A stretch of DNA of 64,000 nt from Zootoca vivipara (taxonomy: Eukaryota). Shown here piece after piece: positions 1-64,000 of the stretch. The position numbers and the translations under genes are program-made. The notes under the pieces are model-generated. The model ran no database searches. It worked only from the letters and a program-made list of their open reading frames with translations, and was not told where the DNA came from. Positions within the stretch are counted from its first letter, which is position 1. Every line of letters begins with the position of its first letter. The stretch covers positions 69,192,001 to 69,256,000 of the forward strand of contig NC_083280.1 of assembly GCF_963506605.1 (NCBI RefSeq). The letters run 5' to 3'.

Positions 1-1483
1 CAGTATTGAGTTAACTTAACATTGCATGGCACAGATGTGGGCAAGTCATGGTAGCCCAAGTGACCTTCTGTCCTTGGGAATTGGGAAAGAATGGTTCAGA
101 GTCCTAAAAGTTCTCCTGACCTCTGAATAGAAGTGTTTTGCTGTCTCAGCATTGCGCGAGCACTGCGGCAGCCGTGGTGCTTTGATGTTTTAGGATGTGG
201 CCCATTGGGTTCTCCCTCTGTGCCCTTCCAAAACTCTTCTATAATTGTACTCCCTGAATATTGGCAGAGCAGCCCTAATGATGATGCTCCAGCTCAGCAA
301 CACAGGCTTGGCTCCTCAGGCAGAGGACTTCTTCGGCTGAAGTCCTACTGAGCTGAGGTAGTCAACTCCTAAGTTTTATGAACCATCCTATATCTGGTGA
401 TGGAGAAGAGCTAAAGTAGGAGTGGGAAAGCTGTGCTTCTCCAAATGTTTTTTGGCCTACAACTCCCATCATCCCTCACCATTAGCTAAGCTGGCTGAGG
501 CTCATGGGAATCCAACAACATCTGAAGGTCCACAATTTACCTAACTCCTGACCTAAAGTTATCCAAAAGTGATTTTAATTTGGTATATTCTATCACATAT
601 GTTGACAGAAGTATACAGTTTAACATCTGAATTTTCACTCTGTTGACCTTTGGGTTGTTTGAAGTATAATCTGTTTCTGAATGAAGTCTGAACATACTTT
701 TGTTTGAATAAGGCCTTTCTCGGGTATTGTAGGCACTGATATGTCCCCCCACCCCACTGCCACTTGCTTAGTTGAGTTTTGTTTTGTATCTTACTTGATA
801 AAAAGAGTTCAGACAGGATATTTGATGAAAGATGTTTGCACCCAGAATATCTGAGCTAATCTCTTCCCTCTGTCATGCTTCGTAAAATGTTTGTATAAAG
901 TGAGCAGTCTCGGGACAGGGTAGAGAATATGAAATTCTGTTCAAGCATTCAGAAATGTTATACAGAACTACACAAAATGCATTGGGTGACTGATTTGTTT
1001 TCTGTTATACAAATGTCTCTTTTAACCACCCAAATAGCTTTTTGTGGCCAGGAGATTCATTAACCTCTTTTTAGAGTGGGCTGAAATCATTCAGGATATT
1101 TGGCGTTATTTCAATCCGTTTCAACACACACCTCCTCCCTTTGGGTGTGTATCTGTCTGTAAAGAAAAATGGTCCAGAATATATCACCCTTGACATAACT
1201 GGAAAGGGTTTTGCTTCAAAAGCAATAACATGGAAATCCTCCAAGGGCTGCTGCCTCCAATCTTTATTTCAACATTAAATTTTGTTGCTGGTTTTGTTTG
1301 TCCACTAGAGACCTTAGAATGTGTTTGTTTTTTGACCAGCAGAAATCTGGGACTACTAAAACATCCTTCATAATTCCTCAGGCCCTGGGCGTTCTTGGTT
1401 TGCAGGTGGTTTTTCATTTTTATATCTCTCCGCCACACCTTCCCACCCTCATAATGGAACAAAATTAATTGGCAGAGGATTGG

Positions 1484-1600
1484 ATACCCTACACATCTTT
1501 CTGGTTTGCCCCAGCCACTCTGGGCAGCTTCCAACATATATAAAAACAAAATAAAACATCAAACTTTTTTTTAAAAAAACTTCCCTGTACAGACAGCTCC
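1484..1600 (-). mobile_element. L2 3'-end fragment
   Basis: Shares ccccagccactctgggc...aaacttccctg with the copy at 3547-4418. Confidence 0.75.
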
Positions 1601-1614
1601 GGGTTAGATAACTC

Positions 1615-1752
1615 CATACCCTTCAACATTTCTCCAATGAAAATGGGGACATTCTAAGGAAAAATGGGACATTCCGATACCAAATCAGAAACCAGGATGG
1701 CTTCTCTAGATCAGGGATGTCCCTGGAAAAGAGAGACACTTTTGAGGGTCTG
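1615..1752. mobile_element. Short non-autonomous DNA transposon (hAT-like)
   Basis: Imperfect inverted ends cataccct...agggtctg and internal gggaca repeats; no clear TSD. Confidence 0.45.
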
Positions 1753-3305
1753 GTAATATACAATATCAGTTTAGGTCCTCTGCAACCCTTGCAACACCTC
1801 TGCTCATTTGCAGCTAGGATAATTTTGCTAAACCTAAGCTTAGTTCTGAATTTTCCCACAGACCTCTAGATCCTTTCCAACAGATCCTGGCCATCTTTTC
1901 TTTTTTTTACAAGCTCCACAAGAGATACATAGATAGACCAGAAGTTACTGCCACCAGCTCACGTCAAGGATGCAATAATCATCCGTACATCTTAAGTTAA
2001 GCATATGTTCATATAAGCCCTCCAAATAGGTATCCAGGCAAAATTGATGTCGACATGAAATATGGTCAATGTAGCCAGGGCAGTGAGGTCCTTAGATCAT
2101 TGTGTGATAGATGGTACCAGAATCTCTTTGTAGGCCAAATTGCACATGCCCAATTTAGCCCCAAGTCTCCTGCTTTGGCATTTTGCAGTCGGCAGATCTG
2201 AAAATGTTCTGCAGTTACTGTAGCCATATCAATGCTGATGCTGCCTTTGCCACAAGCAAAGGAATGCTGTAAACTGCAAACACTTGGCCTAGCAAACAGC
2301 AAGTTCCTTGCTTGTTAATGCTTCTGGGGATATGCCCCAAATTGGCTCACCTGGAATGCTGGCTTCTGTTTGAACATCTCGAAGAAAGCTCATTAGCATG
2401 GGTTAGTTGAAAACATGTTAGCTTTTAATTAATTATAAAAAGCCTTCATGTGAACAAAAGCTTAATAGCTCTTCCCAGGTCAGCCTAGTAAGAGCGTTCA
2501 GCGAACACAGTGACCCAGTTTGCAGGACTCTCTTGTAATTTTTATTAACCTTCTGCAAAATCTGCAGTAGCCGGAGCACCTACGGTTTTTCTATTTGCTG
2601 CTGACCTGGTTGTAACTCTGCAGGAATGTGAATTTAAATCACTTTGGAGGAGTGTGGGAAAGGGATGAGGGAGGGAGGATCAACAGGAGCAAGGCTCCTT
2701 TCCCCCAGGCCAAGAGGGAAAGCCCACTTATGCTGCTTTGCATTTGCAGTTATGCAGGCAGAACAAAATGCTGTGCTAAATTTATAGAGCTGGGCGATAT
2801 ATTGATAAATTATCTGAAACCAGTATGACGTTCAGATCAAGATACCAGTTTGAGACCATTTTAGCTGGCTATAGATTGTGCGAGCTCAAATTTCCTGCAG
2901 ATGCCTACCTGCACCTTTGAGGAAGCCCCATGCCACTCCAGCTTGCATGAGCCAGAAGGGTATGGGAGCTTGCTCAGATGAGGGGCAGAAGGTTTCCCAC
3001 CCCCCAGCTGAGCAGTTCAACGACACCCCAATGTCCCTCCGGCTTGTGCGTATTAGGGCTTTGTAGAGTCGGCTGGTGCAGCTTGACTGCTTCTTCCTCC
3101 CCTAAGGCGGGGAAGAAGAAGAAGCCAAGATACATTCCAGAGTCAGAAGTTGTGATACAGCAGCATATCGCTGTATTTACCGTAGCTACTGATATATCAT
3201 GATGTTGAAAACCAGATATTGCTCAGCCCTAGTTGCAAAGGGAAAGGTCACAATAGCTGAGGAAGGATTGCCAAGTGCTTTAGGTGATTGTGTGGGTAAG
3301 GCCTA

Positions 3306-3527
3306 CTTATTTATTTACTCCATTTATATCCCACCCCTCCTTTAAGGAGGTAAAGGCAGTATAATCGCCAATTGCCCTGCACCAATTTTAGGCTAGCAAC
3401 TATCTTGTGAAGTATGCTGAGAGTGAGTGACTGGTCCAGGGTCACCTTGCGAGCCACATGGCTATGTGGAATTTGAACCTGGATCTTCCTGCCCCTGGTC
3501 TGACACTCAATCAGTAAACCACACTAG
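3306..3527 (-). mobile_element. tRNA-derived MIR/CORE-like SINE (related copies ~9705-9925 +, ~10306-10460 -)
   Basis: B-box-like gaacc segment, ccaaggtcacc-type core and a tttatt tail shared among the copies. Confidence 0.65.
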
Positions 3528-3546
3528 CAATGTTGCGTACATGGGT

Positions 3547-4418
3547 ATAAATAATAATAATTTATTATTTATATCCCGCCCATCTGGCTGAGTCTCCCCA
3601 GCCACTCTGGGCGGCTCCCAATTGAATATTAAAACATTACAACATTAAATATTAAAAGCTTCCCTAAACAGGGCTGCCTTCAGATGTCTTTTAAAATTAG
3701 GATAGCTGTTTATTTCCTTGACATCTGATGGAAGGGCATTCCACAGGGCGGGTGCTGCTACCAAGAAGGCCCTCTGCCTGGTTCCCTGTAACCTCACTTC
3801 TCGCAATGAGGGAACCGCCAGAAGGCCCTCGGCGCTGGATCTCAGTGTCCGGGCTGACCAGTGCGGGTGGAGATGCTCCTTCAGGTATACAGGACCAAGG
3901 CTGTTTAGGGCTTTAAAGGTCAACACCAACACTTTGAATTGTGCTCGGAAACGTACTGGGAGCCAGTGTAGATCTCTCAGGACCGGTGTTATGTGGTCCC
4001 AGCGGCTGCTCCTAGTCACCAGGCTAGCTGCCGCATTCTGGATTAGTTGCAGTTTCCAGGTCACCTTCAAAGGTAGTCCCACGTAGAGCGCATTGCAGTA
4101 ATCCAAGCGGGAGATAACCAGAGCATGCACCACTCTGGCGAGGCAGTCCGCTGGCAGGTAGGGTCTCAGCCTACGTACCAGATGGAGCTGATAGACAGCT
4201 GCCCTGGACACAGAATTACCCTGCGCCTCCATGGATAGCTGTGAGTCCAGAATGACTCCCAGGACGCGCACCTGGTCCTTCAGGGGCACAGTTACTCCAT
4301 TCAGGACCAGGGAGTCCTCCACACCTGCCCGCCTCCTGTCCCCTACAAACAGTACTTCTGTCTTGTCAGGATTCAACCTCAATCCATTAACCGCCATCCA
4401 TCCTCCAACCGCACATTG
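3547..4418 (-). mobile_element. 5'-truncated L2-clade LINE (ORF2 C-terminus intact, 3'UTR, TAA-rich tail)
   Basis: ORF 3645-4478 contains LNPDKTE, LGVILDSQLS, SRLDYCNALY, LQLIQNAAA and HITPVLRDLHWLPV, all typical of L2 ORF2. The N-terminal ~20 aa of the ORF are flanking DNA. Confidence 0.93.
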
Positions 4419-6981
4419 CATTTTATAGATTGAGCTATATTGTAGATTTGATAGGATCCCCAAAACCACAAGTTTCATTCTGTGAGTCCAGTAGGGTTCA
4501 GGCTTGTTTTTCTGCCTTATTTACGGTATGCTACATGACAAACCCCTTCGAAACTGAGGAGTTTTTAGTACAGTTTACAACATGGAAGTCAGCTGCTCAA
4601 AGAAAAGGGTCAGTCCTATATGGCAGCATCTTTAGGTGCTGGCCAAAATGTTCCAGTTAATTTATTGTTTCCTGGCACTAGATCACAAATTGACTGGTAT
4701 GCATCTGGGCTGCTTTACATAGCATGTGAATAACCCAAAACGCATGTCCTAGACACCACTAGCTGGTACAGAGGATACTTGCAAAAGCTTGAAAGCCATC
4801 CCAAGAGGTATAGTCACAAATCTCTGGCAAGCGATTATCTGTGAATAGAGGATCATCAACAACATTATGCAGAGGTGTGCTTGCCCCATCTGTTTTGTGT
4901 CATCTTGGGTCTCAGATTCATTAGGCTTCAGGACAGTAACAAACTGTTTTTGTTCATTACTCCAGAGGCACTTTGGAAAGGAGACCTTCACTGTTTCTGT
5001 CTGTTGTTGGCATGTCCTTATCAACTTAAATGGGAAGGTGAAACCTGACTAAGACTCAGGACTATATGGCAATATATGCAAAAACCCTGAGATTAATCTG
5101 CTCTGACTACCTTATAAATGTGGGGAGGAGAAACCAACTCGGCTGCCCTAATTTAATTATAATTCATGGGTGTTTTAGGCGCGTACAAATGTTCCGTGTC
5201 ACAATAGGCAATCGCGGAGCCCTCTTACTAGGGCTGAATTGCCTTCATCCGGTGCATCCATTAGCTTGAATTACAGTTCATTATAAAGTCAAATGCCTTG
5301 CCTCTACCCAAGTGCGGTTTGTGCCTAAGGGAGCATTGGATTGAAAGACAGGTTTTCAGATAGGTCAAGTGTGCATGTTTTATAATTTTTAATAGCTTAA
5401 AACACTGGCAAGCTGTAAATGAACTTGCCGTTTCCCCTCGACGTATCTATACTTGTTTTCGCCTCGAAACCTCGAGTGATGCAGCATAATTTACCATGTG
5501 TCTCCTTGTGAGCGTTGGTTACAGATAATGAGGTTTCCCTGCTGTTCACTTGGCAAAAGACTGATTCAGAATTGTTTAGCCCAATTGAGCTAGAATTTAT
5601 GCAGAAATTGCTTGGAAATTAAGCCCCCCCCCTTCTTCCTTCACAGAATATGTTTTGTCATACACCCTGCCCACTCATGAGCATGCACGAATACATCAGC
5701 CTGTAAAATGCCAGGAGCACCCAATGGAGTTTCTTCTTTCTTCGTCTTCAATTGTACATAAAGGGGCCTAAGGGGTGGAAGATTTAAAGCATGAATACTC
5801 CTATTTCTCTGAAGGTCAAAAAAAAAATAGATCACAGTGTAGCAAGTAAAGCACAGTTATGAATGCCTCTTGGGTTTTCTCACTTTTTATCTAGGGAATA
5901 AAAACCATAGGAAGCTGTTTTTATCCCAGAATGGCTGCTCACCCTTCTCAGGTGGGCACCGGTTGCCGACCTTGGCCCTGTCCCACCGTTCCCACCAGCA
6001 GAAGCCCACATGTTTGCCAGCCGTTTGGGGAGCAGAAATATGGGGCAGGATTCCCCACCAGAAAGTCAAAATTAAATGGGCCAATCAGAGGCCCCACTGG
6101 AGGGGCAGTACCTTGCCACCTGACTGGGCATTGGCTGTGGGCCATGCCCAGGCAGGCGGCACCGCATCTAGTCTAATTTTCCCATGCAGAGTGGCAGCTT
6201 GCTTGCCGAAGTCTTTCCCATCATTTGCTGCACAGTCCTTTTCGCAGCTAGGATTGAACCTGATATCTTTAGTACACAAAGGGTGTGATCTGCCACCAAG
6301 CTGCTTTTCCTTTCATGGCTCCCAATGGAAGTGCCACCCGGTTTGCCGTTTTCTGAGTCACAACAAAGTGCAGAGGACTGTGTAAAGTTTTAAAATCAGG
6401 GCTGCATCTTGCCTTGTGTCTGAAATACTCAGACACATGCCCAGAAGTTAAAGATGTTTGAGAAAGTAGTGAGTTAACTGTGCAGCACCTGTTGAAGAAG
6501 AAGCTGCAACCGCCACAGTTTTGTGTCCCTCTATCTCTTTCCTGTAGAAAGTAGAAAAGGTGTGCCATAGAGGTTGCATCTTGTTTGCAAGGCTGTGATG
6601 TAATGATGGGTGTAAAAGTGGGGCACAGACCCCCAGAGTCACATACTCTGGTTATAAAATTGCCTTTGTTTTGAAACTAACCAAAAGGTTGGGTGGCTGT
6701 GGTGATAAAGCATGATGTTCAGTTTTTTCATGTGTCTGTGTTTTAATTGCTTTTGCTGAGAAAGGTACAAGTGCTATTAAACATTTTAAAAGGAGGTTGC
6801 AATTCAATATGCTCACTCTGCATGTTTTGTTGCAATTTGAGTGAGGCCTCATCTATATGTAGATGAGACCAAACTCTATATCTTCAGTTGGCAATGGCTG
6901 TATAATTTTGTCGATGCTACATGTCTGGTCTCGGTACATATATGATTCCAGTGAAAGTGAATCTATACCAGGTGTAAACAA

Positions 6982-7114
6982 GCAGGGATGGCTAACCTTT
7001 GGCCCGCCAGATATTAGTGGACTACAACTCCCATCATCCCTAGTCAGCATGGCTGGTGGTCATGGGAGTTGTAGTCCTACAAACATTTGGAGGATCACAG
7101 ATTTCCCAACCCTG
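6982..7114. mobile_element. Degenerate copy of the same MITE superfamily (others ~418-540, ~36750-36850, ~55480-55598)
   Basis: ggactacaactcccatcatccc ... gggagttgtagtcc inverted core. Confidence 0.7.
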
Positions 7115-8541
7115 CAATAAAGATTAGAAACCCTGCGATACTGAGTGGCTTACCTGGAGGACGCAGCAGGAGAGGAATTGCAAATGAATTAGTTCATTGA
7201 CCCTGAAAATGGGACGCAGATAAAACCACCAATGTGCCTGTGAGACGGGTTATTTTTCTTCGGCGGCTGTGCTTTTAAGCATGAGTATTGATGCTCTTGG
7301 CAGCTCTGGAGTTTCCATTATGCTAATCAGCAAGTTGCCAACCAAGGGAGCCTTTCTTCAGGTTATTAAGCTCAAGGAAGAAATTGGCCTGCTTTCCGCC
7401 GCAGAAGATGAAGAAACCAAAGGGGGCTAGGTCATGGCTGGCACTGCAGGGTTTTGCTTTTCGTCGTGATGAAATCTGCTGAGAGACAGCATTTCTGCTG
7501 CCGGCCTCATGTCCTCCTTAGCACAGGTGTGGGCCGAAGGAAACTAATGAGAGCAATCATAGATAGGAGAGCAAAAGGAGAAGGTGGGTAGAAAAGGGCG
7601 AAGGGACAGGATTGGCATTTGTGAAGAGATTGTCCTAGAGATTACGTGACAGCGGATCTTTTCCATTGTTATAAGAAACTAGTTTTAGTTTCTTTAGTTT
7701 CTATGATCAACTTGGGGTTGAGCTTTCCAACTGAGCTGCCCCATATACAGCCAGTCCACGGTGTGGCACTTCCTCCTCCTCCTCCCTCTCCATGGCCTCC
7801 TTGTAGAAATCAACAGGGATGAGGACAGGAACAAAAATAAACTTAGTTGGCTCTGCCTTTCATTTGTTCTGACTGTGCCTACTGCAGGTCTCCCTGCTTT
7901 TTCTACCATACCAATCCCAATCTGCATCAGCCATCACTGCCCAGGATTTTAAATATGCTTGGCTGAGTCTCCCCTCTCCATTCCCTTCCCCTGGGCAACA
8001 AGGGTGCAGAGATGTGACAGCAGGGCTGGGGCCAACAGCTGCAGGCTCCACACTTGATATTGGTCATATGAGAGAATAATGCCTAAATAGGGCTATATAG
8101 ATAACAGCAGTGTGGATAACCAGTAGCTGGCAGAGTGGTTGAAGATGCAAGTTTCATCCTAGATATGCTATCTTCCTTTTTGGATGCCTGTTTTTAATCG
8201 ATGACATGTGAAATCTTGAATCTCAATATTTGTCATAAAATGCATTCCATTTATTGCACAGCAATTATTGCGGGCAAATTTGTTTGTCAATGTGCTTAGC
8301 CGTCTTTGGGCATCTTGGCTCTCCAGGTATCACTTTTCACATGGCAAACATTATGAAACTTGTTTGTTGCGTGCTCTCATTTCCTTGGGGATCACTTCTG
8401 TTTTCCCTGAGTGGAGTCCAGTAAGAACTGAGTGGGCTTCACTTCTCATTTCTCATTTTCTTTGGCATGCCATGAATGTTTTGGGGCAGAATTCTCTCCG
8501 TGAGAATTTCAAAAAGGAAGCCAGACAATCCAACTTCAGAT

Positions 8542-8543
<2 letters not shown>

Positions 8544-8575
<32 letters not shown>
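8544..8575. repeat. (TG)n microsatellite
   Basis: Direct reading. Confidence 0.95.
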
Positions 8576-8577
<2 letters not shown>

Positions 8578-9068
8578 ACAATAAATACTAGAGTCCAACT
8601 AAGTTCAACTCAAGCCTGTTGAAATGAATGTAATTTCAGTAGGTCTACTCTGATTAGAAGTATCATTAGACAAAACCCTTGGAGAGGAGTATCTTCGCTG
8701 ATCACTAATTAGGATTTTTCATTTTCTCCCTCTCCTTGACCCATAGTTTCATCTAGCTTGTCTGGATTGTAGTATATTGCTTAATCTATGGTGACTACAT
8801 ATTTAAAGAGTTGTTAGGGGCAGGCTCTGGGATGTGAATGTGTTAACACATGGTGCAGCCTACCAATATTTCCTCTTGTGCAGCCCCCATTCTGACAAAT
8901 GGGAGCTGTTCAGGGAGCATTCCCACCCATTCAGTTAGGGTACCAGACAGGGCAAAGACTCCCGGCGAGCTTTGTACTGCTGGGAGCGAGTCATCAATGC
9001 TCTGCTGAACATGTTGGTGGCCGGGGACTGGATTGCCTGCATATTTCGGAGATTTCGAAGCTCTAATG

Positions 9069-9204
9069 CAGGCATCCCCAAACTTCGGCCCTCCAGATGT
9101 TTTGGACTACAATTCCCATGATCTCTAGCTAACAGGACCAGTGGTCAGGGATGATGGGAGTTGTAGGCCAAAACATCTGGAGGGCCGCAGTTTGGGGATG
9201 CCTG
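9069..9204. mobile_element. 136-bp palindromic hAT-type MITE
   Basis: TIR caggcatccccaaact; perfect 8-bp TSD ctctaatg (9061-9068 and 9205-9212). Confidence 0.92.
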
Positions 9205-9480
9205 CTCTAATGCATTGCCTTTGCTGGACCCTCCTAGCGCTCTCCTGATTTCTCCACTGCCGTGTCCAATGGATTGTAATGAAATGCCCATGAGCAGGAC
9301 AGGCAGGCTGCATCTGCTGTGATTGGCTTCAGCACTGCAGTTAGATGAGAAATTACATGCTGGTTGGAGCACATTTTCCAACTACCAGTTGTATTGGCTA
9401 TGAAGAGGACTCGCCCCTTCAGGCCAAAGTCAGGGTTGGGGGACAGAAAATCCTGACTGCTGTTGTTAGCAGTAAGATAA

Positions 9481-9714
<234 letters not shown>

Positions 9715-10691
9715 TAGTCCTCTTGGTCTAGAGCTGAGGAGACCCAAGCTCAGCCATAAAGCTCACAGACAGGTGGCTTACGGGCAGTGATCGTCTTTCG
9801 CCCTCTTCTGAAAGGAGGTCATAAGGAGGTTGGGAAGAAAAAATGGGTGTGGCAGGAGAGAGCCATGTATGCTGCCTTGAGCTCCTTGGGGGGAAAGATG
9901 GGATAGAATTATAATAAATAGTAATATTTTGGTAGCTTTTGTTTCCAAACGTAAAAACATAGGGTGGCAGTCATGGATGCTTTGGTTGAAATTCCTGCAT
10001 TGCAGGGTGTTAGACTCTTGGAGTCCCTTCCAACTCTATGCTTTGCTCAGAGTTGACCCATAAAAATTAACAGGTGAGACTAAGTTTTATTCCAAGTAAA
10101 ATAGAGTTGAATATCACCCATAGTGTCACACCATATTTTGGTTCCAAGGACTGTCAATAATCTCTTCATGGTAAGCATTCAAAATGAAAGTTCATGCTAC
10201 ATAACTCTAATAGTTTGCTCTGTACTTCCTTTTGTTTGGCGTCATTTATCCAGATGTGCTCAGAAAGATGGGCAGAAGAGAGCTAAAGTGGTGCCCATCA
10301 CTTAGTATTTATTTATTTATTTATCTATCATATTTATATCCCACCTTACCTCCAAGGAGCTCAAGGCAGCCCCCCCCCCATTTTATCCTCACAGCAGCCC
10401 TGTGAGGCAGGTTAGGCTGAGTGGCTGTGACTAGTCCAAGGTCACCCAGTAAACTTTGTGGCTGAGGTCCTACCAGGTGTTTCTCTCCTACAGTGTGTTC
10501 ATTCTTAGGCAATGGACGCTTAAGACGCACAAAGGAGCCATAGAGGCTTCTTCATTAGGGCAAATGGGACTCTGCCCCACCAACCTTATCCTGCCCTCAG
10601 CCAGTCCCCACCTGCCTGCTTCCTTCTTTACAATTAGTCCAGAGGGTGACACCCAGAGGGTGTCAGGTTTCTCAGTCTCGCTGTTGCCCTT

Positions 10692-11154
10692 TGTCAAGGG
10701 TGCTTTCCTTCCAAGGAATGCACACAGCAGGGAGCTAACTATTGTCCACAGTCGTTTCTACAGCTCTGGAGACCTACACTCACCAATCTAGCATCTAGGT
10801 CGCTCTTCCCAGTGCACTCCCTTATGGAGCAGCTGCAGCAGCTGGGGGCCACTCCCCCTCCACCAGTTTATGTACCTTCCCCCAACAGGCTGCGCACACG
10901 TAGCCGGAAGCTTGCTTCTGTTCCAACCACTTCAGGAGCACCGTGGTGCATGGGAGAACGGGGAAGCACCTGGCCCTTCACATCCGTGGCCTGCCTCTTC
11001 CTCCTCTTCCTCCAGCTCTGAAGCTTCCCCTGCCTCCGACTCTTGCCTCCTAGCTGGTACAGTTCCCCGCAGATCACTGGCCCCCTCTCCCAAGTCAGAC
11101 TCCAGACTCCCTTCCCCCAGGGCACACTCATCAGTGTCCTGCCAGTCCCTGACA
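10692..11154 (-). mobile_element. Solo LTR (Gypsy-like)
   Basis: TGTCA...TGACA termini, 463 bp, flanked by ccctt/cccct (5-bp TSD with one mismatch), purine-skewed interior. Confidence 0.65.
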
Positions 11155-11252
11155 CCCCTGTAGAATTCAGCAGGGAGGAGAATGGGAGCAAAACTAGAAG
11201 GAGCTGGCTACTGTTGGTCCCACTGCCTTCTCCATCAGTCCCTGTATGCACT

Positions 11253-11319
11253 TGTTGTTGTTTAGTCGTTTAGTTGTGTCCGACTCTTCATGACCCCATG
11301 GACCAGAGCACACCAGGCT
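11253..11319 (-). mobile_element. Extremely 5'-truncated RTE/BovB-type 3' end with (CAA)n tail
   Basis: tgtccgactcttcatgaccccatggac motif; perfect 11-bp TSD ctgtatgcact (11242-11252 and 11320-11330). Confidence 0.8.
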
Positions 11320-14300
11320 CTGTATGCACTAGCCATTACTAAAAAGAAGGCTTATGGGACCTTCCAGGGAGATATCCAGGAGGTTCTGGGCAATTTCCTT
11401 TAGCTTATTAGAAGTCGGGACATAGGTTTGTGTAGGTCTATCAGTGTCCATTAGGCATAGTAGTTGACAATGTCAAAAGGTAGTATACTATGGACTGGGA
11501 CAAATGAGGTGGCTGCAGCCATCCTGCTTAGTCTGAGAGTTTGCCAGGGATCGCTTGTCTAACCATGTTGGGTTAGGCGATGTACCTTTAACCTGATCCA
11601 GCAATGGCAGTTTTTACATTTTTCTTTGGCTTCTGAATCCGGAGCTATTTCTTACTTCTGCCACGTTTGTAAGCCAGAGCAGGTATGCTGAGGGCAAGGG
11701 GGTGGAAGATCCTTTTGAGAGGATCATCCTTTGAAAGAGAGATGTAGCCTTAGCTTTCCTGTGACAGATGCTGAAATCTTCAAGAAAGGTCTGGGATTCC
11801 CAGTACAAATAGAATAAACGGATTATGTTGAAACTACCTTGGGAGGAGGACTGAGTGAGCAGGAAAGGTTGTAAGAGATGCTGCAGAAGCCGATTTGAAA
11901 GTTGATCCTAGAGGGCTGAGCTTCTTTGAATGGTCTCCGAATTGCTCCTTTCCATCATGCCTTCCTTGACTTATGTGCAGAGTGAGCAAGGGGACCGTTT
12001 GCTGCTAAGAAATATTTTGGAAGAGACAGAAACTCTCTTAGGTGAGACTCCAGGTGATGAGCAAAAAGGTACCGGGATTAGAGCTGGCACAAATTGTCTC
12101 TTCTTTCCTTGTCAAGAGATCTGGGGGAAGCAAACATGCCTGCAAAAGTGATAGGAAATTGGAGTGGGATTTCAAAGGCAGTGGAGCAGTCAAAGGCAAT
12201 GCATAATGTGTCTTGTCTTGTTGGTGACTTTCCCTTCTCAGAGTGAGAAATATTGACTCTTCCCCATTACAATCTTCAGCAAGTAAACCTTAAATTCCCA
12301 GCCCTGGAGATGATTGAAATTAACACATGGTGCCTGTTGTATCCCTCCTGCTAAAGCTTCTGCGCTTGCCATTTCCCATCTTCCATTTTAATAAATTGTC
12401 ACCATTGTTGTGTTGGCACTTTTCATTTGAAAGCTCTGCTGCAGACTCCTGATTTCAACTTGTTTGTTCTTGTGTGTCCAAGAGGCAGCGCTGCATAGGA
12501 AGCATTTACATAGGTGCTGTAGGAAGAAGAAAATTACATATTTCATAAAGAGCCCACGGTTTCATTGTGTGTGTGTGTTGCCTTTAATCCCAACTCCTGG
12601 TAATTGCTTTTTAAAGGTTTTATCTCAGTTCTGAAAGGGACTGCTTGCACTGAACTAAAGAATTATTTTTGTTCAGAAAGTTCAGCTTTATGGAGTTACA
12701 TAGAGGCAGGGATTTTCAGAAGGGAATGGCAAAATGGATGCCTGTTTTGTATGTTAAGAATTATCGTTCCCTCCCAAAATACCCTTGTATATTAGCCTTG
12801 CCCTGTTCTGAAGCAGGCAGTGTTGTCATTGTGGTTGAGGACTAGGGAAATGCTGCCTAGATCTAAGCAGGCAATCAACTTACAAACAAGGCATTAACAA
12901 TCTATGGAACTCTACCCAAGACAAGAATTCTAGCCTTGTTCAAACAGGTCAAGTGTAATGTAATATACATGCAAGATGATGCTTCCTCGTATTACTGTGC
13001 CTGGTTTAATCACCTCCAACACCTTTCCTTGGCTTAGCATCCTTTTCTGTATTTCTGCCTGTAATGTTTGGAAGGCTAAAGAACTCAAAGATCATCTTCT
13101 CTCACTCTTCTTTCATCTCTCTCTCCTCTTCCCCAAGCTTTGGAAATAGCTCCCCTTAATTTAATTTTAGACTGCCTTCCCAGTCACATTTTGGTCTTAA
13201 GGTGGAAGAACATTATTTCCGGCCATTCCAGTGTTCAAATAAAAGCCTAGGAAGAACTTGCACAAAAGGAATTTCAGATATAAAAACTTGCCTGACCCTG
13301 GCTGTGTAGAAACCCACCTGGGCCATAATACCATAGGAAAGGTTTTTCTGCTCCCATGCTGCACCCGAAATAAGGTGGCAAATACCTTATTTCCTTTGTA
13401 CTGTGAGTACACACGTCTTGGGGAAACTGTCAGAGCATAGCCCAATGGTCTCAATAGCAGGTCTGCCAAACCCTCCAGTCAAGGTGTGTGGGATTTGGTT
13501 TACTGATTCATTCTGCTGAAATGGTCATTGTTACGACATTATTATTTATTAAATTTGTATACCACCCTTCATCCGAAGATCAGAGGGCAGCTCTCAACAT
13601 AAAAAGACAAAATGAGAACACGCAATGCATAATAAAAACAATAACAAACCTCCCACAAACACATTTAAAAGGACACTGGCATCAGATCGGCAACAGAAAG
13701 AGGCTCACCTTTCCCTGAGGATATACATTGATCTGCACTGCTAACAGAGTTTATATCTGGCTAAGATAGCAGAGCAGCACTAAGTTACAGGCTCAGTGAA
13801 CCGGGTCTGTTCGTAAAAACAAGTAACTGGACTTGTCCGAAAAGGGTGCAGAAACCGTTAACTTCTGATGGGCAGTAAATGCTACAATAGATGTGCCAAT
13901 GTGTGGCTCAGCATGCTGTCTTTTGAAAAGCCATAAACTGAATCATACTCGTACAAGAGTAGAAGTTATTTTCAAACTTGTTATTGGGCACACAGAGGGA
14001 GGAGCACAGAGCTAGCACAAACTCATTCCCATTTCCCCCCACCTTTCGTGTGACAACTCATTTTCATAATACGTGAAAAAGGCTTATGTTGCGAGTGTTT
14101 GGGGGTAATTCCTTGCTCGGTGGAGAGTTAGATGGAGACATAGGTGAGTTAAGTTCAGCCTAGTCAGAAATGGGATCTTCACTTCTGAATGGAGTTAGAA
14201 AATGAGGAAGAGGGGAGTAAATTGGGCATGGCCTCTGATGCAGTAATTACCTGCTTAATTACCCGCGGTGGGGGCAGTGAGCTATATAAGCTTTCAAAAA

Positions 14301-15819
14301 AACTTCGCTCCACCTTAACTGCTGTGTGGAATAACATCTTTTCCATGTCTACAGGGAATTGCCTTGATTAAAGTACCTGTGAAATCTGAGTTCTTTGTAC
14401 GGTAGTTTTTAAAGGGTTGGAGTCTCCTTGAATCACCTTGTGACACCTGTATCTCATACATCTACATATATCATGGTCTCTGGGCTATGGCTTGAGATAA
14501 GAGAATTGGAGTTTTCTTCTGTCGTTCTTCTAAAGAGACATTCCCTCCTTTTCTCTCTCTTTCGCCTGTGGTTTACAAGAATGGAACAGCCAGAAAGTGT
14601 CATCTTCATAAGAGAATAAAGACACAAACTAATAGGAAAATCCATATTTTTAGCCCAGAAGGTCAAGGCAACAAGGTGAAGACAGGACAGGCTGCTTCCC
14701 TGGGTCAAGATGAAATTTCTGCTAGTGTTCAAGGCTTTCAGTGCACATTTAACCTCCATTGTAATCCAGGAAGGCTTGAACGGGCTACACCCATCCTGTG
14801 GCTTGTTCAGACATCACAAATAAGATGTGCAATTAAATTCATGTTGAAGTGTGATAAATGGCTGGTACTAATGAGTGTCAGTGGGCTCCTTCAGACCTCT
14901 TTATTGAGCATTCATCCTGATTTCCTTAAACAAAGCACACACAGAGAATATCATGTCCATTCTCTGTCAAGCACTTGTTCTGCCTTTCTTATCTTTTCCT
15001 ATCCTCCTCTCGTTTGTGCAATGCTTAGGGAAGCTGCTTAAACCCTGGGCCTAAAACCTGAAAACGTACACAATTTATATGCATCAGCAGAAGTCTGAAA
15101 AGCCTTGGAGGAGCACGCTTAACCTTTTGAAACAATCACATTGAGACTTCTAGCATGGAAAATAGGAAAGCTAAGTTAATTACAGGATATACAAGTAAAA
15201 GAGTTCCTAGATCTGTTTAACTAAGTTGGAGGTGCAAAGCAGCCGTGCTTGGTCATTGATCTCAGCAGAGAGACACAAGGCGTCTCCTTTCTCATGGTAG
15301 AATAAAGAAGGAGGAGAGGAGCAGGAAGTGAGGTCAGCAAGCCTAAGAGGCATCAGTCTAACATCAGAAGGAAGTTCAGCACAGGTTAGGTCAAAGAGAG
15401 TCTAGGAAGCTTGGAGGTGTCTACCTTTTCTCCATGCAAACCCCATCAGCCATAAAACAAGCTGAGTTGCATCTCAGTTGAATCCAGCAGAGTATTCATT
15501 CTGATTCAGTTGCAGGGAGATCATATGACCATTTATCCTCATTTGTTTGCGCTGTGTTTATACATCTTGTTGCTAATCATGCATTCCCCTCTTGCTTTCC
15601 TAGCTACAAAATAAATAAATAAATTCATGTTGTCGTTGTTGTTCTTAAAGTGGATTTATTGCACCAAGGTGAGAGAGCGCTTTAAATCCACTTCAGCTCT
15701 GCAAACCTAAATTTTCCAGTATGTGTGCTTGAATCCCTCTCACAGTCTGGAGCCGACCAATGTAGGTAAGCCATAAAGCCTTCTGAGGTTTTTGGAGCAA
15801 TTTTAAAAAATTGTTTTAA

Positions 15820-16011
<192 letters not shown>

Positions 16012-16829
16012 CCACGGACCAGGAGAAATGGTCTAGATGCAACACAGATGTGAGGATCACGAATGCTGCTGTGCTTCCTCTGCTGGATAAGTAGCATCGT
16101 CACATTCGGTGTTCTGTGGACAAAGGCCTCTTCTCATGGAATGACAGCATTCCTTCCATTGCTGCACTGAGAAACAAACTCTGGCAAAGACTGTTAACAA
16201 CGGCAACTTTTCCTTTAAAAATACCTAAGCAGAAATGCGAGCGCACTCTGCCGTCAACATTTATCTCAACTGCTTTGCCCTCTCCCCACCCTCACCCGCC
16301 ATGCATCCACGCAGTTTCCATATTTCCCTTTTTGTTTTAATCTCTCAGGAAGGAAACCAAGCAGACCACCAGAAAAAACAGCTTTGGATATTGCAGCTTC
16401 TTTTTCTCTCTCCCGAACAAACTCCTGCATTCCAGCAAAACAGCTTAGCAAGGATGCTTCAAAGCAGCAGCAACAATACTGCTTGCCTCAGCAGCGGCTA
16501 GAATTTTAAGTACTGCTGGGGCAAGAAATGCCCATCAGATTGACCCAACACTTCATCTTGTCCTGATCCTGAAGCTGTTTTGAAATTGTTGGGCTTTTTA
16601 TTAAAGAGAACGTGGTGGAAGGGGACTATAACCTGACAAAAATGATAAGTGTCAAAGCTGATACTATTCTTTTCTGTGTCCATGAGTCCAGGGGAGGGTG
16701 GAGAGGGGGAGGGATTGCTATGATAGGCCTATATCTGCATCCATATTTGCCTTTTATCAGCATCCTCTACAGGAGAAGAGTATGGAAGCTCAAGAGTAGG
16801 ACAGCCCTTGTTTAATTTTCTTTTAAACG

Positions 16830-16835
16830 ATTAAA
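16830..16835 (+). terminator. Candidate MICU1 polyadenylation signal (ATTAAA); alternatives are ATTAAA 16600 and AATAAA 18788
   Basis: Variant hexamer about 820 nt after the stop, with U-rich sequence downstream. No transcript evidence. Confidence 0.3.
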
Positions 16836-17423
16836 GGCTTGGCTAAGCATTTATGGCTTTTCTGCACAACCCTTTCGTCCCGACTTGTACATGCACTCCA
16901 ATGTATATGCCCCACTTTATAATCTGCCCCCCCTTTAAATGAGAGTGTTTGCTCATCATGAATTGTCCCCCCCCCATAGTCTTAAAGCTGCTTTTTTTAC
17001 AGAGTTCTCAAGCGCTTGTAAAATATTACTTTAATTATAATGGTTCCCAACAAACAGCCAGGCTTTCCTATGTCATCTTTCTCTTTCCTGGAAGCTTTGT
17101 GAATTTAACCAGGTTTGACTTTCCATCAGCAGCCAATCTATAAAATACAGTTGCCTTGCTGCCAGATGCAAAAAGGGAGGAGGGCTATTTAAGGCAGCTG
17201 GCGGCTCTCTGGGCTCATCAGCCAACAGCCCCATTTTCATGAGCAAGACGGGAGATGATGAGCTTTCCTATCTGAGGAGCCCTGGAATACTAAAAGCCTT
17301 GCCTCCCGTTTCCATATTTAGCCTTTGCGTCGCCACTCATCAGAAATTTGCAAAAGTGAAGATCCAGCCAGAATTGCTAGTGGAATGGGCTTATAAGCTC
17401 AGAAGCCATTTCTGGGTTTGTTT

Positions 17424-17482
17424 GTTCCTTCCTTCCTTCCTTCCTTCCTTCCTTCCTTCCTTCCTTCCTTCCTTCCTTCCTT
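17424..17482. repeat. (TTCC)n microsatellite
   Basis: Direct reading. Confidence 0.95.
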
Positions 17483-20400
17483 TATAGGCACAACTTGTCT
17501 ACTTAATTTAAAGCAGCAGTTCATACTATCAATTTAACATTGAATACTAGTTGTCATCTCAAGGCTTTCATTCGTCTTTGTGATCTGCGCCTTCCTGCCC
17601 ACTGTATTAACTTGTCTGTCACTCTTGCACTTATTTGAAAGACTGGCAAAGCTCAAAGGCCTGTGCCATGATTGCCTATTTAGCTGTGTGAAAGATGTGT
17701 TTCAGCCTGTATAAACTCACACGTTGCTATCAAGCTTGGCTAAGAAGCTCTTGGAGCCCATTGCCGGGGCGCTGGTAAGTGCTGCAAGAAAGCTGTCCTT
17801 GAGAAAATAGCCCATTTGTCTGAAAGCCGGGCAGGTGAGGTGTTCAGTTTCATTACCAGAGAAAATTGCCCATATTATTTTTTGCTGTTTGTTTAAATTC
17901 AGACACCCTTGTTGATTGCAGAGATATCTCAAGAGTAAAGCCAGCCCCCGAGCTGTGTCACTCATAGCAGCACATAGTCAGCGAGAACATAGGGTGGCAC
18001 TCAACTAAGTCTTGTTCAGGATAGAGCAACTGAAAGGAATGGACGTCACTTAGTCATGCTCATACATTTCAATGGGGCTAGTGGTAAAACTTAGTCATCG
18101 CGCTTTCAGACACGGTTCTCTCTCAGCCCACCCTGGAGATGCTAAGGATTGAACCCAGGAGCTTCTTCATGCAAAGCAGATGCTCTGCCATTTGGATCTG
18201 GCCCTTCCCAACACGCTGCACAGTCCAGCTGCCATGACTGAGGGAGGGAACCTGCTGTGCAGTGCTCTATAGTGGCCTGATTTCCAGTTCAGCTGAGCAA
18301 GCTGACAGGCCAGCGCACGTTTCTTAATCTGGCACAGCTGCTCTCAACATCCTCCGCGGCTTAGATTGGTGTTGGGAAATGTTTGTTTCCCCTGCTTCAG
18401 TGTTCTCCATCGTTCCCTGCCTTCTGAAAATTGAGTGTGTTGCAGGCATGGAGACAGGGTGCAGAGAGAGAAAATTCAAAATATCTTTTTTTTAAAGCCC
18501 CAAAATATAAACACGTTTCCCTACAAACGAAATATGATGGGGAATGAGGGTTGTGTGTGCTTCTTGCCTCTGGATGTTGGCCGCAGAGACTAGTGAACTG
18601 TGCATCTCCGAACTCCTTCACCAGCTGGGCTTGAGAATTAGGCTGGAAGGAAGGAAACTTGAAATCTACTGTCTGCTTTCCTTCAGTTTCAAGCAGGGAT
18701 GGGATGAGTCTCCCTGAGGATGTGTCTCCTCAGACACATGTCCCTCCATGATCTCATCTCTCCACATTAGATCATTTAAACTGCGAGAATAAAGGCCACT
18801 TACAGTTTAAGGAATGTGGGACAAGGCTTGGAGAGGGGCATGTCTTCTCTGCTTACGTGACCTATAGTAGCCCCGCCACTCAAGCTGACTGCTGCTCAAT
18901 TTTAGCACGGAGTGGCTGTGTTGGCAGCTGGCTCCATGGAGGCCAAGCTCAAGGAACCACCCTCTGAACCTCTTCACACAAGTTGGAGCCGCTGCTGCCA
19001 TCACCAACGCATCAGTCCCTCTGCTCAAACCAGGAGATTTCTGGTTTGAGCAGAGGGTTTGCCTTAGGTCTCCTATGGCGTTAACTCCCTATATTCAGGA
19101 TGTGTGCTTTTCCATGAATGGGACTGGGAGGCCCCATGGAAACAGAATAAGCTGTTTGCTGCATCTGCTGTTAAAGGATGAGAAAGGCAGAGGGAGGGAC
19201 AAAAAAGGTGGGAAACTGTTCTGTATCCCATTGCAAAACCAAACAAAACAAATGTCATGGGCCTTGGCTTACAACTTTAGAATTCAGAGAGATTCTGTCT
19301 GTTTCTGTCCTCACGTTCTCTCTCATGCACACATCCTCCTCAGGCACACACATTCGTATGTAACCAAGGCAGTAGCAATGTCACAAACATGCCAAGAGGA
19401 TGACAGTAACGAAGAGAAATCCCCTAGCCATTGGGTGATGGTTGTGTAACAGGATCCCTCCACCCTCCCCTGCTGCAGCGAAGTGACTTTGCAAAGTGAA
19501 GAGGCTGATCTATAGCACAAGTCCAGCAGCGGCTACCCAGGTAGGTCAACAAGCATTTGTTTGGTTGAGCTGTTTTGGAAGGATGTCCACCATGTTGGTA
19601 TACAGATGTAGCTCTCCCTGTCCCGGAGACTTTGCCACAGTATGGGGGCTTTTCATGTCACAAATCCAAGAATTTGAAGAGGCAGCACTCTGCCTGGAAC
19701 TGTAGCATCGCTGAGCAGCCTCCACCTGCTGCTCTGCCTGTTCCGCTGAGAACTGACAAAGGACTGAAGAGTCTTGGACCATTGGAGACACGATGAAGCC
19801 ATGCATTCTGGTTCCTCATTGAAACTCCCAACCTCAGAGAAACAGCCAGGTTTCAAAGGCTGGTGTCAGCATCTGCCAGGACCATTGCATGGACCACTAG
19901 CTGATGACCCATGTCTAGGACTTCCCTGCTGTTTGTTTTTCTGGCCCAGCATTCTAAGCAGTGACAGGCTGCCAGATCTAGCCACCATTTTAATATCCCA
20001 CAATGCCCCAATCTGGCATTACTCCTGAGGATTGTTGGAAATGACTAGACCCAGCCCCCTAGCACTGCTCAGAGTGCTACCACCCTTGGCAGGTATGTTT
20101 AGCCAGGCCCACTGGCACCACCAAATGGACCCTTTGCCCAGGTCGCTCTCAAAAATCGGAGTCTGTTGACCCTTCATTTGGGTGGTCTGCAAAAAATTCT
20201 TCCTTCGGCTACATCCGGGTTCAGGTCTACCACAGGATCCATTGAGGTGGAGAGTCCATCTCCGTTGGCTGCGTCTGGAGTCTGGAGCACATTCAGCTAT
20301 GCGTTGTTATATTGTGGTTTGATGCTGTGAACCGCCTTGAGACCTGCGGGTATAGAGCCGTACAGTATACAATTTTTAAAAAATAATAATAATCCTGGGT

Positions 20401-21592
20401 ATACTTTTGCCGGCTTATTTCATTCAGGTGCAAATGGACCTTCAAATTAATGGATTCAGGCTTCAGTCCAACGCAGTGGGTCATGCTACTGTGGAGGCAG
20501 GGTGGAGAACCTCAGGTTGAATGTGAAGCTCCAAGCCCCTGGGACTCCCCGACCATACCCCTTCCTGGCCTGGCTTCACACCCTCCTTGAATGTTTTTCC
20601 TTGGCTGAAACGTGTCCTTGAGGTCTGCTAATGCCTCCTGCTTCCCCGGGTGGCTAGAAGCTAGAGATAGGTGTGCATTTGCATATAGAAACAAGCCTGC
20701 TGCGCGAAAGTAGCATTTATATGAGTTGTTCCACAAAGTTGTGGCTCCTGAAAGGCTGTCTAGAAGGAAATGCATTAGACCTGGTGCTGGAAAATGTCCC
20801 CCATCTCTGATGCATAGGGTTGCATTTTAACTTGCTTACCTCTCAACAATGATCTTTTAGACCGACTTGTTTCTAAATACTGTAGCTCCATATGTGCTAG
20901 CAGTAATCCTGCTTCCGCAGGTCAAAGGAGTATCTCTGGTTTTCAGGCTTCCCTTTCGGTATGCATTAAAATGTCACACTGGCTGAGAAAGATAGGAGAC
21001 TCGTTGCCACTGCATTGGAACATGGCAACAGCCTTTAGTGAATCAGGTCAGTGAGACATCTAAGCATTCTTCCTCTGACAATATTTCCACCCCAAGATAG
21101 AAACTTGGAGCAGATGCAGGAAATAAACGGCTGTGTGTCTTCAAACATGGGGGTTTTTTTATTTAAAAAAATTCTCTGTGGTTACAAAGATGGCCCATGC
21201 ATTCCTGCAAGGTGAGTTGATTTGCCTACAGCAAATTGTTGGCAGCTATCCACCCAGCGGAGCTGACCTTTGCATCCAAACAGACAGATACTCTGCAGCC
21301 AAATGTCTCTTTGAGCCAACAGGGTGCTGAAACTCTCTTGATAACGCTCGTTTTGTCTGTGTTTTGATGGCAGTCTTACTACAGTTGACACCGACCGTAG
21401 CTTTTGTGTCCCCACTTCAAAAAAGCGCGTCTCTAATGAGAGCCTTGTACGGCTAATTGATTCCATTTCTTCTGAGCTGGAGAGGCTTGCCACAGGATTG
21501 TGCAGGCTAGTGTATTAACTATGTGTGTTAACTCCTTAGGGGAAAAAACGGGAGAAGGTGCAAGAGGGGAGTTTCATTCTAGCAATTATATA

Positions 21593-21838
21593 CAGTTGTA
21601 CATTGGATCTCGAACGCCTTGGCTCCCAAACAAATCTGCTCCTGAACGATTGAAACCCAGAAGTGAGTGTTCCAGTTTTCAAACAATTTTTGGAAGCCAA
21701 ATGTCTGGCGGGGCTTCCACGTCTTCCGATTGGCTGCAGGAGCTTCCTGCAGCCAATCACAAGCCGTGCTTGGTTTTTGAACGTTTTGGAAGTCGAATGG
21801 ACTTCCAGAACAGATTCCGTTTGACTTCCAAGGTACGA

Positions 21839-21840
<2 letters not shown>
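21593..21840. mobile_element. Tc1/mariner (Tigger/pogo-like) MITE with an internal hairpin
   Basis: ta|cagttgtacattgg...ccaaggtacgact termini; internal 14-bp stem at 21728-21758. Confidence 0.7.

Positions 21841-21871
<31 letters not shown>
21841..21871. repeat. (AC)n microsatellite
   Basis: Direct reading. Confidence 0.95.
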
Positions 21872-21875
<4 letters not shown>

Positions 21876-22288
21876 ACCAGAATGAGACATGGTTCCATTG
21901 GAAGATACTGTAAGCAAAACAAAAGAATAGTTGTCAAACACGAGAAGAGAGTAGGCTCTCAGTCTTGGAAGATTAGAAATGGCAAGCCAGCATCTGAGAT
22001 GAAAGACAGCTTGTTCACCAGCACCCATCTTCTGCCAAATACAACCATAGGAGATTGACGAACTGTGTTCCAGAGCAGGAAGCTCACACACAGTCCTTCC
22101 ACATGAAATCCTGGTGACCCCATGGTTTTCCATTTCACTAGTACAATTTATGGGGAGGGTCATATTGTTGTAGCTTTTGTTATGCAATTGGATGTTGGAA
22201 TCTTTGGCTGATATACTACGAAGTCCCCATGGATCTCCCAAAGATCCAGATCTACCTTTTGCACACCCCTGCTATGAGGCACAATTTC

Positions 22289-22966
22289 TTTTTTCTTTTT
22301 CTTTTAAATAGTTTTTATTCGTTTTACAGATAAGCATAACAATTTAAACATAACAAACAGATACAAAAAAGACAAAAAAGAAAAATAATAAAAACAGAAA
22401 TCAAAATGCCATACATCCTTTTGCATTAACATTGTAAAAAGGGGACTTCCTCGAGTTCCCCCAATCTGCGGTTCATTTAAATTCATCTTTCGCAATTTCT
22501 AATTCATTATTTAAAACTTCTTCCTATTTCAAATTTCTCATTTCACCAAATTATTTAACATAATTCACATACCCGCAGTTTCTATACACTTCTAAATCTA
22601 ATCTCAATATACAATTTTACCATATACTGTATATTTTTAATACACTTTAAAATCTTTCCAATCTTCTTCTATCGCTTCTTCTGCCCGGTCACGTAGCCTC
22701 CCGGTCATCTCAGCCAGTTCCATGTACTCCATCACTTTCATTTGCCGATCTTCCACTGTTGGTATCTCTTGAATCTTCCAGTTCTTAGCTAATAATACTC
22801 TTGCCGCCGCCGTAGCATACAGAAAAAAAGTTACATCTTTATTGGGAATCTCTTTTCCAACTATGCCCAGTAGAAAGGATTCTGGTTTCTTAATAAATGT
22901 GTTTTTCAACACTCTCTTTAATTCATTATAAATCATCTCCCAGAAATCCCTTACTAGTGGGCAAGT
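22289..22966 (-). mobile_element. 5'-truncated L1-clade LINE with A-rich tail
   Basis: ORF 22637-23071 contains CPLVRDFW...ARVLLAKNWK (L1/Tx1 ORF2 C-terminus). TSD tatgaggcacaatttc (22273-22288) / tatggggcacaatttc (22967-22982). Confidence 0.88.
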
Positions 22967-23897
22967 TATGGGGCACAATTTCAGTACAGTATGCATATAA
23001 AGACGACGAGGCACAGGAGACATCACCCTTCTTGTGAATTGAGTGTGTGCCCAAGGCCATCCCTCTTCCAAGAATCTGCAGTGCCCAGAGTTTCAATGAC
23101 AGCTACATAGTACTGTACTGGCTTGGCAGACAAATGTGGAAAGAGGCTGCTGAAGACTTAAAAGTTTGCAAAGCACTCTTGCAGATTGCTTGCCTTCTGC
23201 TAAGGTACAATTTATGAATTCTTACTAAATTGAATCATTTTTAAGTTTTTGATATGGTTGATCCTGCTTTTGTATTGGGAGCTGTACTTCTTTATTACAT
23301 TTTCATAAATGTGAAGTTCTTGTCTTATATAGAACAACAAAGTACCAAACAACACTTATGCATGAAACCAGCTTTCCCTAGCAACTGTTTGTGCCTCCAT
23401 GGGGAATTCTCACCTCTGCAGTTTGAGAAAAGCCACGAACTGATACATTCTATCATTTCAACCATTGGTGACTGAAGCAACAGGGTTTCGGGTGCAGGGA
23501 GAAATCTGCAATATGAAAACATCACAGCAGAATTTTAGTTAATTCCCCCTCTGCAAGAAACAACATTTTTATCATGAGCAAGTAACATTCCTTGCAAGTC
23601 TTGATTGTCACTGTTGCAAAGACAGCTTACTCTCCTAGGAATAATTCTGTTTCTTGCTGTGCAGCGCCGGATGGGCTGGGATTCAGCTAGGACTGGTGAC
23701 AGTTGCTCTGCTTGAATTGTCATACAAAAACACTGTGTGCCAGTAATGAGGCTAGGTATCCAGCTACGTTCCCGCTCTTTCACAGATGCTTTCCACCCCA
23801 AACTTCTGCCAAAGCAACTTTTGTTTTGAGTATATTAGAGCTTGTGATATACGGGTGACTCAGTGCTGAAGTGAAATTGTGTATCCTTGGTCTGATC

Positions 23898-24033
23898 CAG
23901 GGTTTCCCAAACTTGGGTCTCCAGCTATTTTTGGACTACAACTCCCATCATCCCAAGCTAGCAGGACCAGTGGTCAGGGATGATGGGAATTGTAGTCCCA
24001 AAACATCTGGAGAGCCAAGTTTGGGAAGCCCTG
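23898..24033. mobile_element. 136-bp hAT-type MITE (older variant)
   Basis: Same internal sequence; TSD gtctgatc/gcctgttc (6 of 8 match). Confidence 0.85.
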
Positions 24034-24345
24034 GCCTGTTCCATCAAGGTAGTAAACTCAGGAACACGTAGCTCATGTTACTTTTGCCTTCCTCCATTCT
24101 ATTTTGTGATCCTCCTTTTCACTACCACATTTTAAATTTGTTCGTTAATGCGCAGCTTGGGCAATATATCCTCCTTCGTTGCTTGGATCATGAGGCAGGA
24201 ATTTAAAATACGCAAATGTACTTGTGTTACTACTTGCAGCATAGGTTGGCAGGGAGGTACTTTCAGATTATTGTAAACAGTTTTCTGTACTAGGTTTTGA
24301 ATTCCAGATTACAATCGCTGTTGTGCTCCCCTAATATAAGACCCA

Positions 24346-24634
24346 GGCCCCTAACTGCGCTAGACATTTAAAGCATTATCATGCCACTTTGAACAGTCAC
24401 GGCTTCCCCCAAGGAATCCTGGGGGCTGTAGTTTGTTAAGGGTGCTGAGAGAGGTGTGGAGATGCCTCACAGAACTACAATTCCCAGAGTGGCTTAACAG
24501 TCCCTCTTACCAGAGAGATCTGGGGATTGTAGCTTTGTGAGGGGAACTCAGTTCTCACAGCTCCAAGGATTTTGTGGGGGGAACCACAGTGTCTAAAATG
24601 ACAATCATGCTTTAAATGTGGTACAGATGGGGCC
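24346..24634. mobile_element. Palindromic non-autonomous DNA element (partial relative at ~34670-34780)
   Basis: Inverted ends ggcccc...catttaaagcat / atgctttaaatg...ggggcc; internal actacaattccca motif. Confidence 0.65.
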
Positions 24635-25601
24635 CCATATTATATTCAAGGATATAATGTAGGTTTCACTGATAGAAAGCACACATTTCATCGGCTGCAT
24701 CTCCAAAATCAGATAATATTCTGGACAAATTACTCATCTTCCAGCCTAAAAGCTAAAATGTTCTTTCCCAGCTGCCCTGTGTTGAAAAGATTGCCCAAAG
24801 ATAACTATGATTGGACCTGTTCAGCAATATCACCATGGAATATGTCAGATGTGAATAGATGTTTTTCTCTGAAAAATACACCCTCATTAGTTTCATTGTA
24901 ATGAACACATAGCTGGTTGGATCTGCAGACATTAACTGCTTAGGGAAGTGGCTGTTACAGGCCCATCTGTGGATATGAAAACATTTAGCAAAAAATGCCA
25001 TCCCATTATAAAATTGACAATTTCTTTTTTCCCAGACAAAGCAATGAAATATAGTTGGCTCCTTTTATATTTAGAGATAGTTATAGTTTGTTATGAAAAT
25101 CGGATTAAGGGGGAGGGACAAGGATACACTTAGCCCTAACTTACAAGTAGCAGGAATACTACTTTTCATTACCCCAAAAGGAGCAGATATGGCATTCAAG
25201 AGCATATCAGAATATGATGCCCTAAACAGAAATTCTACAAACACATTGAAACTATATGCAAAATTGGGGAAATCTCAAATGTGTTTTCCAAAACCACAAA
25301 AACACTCTTCCTTTATAGATTCAACCCATCACTGGACTGTTGAGATTCTATTGGTTAAAGAGAAAAAGGAAAGGGTTAAATTCTGCTCAATCACCCCTGC
25401 AGTAATGTCAAGAACTGTGAGTGAACTTTGGCAAGAGCCAATCCCATTAGGTTCCAGCAGAAACTTAAGTGAGCTGAAACTTAATGGTGTTCAGCGCTGG
25501 TCCAAGGCTGATTGCTTTCCTTGAGAGAGAGAGGTTGCAGCCAACAAAATAGTTTTCAAACAAGTTTGAAGAGAGACTTTTCAGTTGTCTTGGGGGGTTC
25601 C

Positions 25602-25642
<41 letters not shown>

Positions 25643-25715
25643 ATGTCCCCCGCCCATCTGACTGGGTTTTCCCCAGCCACTCTGGGCGGCTTCCAACAAA
25701 GATTAAAAATACATT
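25602..25715 (-). mobile_element. L2 3' end with expanded (TTA)n tail
   Basis: cgcccatctg...ccccagccactctgggcggcttcc directly follows the TTA array. Confidence 0.85.
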
Positions 25716-25821
25716 ATTATTCCCTCTGTTACTCATACTAAGACTGTTGAGTGCTATGGCTTAGGGATCCCCAAAAGGCACCACCCAAACCCCAAAAGAT
25801 CTCAACAGGCTCCTCTTGCTT

Positions 25822-26014
25822 TCAGGCCGAGGGAGCCGGCGTCTGTCCACATACAGCTTTCCAGAAACACCGTTTACCTTTTTATCTTCTTGCACTGGTG
25901 TGCTTTTGAACTGCTAGATTGACAGAAGCTGGGACAGAGCAATGGGAGCTCACTCCGTTCTCATCAGCAAGCTGAAGAGGCTCAGTGGTTTAGACTACAG
26001 TGCCACCCGCTCCC
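25822..26014 (-). mobile_element. Internally deleted Sauria SINE
   Basis: Reverse-complement matches to the head and tail of the copy at 29813. Confidence 0.8.
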
Positions 26015-27991
26015 TGATTGACACATGCAGAGAAAAGGAAAAGAATTAGAGCACCTCATTTGAAATCCTATGGAGAGTTAGATAAGGTATTAACATGAAT
26101 AGTAATCGCTAAAAATGCAGCTGTTATCTTAATGATTAATATACCAACTGAAATGTAATTAGATGTTAATAAAAAAATATGACCCACAGCAATATAAGAA
26201 CTGGACAAAAAACATTTATCAAGGAGCACGGGAAACCACTTTGATTAAATTGTATAAATTTGGAAATAATTTGAATTATTTCAATATTAATTGGAATCTG
26301 TATAATTGGCAAAACTGTGGGAAAACTGGGTAAATATTAGAAAATTAATTTTAAAAAATTATTATTTTTAAAGGCATTTTAAAGGTCATGGAACACTGAC
26401 AGCAGGAGAGCAACTGGAAAACAGATTTTAAGGATGGGATGGAATGGCTAAGATGTAGAACAGAAGCATTCCACACTGCAGTGTTTTGCTGCCCTGCTGA
26501 TTGCAGCACATTTTGTGTATGCAAATTTGTCTTCTGTAGTGTGCCCCCATGTAGCATGTAAATGTGATTCCCTCTAGACCCCTGCACATTTTGCAGGCTG
26601 AGCAGCTTCACTTTACGTCAACACACATCCTTGACCGCAAGCCCCAGCTGCTGTGACAAATGGCATGTGTGGTGCCAGGAGCGCATTACATAAGAAGCCA
26701 AAGTCTGGACAACAAATAAATAAGAAGGATATTTTCATAGTGGAGTTGCCTGCACTGCAGCTAAAGACCTCCTTCCTCCCTGAGCTTGCCAGGACAACAC
26801 AGCGGCTGGAATGATCAAAGCTCTCCAAGCCGAAGGAACAACTCTGCCATCTGCCGTCCAAATGAGCTTGCAGCTCATTTCTGAGAGGATGGGAAATTGT
26901 GGCTGGTGGAATGGAGTCATGCTGTGTGACAGTGTGAGGGGAAGAAAGAAGTTGCAGGCAACTTGGCAACTGTTTAATGCCACTACTCCCAAGGCAGAAG
27001 CAACGATTTAACACTGAACTGAAGAAGAAGAAGGCCTCAAGCGATTTTTAAATTGTCAATACATTCATATTTAGCAGTGGAAATGTCATACAGGTATAAA
27101 TTAAAGCTTTGCTGAGATCCAAATGCTGGGTCCTCTATGCCAGGGTCTATGGCACATGCAGTAAGAGAAGGGGGAATCCCTCAAGTCACCATGAAGGTAC
27201 CATGAGATCCTTCTGGAGCAAGACTGTTCTATCTGGAACAAACTATGTGGATATGGTTCGGATAGTCCACCATATTTTTTTTTTAATCTACACATTGCTA
27301 TTTAAAGGTGAGTGATCTGATTCAAATTTAAGCCAGATGGTGCCCTCTAGATGTTAAGAGAATATCGGCTGCAGCAACATGGCCAGTGATCAAGTTGGTG
27401 GAAGTTAAAGCCCAACAACATCAGACCCTCGTCTGTCTTAGCTATGGCAACACAAATGCTTGCTTCCACAACTAAACAGATACCTCACAATCACTCAGAG
27501 CTCCAACATAGCAGCCTTCAGTCAAGGAACTCCCTCCTCCCCCCCCCTTTCCCTTTATTTTTACAGAAATCCACATGTGAATTTGTAATGGCTTTCATGA
27601 AGCTAATGACCTTGTTTTGTAGTGAAGCTTGACTTGTCAATTCTTGAAAAATCAAGTGGCTGGGCACAGCCAGCACAAAAGCTGTATTTATCAATATAAT
27701 GTGTAAATCTTTAGTTACTGGGTCAAGTTTGAGGTGCTGGTCAGGGGCGAACTTTGGTCATCTTTGGTAATATGGTGCCCCAGACAAGGCCAAAATTTGG
27801 CGCCCCCAAATGGATCTTCTCCATTTTGGCCTCCTTGGCTTGGCCCTGCCCGCACCTCCCCAGATCTGGTGCTGTGGTGGTTTTGGTTTCTATAGCCCCA
27901 TGCAGTTTGGGACCAGTATACCTGAAATATTATCTCACCCCTTATATGCCCAGTTGTCCTGTGGGCTCTGCAGGCAAAGGCTTCCAGCAGA

Positions 27992-28034
<43 letters not shown>

Positions 28035-28240
28035 ATACCCTACCCATCTGGCTGGGTTTCCCCAGCTACTCTGGGGGGGGCTTACAGCACATAAAAAATG
28101 GTAAAACATTAGACATTATAAATTTCCCCATACAGAGTTGCCTTCAGATGTATTCTAAAAGTCAAGATAGTTGTTCATTTCCTTGGCATCTGATGGGAGG
28201 GAGTTCCACAGGATGGGCGCCACTACCAAGAAGGCCCTCT
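27992..28240 (-). mobile_element. L2 3' fragment with (TTG)n tail, nested in an older + strand L2 (~27900-28500)
   Basis: Homology to 3570-3780. The flanks read as L2 ORF2 remnants (LGPVYLK upstream; APTLWN...QQAF* downstream). Confidence 0.8.
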
Positions 28241-29812
28241 TATCAGGAGCTTCCTTCTGCACAATGTAGGAATTGGGGCTTTAGTACGGAAGCTCCTACC
28301 CTTTGGAATCCCTTCTCCTCAAATATTAGACAGGCACCATCTCTGCTATCTTTTCAGCACCCCTTCCTTGTTCAACAAGCCTTTTAATTTGAGACCTTTC
28401 CTAGTCTGCATGTGCATTGGAATTTTGATGGTTCTGTTGTTTTATCACTTGTGGTTTTCCGCCTTGGACTCCTTTGGGAAGAAGGGCAGGATATGAAACG
28501 ATTAAATTTATTTGTTTTGAAGAGAACCAATGGAGGGAGGAGGGGAACTGGGTTTACTCTTTGCTTTTCTGGCAACAGTAAGTGGGGTCTTCCATAGACC
28601 AGGTGCTATGTTTTGGGGTGGGGGGCACACTGGCACGGCAAAACTGATGGTGGGAGCCAGGCTCCCAGGCCAGGGTACTAATCACATCCCTAGTTCAGAA
28701 TATGGACGTTGAAATATTTGTCCCAGTCATTCTCCAGTAGCAAAGTGCTGAGGTACAGAATCAGGCCCAGAAGGCTGCAAGAAATTACACTGCATTTATA
28801 CGGAAAACCATCCAGGCTGGCTGCAGGCTCACCTAATGTGCTGTACTTCTGAAATACTGGAGGCCAGAACTTGATTGTTTAGGTAATTGTGAAATACTCT
28901 ATATAGCAGGGCATAAATCTCCCTCACACGGATTCAGTTCTGTAACTTGCTTGCTTCCCTAGGCTCTCTTCAAAGCAGGATTCTGGCCTACATCCGTAAA
29001 CAGACATGGGCCTTTTTCTTCATACAACGTTCTTCCCATATTATTGTTTTTAAAAAGCAGTGCTCCCCAAAGACTCCCTTGGATGTGAAAAGGCAATTTA
29101 AGATTGTTGATTAAACACAGTTAGCTCTGGATAAGAGCATATTGCCAAGAAATTGGAATGAGCTGAAGCAGGTGTAAGGTGCCTCAAGATGTAAACTTGT
29201 CTCTCGCCCCAGTCTTGCCTGCTTCTCTTCCTCCCACCACCACCTCAGCTTAATGTGTTGCATGCTCATGCGTTTAGTAATTACACTGGTGTTGCTGAAG
29301 AGAAAGTCCCAGAAGGAATAGCTCTGACAAAACCAGAATGCATTATAGAATGAGAGGGCTCACCAACACTTCTGCTAGTCCTGTGCCTAGAAAACACAGG
29401 TCTGATGCAATTTCTGCTTGTCCTGTGCTTTCTAAGGCTTGGGTTCAAGCAGTTTTCCGTTTTCCTCACTGCTTTCCCCAGGAAAACCCACTCTTTACTA
29501 CCGAGAGCAAATATTAATTTAGGGAGAGCCCAATTCAGTGGCAAAGAGCAGGTTTTCCCTGGGTTAAAGAAGCGGGACGAGTGGAAGTGTGAAGGAGCCC
29601 AGAGCTTCACAAACCTTTGGAACTTAAGATAACTTTCCATAAAACCTAAGCCAGGTGCTAAATATGGGACGTCTTCCTATATACATAAACATGTAAGGCT
29701 GTCATCACACACAGCTGCTTGGAGGATTTGCATGAAGTCAGGTCGGGGAAGCGAGCAACGCAGAAGGCTGGCTTTTGAATGGTCGTTTTAGACAACAGCA
29801 GAGATTAGAATA

Positions 29813-30181
29813 GGACATGGGTGGCACTGTGGTCTAAACCACTGAGCCTAGGGCTTGCTGATCAGAAGGTTGGTGGTTCGAATCCCCGTGACAGGGTTCG
29901 CTCCCGTTGCTTGGTCCCAGCTCCTGCCAAGCTAGCAGTCTGAAAGCACATCAAAGTGCAAGTAAATAAATAGGTACTGCTCTGGCGGGAAGGTAAACGG
30001 CGTTTCCGTGCGCTGCTCAGGTTTCACCAGAAGCGGTTTAGTCATGCTGGCCACATGACCCAGAAAAACTGTCTGTGGACAAATGTCGGCTCCCTCAGCC
30101 AGTAAAGCGAGATGAGCGCTGCAACCCCAGAGTCGTTTGTGACTGGACTTAACTGTGTGGGATACTTTACCTTTACCTTTT
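29813..30181 (+). mobile_element. Full-length Sauria SINE
   Basis: tRNA-like head with A/B boxes (ggttcgaatcc), aagtgcaagta..taggtac core, (accttt)n tail, 13-bp TSD agagattagaata/agaggttagaata. Confidence 0.92.
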
Positions 30182-31115
30182 AGAGGTTAGAATAAGGCAG
30201 AGGCTTGGATAAAGGAAACAGGAAAAGTGTGAATTTGAGCCATGGCAGAGGTGTGAGTAGTGAGCAGGGTGTGATACAGAACTGTGTGGCAGTTTAAAAA
30301 AAGGTTTGAGTCCAATGAGAAAGGAGCTCGGTATTTTTAAAATGTTGGGTACTGACCACTGCAGGCCCCTTCCTGTACCTCCTACATCATCATCCATTTA
30401 TCTATTCATATTTATTAATTACCTCATAAAACAATTTCCTCTAAGCGACATACAATTCATCAGATCGAAAACAGAGCACAACAGAAGTGTGGTCAATTCA
30501 GCAGCGAATCTAAAACCAGCATAAAAAGAATAGAAAAAAAGGCCAGCCACAGCAACAGAAAAGAGCTAAATGCCACCTTTTATAGGAGCTAAAGCCAGCC
30601 AGCCGCCATCAATCAGCAGAGAGTAATGTTAAAATGATATTCAGTGATGTTCAATGGCCTGGGAGAATAGAAGACATTTTACCTGGCACCATAAGGTTAT
30701 TAATGTGGGTGCCAGATAATCCCCACGAGGGGCCTCCTCCTTTATAGCCTTTATACTGAGGTGGTGCTCAGAGAAGAGCCTCCATTAAGGATCTGAGGGT
30801 GCAGGGATGTGAATATGGGAAGAGGTATACAGTTTTATAGCTTTACAGGTCAGGCATTGTGGAAACAAAAAATATCGGGGTTGATAAATGGGTCAAAAGG
30901 GAGCCAGTAGAGCTGCAAGATGAAAGAATATCTAAAACAAAAAGGCTGTTTTGGAGATCCAAGACTCTTTGTCACTCAAGCACAAGGAACATGGTGTGAA
31001 CATAAAAGAAAACACATGTTGCAGCCACCTTGGTCTGGTTGGTGCCTTTGGGAGCATGGCTGGATTATACTGGGCTCATGTCAGCGTGAGGCCAGTTGGC
31101 TGAACTGACAGTGAC

Positions 31116-31242
31116 CAGTGCTATTTTTCTAGAATCTCTTAGAATGTTCTCTTTTCTTGTTCTCTTAGAATGGCAATGGCGCCCACCTGAGAGGTGCCGA
31201 ACTGAGTTCTGGCAAGTTCTGGCTGAGAAAAAAAAAGCCCTG
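31116..31242. mobile_element. Short hAT-like non-autonomous element (second copy inverted at ~38337-38485)
   Basis: cagtgctatttt...aaaagccctg ends; shared gcaatggcgcccacctgagagg core in opposite orientations. Confidence 0.7.
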
Positions 31243-31644
31243 GTGGTGACAGACCAGGAGCAAGACCTTGGGTTCATAATAGATCAATGAAGATGCCGAC
31301 CCGGGTTTGGAAAAATGAGATTCCCTGCTAGGGGTCTCTAGGAAAGGAATTAAAATAAAACTGCTGGGTGAAGTGTGGCTCGGTAATATTTCAGATAAAG
31401 AAATAAAGCAATACGGGTGTCAGCACGTCATGTTCCAATTCTGTCAGCAGAGGCCTCAAAGGAAGGGCTGTGGCAGAGCACAGGTGTGGAGAAGGTCCCA
31501 GATTCAAGCTCTTGGTACCTGATGGTGGCAGGTAAGGAGAAAGATTGGCTTGAGACCCTGAGGAGCTGCTTCCATTCAGAGTAGACAAAATGTATGGAAA
31601 CCTCCTCTGCATACCAAGCCCCCAGGTTTTAAGAGAATGCTGTA

Positions 31645-31833
31645 CAGTCATACCTCAGTTTAAGTACACCTTGGTTTGAGTATGCTTCAGGTTCAGTACT
31701 CCGCAGACCCGTCTGAAACAGATTAATCCACTTTCCATTACTTTCAATGGGAAAGTTCACTTCAGGTTAAGTACGCTTCAGGTTAAGTACAGACGTCCGG
31801 AACCAATTGTGTACTTAAACTGAGGTACCACTG
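31645..31833. mobile_element. Tc1/mariner-type MITE
   Basis: TIR cagt..tacctcagtttaagtacac / gtgtacttaaactgaggtaccactg, flanked by TA dinucleotides. Confidence 0.85.
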
Positions 31834-34800
31834 TATTATCCACAAATGACAGGCATCTGATAGCAGCTGAGACAAAAGCCAAGGAAAGGGTTATGATTTC
31901 AATGGCATATTGCAGGTTAATGGGCTGCTGCTCCCTCGTTATCAGGATATAAAGGTTATCCAAATCTGAAGAAAAGGAAACCAATTTTGCCTCCATAATA
32001 CTAATGCCTCTGTGACGTGCACCATAGTAATGGGACCTGTACAGATAAAGCTTGGATGATGGGAAATGTATGGTAATGTATCATTCCCGTGAAGGGCTTT
32101 ATTTCCTACAGAGAAGGGAGCTCTTGACAAGCAGGGTGATGTATGGCTGTGTGCGAAGGTGATATAGGTGTAATTGTAATGAGGCAGCGGCTGAGTCCCT
32201 GGGACCCAGTTCTACAGGGCTCATCATACAGCTTGCTTTGCTGGGAGGTGCAAGCACCTTTCCTTGGGAGGGGGTCAGAGTTGGGGCCAGGAAGGCCATG
32301 TGACCTGAGCCTTAGGCTCAAATGGTGGGGGGGGGCACGACTCTGATTTAGACACTTGATAGTTTCTATTTCTATTTTGGCACTTGATAAGTCTCTCAAC
32401 TGGTTTTATGTGCATCAGCCCAAAATGTGGCATGTTCACACTCTCAGCTTAGAGCTGCAAGACTGAGAAATGTGTTTGGGTAAAATGCATGTGACACCCG
32501 TCCCCGTCCCCCCGTTAACTGATATGCATTTTATCATTTTAAATTGTTAAAATGTTTATAAATATTAATTAAAATATGCCAGTTCTGATGGCACAAGAGT
32601 AGATCTTGATGAACTCAAATCAGCTGATTATAGAAATAAATCGCTCGCCTCTTTTTTTGGTGCCATACCTTGTTTTTGTGTGTCAAAAGCTGGAAGTGAC
32701 CTACACCTCTGAAAGGGTCTGGCTGAGCTCAGATGCCATTGTCAGAACCACCCACCTCCTAATGCAGACATGGATTGTAGACACAAAAGCTCACTTTGTC
32801 TTGGTGCTAATTAAGAGGACTGCAGTTTGAGGACGTATAGAGAGCAAGCAAAAGCTCGTGGGAGCTGGAGCCCAAAAGGTTAGCCATCCAAATTTACATT
32901 TTACATGTATTTAGATTTCATTTTAATTGGACATCAGGACTACAGAGTAGGCCAAAATGCTTATGACTTAAAGGTTTGCAGATTTTGAGGAGCCATGTGA
33001 AGGAAGGTTGGCAGCAACACAATGGAGGACTCTTGGGGAAAGTTCCCAGGAATAAGGGGACAGTGTAGTAATTTGAGGGAGGTTGATAATTCTGGTAGCT
33101 GAAGGTGGCAAGGATATTGTTTATGAATTGGAGGGGAGGAAGTAGGCTGTATGAAAGACCCTTCTAACCCTTGGATCCAGCAAGTGTTGAAATATAAGCT
33201 TGTCTAGCTTCCTGTGTTGAGGTAATAGCCTGGGTGATGGGCCATTAAGGGAAACAAATGAAAGGGGCTTCTGTGTGAGATGGAAAATGGGCCCCACCTC
33301 ATGGCTGGTTAGAAGACAAAGTCAGAATTTTGAGTAGGGCATGGCAGTGATGTGACCGAGAAGAAAAGCAGCAAGCTGGAGAGAGTCAGAAAGAGGTGTG
33401 TATGTGTGTGTGTGTGAAGGAGAGCCAGTATATGGGTTTGAGAAGGGGCAGGGAGAAAGGCACATGATTTTGGCAGTGGAGTGTTTGGTTATAAGGGAGA
33501 AAGCAGTGAGATGCAGTAAGAAATGGCAACTGCATTTGTCACGGCCACAGAGGTCACCAGAGTATGGACCAGGATTTTGGCCAAGGAGATAAGAGAGTGG
33601 GGAGCCCAATTCTGCTGTGTTAGTTACGGTAGACTGAATAGCTGGAGCAGAGGATGAATTCAAGCCAAGGTTTCATGCTGGGAAAACCAGTTTTCTTACA
33701 ATAAATGCTGTGACATTTGATATAAGGACTCGTTTACAGAATCTAGCATGCGGCAGAGTTCATGGTTTTTTTCCAGCACAGAAGGCACAAGCATTTTCTG
33801 AGGCATAAATCCATAGGTATGAATGTCAACACGGAAAATGTTGCCTTTTTATTAAAACCTGGTGTTTCAGTTTCTGCCTCCAGCATTTTGAACATTCAGA
33901 GCTGACAACTCTGGGTAAATGGGGTAGCAACCCCACATACATCATGAAGATGATGAGTGTAACTTTCCCCATAGCTCCAGCAATGAGCAGGAGAAGCTGT
34001 TTACACTCCACTGAGCTCCACATCGCTCAGTTACTCCTCATTATATATGGTCAATAGTTATGTAGACCAAAAAAAGCATCCGACTGAAGGTGCCTGGATG
34101 ATTTCAAGGGTAATCTAAACGAGGCAATTCAGTACTTCGCTGTCTGAGTTATTTGTACATCCTCTGTCCAAATGCAAATGTAACTTGATATTTTAAGCTG
34201 TCAAACAGTTTTGTGCCTGATAAGGAACAACTGAGAGTCAGGAGGGCAATATGCTTCTGTACACATCCAAAATACAGCAGTCACTTGCAGAACCAGGGAG
34301 CTTTTTAACAGAGAACAGAAGTTAATTTCCTCTCCTAGATTATTGTTGTTTTTTTAATAGGTGGGTTTGTGGTGTGGGAAAAGGAACTGCAAGAGTGACT
34401 TCTTGGAGGTCATTGACTTGGGGCCCTATTGGGTTGGATCCAGATAAGTTGCCCTGTTGACACAAAGGACTTTCACCTGAACAACAGGTCCCTTGTGTTC
34501 TCCCCAAACCCTCTGGAGCAGATTGGGTTGGGGGGATGACGTGAAAAGAGAAAGTCCTGTTGTGCAGGGAGAAGTCCTTGCACTAACAGGACAACTTTGC
34601 TGGACACAAACCATTATGTTTTTCCTTCCCAATGGAAAATTTAGGCTGAACATATATACACTATACATTTACAGCACGACTTCTCTCTCAAAGAACCCTG
34701 GAAACTGTAATTTGTCCCCCATATAGCTGCAACCCCAGCATCCTTGACAAACTACAATTCCCAGGATTCTTGCAGGGAGGGGCATGTGAGTGTATGAAGT

Positions 34801-37412
34801 GACAAACCTGAGGTAAAACTGGAACAAAAAGTTAATTTGGCTTTTGCAGGAAGACAAGGTCTATGGCTCATTCCCTCTGACTGACATATTTTCCCCATGT
34901 TGTCTTTCAGGTCAGAGGCAGTGTTGAGGGTAACACTTTCTTTCACAAAGTGTTATCTCTCAACACTGCGTTGCAAAGCACACTTCTTTTAGAATAAGCT
35001 GGCTGCTTGAATACAGATTTTCCCTATTTTGCCCCTCCCTCCTTTCTTCTTCTCAGCATTAGCCTCACACTTCTGTTAAGTACCGGTATATTCCTCCGAC
35101 AATGTTAGTCTCTCGCAGACTTAAGAGCTTCGCTTCACCCTGAAATTATTTAAGTGCCTTATGAAAATGCATACTTCAGCCCCTGGTACCAAGCCCTGCA
35201 GCTGAATTCTTACACAAATTAACTGCTTTGGAAATTTCTTATTTCCTCCACAGAATGCTGGGTTAAAAAAAAAAAGCCATAGTAACTATAAGGTGACTTT
35301 AAGAGCTTATCTCATTACTGTGTGAAATTGCCTCATCTTATCAGTGACTGTCATGGCACTCATCACTGCTATCACATGTGTTCATTAGCAGAGATGGCCC
35401 AGCAGGGAATTCCAAAACAAACTAATTTCTTCCACTGTGGAAAACACTAAAATAGCCATGCTTCCATATTTCCTCCACAATAATGGCAATGAAGAGAAAC
35501 TCTGGCAAGGACAAGTCTGCCATTTTATCCATAAAATCACTCTTTGTCATTATTTGACCAGGACCTTGACCATTAAATAAAAAAACTAAACAGCTTTGTG
35601 TATGATCTCACGGCTGCTATATTTTGTTCTCTTCTTTATCTCCCTCATACCCCAACATATAGGTGGTTTCTAGACTTCAGTCTAGAAAGGACATCGTTTT
35701 TTCACTTTACTTTATGGAGCATCCTTTGAACTATGGCACAGCTTTCAGAAATTTGCCCCCTCTCCCCAACATCTTTAAAGCAGGGCTCACCAACCTTTTT
35801 TGGAACCATGGGCACATTTGCAAACCAGAGAAACTATTGTGAGCATGCCATACACCCCACAACCAAGTATTTTATGGGCTACAGCGGAATGCTTATGTCA
35901 AGCCTAATTTCCCGTGGTTGCCCTATTGGCAACCCCTGTATTAGAAAGACCCAAAGTGATGCTCAAAGGAAGTAGAAAAGAAGAGGTGAGCAATGGGAAG
36001 AAGAATCCTACTAGTAAGGTTAAATGCAGCACGATCCTATGCATGTTTATTCAGAAATAAATCCACTGTGTTAAGAGAGGTGTGTTTCCTGATAAGTCTG
36101 TTTAGGGTTGCAGTCTTACGGTAGGAGGAACAAAAATGTCTTCCAAGATTCACATAGAAAGATGTTATGAGACAAGAGCTTTCCCCTTTTGGAGCACTAC
36201 AGCCTTCAATTGCCCCAGCTGCAACAACACATGTCTCTCCTGTATCTATATCTCTACAGCCACAGCAGGCACTGTAACCTTCCAAAAGTTGGACTTCACC
36301 TCCAAAGGTGCACTCCTCCACTGTATCCTGAGACAGACGGATGCCAACATATGCAACAATATATTTGTGAATTCCATAACTGACTCCATAACTTGTGTGA
36401 AGATGTACAGTACTTTCTCTCTTTTTTTTTTGTTAGTCCCACAACTACTTGAAAATCAATTTCTCTCTCTTCCTCTCTCCACATGGTTGATAATGTTATA
36501 AATCTCTTTCATGGCCTCCCTTAGTCATCTTTTCCCCTCAAACTATAAAGCTCTGAACATTTCTCATATGATGGATGCTCCGAATCTTTGAATCATTTTC
36601 ATTTCCCCTTTCTCTGCCTATCCCACCAATATCCTTTTTGGGACTGCACCATCTCAGAAATGTACACAGTCTTCTGACAGGTTTAGAACAATGTCCTCAT
36701 ATACTTGCCCACCTGCAGTATGGAAGATAATAATGCTGACTTGCAGGCAATGCGATTCCCCGCAGGTGTTGGAGTATCAACCCTGACCAATGGCCATGCT
36801 GGCTGGGAGTTGGGAGTCCAAGAACATTTTCCACCTTGGCTAACCCTGCCTTACAAGAGTGTAGAAACTGTTACAGCTAAAAAAAAATGCATGTGAAGTG
36901 CTTTGAACACTTGAAACTGCTATACAGCTGTTCCATATTATTATTTAATTCCCATCTTAATAATTTCCAACATTAATTTCCTTTTGGGCTTCGTCTGTTA
37001 TTAATATGGCATGCCCACTCTGTATCCTTGATAGCTTTTTAAGTGGCTCTCACTCACACATGACTCCAGATAGGCTCATCAGAGCTGTGTGTCTTGTCAG
37101 AGGTGTTTGGTAATCAGCACTTCAGGGCAAGGTCTGCGCTGGCAAAGGTGGTGGGGCAACTGATTATTCCCTTATTACAGATGATAAAGCTAACAAATCT
37201 ATCAAAGCTTGAAAAATCTGCTGCTAAGTGCTTGTGTAGCGCCATTAGCAAACTGTTCTCTTTCCTCTGTTCTTGGAAATGACATGTTCTGGTCAGATAT
37301 AAGTTATCTGCTGGTGACACGGCTTGGCCACACCAGTTCTGGTGATCCTCCTCAATCAACATGATGGGGCTTTATTGGAAAAATACATCCATGTAATAAG
37401 TTTGGGTTCAAT

Positions 37413-37940
37413 ATGGTACATTGGTTCTCAAACTTAATCCGTTCCAGAAGTCTGTTCCAAAACCGAAGTGTTCCAAAACCAAGGCACGCTTTCCCATAGA
37501 AAGGAGTGCAAAATGGATTAATCCATTCCAGACTTTTAAAAACAACCCCTAAAACAGCAATTTCACGTGAATTTTACTATCTAATGAGACCATTGATCCA
37601 TAAAATGAAAGCAATAAACAATGTACTGCAGTCACACAATCAATCAATCAATCAATCAATCAGTAGCTGAGCTGGGTTCCACACAGTCACAAAAACAAAA
37701 AAAAACGATGCAAAAACAAAAACGCAAAATAAATAGCAAAAACAGACAGACCTCAGCGTAACACTCAAAACGGAAGCATGGCGCTCAAATCGGAAGCATA
37801 ACACTCAAAACGAAGCATGTTCGGGTTCCAAAAAAAGTTCGCAAACACTTACTTCCGGGTTCCAAAAAAAGTTCACAAACACTTACTTCCAGGTTTGCAG
37901 TGTTTGGGTTCCAAGTTGTTTGAGAACCAAGGTACCACTG
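37413..37940. mobile_element. Tc1/mariner-type non-autonomous element with internal (CAAT)n and a 34-bp tandem duplication
   Basis: tggtacattggttctcaaac / gtttgagaaccaaggtaccactg|ta termini. Confidence 0.8.
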
Positions 37941-37979
37941 TATTCACATGAGAGTTAACATAGTGGTTATATTGATTAG

Positions 37980-38095
37980 CAGCAATAGTAGTAATAATTG
38001 TTGTTGTTGTTGTTGTTGTTGTTGTTATAGATATGCCACCCATCTGATTGGGTTTCCCCAGCCACTGTGGGTGACTTCCAACAATTTAAAAACAT
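37980..38095 (-). mobile_element. L2 3' end with (TTG)n tail
   Basis: cccatctgattgggtttccccagccactgtggg follows the TGT array. Confidence 0.8.
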
Positions 38096-39563
38096 TCAGC
38101 ACAGCAGCAATTGGTTTCTGCTTAAGCTTCTTCAGCCAGTCAGGCTCCACACACATTTCTCCAGGGGTCATCTCTAAACTCCCATCTCCATGTTTCTTGT
38201 TTCTTTTTCTTTTTTTTAATGTTTCTAAATTACTGCGATCCCTATAATCCATCTTGGTGATGCTCTCTCTGACAGGCCAGCCTGAAAAGGACATACAGGC
38301 AATAGTGTTCTGTTATTGTTTGTGTTGGGAAATAACAGGGGAATACCAATCAAAGCTTTCTTTCAGCAGGAACTCACCAGAACTCAGTCCCAGAACCTCT
38401 CAGGTGGGCGCCATTGCCTTTATAAGAGAACAAGGGAGGTGTTCATGGTGAGTTCTGGCACCTCTTTTTCTAGAAAAATAGCCCTGATAACAATTAATCC
38501 TGAAGTTCTATGTGTGTGAGAAACTACAGAAGAAAATCAAAAAGCACGGGGCTTGACTCACTCTCTAGTCAAAAGAGGCCTTAGTAGAGTTTAAAACAGA
38601 AATACATGCAGCGTTTGCAAAGCATGGGAAATATGTGTTATTAGACCTTTAAATGTCCTGGTATTAAGGGTTTGCAATTGTGCACCCCTGCCTCTACCCT
38701 TCTTAAGTAAGTTTAAATGCTTTACTTACACAACTGGTCCTCAGAGGCATATTTCCTCTGAAACGCAAAGTTTCAATTTTAGCTATCATGGTTAATAGCC
38801 CTGATAAACCTGTTCACCATGAACTTGTTTAATTCTCTTTAAAGCCACTTAAACTAGTGCCCATTATCACATCTTGGGGCTATAAGTTTCACAAGCTAAT
38901 GGTGTGTTATATAAACTGTCATGTTGTGCCTGTCCTGAATCAATTACCAATAATTTTTTTGGGGTGACCTTGAGATCTAGTGTTCTAGACTGCTGCAATT
39001 TGCCATGGAAACATCCGTGGGTGAATTTCTCTCCCTCCTGGTTCAAAGAATAGTTTCTTTTACAGACCTCTTGCCCCTCTAGAAACTCTTGTGAGTTGTT
39101 CTGGGGCAACAACCTTGTGTTAACCTGGCTACAACATGAGCCGGCAAAAATCCAGCTTATTGCCTCATTGCATTAAGAGTGGCCAAGTGCTAATTAATCT
39201 CTAGGACACAAGGGCCTCACACTCTCTCCTTTCTCATTTGCCATTTGGCCTCTATTGAATTCAGTCTAATAGGTTCCAAGCTTCGTCAGCTTTGGAATTA
39301 ATTAACCTCTCTTGATACAATAGCTACAGAATGAAGGTGCATAATTAAATTTTGGCCTGTTGCAAACAGGAATGGCTTGGGCAGTTGATTCAGCATGTCT
39401 AATGGGTGACCTTTCAGCAGAGGGGGAAACCCAAAAAACCTCAACCTGATGAGAGTGAGTGACTCTCACATACCCCCACCCCCACACATCTGCTTGGCAG
39501 GCCAGATAGATTCAGGTGGTCTCCCCTTTCAAAGACAGTTCAAGCTTATGGATTGAAGTAAAC

Positions 39564-39699
39564 CAGGCATAGGCAAACTCGGCCCTCCAGATGTTTTGGG
39601 ACTACAACTCCCATGATCCCTAGCTAACAGGACCAGTGGTCAGGGATGGTGGGAATTGTAGTCCCAAAACATCTGGAGGGCCGAGTTTGCCTATACCTG
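39564..39699. mobile_element. 136-bp hAT-type MITE
   Basis: TIR caggcataggcaaactc; perfect TSD aagtaaac. Confidence 0.92.
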
Positions 39700-40784
39700 A
39701 AGTAAACAAATCTCCACTCAGCAAGAAGGGACAAATTGAAACCCACACCCTTCTTAGGTTTTGGAAAACAACTATTTTTGCCATATTAGACAGGCTGAGC
39801 CAATATTATCTGTTGCATCATGGGAACGAAATAAATGCAAGGAGTTGGGAGCTTTATATACTTTTTAATTTATTTGCTAGTGTAACATTTCCCACTTTGT
39901 AAATGTAATCTTTTATATGGATTAATTTGAATTTACTTGGTTATCAGTTATAGACCACCCCTTCACAGCTTATTGATTTACATCACTCAAAATATAAAAC
40001 CAATACAATAATAAAACACAAGGCAGAAGCCAGTAAGAAATGGATGATATGCAGTACTCCGCATACCTCCCTGCCTCTTTCCATGATGACCAGAAATGGG
40101 ATACATTATTCAAAATAAGCAAAAGGATGCAGAGTTGCATAACTGCGGCAGGGCACAGAATCTAACTTCTACCCTGCCCCAATAGAATCTGGGCCAATAT
40201 TGGCAAATAATATGATTTTTGAAATATTTATTATCCTATTTGCCTAGAATACACACAGCTTGAGCACATGCCTTCGAAGCTCCTCACAGGCCTGAGTCCA
40301 TATGCAAACACTTAAGCAGTCGGACGCCATCTGCCGAGTTCTGCAATGTGTAGGGCTGGAGGGGGTCATGATGTTTCCACTGTTGTAAACTCAGCGATGA
40401 ATGTGCGTAGAACATTTGGCAGACCCTCCCTTATGTTGTCTGCCACTTCTTTTCGCTTCTTTCCCCCTTTCACCACAGACACACTTAATAAGGCTTGACC
40501 CTGACCATCAGAACTGGGCCTTAATTTTAGATAAAAGGCAGGCTTTTAAAAGTAAATGGTTGTAGGTGTGCAACAAACATAGTTTCCAGGCAACTAACAG
40601 AACAATCCTATAGCCCTTGGAGAGGAGACAGAGTCCGTGGTAGAGGAAGAACTACTTCCAAAGCCCCGTTGGAAATTAAAAACAAGATCAATCCCATTTG
40701 TTTCTGTTGGGGTGGAAATTATCTACAACGGCTTGGTGGTATAGTTTTCATTTTTGTCACGGGTGTTTGTGCTGGGAATGGGAG

Positions 40785-41060
40785 GGCTTTGTGACCAGGA
40801 AAATAAGAAGCAGAGACGACAATGAATTTAAGGAAGAATGGAAGATGTTTATTGCATATATACAGAAGCATTGTACATAGGTTAATACATTAGCAGGGTT
40901 TTAAAGGTACTTGTAATTTTACAATGAATAGATAATAGTGATTCAAATATGTTATAAATTTAATAATGGAACCAGGGAAGGGACTAGAGGGAAGTTAATT
41001 TGTTTTGTTTTTTGTGTTGTTTGGTTGTTTTTGAAAACCAGTAAAATATTATTATTATTT
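40785..41060 (+). mobile_element. L1-like 3' fragment
   Basis: FKEEWKMFIAY resembles the EEDWKDFKVY terminus of the 22-kb L1; AT-rich 3'UTR. Confidence 0.55.
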
Positions 41061-41117
41061 TTAAAAGGGAATTGGAGGGCTTGAACCTGTGCATTCAAAA
41101 GCCTCCTCTGATAGGAT

Positions 41118-41251
41118 NNNNNNNNNNNNNNNNNNNNNNNNNNNNNNNNNNNNNNNNNNNNNNNNNNNNNNNNNNNNNNNNNNNNNNNNNNNNNNNNNNN
41201 NNNNNNNNNNNNNNNNNNNNNNNNNNNNNNNNNNNNNNNNNNNNNNNNNNN
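41118..41251. other. Assembly gap (134 N)
   Basis: Run of n characters, directly abutting an L2 3' end. Confidence 0.99.
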
Positions 41252-41466
41252 CGCCCATCTGGCTGGGATTCCCCAGCCACTCTGGGCTGCTTCCAACAGA
41301 ATAATAATAATAATGCGATAAAACATCAAACATTAAACACTTCCCTAAACAGGGCTGCCTTCAGATGTCTTCTAAAAGTCAGATAGTTGTTTATTTCCTT
41401 GACATCTGATGGGAGGGTGTTCCACAGGGTGGGCGCCACTACTGAGAAGGCCCTCTGCCTGGTTCC
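41252..41466 (-). mobile_element. L2 3' fragment
   Basis: High similarity to 3576-3786. Confidence 0.9.
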
Positions 41467-42399
41467 TTCCATCAAGAGATTTCAAAGGAGGTTTTGAGCA
41501 GTCTCCCATTCACTCAAAGGTCCAGAGACACACCTGCTTAGCTTCAGCAAGGTTGTTATATATAGTTTGTTGTCAGAACACACCATGGGAATTTAGTGTC
41601 TGAAACTGTTTGGGAGCCATCTTAATTGCCACAGCATTTGTTCTTTTCCGTCAGATGCAAGGTAATAATTTGGACCATCTTTGTGGATTGTAAAGGGAAT
41701 AAAATCAAGTACTGGAAAACTGCATGGTAGAACTATCATTCTGTCCAGTGATCACTAACAAAAAAAAATGAGAGAACTCAAAATTACTTGAATTCCTACA
41801 AGGGGTTAGATACTTACTTGTGTGTCAAAATTGCTTTTATTTTATTGGGCACATTAATCTTACACTTGAGGAAAGTATCCAAGCTGGAAGAAATCAGATA
41901 TTAGTTCTGTAGCAGGAGATCAAGGGAACAATACTGTGTATGCCAAATTATCATACTTTAATGCTCATTGTTTTTTTTTTTTTTTGGCTTTCCTTCCTCT
42001 GGGTGGGTGTGCTGGATCAAAATTGATTTTTTAAAAAAGTAGAAAGCTTCACTTATATAAACATTTTCATTTAAAAATAATGTTGGTTAGATATGAAGTC
42101 TGAATTTAATGCAAACTTCTTATCTCCTAAAACTGAATTTAGGATTGTCTTCTAAACTTTCAGAAGGCTGCTTCTTATTGTAAAGAGAACTGTGGGGAGA
42201 ATATCTTAATAGCCCATGAAAGAATCAAAGAATTGTAGAATTGGAAGGGACCCCGAGGGTCTTCTAGTCCAACCCCCTGCAATGTAGGAATCTAAACTAG
42301 AACAGCCATGACAGATGGCCATCCAACCTCTGCTTAAAAACCTCCACCACCTTCTGAGGAAGTCCATTCCACTGTCAAAGAAGCTGTTGCTGTCAAGAA

Positions 42400-42615
42400 A
42401 CAGGTAGGTAGCCGTGTTGGTCTGAGTCGAGGCAAAATAAAAAATTTCCTTCAGTAGCACCTTAAAGACCAACTAAGTTTATATTTTGGTATGAGCTTTC
42501 GTGTGCATACTGAAGAAGTGGTATCTGAAGAAGTGTGTATGCACATGAAAGCTCATACCAAAATATAAACTTAGTTGGTCTTTAAGGTGCTACTGAAGGA
42601 AATTTTTTATTTTGC
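42400..42615. mobile_element. Penelope-like element remnant (inverted pseudo-LTRs)
   Basis: gtagccgtgttggtctg and gtagcaccttaaagaccaac motifs; 79-bp inverted arms 42432-42510 and 42537-42615 (1 mismatch); 13-bp direct repeat ttgctgtcaagaa at 42387-42399 and 42612-42624. Confidence 0.8.
42519..42560 (+). ncRNA. Minimal type-I hammerhead ribozyme motif
   Basis: UGGUAU-CUGAAGA-A-GUGUG(UAUG)CACAU-GAAA-GC-UC-AUACCA: stem I 6 bp, intact core, stem II 5 bp, palindromic AGCU helix III. Confidence 0.72.
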
Positions 42616-42732
42616 TGTCAAGAAGTTATTCCCAATGTTTAGTTGGACTCTCCTTTCTTGAATATGTGTGCCATGTATCTAAAAGTGTTTACATGCCTGT
42701 CTAAGAAACCGGAAAGTGCTGGTACTACATGT

Positions 42733-42920
42733 GGGAAAGGTTGCAGCTTATTGGTGGGAGCACATGTTTTGCAAAGAGTTCCAGGTTCAGTCCCTGGCCA
42801 TCTTCAGCAAGGGTGGGAAAATTCGCCACTCTGAAATTCTGCAGAGCCACTGCCAGTCAGTGCATTGAGCTAAACAGAGTCAGACCAATGGTCTGACCTG
42901 ATTTAAGATAGTTTGCTATC
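42733..42920 (+). mobile_element. tRNA-derived squamate SINE (Squam3-like; related ~18090-18210 -, ~31460-31590 +)
   Basis: tRNA-like head with ccaggttcagtccctgg B box and an agagccactgccagtcagtg body. Confidence 0.65.
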
Positions 42921-44156
42921 TTAGAGACAAATTTACTATGGGTTTTCATATGCAATAGCTCATCTTATAAAATGTGTAACATAATGAAACTGGTGCTTTC
43001 TGAAGGTGGTATATCATCACAGACACATCACAGCCCCCAATTATCATGGAACTGCAGTTTAATTTTCAGCTAAGCTTCTTATTCTGGATGATCATCTCAT
43101 GAATTATAAAGAATGGAGACCAAGCCCATAGCTAGAGATTTAGAGCGCTTAATGTGGCGGAAAATTAGTGCCAGAAAAACATACACAGAAAGAGCTACTA
43201 TGTTTATGAAATTGTCAAATGTTAAAACAACTAGTTATATTTCCTGAGCAAGCAAGCATGCATTCTATGAATTTCAAATTGGGAAGCTAGATATAATTTT
43301 TCATTAAGATTGGACATAAACTCAAGGCCCAGTGCTTGTCAGTCATCCCAGTGACTTTGCACTCATTGGTGAGAGCACTAGATGGTGAGATATGTTTGGG
43401 TAGAAGCTTGCAAGCACTTTTTCTCATACAGCCGCATATACGGTAACAGTGCTAGAAACACTTAATATTTTTTTTGCAGACTTCATTATACAAAGTGAAA
43501 GGCCAGCTTTTTAAAAAATGACAGCTCTGAGGTCTCTCTTCTGTAACCCCTTCCCAATGGAGTAGAGAAGCGTCCCAGGAAGCTGAATGGTATTTGATAA
43601 CAATGGTAAACACTGAAATTGTGCAACTCTGGTTGTTTGCTGTTTAAAAGGATCATGGAAGCTGGAATTTTGACAAAATGAAACATCCAGCATGAAAGTA
43701 TCTCTTCGTTGTTGCCATCAAATCTGACACTATAGCATCCGCAATGCAGGGATAACTGAGCAATGCACACCACACACAAAGAGTGTACTGTATTACGCAG
43801 TTTGCAGCACAATCTTAAGCGTGTTTCCTTAGAAGTCCCCTTGTATTGGCCATAGAATCGCGACCTCAATGCTCACAAAGCATTTCTCAGCGGGATCCTT
43901 TTTCTCCGCCCCGGCACGAACCATCGGACTTATCAAGAGCAGATTGCCAGATACTCTGGCTGGTTTTCTGCGCAACCGCCACAGGTTTCCTATTCGCTGA
44001 TTGCCTGGCTATTCTGGTCAATACGGCACCAAATACCGCGGCTACCCCAAAGAGTTCGGGCGCAATTAGGGAGATTCCAGCAGGGGACGCTACGCAATCG
44101 CTGCGTGACGACATCACCGCGCGCCGGCGCTTTCCTCCGCCGCTGCCGCCGCCACC

Positions 44157-44289
44157 ATGGAATCCAACAGGGACGAGGCGGAGCGTTGTATCGCTATCGC
44201 GGTGGGCGCCATCAAGGCCGGCCAGGTCGAGAAGGCGCGTCGCTTCTTGGAGAAGGCGCAGCGCCTCTACCCGTCTCAGCGGGTCCGCG
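44157..44289 (+). CDS. DNAJB12: DNAJB12 coding exon 1 ([44 protein letters not shown])
   Basis: Kozak ATG, recognisable DNAJB12/14 N-terminus, G|gtgagc donor, 133 bp. Position next to MICU1 favours B12 over B14. Confidence 0.95.
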
Positions 44290-44372
44290 GTGAGCGGGGA
44301 CGGAGGGGGGCGGAAAGGGCTGGGAAGGCCAGCGGGGCCTGTGGAGGCTGGGGAATGACCTCTCACCCGTAT

Positions 44373-44384
44373 TGCGCGTGCGCA
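44373..44384. promoter_or_regulatory. NRF1-type site (tgcgcgtgcgca)
   Basis: Reverse complement matches YGCGCAYGCGCR, inside the CpG island. Confidence 0.55.
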
Positions 44385-44589
44385 GTGAGCTGCGACGCCG
44401 CGGGGCACCGTGGGAGTTGGAGTCCCTGGCGGTTCTGTTCCGCGAGCGGGATACGGGCCGCGAAGCGAGTCTTCGAGGGAAACTTTCCGGCGGGCGCGGG
44501 GGGTAAGGGGGGACCTGGCTGGGAGAGTCGCCTGTGAGTCTTGAGCAGGAGGAGTCAGCCGCTGGTCCTTGCGAAGCAGGGCTGGGGAG

Positions 44590-44608
44590 ACTACAATTCC
44601 CAGAAGCC
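44590..44608 (+). promoter_or_regulatory. ZNF143/THAP11-type motif ACTACAATTCCCAGAAGCC
   Basis: Matches the vertebrate promoter motif ACTACAnnTCCCA, at the CpG-island edge in intron 1, without flanking MITE sequence. Confidence 0.6.
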
Positions 44609-45754
44609 ACCGCGCCGTGTGTGGAGGGGGGGGGCAACACCACATCTATAGAGGGAGCGGAATAGCCCCCTTGTATTCCCCCCTGCGCCCCCTTTCTCTA
44701 CTGCTTCCTCGTGTTAGATCTGATACGCTTAGGCTCCCCCCGCACCCAAATCAGTGGCTCTCTATATCTTTCCTCTAGGCCTTAGTTTGGGGTTTCCACC
44801 CCAAACCCCTTCATCATGGTCCCCCAGCACTTCCCCGAAGCCCCTCGTTCGCTCTTGTATCCGTAACAGCTGATTTCCTTCAGCCCCACAATTTAGCATC
44901 TTCCCCCGCCACTTCCTTTTTATAAACGACGCCAAATCCATACGGTAAGCATAAATCTGCCGCCGTTGGCCCCCAGCAGATCGCTGGAGATCGCGTGTGT
45001 CTCAAGTATACTAGGGTGTTATTGGTGGCGGCTGCCTTCATGCCCTGATCGTGGGCTTCCGCGAGAGTCGTTTTGCTGGTCACTGGGGTGGAAACAGGAC
45101 GTTGGGCTACTGCTGTACGGATTCCTTGGGCTGATCCTGAAAGAGAGGTTCTTTATCCTCTCTGAAATGGTTACACACATCCTCGCCCACTGCTTGCCCC
45201 AATCTCCTGGTCTCCAGTTGACCCTTAAGCCTTTAAGCAACTTGTCCAGCTTTAAGCTAAGATGGCAGCCCAGAATCTTTGCTTTTTGTGGTTCTTTTTT
45301 CTCAGCTTCCTCCCCCCCCCCGGTTGGAGTGGTCATTTCATCTGTGCTTGCTTTGCACTTTGCACCCATCTCTCGGAGCATTACAAATTTTCAGCCCCTT
45401 AACTTTTAACTTACAGCATTGCTCTATATTCTTACCATAGTTACAGCACAGAAGCCCCTCTACACTTTCCAGAAATATGGAGTTCCTCTATCTTTCACTC
45501 AGCTTTCCGCCCCCCTTCCCACTGTCTAATTTCCCATTCCTACAATACACGTTTTTGTGGGGAGCAAACAGATGCAGTCTAGTAATATGGAATTAGAGTT
45601 GCTGCCTTTTCTGTCTTTGAAAGTTGAGTAAACAAGTGCACTTTCTAGTTGCTTCATCTCTAGGGAAAGATACACGCATTGAATTTCTGTTTGTCATACA
45701 GTACAACTGTTAAAAAGAAAATGTTGCAACCCTACAAGAACTCATGATATAGAT

Positions 45755-45890
45755 CAGGCATCCCCAAACTGTGGCCCTCCAGATGTTTTGGCCTACAACT
45801 CCCATGATCCTTAGCTAACAGGACCAGTGGTCAGGGATGATGGGAATTGTAGTCCAAAACATCTGGAGGGCCGAAGTTTGGGGATGCCTG
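45755..45890. mobile_element. 136-bp hAT-type MITE
   Basis: TIR caggcatccccaaact; perfect TSD atatagat. Confidence 0.92.
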
Positions 45891-46808
45891 ATATAGATGC
45901 TTGCTGCGAAATGGTACAAACTCAAGAAGTGTTGCATGTGTGTTCTTAAGCATGCTCTGTTGCTGTCAATTTTGTGATGTGGGGCAGATAAAATTTCACA
46001 TAGTGTTTTCTAACATCTAGTTATTTCACCTTAGCCCTCAGACGTGGAACAGGAATAATTTACAACTTTGAGAGACAGGAAAGCCATTTTTTAAAAGCCT
46101 TACCAAGAAAGACGGAAATAAAATAGTTACAGAATAAGGATGTATTGAATAATGTATTCATATGTGAAATTATTATATATATATTTTGGCCTTAAAATAG
46201 TGTTGTGGGGGTTGGCCCTCAATCTTGCTTTAAGAAAACTAGAGTAGCCGATTCATGGAAAGTGATCCCAGCCAATTAGGAATCAGATAGTCAGCCTATC
46301 TCATAGCCAATCAGATTTGGTTATACAGTGATGTCATGGTGTTCTTCCTGTTTTCACTTTGAATGAGGAAATGCTTTATCCTGTGTTGCAAGCAGCTCCC
46401 CTCAAATAATAAGCAAAAGAGGAGGTTTGTTTTTGCAGATGGCCCTTTCTGTATTTCAGCTTAACTTTATAAAAGAGTTCCTGGGTGGTGATAGTGTTCA
46501 CAGAATTTGGTGTGTGTGATTGGGAAGAACTGCTCAGCTTCAGTTTTCGGTGTGTACAAATTTAGGATTGATGTGGTAATCCACATGCAGATGCAATGCT
46601 TATTCCTATGAAGAAGTGCTTTCTTTGTAAGAATTTTGTGGGATTCAGGGAAAATATAACAAACGGCAATATCCTACTGAAATGACTTCATTTTTACCTG
46701 AACTTTCTTCAAAGTCATAAGCAGTTGAATCCCATAGTTCTGCTTGTGACCCTGTCCCCTTCCTGTTTTGTTTCTGTCGTAGTTCCCTGGGTTGGAACAT
46801 TTTAAAAG

Positions 46809-46944
46809 CAGGTATCCCCAAACTTCGGCCCTCCAGATGTTTTGGACTACAATTCCCATCTTCCCCAATCACTGGTCCTGTTAGCTAGGGATCATGGGAG
46901 TTGTAGGCCAAAACATCTGGAGGGCCGCAGTTTGGGGGTGCCTG
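46809..46944. mobile_element. 136-bp hAT-type MITE
   Basis: Same family; flanked by a ttttaaaag direct repeat. Confidence 0.9.
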
Positions 46945-47688
46945 TTTTAAAAGTTTATTTTTAACCTATTTTTCCTTAATTAAAAATGGCTCGTTAGGGC
47001 TGGACGAGAACCAAACAAAAGGAAGGGTTTTTGATAAGGTGTCACTTATGTCTTCTGTAGTTTAAATGTATAATTAAGAAGAACTTACTAGATCACTTCA
47101 GTGGCCCATCTAGTCCAGTATCCTCTTCTCACAGTGGCCAACCAGTGCCTATGGGCACTGTAGATCAATCTGCGCAATTGCTTGCAATAACGTAGGCTTG
47201 CTGCAATAAGTGCTCATTTCCCCACTGCCGCCGCCGCCCAATTGTGAATCACCTCTTTAGGTTCATAATCCTTTACAATGTATTATTCATCCTCAGAGCT
47301 ACCCTGTGAAATGGGTCTTTTTAAAATCCCATTTGCTGATAGGGAACTCAAGGAAGGAGGCAGGGGCTTCCCTACAGCCATTAGGTCATCTGGTGTTTAA
47401 ACTGGGGAGAAGGGGCTGTCCAGAGTGCCAGTGACTCCTTTGGCTCGCCTATAAATGTTGACCAAACAAATTATTGTATCCACTCTCCAAATTTTGTTTT
47501 GTTTTGTTGTTTTGTTTTGCAAGATACAGAAGCTTACATTAGATTCAATACAAAACTTATTTGCACTTATCTATAAATACTTCCTTTATTTATGGCATTT
47601 ATAACCCACCTTTTCTTCCAAGGAGCTCATGGTGCATGCATGACTCTCCCCCTCCTCAGTTTGTCCCCACAACAACTTTGTGGGGTAG

Positions 47689-47771
47689 AAACAAAATAGC
47701 ACCTTAGAGACCAACTAAGTTTGTCATTGGTATGAGCTTTCATGTGCATGCACACTTCTTCAGATACACAC
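47689..47771 (-). mobile_element. Penelope-type pseudo-LTR fragment
   Basis: Homologous to the 42.4-kb arms; perfect 10-bp TSD tgtggggtag (47679-47688 and 47772-47781). Confidence 0.8.
47730..47767 (-). ncRNA. Minimal type-I hammerhead ribozyme motif (antisense to DNAJB12 intron 1)
   Basis: Reverse complement GUAU-CUGAAGA-A-GUGUG(CAUG)CACAU-GAAA-GC-UC-AUAC. Confidence 0.68.
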
Positions 47772-47934
47772 TGTGGGGTAGGTTAGGCTGAGAGGCTGTG
47801 ACTGGCTCAAGGGCACCCAGTGAGCTTCATGACCCCAAGTGGGGATTCGAACCTTGGTCTCCCAGGTCCTAGTCCAACATTCCAACCACTATGATATAGA
47901 GAGATGATTTTTCCCTGCCCAAGGGTAAAGCATA

Positions 47935-48030
47935 CAGCAGTACTAATCTGAAGGGACTGCGGGTTTCGAACGCTGCGGGTTGCAAATGTGCCTCCCGCAC
48001 GGATCACGCTCGCAACCCGAGGTTCCACTG
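47935..48030. mobile_element. Deleted Tc1/mariner-type MITE
   Basis: ta|cagcagtac ... cgaggttccactg|ta termini. Confidence 0.55.
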
Positions 48031-48520
48031 TATGCAGAAGGATCTTGTTGACATGTGGATCTTGTTAACAGTATCAATTCAGGGTGGTTGTTCTGGTTAT
48101 TATTGACCATTGTCTAGTTTGATGCTTTCTTTTAAATATTATAATCGCTTTATATATTTCATTTTAATCATCAGGTTGTTTTTTTTCTAATTTTCCTCTT
48201 GTCTTGTGCCCTCTGATTGAACATGAACCCATAGATACATTCAAAGCTTAAGGGGTTATTGATTTGTTGGCATGAGTAGATTAGACAACAAATGATTTAC
48301 ATCAAATGGTGTTCTTTCTGTCAGGATGTAAAAGAGTGAACATTTCGCCGGCTAGATTTATTTAAAAAAAAATATTGGATGAAAGTACTGAAGCTTTTTG
48401 GAAGAGGACCAGCAAAGGAGGGGAAGAATATGGGAACATTTGGTAGTAACTATGAAAAAAAATGAAAATATTGAAAGAGCGGAACAAATTTGACCCGTTG
48501 CTGTGTTTTCTTCCTTGTAG

Positions 48521-48695
48521 TGCTGCTCGATTCTCTCATCAGGAGTGAAAAATCATCAAATGGCCATTCGCAAACCAAGGAATCCACAAACCCCCACCTT
48601 AGAAAAATGAGTGGGGACATCCCTGCAGCCAATGGAGAGGCAGGTGGGGATATCAGTAAAGGTTACACTCAAGATCAGGTAGATGCAGTTAAGAG
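48521..48695 (+). CDS. DNAJB12: DNAJB12 exon 2 (VLLDSLIRSEK...ANGEAGGDISKGYTQDQVDAVKR)
   Basis: ttccttgtag acceptor and AG|gtaagt donor; frame is continuous with exons 1 and 3. Confidence 0.95.
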
Positions 48696-51600
48696 GTAAG
48701 TGTACACATCAGATTTTGTTTGTGTATTGGAGGGCCCTGGCTTGGTATTGCAGAGTCATTTTCCAGTCACATTTGGGAGGTAAGTTCAGGGTGCAGGTGC
48801 TGACTTTAGTCATGGAGAGCAGCATCCACGGTAAGACAGGTCTGTTTACTTTAGAAATTGCTTCTTTGCATTCACCATCATGAGAATTAAGAGGAGCTGG
48901 GCTGCTTTTGCTGAAGATGCTATAAGGACTACTATTCCACAATAAGGACTTAGTATTTTATTTGGTTCCCAAACGTCCACCCTCACAGACCACTTGAAAA
49001 TTGCTTTGGGGAGGGGTCTTGTGGGATAACCTATTGGTTATGATTGTGATGGAGTAAATTACAACAGAAGAAATAGAAGACACAATAAAAAGGCAGATAA
49101 AAAGAAACATGATTATTTAGCGTGATGGCTGTGTCTCCCACCTTCAACTGCAAATCCACAGGCAGACTGCAGGCTATCTGAATGAAGCTCATGGATCACA
49201 GTTTGGGAACCGCTGGGGTAGACAATACAGAGCTAAATGAGCCAGTGGTTTGATTAAGGCAGCTTCCTTTTGCTCCTGTGTTACTTTTGAACTTCATACC
49301 CTTCCAAATAGCTCAGATGAGCTCCCAGGGCTGCGTACAATAGATGCATCAGTGAATAAAACATGTACTAAAATACAGTACATTAAAAGCATTATTATTC
49401 TTATATTTGTTGCTTCTCTCATAAGTCTTAATGTGATTTACAAGAAAAACAACTAAAAATGTGTTTTAAAAGCATGCGGAAAACGTATTGTTTTAAAACC
49501 CACAATCCTAGGCAGAGAGCTAAAAACAACAACACCCAGCTGTAAAAGCTGAATGAAGTAGAACAACACCACAAAGCCATAAAAACGCAGTCAAAGTCCA
49601 TCAAAACAACTTAATATTCCCATTAAAGTCTTCTAAGGCAGCCTGGGCGGGGTGGGCAACGGGTAATTTCTCTCAAAGTTTTCCAAAGCAGAACAGTCTT
49701 TGCTGGCTTCGAAGAATCAATTCAAGTAAACCCGCCAAGCTTCTCTGGAGGAGTTGTGTAGCAAGTATATTAACACTGGAAAAGTGCCACCTCTTGAGCC
49801 AGATAAGCTGAGACCTATATATTACTATTTGGGAACCTACTATTAGCAGGTGGACTAGGCCCTCATTTGATGACCTTAGCACCTAGGGAGGCTGAAACGG
49901 GAAGAGGTGAGCCACAGCAGGTGGCAGGACCATTCCCAATGGAGAACCCTTATCCTTGGGAGGAGTCCAGGCACACCTTTCAGCATCAGAGATTGCACAC
50001 TCATTAGCCTTACAACTAGAATTTAAGCAAGCTGTGATCTAAGGGCTAGAGCCCTCTGGTTATTTTGTCTTTTATTATGGGGGTTAATTACTTGCTGGGC
50101 ATTATGCATGGTTTCTAAATGACACTTGCAATCCACTCTTCCGCCAGAGAACTCGCAGTGGCTTACATGTGATTCCTAGAGGATCTCCCATTAGAGACAG
50201 ATCCCTTTAGCTTCAGGAATAGAACTGCATCATGTGGCTTCAGACTTGGGAGGTAATCCTTTACATATTTACCTGAGAGTAAGTCCAATTGAAATCAGTA
50301 GGGCTTACTTCTGAGTAGACATGTATAGGATTGCACTGTTAGTCTCGGTTAACTTTTGGTTTCTTCTATATGAAACCAGTTGTCTGTTTGGTCATTGACC
50401 TTCAGCGAGGAAGGGTATTTCTTTATACAAGGCCATTTAGTCTTTTGTGCTTTTTGCCTAAAATGAAGGAAGTTCGTCTTAAAGCCCCGGATTTCAAAGC
50501 TAACCAAACATGCCTAAAGTTTGGGTCAGGATAAAGGCAAGTGGTTTCCGAAATTATTTTCTTTAGTGCAATGCAAGGTTGCGTCACTTGGGGGCAGCAT
50601 TTTCACTGTGTTGCGTCTGATCTTTGAGGGCCAGTTCTCTAGAACTGAACCCACAAGTTACATACAAATGCTCATACATAAGTTGCTTTCTTGTACTTTG
50701 TATATTTGATTTTTTTCTGTAGCCAAGCTTTGGATTATCACCTGCATTGTAGGAAACCAGTTCATCATGTGTTTAATGTGCTTACTTGGACCCCAAGCTC
50801 CACATAGTGTTCCTGTGTGTACAGACTTCCTCATTCCTTTCAGTATAGGGAGCAGACTTCTTCCTGCACCAATTAATGTGCATGTAGACCTGCTTTTTCC
50901 TTGGGGATGAATAGGGAAGCCATTGAGGGTAGCGGCATCTCCAAAGCTTTTGTGACCATAGAAATCTATTTTAATGTAGACTTTAGATGTATCTGCTGTG
51001 GACGTAATGTAGGCAACTTCTGCCTGCATTACTGCTGCTTCTTAGAGGGAGAATTTGTCTTGCCACCTGAGAGCTGCTACTTTAAATCTAGAAAAGACAG
51101 AAGTGGAGCTGCTATGCTATGTCACGGTGGCAGCACCAGATGACTGGAAGCAGTGCAGAGTCTGGAGAGTGAAATTGCTGTTGCAAAGGCTGCTCTTCCC
51201 TAGAGTGATTTCCATGTCATGATGCCTGACTATCCTGCATCTTGGAGAGAAAAGGAGACATTCCTCCTGACAACAGACATTGAGCTTTGCAGCCTCCAGA
51301 CCCCTCGCAAAGGGACAGGGAACATATGGCCGTTCTGGGTGGCGGCAGAACTTCTTCCCTGGTTGGCTGGTTTGGGGAGAGAGTCAGGGATGCCCTGCTC
51401 CTCTTTGAAAGCTGGCGTTGGATTAGTGTCCAAGCCCACAGATCTTTTTACATGCATAGCAGCAGACTGCATACATGCAGCTCGGTGTGAGGAATCTGTG
51501 CCCCTTCCTGCTAAAAAAGTAGTCGTCAGTGAGCTGAGATGGAAGAGTTTAAAAGGTTCAAATTCAGAAATGTTTGAGAAACGCTGCTTGCATCAGCTCA

Positions 51601-51996
51601 GTGCCGAGCTGGCTTGCACACACAGCTCTGTTTCTCTCTCTTCTGGCCTTAAAGGGACAGTAGAGCTTGAAGGGTAGAAAAGAGAAATCCTTGAGTGTAA
51701 GGCAGGTGCAGCTGGCAACTTAGGATTTGCAAGGGGTCAGGTGTTGCTTGCTGCAGGTGAGTAGCAAATGGTTAAGCTGGGTAGCTGAACCTCTGATGGG
51801 GAAAGGGTGAATGGATGTCCCGGTTAATGGTGTAGCATCAATGAATGCTTTTGAACCAGTTGAGGAAATAAAACTAGAGGGCAGTATTAGTCTGAATTGT
51901 AATTTGGGGAAAATGGAAAGTTAAAACTATTTTTTAAAAGTAGATTTTCTGTCTCTTTATTAACAGCTGCTATGTGCTCTTCTCTTTACTTTTTAG

Positions 51997-52142
51997 GGTA
52001 AAACATTGTAAAGACTATTATGAAATTCTGGGTGTGAGCAGAGACTCCTCTGACGAGGATCTGAAAAAGGCATACCGGAAATTAGCACTGAAATTTCACC
52101 CCGATAAGAATCATGCACCTGGTGCAACGGAGGCCTTTAAAG
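51997..52142 (+). CDS. DNAJB12: DNAJB12 exon 3, J-domain ([48 protein letters not shown])
   Basis: ttttag acceptor and AG|gtaaaa donor; contains the HPD motif; 146 bp. Confidence 0.97.
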
Positions 52143-54483
52143 GTAAAATGTAGTCTCTTTTTTGTGAGCCGTCTCTCAGGACCATGAAAGTTAGTACCTT
52201 GGGGTGGCAGAGGTCAAGAGATGAGGGTTAGTAGCTTTTTCTTGGTTAGAATTAGTGGGTTTGTTGTTGTCTTTGCATTTAAGTCTTGGAGGTGGGGGGT
52301 TTAGTGTATTGTTTTTTGCCACTGTAAACACCTTGACAAATCCAGTAAAGAGTGTGGGTGGGTGGAAGAGGAGAGGCCAGCTTATTTGTCCCATTCATGG
52401 ATCTGACGCTGAGACTTTTCTACCACGTCTTAAAATTGCAGCATCTAAGCTGCATTGCACATAATAAGTTTAGATCCATTACTTCTGCAAACAAAAAGTT
52501 ATCCAGCACAGGGGAATGCCAATTCAAACAACCATTTGAGGAACATGGGTTTATTGAATGAACACTGATTTTTGCTTGTGGACCACAAATGAAAATTAAG
52601 CTGCTCATTTAGGCTTTGCACATCAAATCCTATCTTTATGCAAACTTGGCAGTGCATTTTAGAAGTAAGTCCCATTCAGTTTAGTGGGGTTTGCTCCCAA
52701 GGTAAATAATCAGCCAGTTCTCTCATTAAATTAATAAGATGTGGTTTTTGCAATGCACAGTAATTTGAATCTAATAAAACATTTGTCTTAGTGAAGGCAC
52801 TAGAAGAGATGCCACATGCTCATACGTATATAAAATAGGGGGTGATTTCAGCTTACAGTTGGCACTTCATAGTCCTAGGCACACTTAGTAGGATGTAATG
52901 CCAACTGAGCACAGTGGGCCCTGCAATAAGATTATCCTGCAAGTCCCCTTGATTTCAGTGGGAGAAAGTTACCCTTGCACTAAGGGGGGTTAAACTACCT
53001 TTCTAGGTTCTTAATAGCTTCTTTACTACTACTAATTGTAATTGGAAATCATCATGGTGGCTGAGTTCAACCACAGCTTTAAAATCCAGAGGTCCTGGTT
53101 GGGGGGGGGTCCCCTCCTGATTTTCAGAATTGGAACTGGATCAGAGCTCTCATTTGAGTAAAATACTGGAGGAGTAATTATACAGAATGTGTACCCATAT
53201 GTTATTAGAAAACAGAAAGCAAGTCTATTCGGTCCCTTTTGGGATCCTAAATCTAGGCCTGTTTCATTTGACAGGGAAAGGGTCTAATGACCCTTTGTGT
53301 GCTCAGGTTATATTAAAACTGCACTTGTCTAGACATCTGTCAAGCATCTGGCACAAAAAAGCTCTTCAATAGTGTGTTCTTCAGGGTGGCGAAAGACAGG
53401 TTTCTTCACCTGTAGACTTTATGTTTACCGTAGGCTTTACTAAGAGTTGCATGTCACAACCCGGGCATGAAGCAAGATAATGCTTTATCCTCCCTAACAG
53501 GGCTATTTTCCAGGAGGTTATCTTTACCAAAGCCCATTTCATTGCTCCTTTACCCTCTCTGTGTTAGCACCCACGTGCCCACTAAAGTTCACCTCTTTAC
53601 CTTTGGGGAATGGAAAGAGGCATGCACTCCTTTCTGGAAATCTCTTAGTTAATATTTTTTCAGATGTTAGCTGGTGCTTTAGTGTTCCTTTTCCCCAGTG
53701 ATCTCTGATAAGTGTGACATTTTTTGCCTTCGGACCTTGTTTATGGTCCTCTACTTTCTTGGGAGTGTGCTTGCAAGAACAAAATGACTGCTTTGCTGCA
53801 TCAGAATGTAGAGCCACTGACAGATATATCCTCAATAAAATTGAACCAGGACATAAGAATATGTCACGTCATAAAGGTGATCAGGATGGGGCCTAATAGC
53901 TTATAAAATTCTTGGAATACCCTGTTTGGAACGCTTGGGCTTCGTTCATCATTTATGAACTCTCTTTCCAATAAAAGCAGAACCATTATGAAAAGGCAGA
54001 CCATTAACACAAAAAACTTATTATAGTTACTCAATTGGACTAGTTGACTCTTGGGGTCCCTTCCAAGTCTACAATTCTGTGATTCGATGAACTTAGCAAA
54101 CCGATTGCACCCATTGCATCAGTAGGCCAGGTTTTTCTTTCATGCACATTTATCCTTTAGATGCCTTTTAAAAATGGAGATTTAGTAAGGGCTTTAAAAT
54201 CAACTAGAGAAGGATGGAAAGCAGTCAGAAGAGAGGCTGCTGTTATTACGAGTATCGAAAACACATTCTTTTAAATGCTTGAGGCACTTCATAATGAATA
54301 TGTAGAGTATATTTGCATTCACTATCCCCATTCTACAGGTGGGCTGAACGAGACCACCCACTTCCTGCCTGATGTGAGATACAAACTGGGGACTTTCCCA
54401 ATTTGCTGGCTTTAGACCACTGGCTGACATTTGCTATTGCTGGAGGCAAAAATACGAATCCTTTCTTCTTTCTTACATTTCAG

Positions 54484-54669
54484 CTATTGGTAATGCATAC
54501 GCAGTATTGAGTAACCCAGAGAAGAGGAAGCAGTATGACCAGTTTGGAGATGCAAAAGTCAGTCCCACACGGCACGGGCATAGCCCTACGGACTTCAACC
54601 GAGGGTTTGAGGCCGACATCTCTCCTGAAGACCTCTTCAATATGTTCTTTGGTGGTGGTTTTCCTTCTA
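54484..54669 (+). CDS. DNAJB12: DNAJB12 exon 4 ([22 protein letters not shown]...[21 protein letters not shown])
   Basis: ttcag acceptor and A|gtaagc donor; end of the J-domain plus the G/F-rich region; 186 bp. Confidence 0.97.
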
Positions 54670-56308
54670 GTAAGCCTTTTGTTTTAAATCTGGTTTTTTT
54701 TGGGGGGGGGGAGAAGGTTGGAGAAATGAGGAGTCACCCACTCAGCTGGCTTCGCTCCACAGTCACTTACCAGAACCGAAGCAGGCCCTAGATAAGGCAA
54801 GATACCCCCCCCCCCGGTCCCAGTTGACCAGGGCTGATTGAAACAAAGCTTGTTGGATGTGCTAATAGAATCCAGATGTTAGAGCAACAACTCGACTTTC
54901 TAGCAAGCAGTGTGAAAGACCCTTCCGCAAGGTATTTGGTGGCAGTTCCCTTTAAAGTTGAGTTGGAAAGAGACTACTGTTTTAAGGAAGCTTCCTTTCT
55001 CTCCTGTCTAACCTTGCATGAAAATGAAAACCATTCTGACCCAATACACCCTCCTAGGTTTCCTTATTGGTGCAACCAGGACCGGCCCTACTGTTAGGCA
55101 ACTGCCTCAGGTAGAGGACATTGGTGGGCAGCAGCATTCCCTGGCGGTTCCTCCTCAGCCATTCCTCTCTGTTGTTACAAGGCCTGATCTGACCTGCTGC
55201 CTTAGGTGTGGTGGAGGACACAATCCTGTCACTGGCATTGGCGCAAGAGTCGCCTGCCGGCCCAGTTGGCTTCTGCACATGAAATGAAGAGGTGGCACCA
55301 TCTTGTCCTTTGCCGGAGGCACCCAAATTCCTGAGCGCTGCACAACTCCAGCCCAGCACCGGTGCAGTTGCCTGTTTGGGCTGCGCAACCGAAAATGGAG
55401 CTCTTGAGCGAGGAAGATTCCCCCAGGGGCTGTGTTGTGCCTGAAGTACGCTTTCCCTCCCTGTAGGTAGAAGACAGGACCTGTCGCCCTCCAGGTGTGG
55501 TTGGACTTCCATCACCCCTGCTCAGCATGGCCAGGGCTCAGGGATGAAGGGAGTTGAGGTCCACCAACATCAGGGGGGCAACAGCTTCCCCATCCCTGGG
55601 GTAAGGAAAGGAAAATCCTTGCTGCCTACTGGACAGATCATTCGGCCAGCTGAGTGGAGGTGCTGCGGGCCTCCCCCTCTTGTCCTGCAGAACTCACAAC
55701 ATAGAGAGGTGCTGTGTCCGAGGCCCAATTTGACCGCCATACTTGGGACTAGGGAGGCCTTTTCCATGGGGTCAAAATTGACTAGAGAGGTGAAGGATGG
55801 AGTGTTTGGGAGAGGTTGCATTCCCTGCAGCATGTGCCTTGGCTCCCTTGCTTGAATCCTTTGGAATTAGTTGCTGTCCTTTTCTGCAGCGTATACTGTT
55901 TGTGGTTTCAATAATAGGTAGAGCTGCTGGTGACAGATTGCTTAGTCCGCGGCCATTTGCACTCGTAAGAGCGCCTTCCCGTTCTTCGTTCCGCACTAGA
56001 TAATTCGGCGGCTTTGTCATCTGCCAGCAGGAATTGATCTGATCTGCATCTTCTAGCTAAATTTCAACCTTGCAAGGATAGCAGGTTATATGGGAAATGG
56101 TGCCGTAGGCCTCGCAACACATTAACCAGCTCTAAAGTCACTCTTGGGTTCACACAAACAGCAGATGAGGTGGCAAAACTGTTCCTGAACTGTACCACTT
56201 CAAAGTACAGATGGGGGGGTTGTGTGATTGAATGATCCTTGAATAAAAAAAGATCTCGGCACATAGAAAGCGAAAATATCAGAGAGAGGAGTTCAAGCCT
56301 TGAATTCT

Positions 56309-56541
56309 AGTGGTACCTCGGGTTAAGACTTTAATTCATTCTGGAGGTCCGTTCTTAACCTGAAACTGTTCTTAACCTGAGGTACCACTTTAGCTATTGG
56401 GGCCTCCCGCTGCTACCCCCGCACAATTTCTGTTCTCATCCTGAAGTAAAGTTCTTAACCTGAGGTACTACTTCCAGTTTAGCGGAGTTTGTAACCTGAA
56501 GTGTTTGTAACCCAAAGCGTTTGTAACCCGAAGTACCACTG
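56309..56541. mobile_element. Tc1/mariner-type MITE with internal ttcttaacctga repeats
   Basis: agtggtacctcgggtta / taacccgaagtaccactg|ta termini. Confidence 0.82.
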
Positions 56542-56552
56542 TATACATATAC

Positions 56553-56555
<3 letters not shown>

Positions 56556-56601
<46 letters not shown>
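56556..56601. repeat. (AC)n microsatellite
   Basis: Direct reading. Confidence 0.95.
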
Positions 56602-56606
<5 letters not shown>

Positions 56607-58067
56607 TGAGTCCTTTAAAAGAGTACACATGTTCCACGGCACCTCTTTTAAACGACTCACCCTGTATATATATGCGCTTCCTATGACCTGCTACCTTCAG
56701 TTCTGTCTAGCATGTGGATCCAAACTGATGCCATGAAACAATATTTACTCAGCTCCCATTTGACAGCTGACTCTCCTAAAACATGCACTATGGTGTGATT
56801 ACGCATGGGGAAAGAGCACCCCATTTTTTCTCTATGGTCCCTGGTCATGGTGGTTTTATGATTTTCCCCCCTAGTCACTTCGCTGGTGTTTGTGATCAAC
56901 GAAGCTTGGCACTGAAACAATACTCTGTGGCTTTCTAAATGTTTTGCATGCCACAAAGAAAGGCTTTGCGGTCCAGGGATTGGATTAAACCACTATATCT
57001 TGCTCTAGTTTAAAAATGCAAGTTGCTGATGTTTTTGTGCTGCCTGGACAATAGTCACTGTTAACATATCTCTGCTCCTATCTTTACTTGTGTGAAATAT
57101 AAGTCTGCTGTACTGTATCCTAAAGGTAGAAAATGCCAGACCTTTGCAAAAAGCTTTTATTAGTTCTGTAGCTGTGTGTTATGAAAGAAGTGCATGTTTC
57201 AATGGAAAAACCCCTTCAGGTAGATAAGAGTAATTGATAGCGGCCCATTGATGAGATGCCCATTGTAGGAATTCGCAAATCTTCAGGGCATAAAAACAAT
57301 AAGCGTGTTGCTAATATTACAGCTTGCAGCTGAATGGAAATAACAAATGGAAAAAGCAAATGGAAAATTACAGCTTTAAAATAATCTTTAGAATATTTAT
57401 ATAGCATAAAAGCCAGTGTGTTAAATATGCGCATTTATGTGTTAATAAAGACTCCTAGATGGTGTACAGGTGCAATATTAGGGTGCTTTTCAAAGAAAAA
57501 CACACATTGGCCAAATTGCATTTGTTTTCAACAGCACAGCACAGATCCTCACCAAAAAGTACTCCTTGAGCAGTAATGTCAGATCCAAAGGGGGTTCAGT
57601 TTCCAAAACATCCGTGAACATGCACTGTTTACTCTCAATCTCTCCAGTGTGTCTTACGCCTGATATGCATGTTGGAATTCTGAGCTTTAAAGGCACCTAA
57701 GAAACAAAAATTAGGGACCAGACTGATGCATGTACTCCTTGTCCTCCACTCTCCCAAGGCTTTTGGCTCTCTAACCTATTGATGACTGTTTTGTGGGCTT
57801 CCAATTGTGATCCCCAGCAGGTTGCTGTTCTCTGTCATAAGCTTTTGGAGAGATTTTTAGCATGCCTTAGTGCCTGGCTATTGAAATCACTAAATGTCCC
57901 TTAAAGATCGGAAAGCTCCGTAGTGGCAGATGTGTGGCAGATGCAAGGAAGCCTAGCCAAGAAATCAGGAGGCAGATTTCCAGGAACAAAGGTGTCATTG
58001 CCTGCACCAATCTTAAGAAACCCCCTGTCCTCTCCCTCCTCTTTCTAAGGAGCAATTTCCGACCAGC

Positions 58068-58702
58068 GTGTCGGTGTCAATTTGGTGCCAGCTCCTGACC
58101 ACGTCTAGGAGACAATATGGTGAACAGGTAGCCAGAGCAGGAAAAGGGCGGGGGGGGGAGAAACAAGAGGGAATAGATGAGACGGAGGCCGAGGGACCTG
58201 TAGGGCTCTCAAGAACTGAGGAAGGGCTTTTGAGGAGAGGAGGGGGGTTGTACTTATCTGAGTCTCCCTGGCAGGCCCCACCCTTAATAGAGAGCCCAAA
58301 GGAAGACGACACAGGGAGTGCACCGTCTCTGCCTGCAGCAGGAAGCCTCCGAGAGTGGTGGAATCTACCTGGAGGGAACGTCGGGGAGAGCCACGTGAGA
58401 TGATGAACCTCCTGGGAACCAGAGGCCCCCCCCCCCGGCTCAGGGAGTGGGGTGGCTGAATAGCAACCGCCTGGGGATCCTTGGTCTTAAGAGTCACAAA
58501 GTGGGACATGCAGGAATGAGGGGAACAGGCCTGTAAAAGGAATGCCAGGGGACTGTGAAGGCCGATTTCTAGGACCACTGCCCATCTTTCCTGAGCGAGA
58601 GACTCACAACTGCCAGGTGGCATATGCCCTGCAATAAAAGTAGAGTTGCAAATAACGCACGGTTTTGCCATTCTTCTCTCGAGCCCAAGTGCACCCATGT
58701 CA
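58068..58702 (+). mobile_element. LTR-like segment, boundaries uncertain
   Basis: GC- and purine-rich block with AATAAA about 65 bp before a ...tgtca end; no convincing TSD. Confidence 0.4.
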
Positions 58703-59167
58703 ATAGCCTAGGCTACTTTTGCAGTTGTGGCTTGAGCAGTTTTGCCGCTTACTTTTTGAGAAAGCCTTTAAAGTTGCATTGTTCTTCCATGCATATTTCC
58801 TTTGACGCACCAAGGGGTTAGTTGTTAAAGGATTAGAACCCTGATCGTAAATACAACCTACCTATTAGTGCAGTGGAACGCATCTTCCACACATGAGTGT
58901 AGCTCAGTGTAAAGTCTTGGTTAAGCTGGTTTCTCTGTTGCAGCCTTTGGAACAACCCAGCCTGTCATCTCTCCCATTATGGAGTTTGTCCTGTCATGAA
59001 GGGGGCTCTTACCTTCTAACCTCTCGCTGCACTTGTTAGGGCCTGGTTAAATTCCACTCCAGCAGTGAAATACTCCAAATTTTGCTGTGACCTCGGCCAT
59101 ACGCTGCCTCAGTTTGCTGACGCCGTATTATCAGCCGCTCTTAACAACTCCCACTTTTCACCCACAG

Positions 59168-59247
59168 GTAACGTTCACGTATACAGCAACGGCAGAATGC
59201 GATATACCTACCACCAGAGGCAAGACAGGCGGGAGCATCAAGGCGAT
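59168..59247 (+). CDS. DNAJB12: DNAJB12 exon 5 (SNVHVYSNGRMRYTYHQRQDRREHQGD)
   Basis: cacag acceptor and GAT|gtaagt donor; 80 bp; in frame. Confidence 0.95.
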
Positions 59248-59518
59248 GTAAGTTGCGGCAAGAAGGAAGAAAAAGTAAAAATGCTTCAAAACATGCTGAC
59301 CCATTCCAGTAAAAAGCTGCTCCTCTGTACTCCTCTGTCCCAGCTGGTTTGTTAACTGTTTATTAGCCAAAAGCTAAAGCAAACCCATTGGGTTTTTGCT
59401 TTTATATTTGATTGAGATTCCCCCCCCCCCAGGATGCAGCTTTCGCCCTTAGGACTGAGTTGCCAAATAGAGGACGAGTGACTACTTGTCCCCAATTGCA
59501 TTAACTACCAGTACAATT

Positions 59519-59766
59519 CTCCTGCCAACCTAGCAGTTCAAAAGCACGTCAAAGTGCAAGTAGATAAATAGGTACCGCTACAGCGGGAAGGTAAACAGCG
59601 TTTCCGTGCGCTGCTCTGGTTCGCCAGAAGCAGCTTAGTCATGCTGGCCACATGACCCGGAAGTTGTCTGCGGACAAACACCAGCTCCCTCGGCCTATAG
59701 AGCGAGATGAGTGCCGCAACCCCAGAATCCGCGACTGGACTTAACGGTCAGGGGTACCTTTACCTT
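59519..59766 (+). mobile_element. 5'-truncated Sauria SINE
   Basis: Homologous to 29920-30180; (accttt)n tail; perfect 13-bp TSD taccagtacaatt (59506-59518 and 59767-59779). Confidence 0.92.
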
Positions 59767-60530
59767 TACCAGTACAATTGCATCCTCCAATGCACTGAAA
59801 AGCCAAGTGCCAGGCTGTGAACAAGGATGCCCACTGTTTGCCTCTGAACTTGCTTGGGGCATTAGGCAAGAGAGACTGTTCTCTCAGTCCCTGCCCCCAT
59901 CTGTGGTACAGGTATAATGGTGATACTGGCCTACCTTACAGCCATGTTAAAAGGCAGGTTTGGGGGCCCTGGGGGCCACCGAATGATGTTGGGCTCGGAA
60001 CGCCCGCCAGCCCTAGCCAGCATGTCCAACCATTGTGGATGGCTGTCCAGTGAGACTTATCAATGGCTACTAGTTATGATGGCTGTATGTTTCCTGTAGT
60101 ATTGGAAGCAGCGTGCTCCAGAATAGCAGTAGCTGGGGAGCACAAGTGGGAAAGTGTGACGGCACTAACATGTTGCTTGTGGGTTTGCCATGGGAATATG
60201 GTTGTCCACTGTGGAAACAAAATGCTGGACTGGAGAATTCCTCGGTTTAACCCATCAGGACTTTCCTTGTGTCCTTATGATTGTAGCTCCAACAACATCT
60301 GGAGGGCCACATCTCCGTTACAATTATTGCTGAGATAATGCCTTCAAAATAACTGTTGAGTACTCTTAGTGTGCTGTGAAAGTGCTCAGTGTTAATACCA
60401 TTGCAATGGCTGGTCTTTCAACATCAACTCCCTCCTTTCCTCCCTGGACCCGAGGCTTGGTCTGAGCAAGAATGGTGAGGTCCTTCTGTGAATGCGAATG
60501 CACTGACGACATTCCCTTCTTCCTCCCTAG

Positions 60531-60640
60531 GGTGGCCTTGGGCTGTTTGTCCAGCTGATGCCTATTCTCATCCTCATCATCGTTTCCGCTCTCAGCCAGA
60601 TGATGGTCTCCAGTCCACCTTACAGTTTGAGCCACAGACC
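60531..60640 (+). CDS. DNAJB12: DNAJB12 exon 6, transmembrane helix ([37 protein letters not shown])
   Basis: Branch point cactgac 60501-60507, pyrimidine tract, ctag acceptor and CC|gttagt donor; 110 bp. Later exons lie beyond the window. Confidence 0.94.
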
Positions 60641-62856
60641 GTTAGTTCCCTTTACTCTTCTACGCAGTTAGCTTGGGCAGTTGAGTGTATGGAAGGGGGG
60701 TTAAGAACAAAGAAGTCTTTTGCCAATTGCTGTTTTTGTTCTATGCGTTCTTTCCCCTGTGTTTCTTCTTTTCCTTTCCGTCTCTTTTCTCTCACACTGA
60801 TTAAACCCTTTAGATCTTCATGTGGTCAGAATACTCTGCACAGGACTTCAGGATGCATTGGGGTGGAGTGGGTTGGCATTTCAGGACTCACTTGTGTGAA
60901 ACCTCCCCTAGACCAAATCCATCTGTACATGTCTTCTATAGAAACCTGACTATTGTCTGTTATCATGAAGACGGTTGCTGTTTCACAAAGAAACATTTTG
61001 TGGTCATTGCCCAAATGAATGTGTTACTTAACAAATCCCTCGTGTTGCTTTCCATATCGGCAGATCTTCGGTTGGGAATTTTTCATTCATTCATTTTATA
61101 AATTTTCCAAGTGACATTGGCACGAGCTTCTAGGATCCAACATGGTTTGCATAGGTCAGTGTAAAGTGGCATTCCAAGTTATGCAGGGGTTAAGAAAAAA
61201 CTATTACGGGGGGGGGGGATTTCCAGACTTTCCCCTGTGGTGTCACATTGAAGTTCTTGATTCCTGCAAGCTACTGATCAAATCTGAGGGGCGGGGAGAG
61301 AGACAAAACCTGTATCCTCTGTAATAATTGGCATCTTCTCTGCCGTGTGGACCAGCCGATTAAGGTTGACAATGGTGCTATCTGGGAAAGAACTAGATAT
61401 ACTGCAAGAACACAGTATATTCTGTGCAAGCCACAGGCTGGATCTGACCCTGTGATGAATGTGTCTCCTCTCTTATCTGCTACTTCCACTTCTAGAAGGG
61501 AAAGAGCATCTGGACCCCTGAGCCCATGAGAAAGAGGTGGTGTCCTCCTTTGCTGATCTGTTTTGGTCTTTCCCTTCCATTCTGCCTTCCAGGAAGGAAG
61601 AGAGGGATGGCAAGGAGAACGAGATGCCAGGGACGGAGAAGAGTGCTCCGTTTGGGCTTGTCCTTTGCAATGCGCGTTTCAGGCCTAAACTCCACTTGGA
61701 GTGGCTCATTGGGAATGTTGTGCCCGTGATAGGAAGCTGTGGCGCTTATCTGTGAGATGGGATGTTTGAGGCTTAGGCTGAGTAGGCCCAAGTGAAATCT
61801 GCCTCCACCCTTATTAAGTAGTTTGGAAAACCCCAGGGATGTGCTGTTATTTCTTGGAAGATAATCCCCTGACAGAAGGGAGCCATCTGAATGATTTGGA
61901 ATATGTACAGGAGCCCAAATATCTAACACAGGGAGGATTAGATTTAAAAAATTACCACCCCATTTTACAAACCGCAACATGGATGTAACACACTAATTTT
62001 TGAGCAGTGCATAATAAGGTTGCAAAAGAGATACAATAGACATAATGGATTCATACAGTTGAAGTCAGCTATAAAATCAGGGGGGATTTACTTAAAATAC
62101 ATGCTGGTTTGTTTGTTTGTTTAAAAAAAGAAAATATGTCTTCACCTTGAGTCAGAAGTTCAACAGGGAGGGAATTGGTCTGATCTGTGGAGAGACCTCT
62201 ACAGAATTGGGCCCACAGTACTGAGTGCATGGCTTCTGCTTGATATTAGCCATTGGGCAGGGGTAGATTTTGAATGAAAATCCACATCTGCACTATTTGC
62301 TGCAGCATCATATCGAAAGCTGTTACCAAAGTGGCATCAAACAGGAGGAAACTAGCTTGTAACACAGGCTTTTCCTTGTGTACCTTTATTAAATAAAGGC
62401 TTTTTGGGTGATGTCGCGCAACTGCTTCCACTCCACCAATGGTAAGGATTGGATTAATTCATTTTGGTGGTCCTTACATTAGCTTTGTTGCTAAGGTTTG
62501 ATACTTTGATCCGGGACCCTTTGTAGATTTTGTAGTCTGGAAAAGGCCGGGAAAAGGGTCTGAACTCTCAAGTCTTTGATTTCCCCTTTGTGTTTAGGGC
62601 CCTTGAGCTGCCTCCTTTCTCAGACTCCTTTTATCAAACTGCGTATCCTTCCCCCATAGAGATTTGAATGGAAAGCCAAATGCATCAATTCCACTGTTGG
62701 CTCATCACAAGCAAATTAGCTGCCCCATCCAAGTGGCAAACATCTTGGCAGCGATCCAATCCCCTGTCTGAGCAACTGAATATAATATAAACGCATTCTG
62801 CTAGCGTTCCGTCATTGCAGCCGCAGCAATTATGACTGACAAATGTGCAGTGTCAG

Positions 62857-62870
62857 CCAGCAGGGGGCGA
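62857..62870 (+). promoter_or_regulatory. Candidate CTCF site CCAGCAGGGGGCGA
   Basis: Near-perfect CTCF core consensus with a retained CpG, in DNAJB12 intron 6. Confidence 0.5.
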
Positions 62871-64000
62871 TGCTGACTCGCCAGCTACTGCTTTGCACTA
62901 GACCCTGCTGCTGTTGGGGAAATCTGGTAAGCTGAGCTCACCATCTGCCTTGGCTAGTAAAAGGAAGTGCATTGCTGCTGAAAAGTTCAGAAGCCATCTA
63001 AATGCTTCCAAGTGGTCAGTTTAATTCTCTTTGTAAATTGTCACCTGTGTAAATAAACCCTTGAGAAGAACCTCTAGCATGTGTGTTTTTTTTAAGTCAC
63101 CCCTTAATATTTGGGTACAGGTAGTCTTGCTTTTTGCATTTCTCTTGGCCTGTTGCTGGACTTTGATGCAAGGCCACGTGACCTCATGCTCTTCATCCTA
63201 GTATGTGTGTGTTGGGGGTCAGTTGGAGAGATAGTCACTCCACAGATGATCACTCAAAATTCCTCTTCCAGGAGTACAAACTCCTGTAAATTTTGCCGTG
63301 GGCAGATCTCTTGCATTAGAGATAAAAGGCAGCATTTTAAAAAAAGAAAGAAAATCTAATGTATTTTGATTTTGTTTAAAAGACTGTGAAATTATACTCA
63401 GTTCCCTAGAAGAAGAAAAATGCCCAAAACTTATTAGAGACAATGTTAGGGAATATTTTCAGGCAAGCATATCCATCTTGCCAGCAGCCTGTTTTAGTCT
63501 GGCCTCCTGTTGCTTTAGGGGAAGAGCAGATCCTTTCTCGTTCCAGATGAATAATGGGACTTGAAAGTCATTTCTTGTTAGCACAAGCGGGTGTTTTTAG
63601 GGTTGGTTGCCATCAGGAAGGGTGAACTCCCCCCCCCAAAAAAATGTTCCTCTTGCCATCAACCATATTAAGTGAATGTGAGCTAATGGGCACACGCCTC
63701 TTCTGCTTGGAACCTATATTGGAGTTCGCTTGCAGAGCGAAGAGCTTTTCTTGAAGATGGCTTGTCTGCCTCAGTTGGCAGCCCAGAGGTCCCAAGCTGA
63801 TAAATGCTGCCGGACATCTTTTGGGCATAGGATGATAAATGTGTGGGGAGGAAATGGCAGAAGAAGGTGCCGAGAGCGTTATGCTGGGTCTGAGGAGAGA
63901 CTGTTGAAGTCAGTGACACTTTCTCTGTTTCAAAACACATATACTATTATTCACTCTTCAAAGTACTTCAGTGCAGTAAGTGACATTGTAGTTGCTTAAT

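Follow-up and report, generated by a model that had tools for sequence, protein, structure and literature searches.

The window (the whole stretch of DNA analysed here, 64,000 nucleotides) contains a 216-bp insertion between two genes that we take to be MICU1 and DNAJB12. The MICU1-like stop codon lies at ~16,010, 26 kb upstream of the insertion, and the ATG of the DNAJB12-like gene lies at 44157, 1.54 kb from it, in agreement with the position upstream of the DNAJB12 start given in the initial annotation. The features of the insertion and its host site are listed below; the parts of the hammerhead were read from the sequence, and element numbering takes the G at 42521 as +1.

42221..42671, minus strand: old LINE 3' fragment, split by the insertion
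42387..42399: left copy of the 13-bp target-site duplication (13-bp overlap seen in empty paralogous sites)
42400..42431, minus strand: one-sided tail, 32 nt, between the left duplication and the palindrome
42400..42509, minus strand: tail-bearing arm, element +18 to +127, by comparison with unit L062
42510..42520, plus strand: junction insert, a second copy of element +5 to +15
42519-42560, plus strand: minimal type-I hammerhead (42521-42558 is native; at 42546 a U replaces C11.1)
42519-42524, plus strand: stem I 5' strand, TGGTAT
42525-42531, plus strand: CTGAAGA box
42532, plus strand: extra A
42533-42537/42542-42546, plus strand: stem II
42547-42550, plus strand: GAAA box, followed by GC
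42554, plus strand: TC cleavage site, with the predicted cut after this position
42555-42560, plus strand: stem I 3' strand, ATACCA
42521..42615, plus strand: tailless arm, element +1 to +95, beginning at the putative transcription start
42612..42624: target-site duplication, right copy

A 79-bp inverted repeat bounded by a 13-bp direct repeat had been described initially, and sequence comparison confirms both: the inverted repeat (42432-42510/42537-42615) extends over 79 nt with 99% complementarity, and the direct repeat (42387-42399/42612-42624) is identical at 13/13 positions. In the paralogous empty sites L117 and L299 the flanks are joined with a 13-bp overlap, and the direct repeat is thus a target-site duplication. 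Both flanks translate to adjoining parts of the C-terminus of a LINE ORF2. The host fragment is presumably CR1; the proposed insertion into such a fragment holds as far as an old LINE ORF2 end is concerned. A Pfam search with the translations of the LINE flanks gave no hit. The final 4 nt of the tailless arm are common to the duplication, and the tail is up to 36 nt long if the 4 nt common to the right duplication are target-derived. In the full unit the tail ends ~10 nt short of the ORF start. The hammerhead of the tail-bearing arm is incomplete and lacks the CUGANGA box. The junction insert supplies a G before +1 and two extra pairs of stem I. One substitution, C18>T, is private to the insertion and occurs in both arms, while C26>T, found in the plus arm only, turns the G10.1-C11.1 pair into G.U.

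The letters of the hammerhead at 42519-42560, including its extra A, are as the initial annotation had them. Core boxes, NUH triplet, helices I and II and the palindromic 15.2-16.2 are all present in this motif, and its description as a Penelope-type minimal type-I hammerhead with an extra nucleotide and a palindromic helix III is upheld. The claim of a 6-bp stem I is correct only in part: the letters pair, but 4 bp are native, and 42519-42520, which supply the other two pairs, derive from the 11-nt junction insert. The 10.1-11.1 pair is G.U in this copy, as against G-C in 102 of 109 family arms. A minimal-hammerhead descriptor, one of the checks proposed at the outset, matched twice in the 64-kb window, both times in the same Penelope-like family, and gave 0 matches in 30/30 dinucleotide shuffles of the window. 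The proposed search with Rfam hammerhead models failed to support the motif, with no hammerhead match at E<=10; miRNA-hairpin matches from Rfam fell below gathering scores, reflect the long hairpin and were rejected. The isolated 42-mer folds into stems I and II with an unremarkable energy (z -1.56). A second family copy lies at ~47,690-47,770 on the minus strand, antisense within the first intron of the DNAJB12-like gene; it is solo and tailless, contains a complete hammerhead with a 4-bp stem, and is accompanied by an apparent duplication of ~10 bp.

The same end sequence occurs in L062, a 3.0-kb tandem unit in which an ATG 10 nt past the tail opens an ORF. The hammerhead makes up the leading 38 nt of a leader of ~137 nt ahead of this ORF. 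A natural open frame at L284 matches RVT_1 and, C-terminally, GIY-YIG, both above cut-off, and its ORF contains a CX4CxxC linker. A CX2-5CxxC linker between RT and EN is described as common to Neptune and Nematis (PMC8557442), and by this motif, on which the clade is placed, the linker of the family is of the Neptune/Nematis type. All RT matches scored (150/150) were 100% identical to the query, 28 of them within 925-aa open frames, and the family is therefore young. It is also abundant: exact matches across the 1.44-Gb genome number 14,634 for the 25-nt tail motif and 32,109 for the mid segment, counts that leave out diverged copies, and exact arms occur at ~22 per Mb. The marks of EN+ PLEs, namely tandem or partial-tandem pLTR units, an inverted 5' copy and a one-sided tail, were all seen. 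On these sequence comparisons, what was inserted at the locus belongs to a young, autonomous family of Penelope-like elements (RT + GIY-YIG), and the Penelope classification proposed earlier stands, with RVT_1 and GIY-YIG carried by a parent ORF and the end sequence of the locus found again in L062. Elsewhere, L063 (G000:C1:2777325-2779741) consists of a five-unit, 598-bp tandem of the element end region with hammerheads facing the same way in four units; such a retrozyme-like array would permit dimeric cleavage.

The origin of the palindrome was studied in two sets of copies. Among the 30 best of 40 scored look-alikes, drawn from 1,496 candidates, the junction is different in every one, and 26/30 have duplications of 12-15 bp, all different. 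With junctions and duplications of their own, these look-alikes lead us to conclude that every insertion produces its palindrome afresh and that the palindrome is not a mobile unit. The second set comprised 121 arms, sampled by position within a single stretch that is possibly atypical, the opening 2.9 Mb of contig C1. Of these arms, 60 make up 30 inverted pairs, and in 29/30 pairs exactly one arm has a tail; the 30th has a tail that is decayed, by eye. The subfamily marker is the same on both arms in the 29 pairs read, 17 of which are identical over the compared stretch. Further 5' reach belongs to the tailless arm in 13 pairs and to the tailed arm in 10 (6 are tied or not separable within a 150-nt limit), so that neither arm is a simple copy of the other. 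Arm lengths vary without a break, the longest arms including whole ORFs. The presence of one tailed arm per pair is likely to arise from the priming of both cut target strands on a single RNA, and the one-sided pattern would fit two-strand priming at two fixed sites on that RNA. For the anole Poseidon, two RT starts that flank the tail and extension of both strands are described in vitro (PMC11167929). In several inverted pairs (G000:C5:47078812-47083918, C7:32046995-32050778 and others) both arms have long open frames, in a head-to-head arrangement on the kilobase scale, and at L082 telomere-like repeat letters occur at the joint between the two arms.

The ends of arms were counted genome-wide as exact matches with a non-template base beside the matching downstream stretch. 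A non-template base occurs at +2 in 1,676/22,351 (G in 19 of the first 100), at +1 in 2,104/20,675, at -1 in 5,277/18,571 (28%) and at -2, for A/T only, in 892/13,294. The base at -1 is G in 3,517 cases (67%). Of 40 distinct upstream sequences, across subfamilies, 34 have a TATA-like motif that begins at -31, and in 4 others it begins at -30. In the sample of 121 arms, 28 end at -4 to +5, 9 at -5 to -39 and 47 extend further; none starts at +35. Among 30 sampled G-type copies, two consist of the duplication, a single untemplated G and position +1 (L079, L101), four share the G with the target, one is a long copy with a substitution, and the remainder have inserts or inverted arms; of 30 sampled A/C-type copies, four are long ones bearing a substitution. 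At the ribozyme cut site 366/20,319 arms end (1.8%), with true ends in 8/15 sampled, and the neighbouring positions gave 142/19,953 and 164/20,483. Direct genome-wide counting, with microhomology allowed for, thus revealed no clear peak of ends at the cut.

These counts suggest that +1 is likely the main transcription start of the element RNA. We infer that the G added at -1 is a copied cap; a cap-derived extra G at full-length 5' ends, together with twin priming, is described for L1 (PMC11702581). The extra G could instead be an untemplated addition at the template end, and in the copy at 42519-42560 it is also explained by G15 of the junction insert. A spliced-leader origin was rejected, since the upstream sequence differs among 30 sampled copies and one subfamily is without AG at the site; a 'GTG' ahead of the extra G was likewise dismissed as a query artefact that proved not to be general. 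RNA run X21 showed no pile-up of starts or ends on the family, and no RNA 5' end was seen in it. On balance we favour the reading that the short copies are complete cap-to-primer cDNAs of the mRNA leader, made from one RNA with two fixed starts, only uncut RNA being copied. If so, the short copies are not random 5' truncations, and reverse transcription starts just before the ORF; the hammerhead would begin at the first transcribed base, and its cut would decap the mRNA. In the parent RNA the hammerhead would be a passenger of the 5' end, able to remove the cap-bearing first 34 nt.

Within the family the stems of the hammerhead are invariant save for scattered decay (109 arms), and the variation common to several copies sits at N7, a free core position (A 90, C 13, T 6 of 109). 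Stem II variants number 214; of the first 100, three belong to an older family, and the other 97 come from the family itself, with small indels or with substitutions that no second change compensates. Of the stem covariation proposed as a check, none was found inside the family in either set (109 arms; first 100 of 214 variants), and two-sided changes appear only against the three older-family copies, which keep the core and differ on both sides of 3/9 pairs, a weak comparison of only 5 rows. The sequences suggest that the parent lineage is likely to maintain the hammerhead fold. Cleavage of the parent RNA would happen as a dimer or with protein help; for metazoan minimal hammerheads, weak cleavage and only as dimers is described in PMC4209133, and cleavage with protein in PMC11167929. 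An older and rare PLE-like family at L280, L281 and L282 has the same hammerhead core with different stems.

For the copy at the locus the outlook is different. The initial annotation expected the long hairpin to compete with the ribozyme fold, and in the predicted fold the hairpin indeed wins, by 29.7 kcal/mol in context, with pair probabilities of stems I and II that round to 0. In a plus-strand transcript of the locus the antisense arm is made first, and any such transcript would fold the ribozyme into the long hairpin. The hammerhead at 42519-42560 is predicted to be dead: trapped in the hairpin, with a decayed pair and a stem I that is part junction.

Reads over the unique flanks were not found in RNA run X21, of which ~6% was read, a test of low power in which DNAJB12 exon 1 had a depth of ~3. 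The suggestion that a MICU1 read-through transcript would contain the insertion is thus not borne out, given the stop codon 26 kb upstream and the lack of flank reads in this one run of low power. Family RNA reads of X21 that cover 42428-42609 run on into unlike flank in 96% of cases and hence come from other loci. They are ~3-4:1 antisense to the ribozyme and ORF, with the strand judged from the DNAJB12 exon 1 reads. The right junction is present in DNA run X5, from the same species in a separate study. In one contig of run X13, from a related species, matching stops exactly at 42612 and is followed by 37 other letters, which suggests an empty site, without the insertion, in that species.

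Our conclusion is that a young, autonomous Penelope-like element probably gave rise to the locus in a single insertion, likely dead by now and likely made by two-strand priming on one RNA. The endonuclease would make a staggered cut of the target with an offset of ~13 bp, and both cut strands would prime reverse transcription on one element RNA at sites ~32 nt apart. The left end would prime just ahead of the ORF start, giving the tailed arm, with a cDNA that halts at +18; the right end would prime at the T-tract and its cDNA would extend to +1, the capped 5' end, copy the cap as an extra base and re-prime briefly (+15 to +5) before being joined to the left-end cDNA. Alternatively, a single cDNA or antisense RNA might fold back and copy itself, its tip later being opened or trimmed unevenly; antisense-RNA snap-back has been proposed for rotifer PLEs (PMC3846280). 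Such self-priming would account for variants common to both arms, for pairs that join within the stem II palindrome and for the mostly antisense family RNA reads, and asymmetric trimming of the hairpin could mimic twin priming. It is nevertheless unlikely, because in 13/29 pairs the tailless arm has 5' sequence missing from the tailed arm, ends accumulate at +1 and bear an added G, which is what a capped sense template should give, and both strands were extended in vitro (PMC11167929).

The initial annotation saw here a short non-autonomous ribozyme element, and a retrozyme- or MITE-like unit, transcribed and moved as a whole palindrome, would be in keeping with the thousands of short palindromic copies of like size, with the 598-bp tandem of the end region at L063 and with the PLE-derived non-autonomous hammerhead elements described in 10.64898/2026.07.22.740005. 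We regard this as most improbable: no two of the 30 best look-alikes agree in their junction, arm lengths are continuous up to whole ORFs, and the copy is not a tandem repeat and is without an upstream TATA-like box. Its sequence is the end of the 3.0-kb ORF-bearing unit, and neither tandem HHR units nor copies of one structure, the marks of a retrozyme or a non-autonomous palindrome, were found among the look-alikes and the sampled arms. It is very unlikely, too, that DNAJB12 or MICU1 has recruited the copy for regulation in cis, through self-cleavage or dsRNA. A transcript across the insertion would form a 79-bp duplex, and the DNAJB12-like ATG is only 1.54 kb away, but at the density of exact arms given above such proximity is unremarkable; the unique flanks had no RNA reads (one run, low power), the core pair has decayed and the insertion is likely absent from the related species.

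Both the ribozyme and the insertion architecture are already published. With the metazoan PLE pLTR hammerheads described in PMC4209133, where minimal hammerheads are reported for Neptune PLEs and reptiles, the motif shares the CUGANGA and GAAA boxes, an unpaired nucleotide between 9 and 10.1, a short helix I, the palindromic 15.2-16.2 and, in the family, G10.1-C11.1; this copy departs from them in its G.U pair at 10.1-11.1, in a stem I that the junction has lengthened and in having an antisense arm upstream. Insertions of EN+ PLEs are described with an inverted 5'-truncated pLTR, a one-sided tail of 30-40 bp and a TSD (PMC8557442, PMC3846280), and the inverted arm, one-sided tail, duplication and TATA- and Inr-like pLTR motifs are alike here; the differences are that no ORF sequence is present and that the duplication is 12-15 bp rather than 8-10. 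The start-site end counts and the extra G are not part of the available accounts in PMC8557442 and PMC3846280. Two RT starts that flank the tail, with extension of both strands, are features in common with PAc, the Poseidon of Anolis carolinensis, and no RNA reads end at the HHR cut there, just as copies show no clear peak of ends at it here (PMC11167929). PAc belongs to another clade, however, and its ORF begins inside the HHR with RT starts within the ORF, whereas here neither HHR nor tail reaches the ORF, which starts downstream of both (PMC11167929). Twin priming of L1 likewise yields an inverted segment, a preserved duplication and an extra G at full-length 5' ends, but there the second primer acts at internal sites that vary, and the two arms are free of overlap, while here the starts are fixed and the same stretch is copied (PMC11702581). 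Non-LTR retrozymes are similar in being small, non-coding and PLE-derived with a type-I HHR, but are described as tandem repeats with at least 2 HHR units, in contrast to this single head-to-head insertion (10.64898/2026.07.22.740005). No report of a cap-derived G or of twin priming in PLEs was found in the literature searched, mostly outside subscription journals.

The insertion is thus real, but it is an ordinary one of the Penelope-like kind, and the hammerhead that it carries as a passenger is predicted to be dead. It is unimportant in itself: similar arms exist in the tens of thousands, and its ribozyme is predicted inactive. A young, abundant family is useful, however, for the question of where the inverted ends and one-sided tails of PLEs come from. 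Taken together, the family copies likely record the start of the element RNA, without trace of ribozyme cutting. Their footprints are countable (one tailed arm per pair, a sharp G-added end behind a TATA-like box, and no pile-up of ends at the cut site) and predict directly what CAGE, and the in vitro system that already exists, should show. The window also contains an element of ~130 bp with inverted ends, MITE-like in appearance, in three copies (39,565-39,700; 45,755-45,890; 46,810-46,945).
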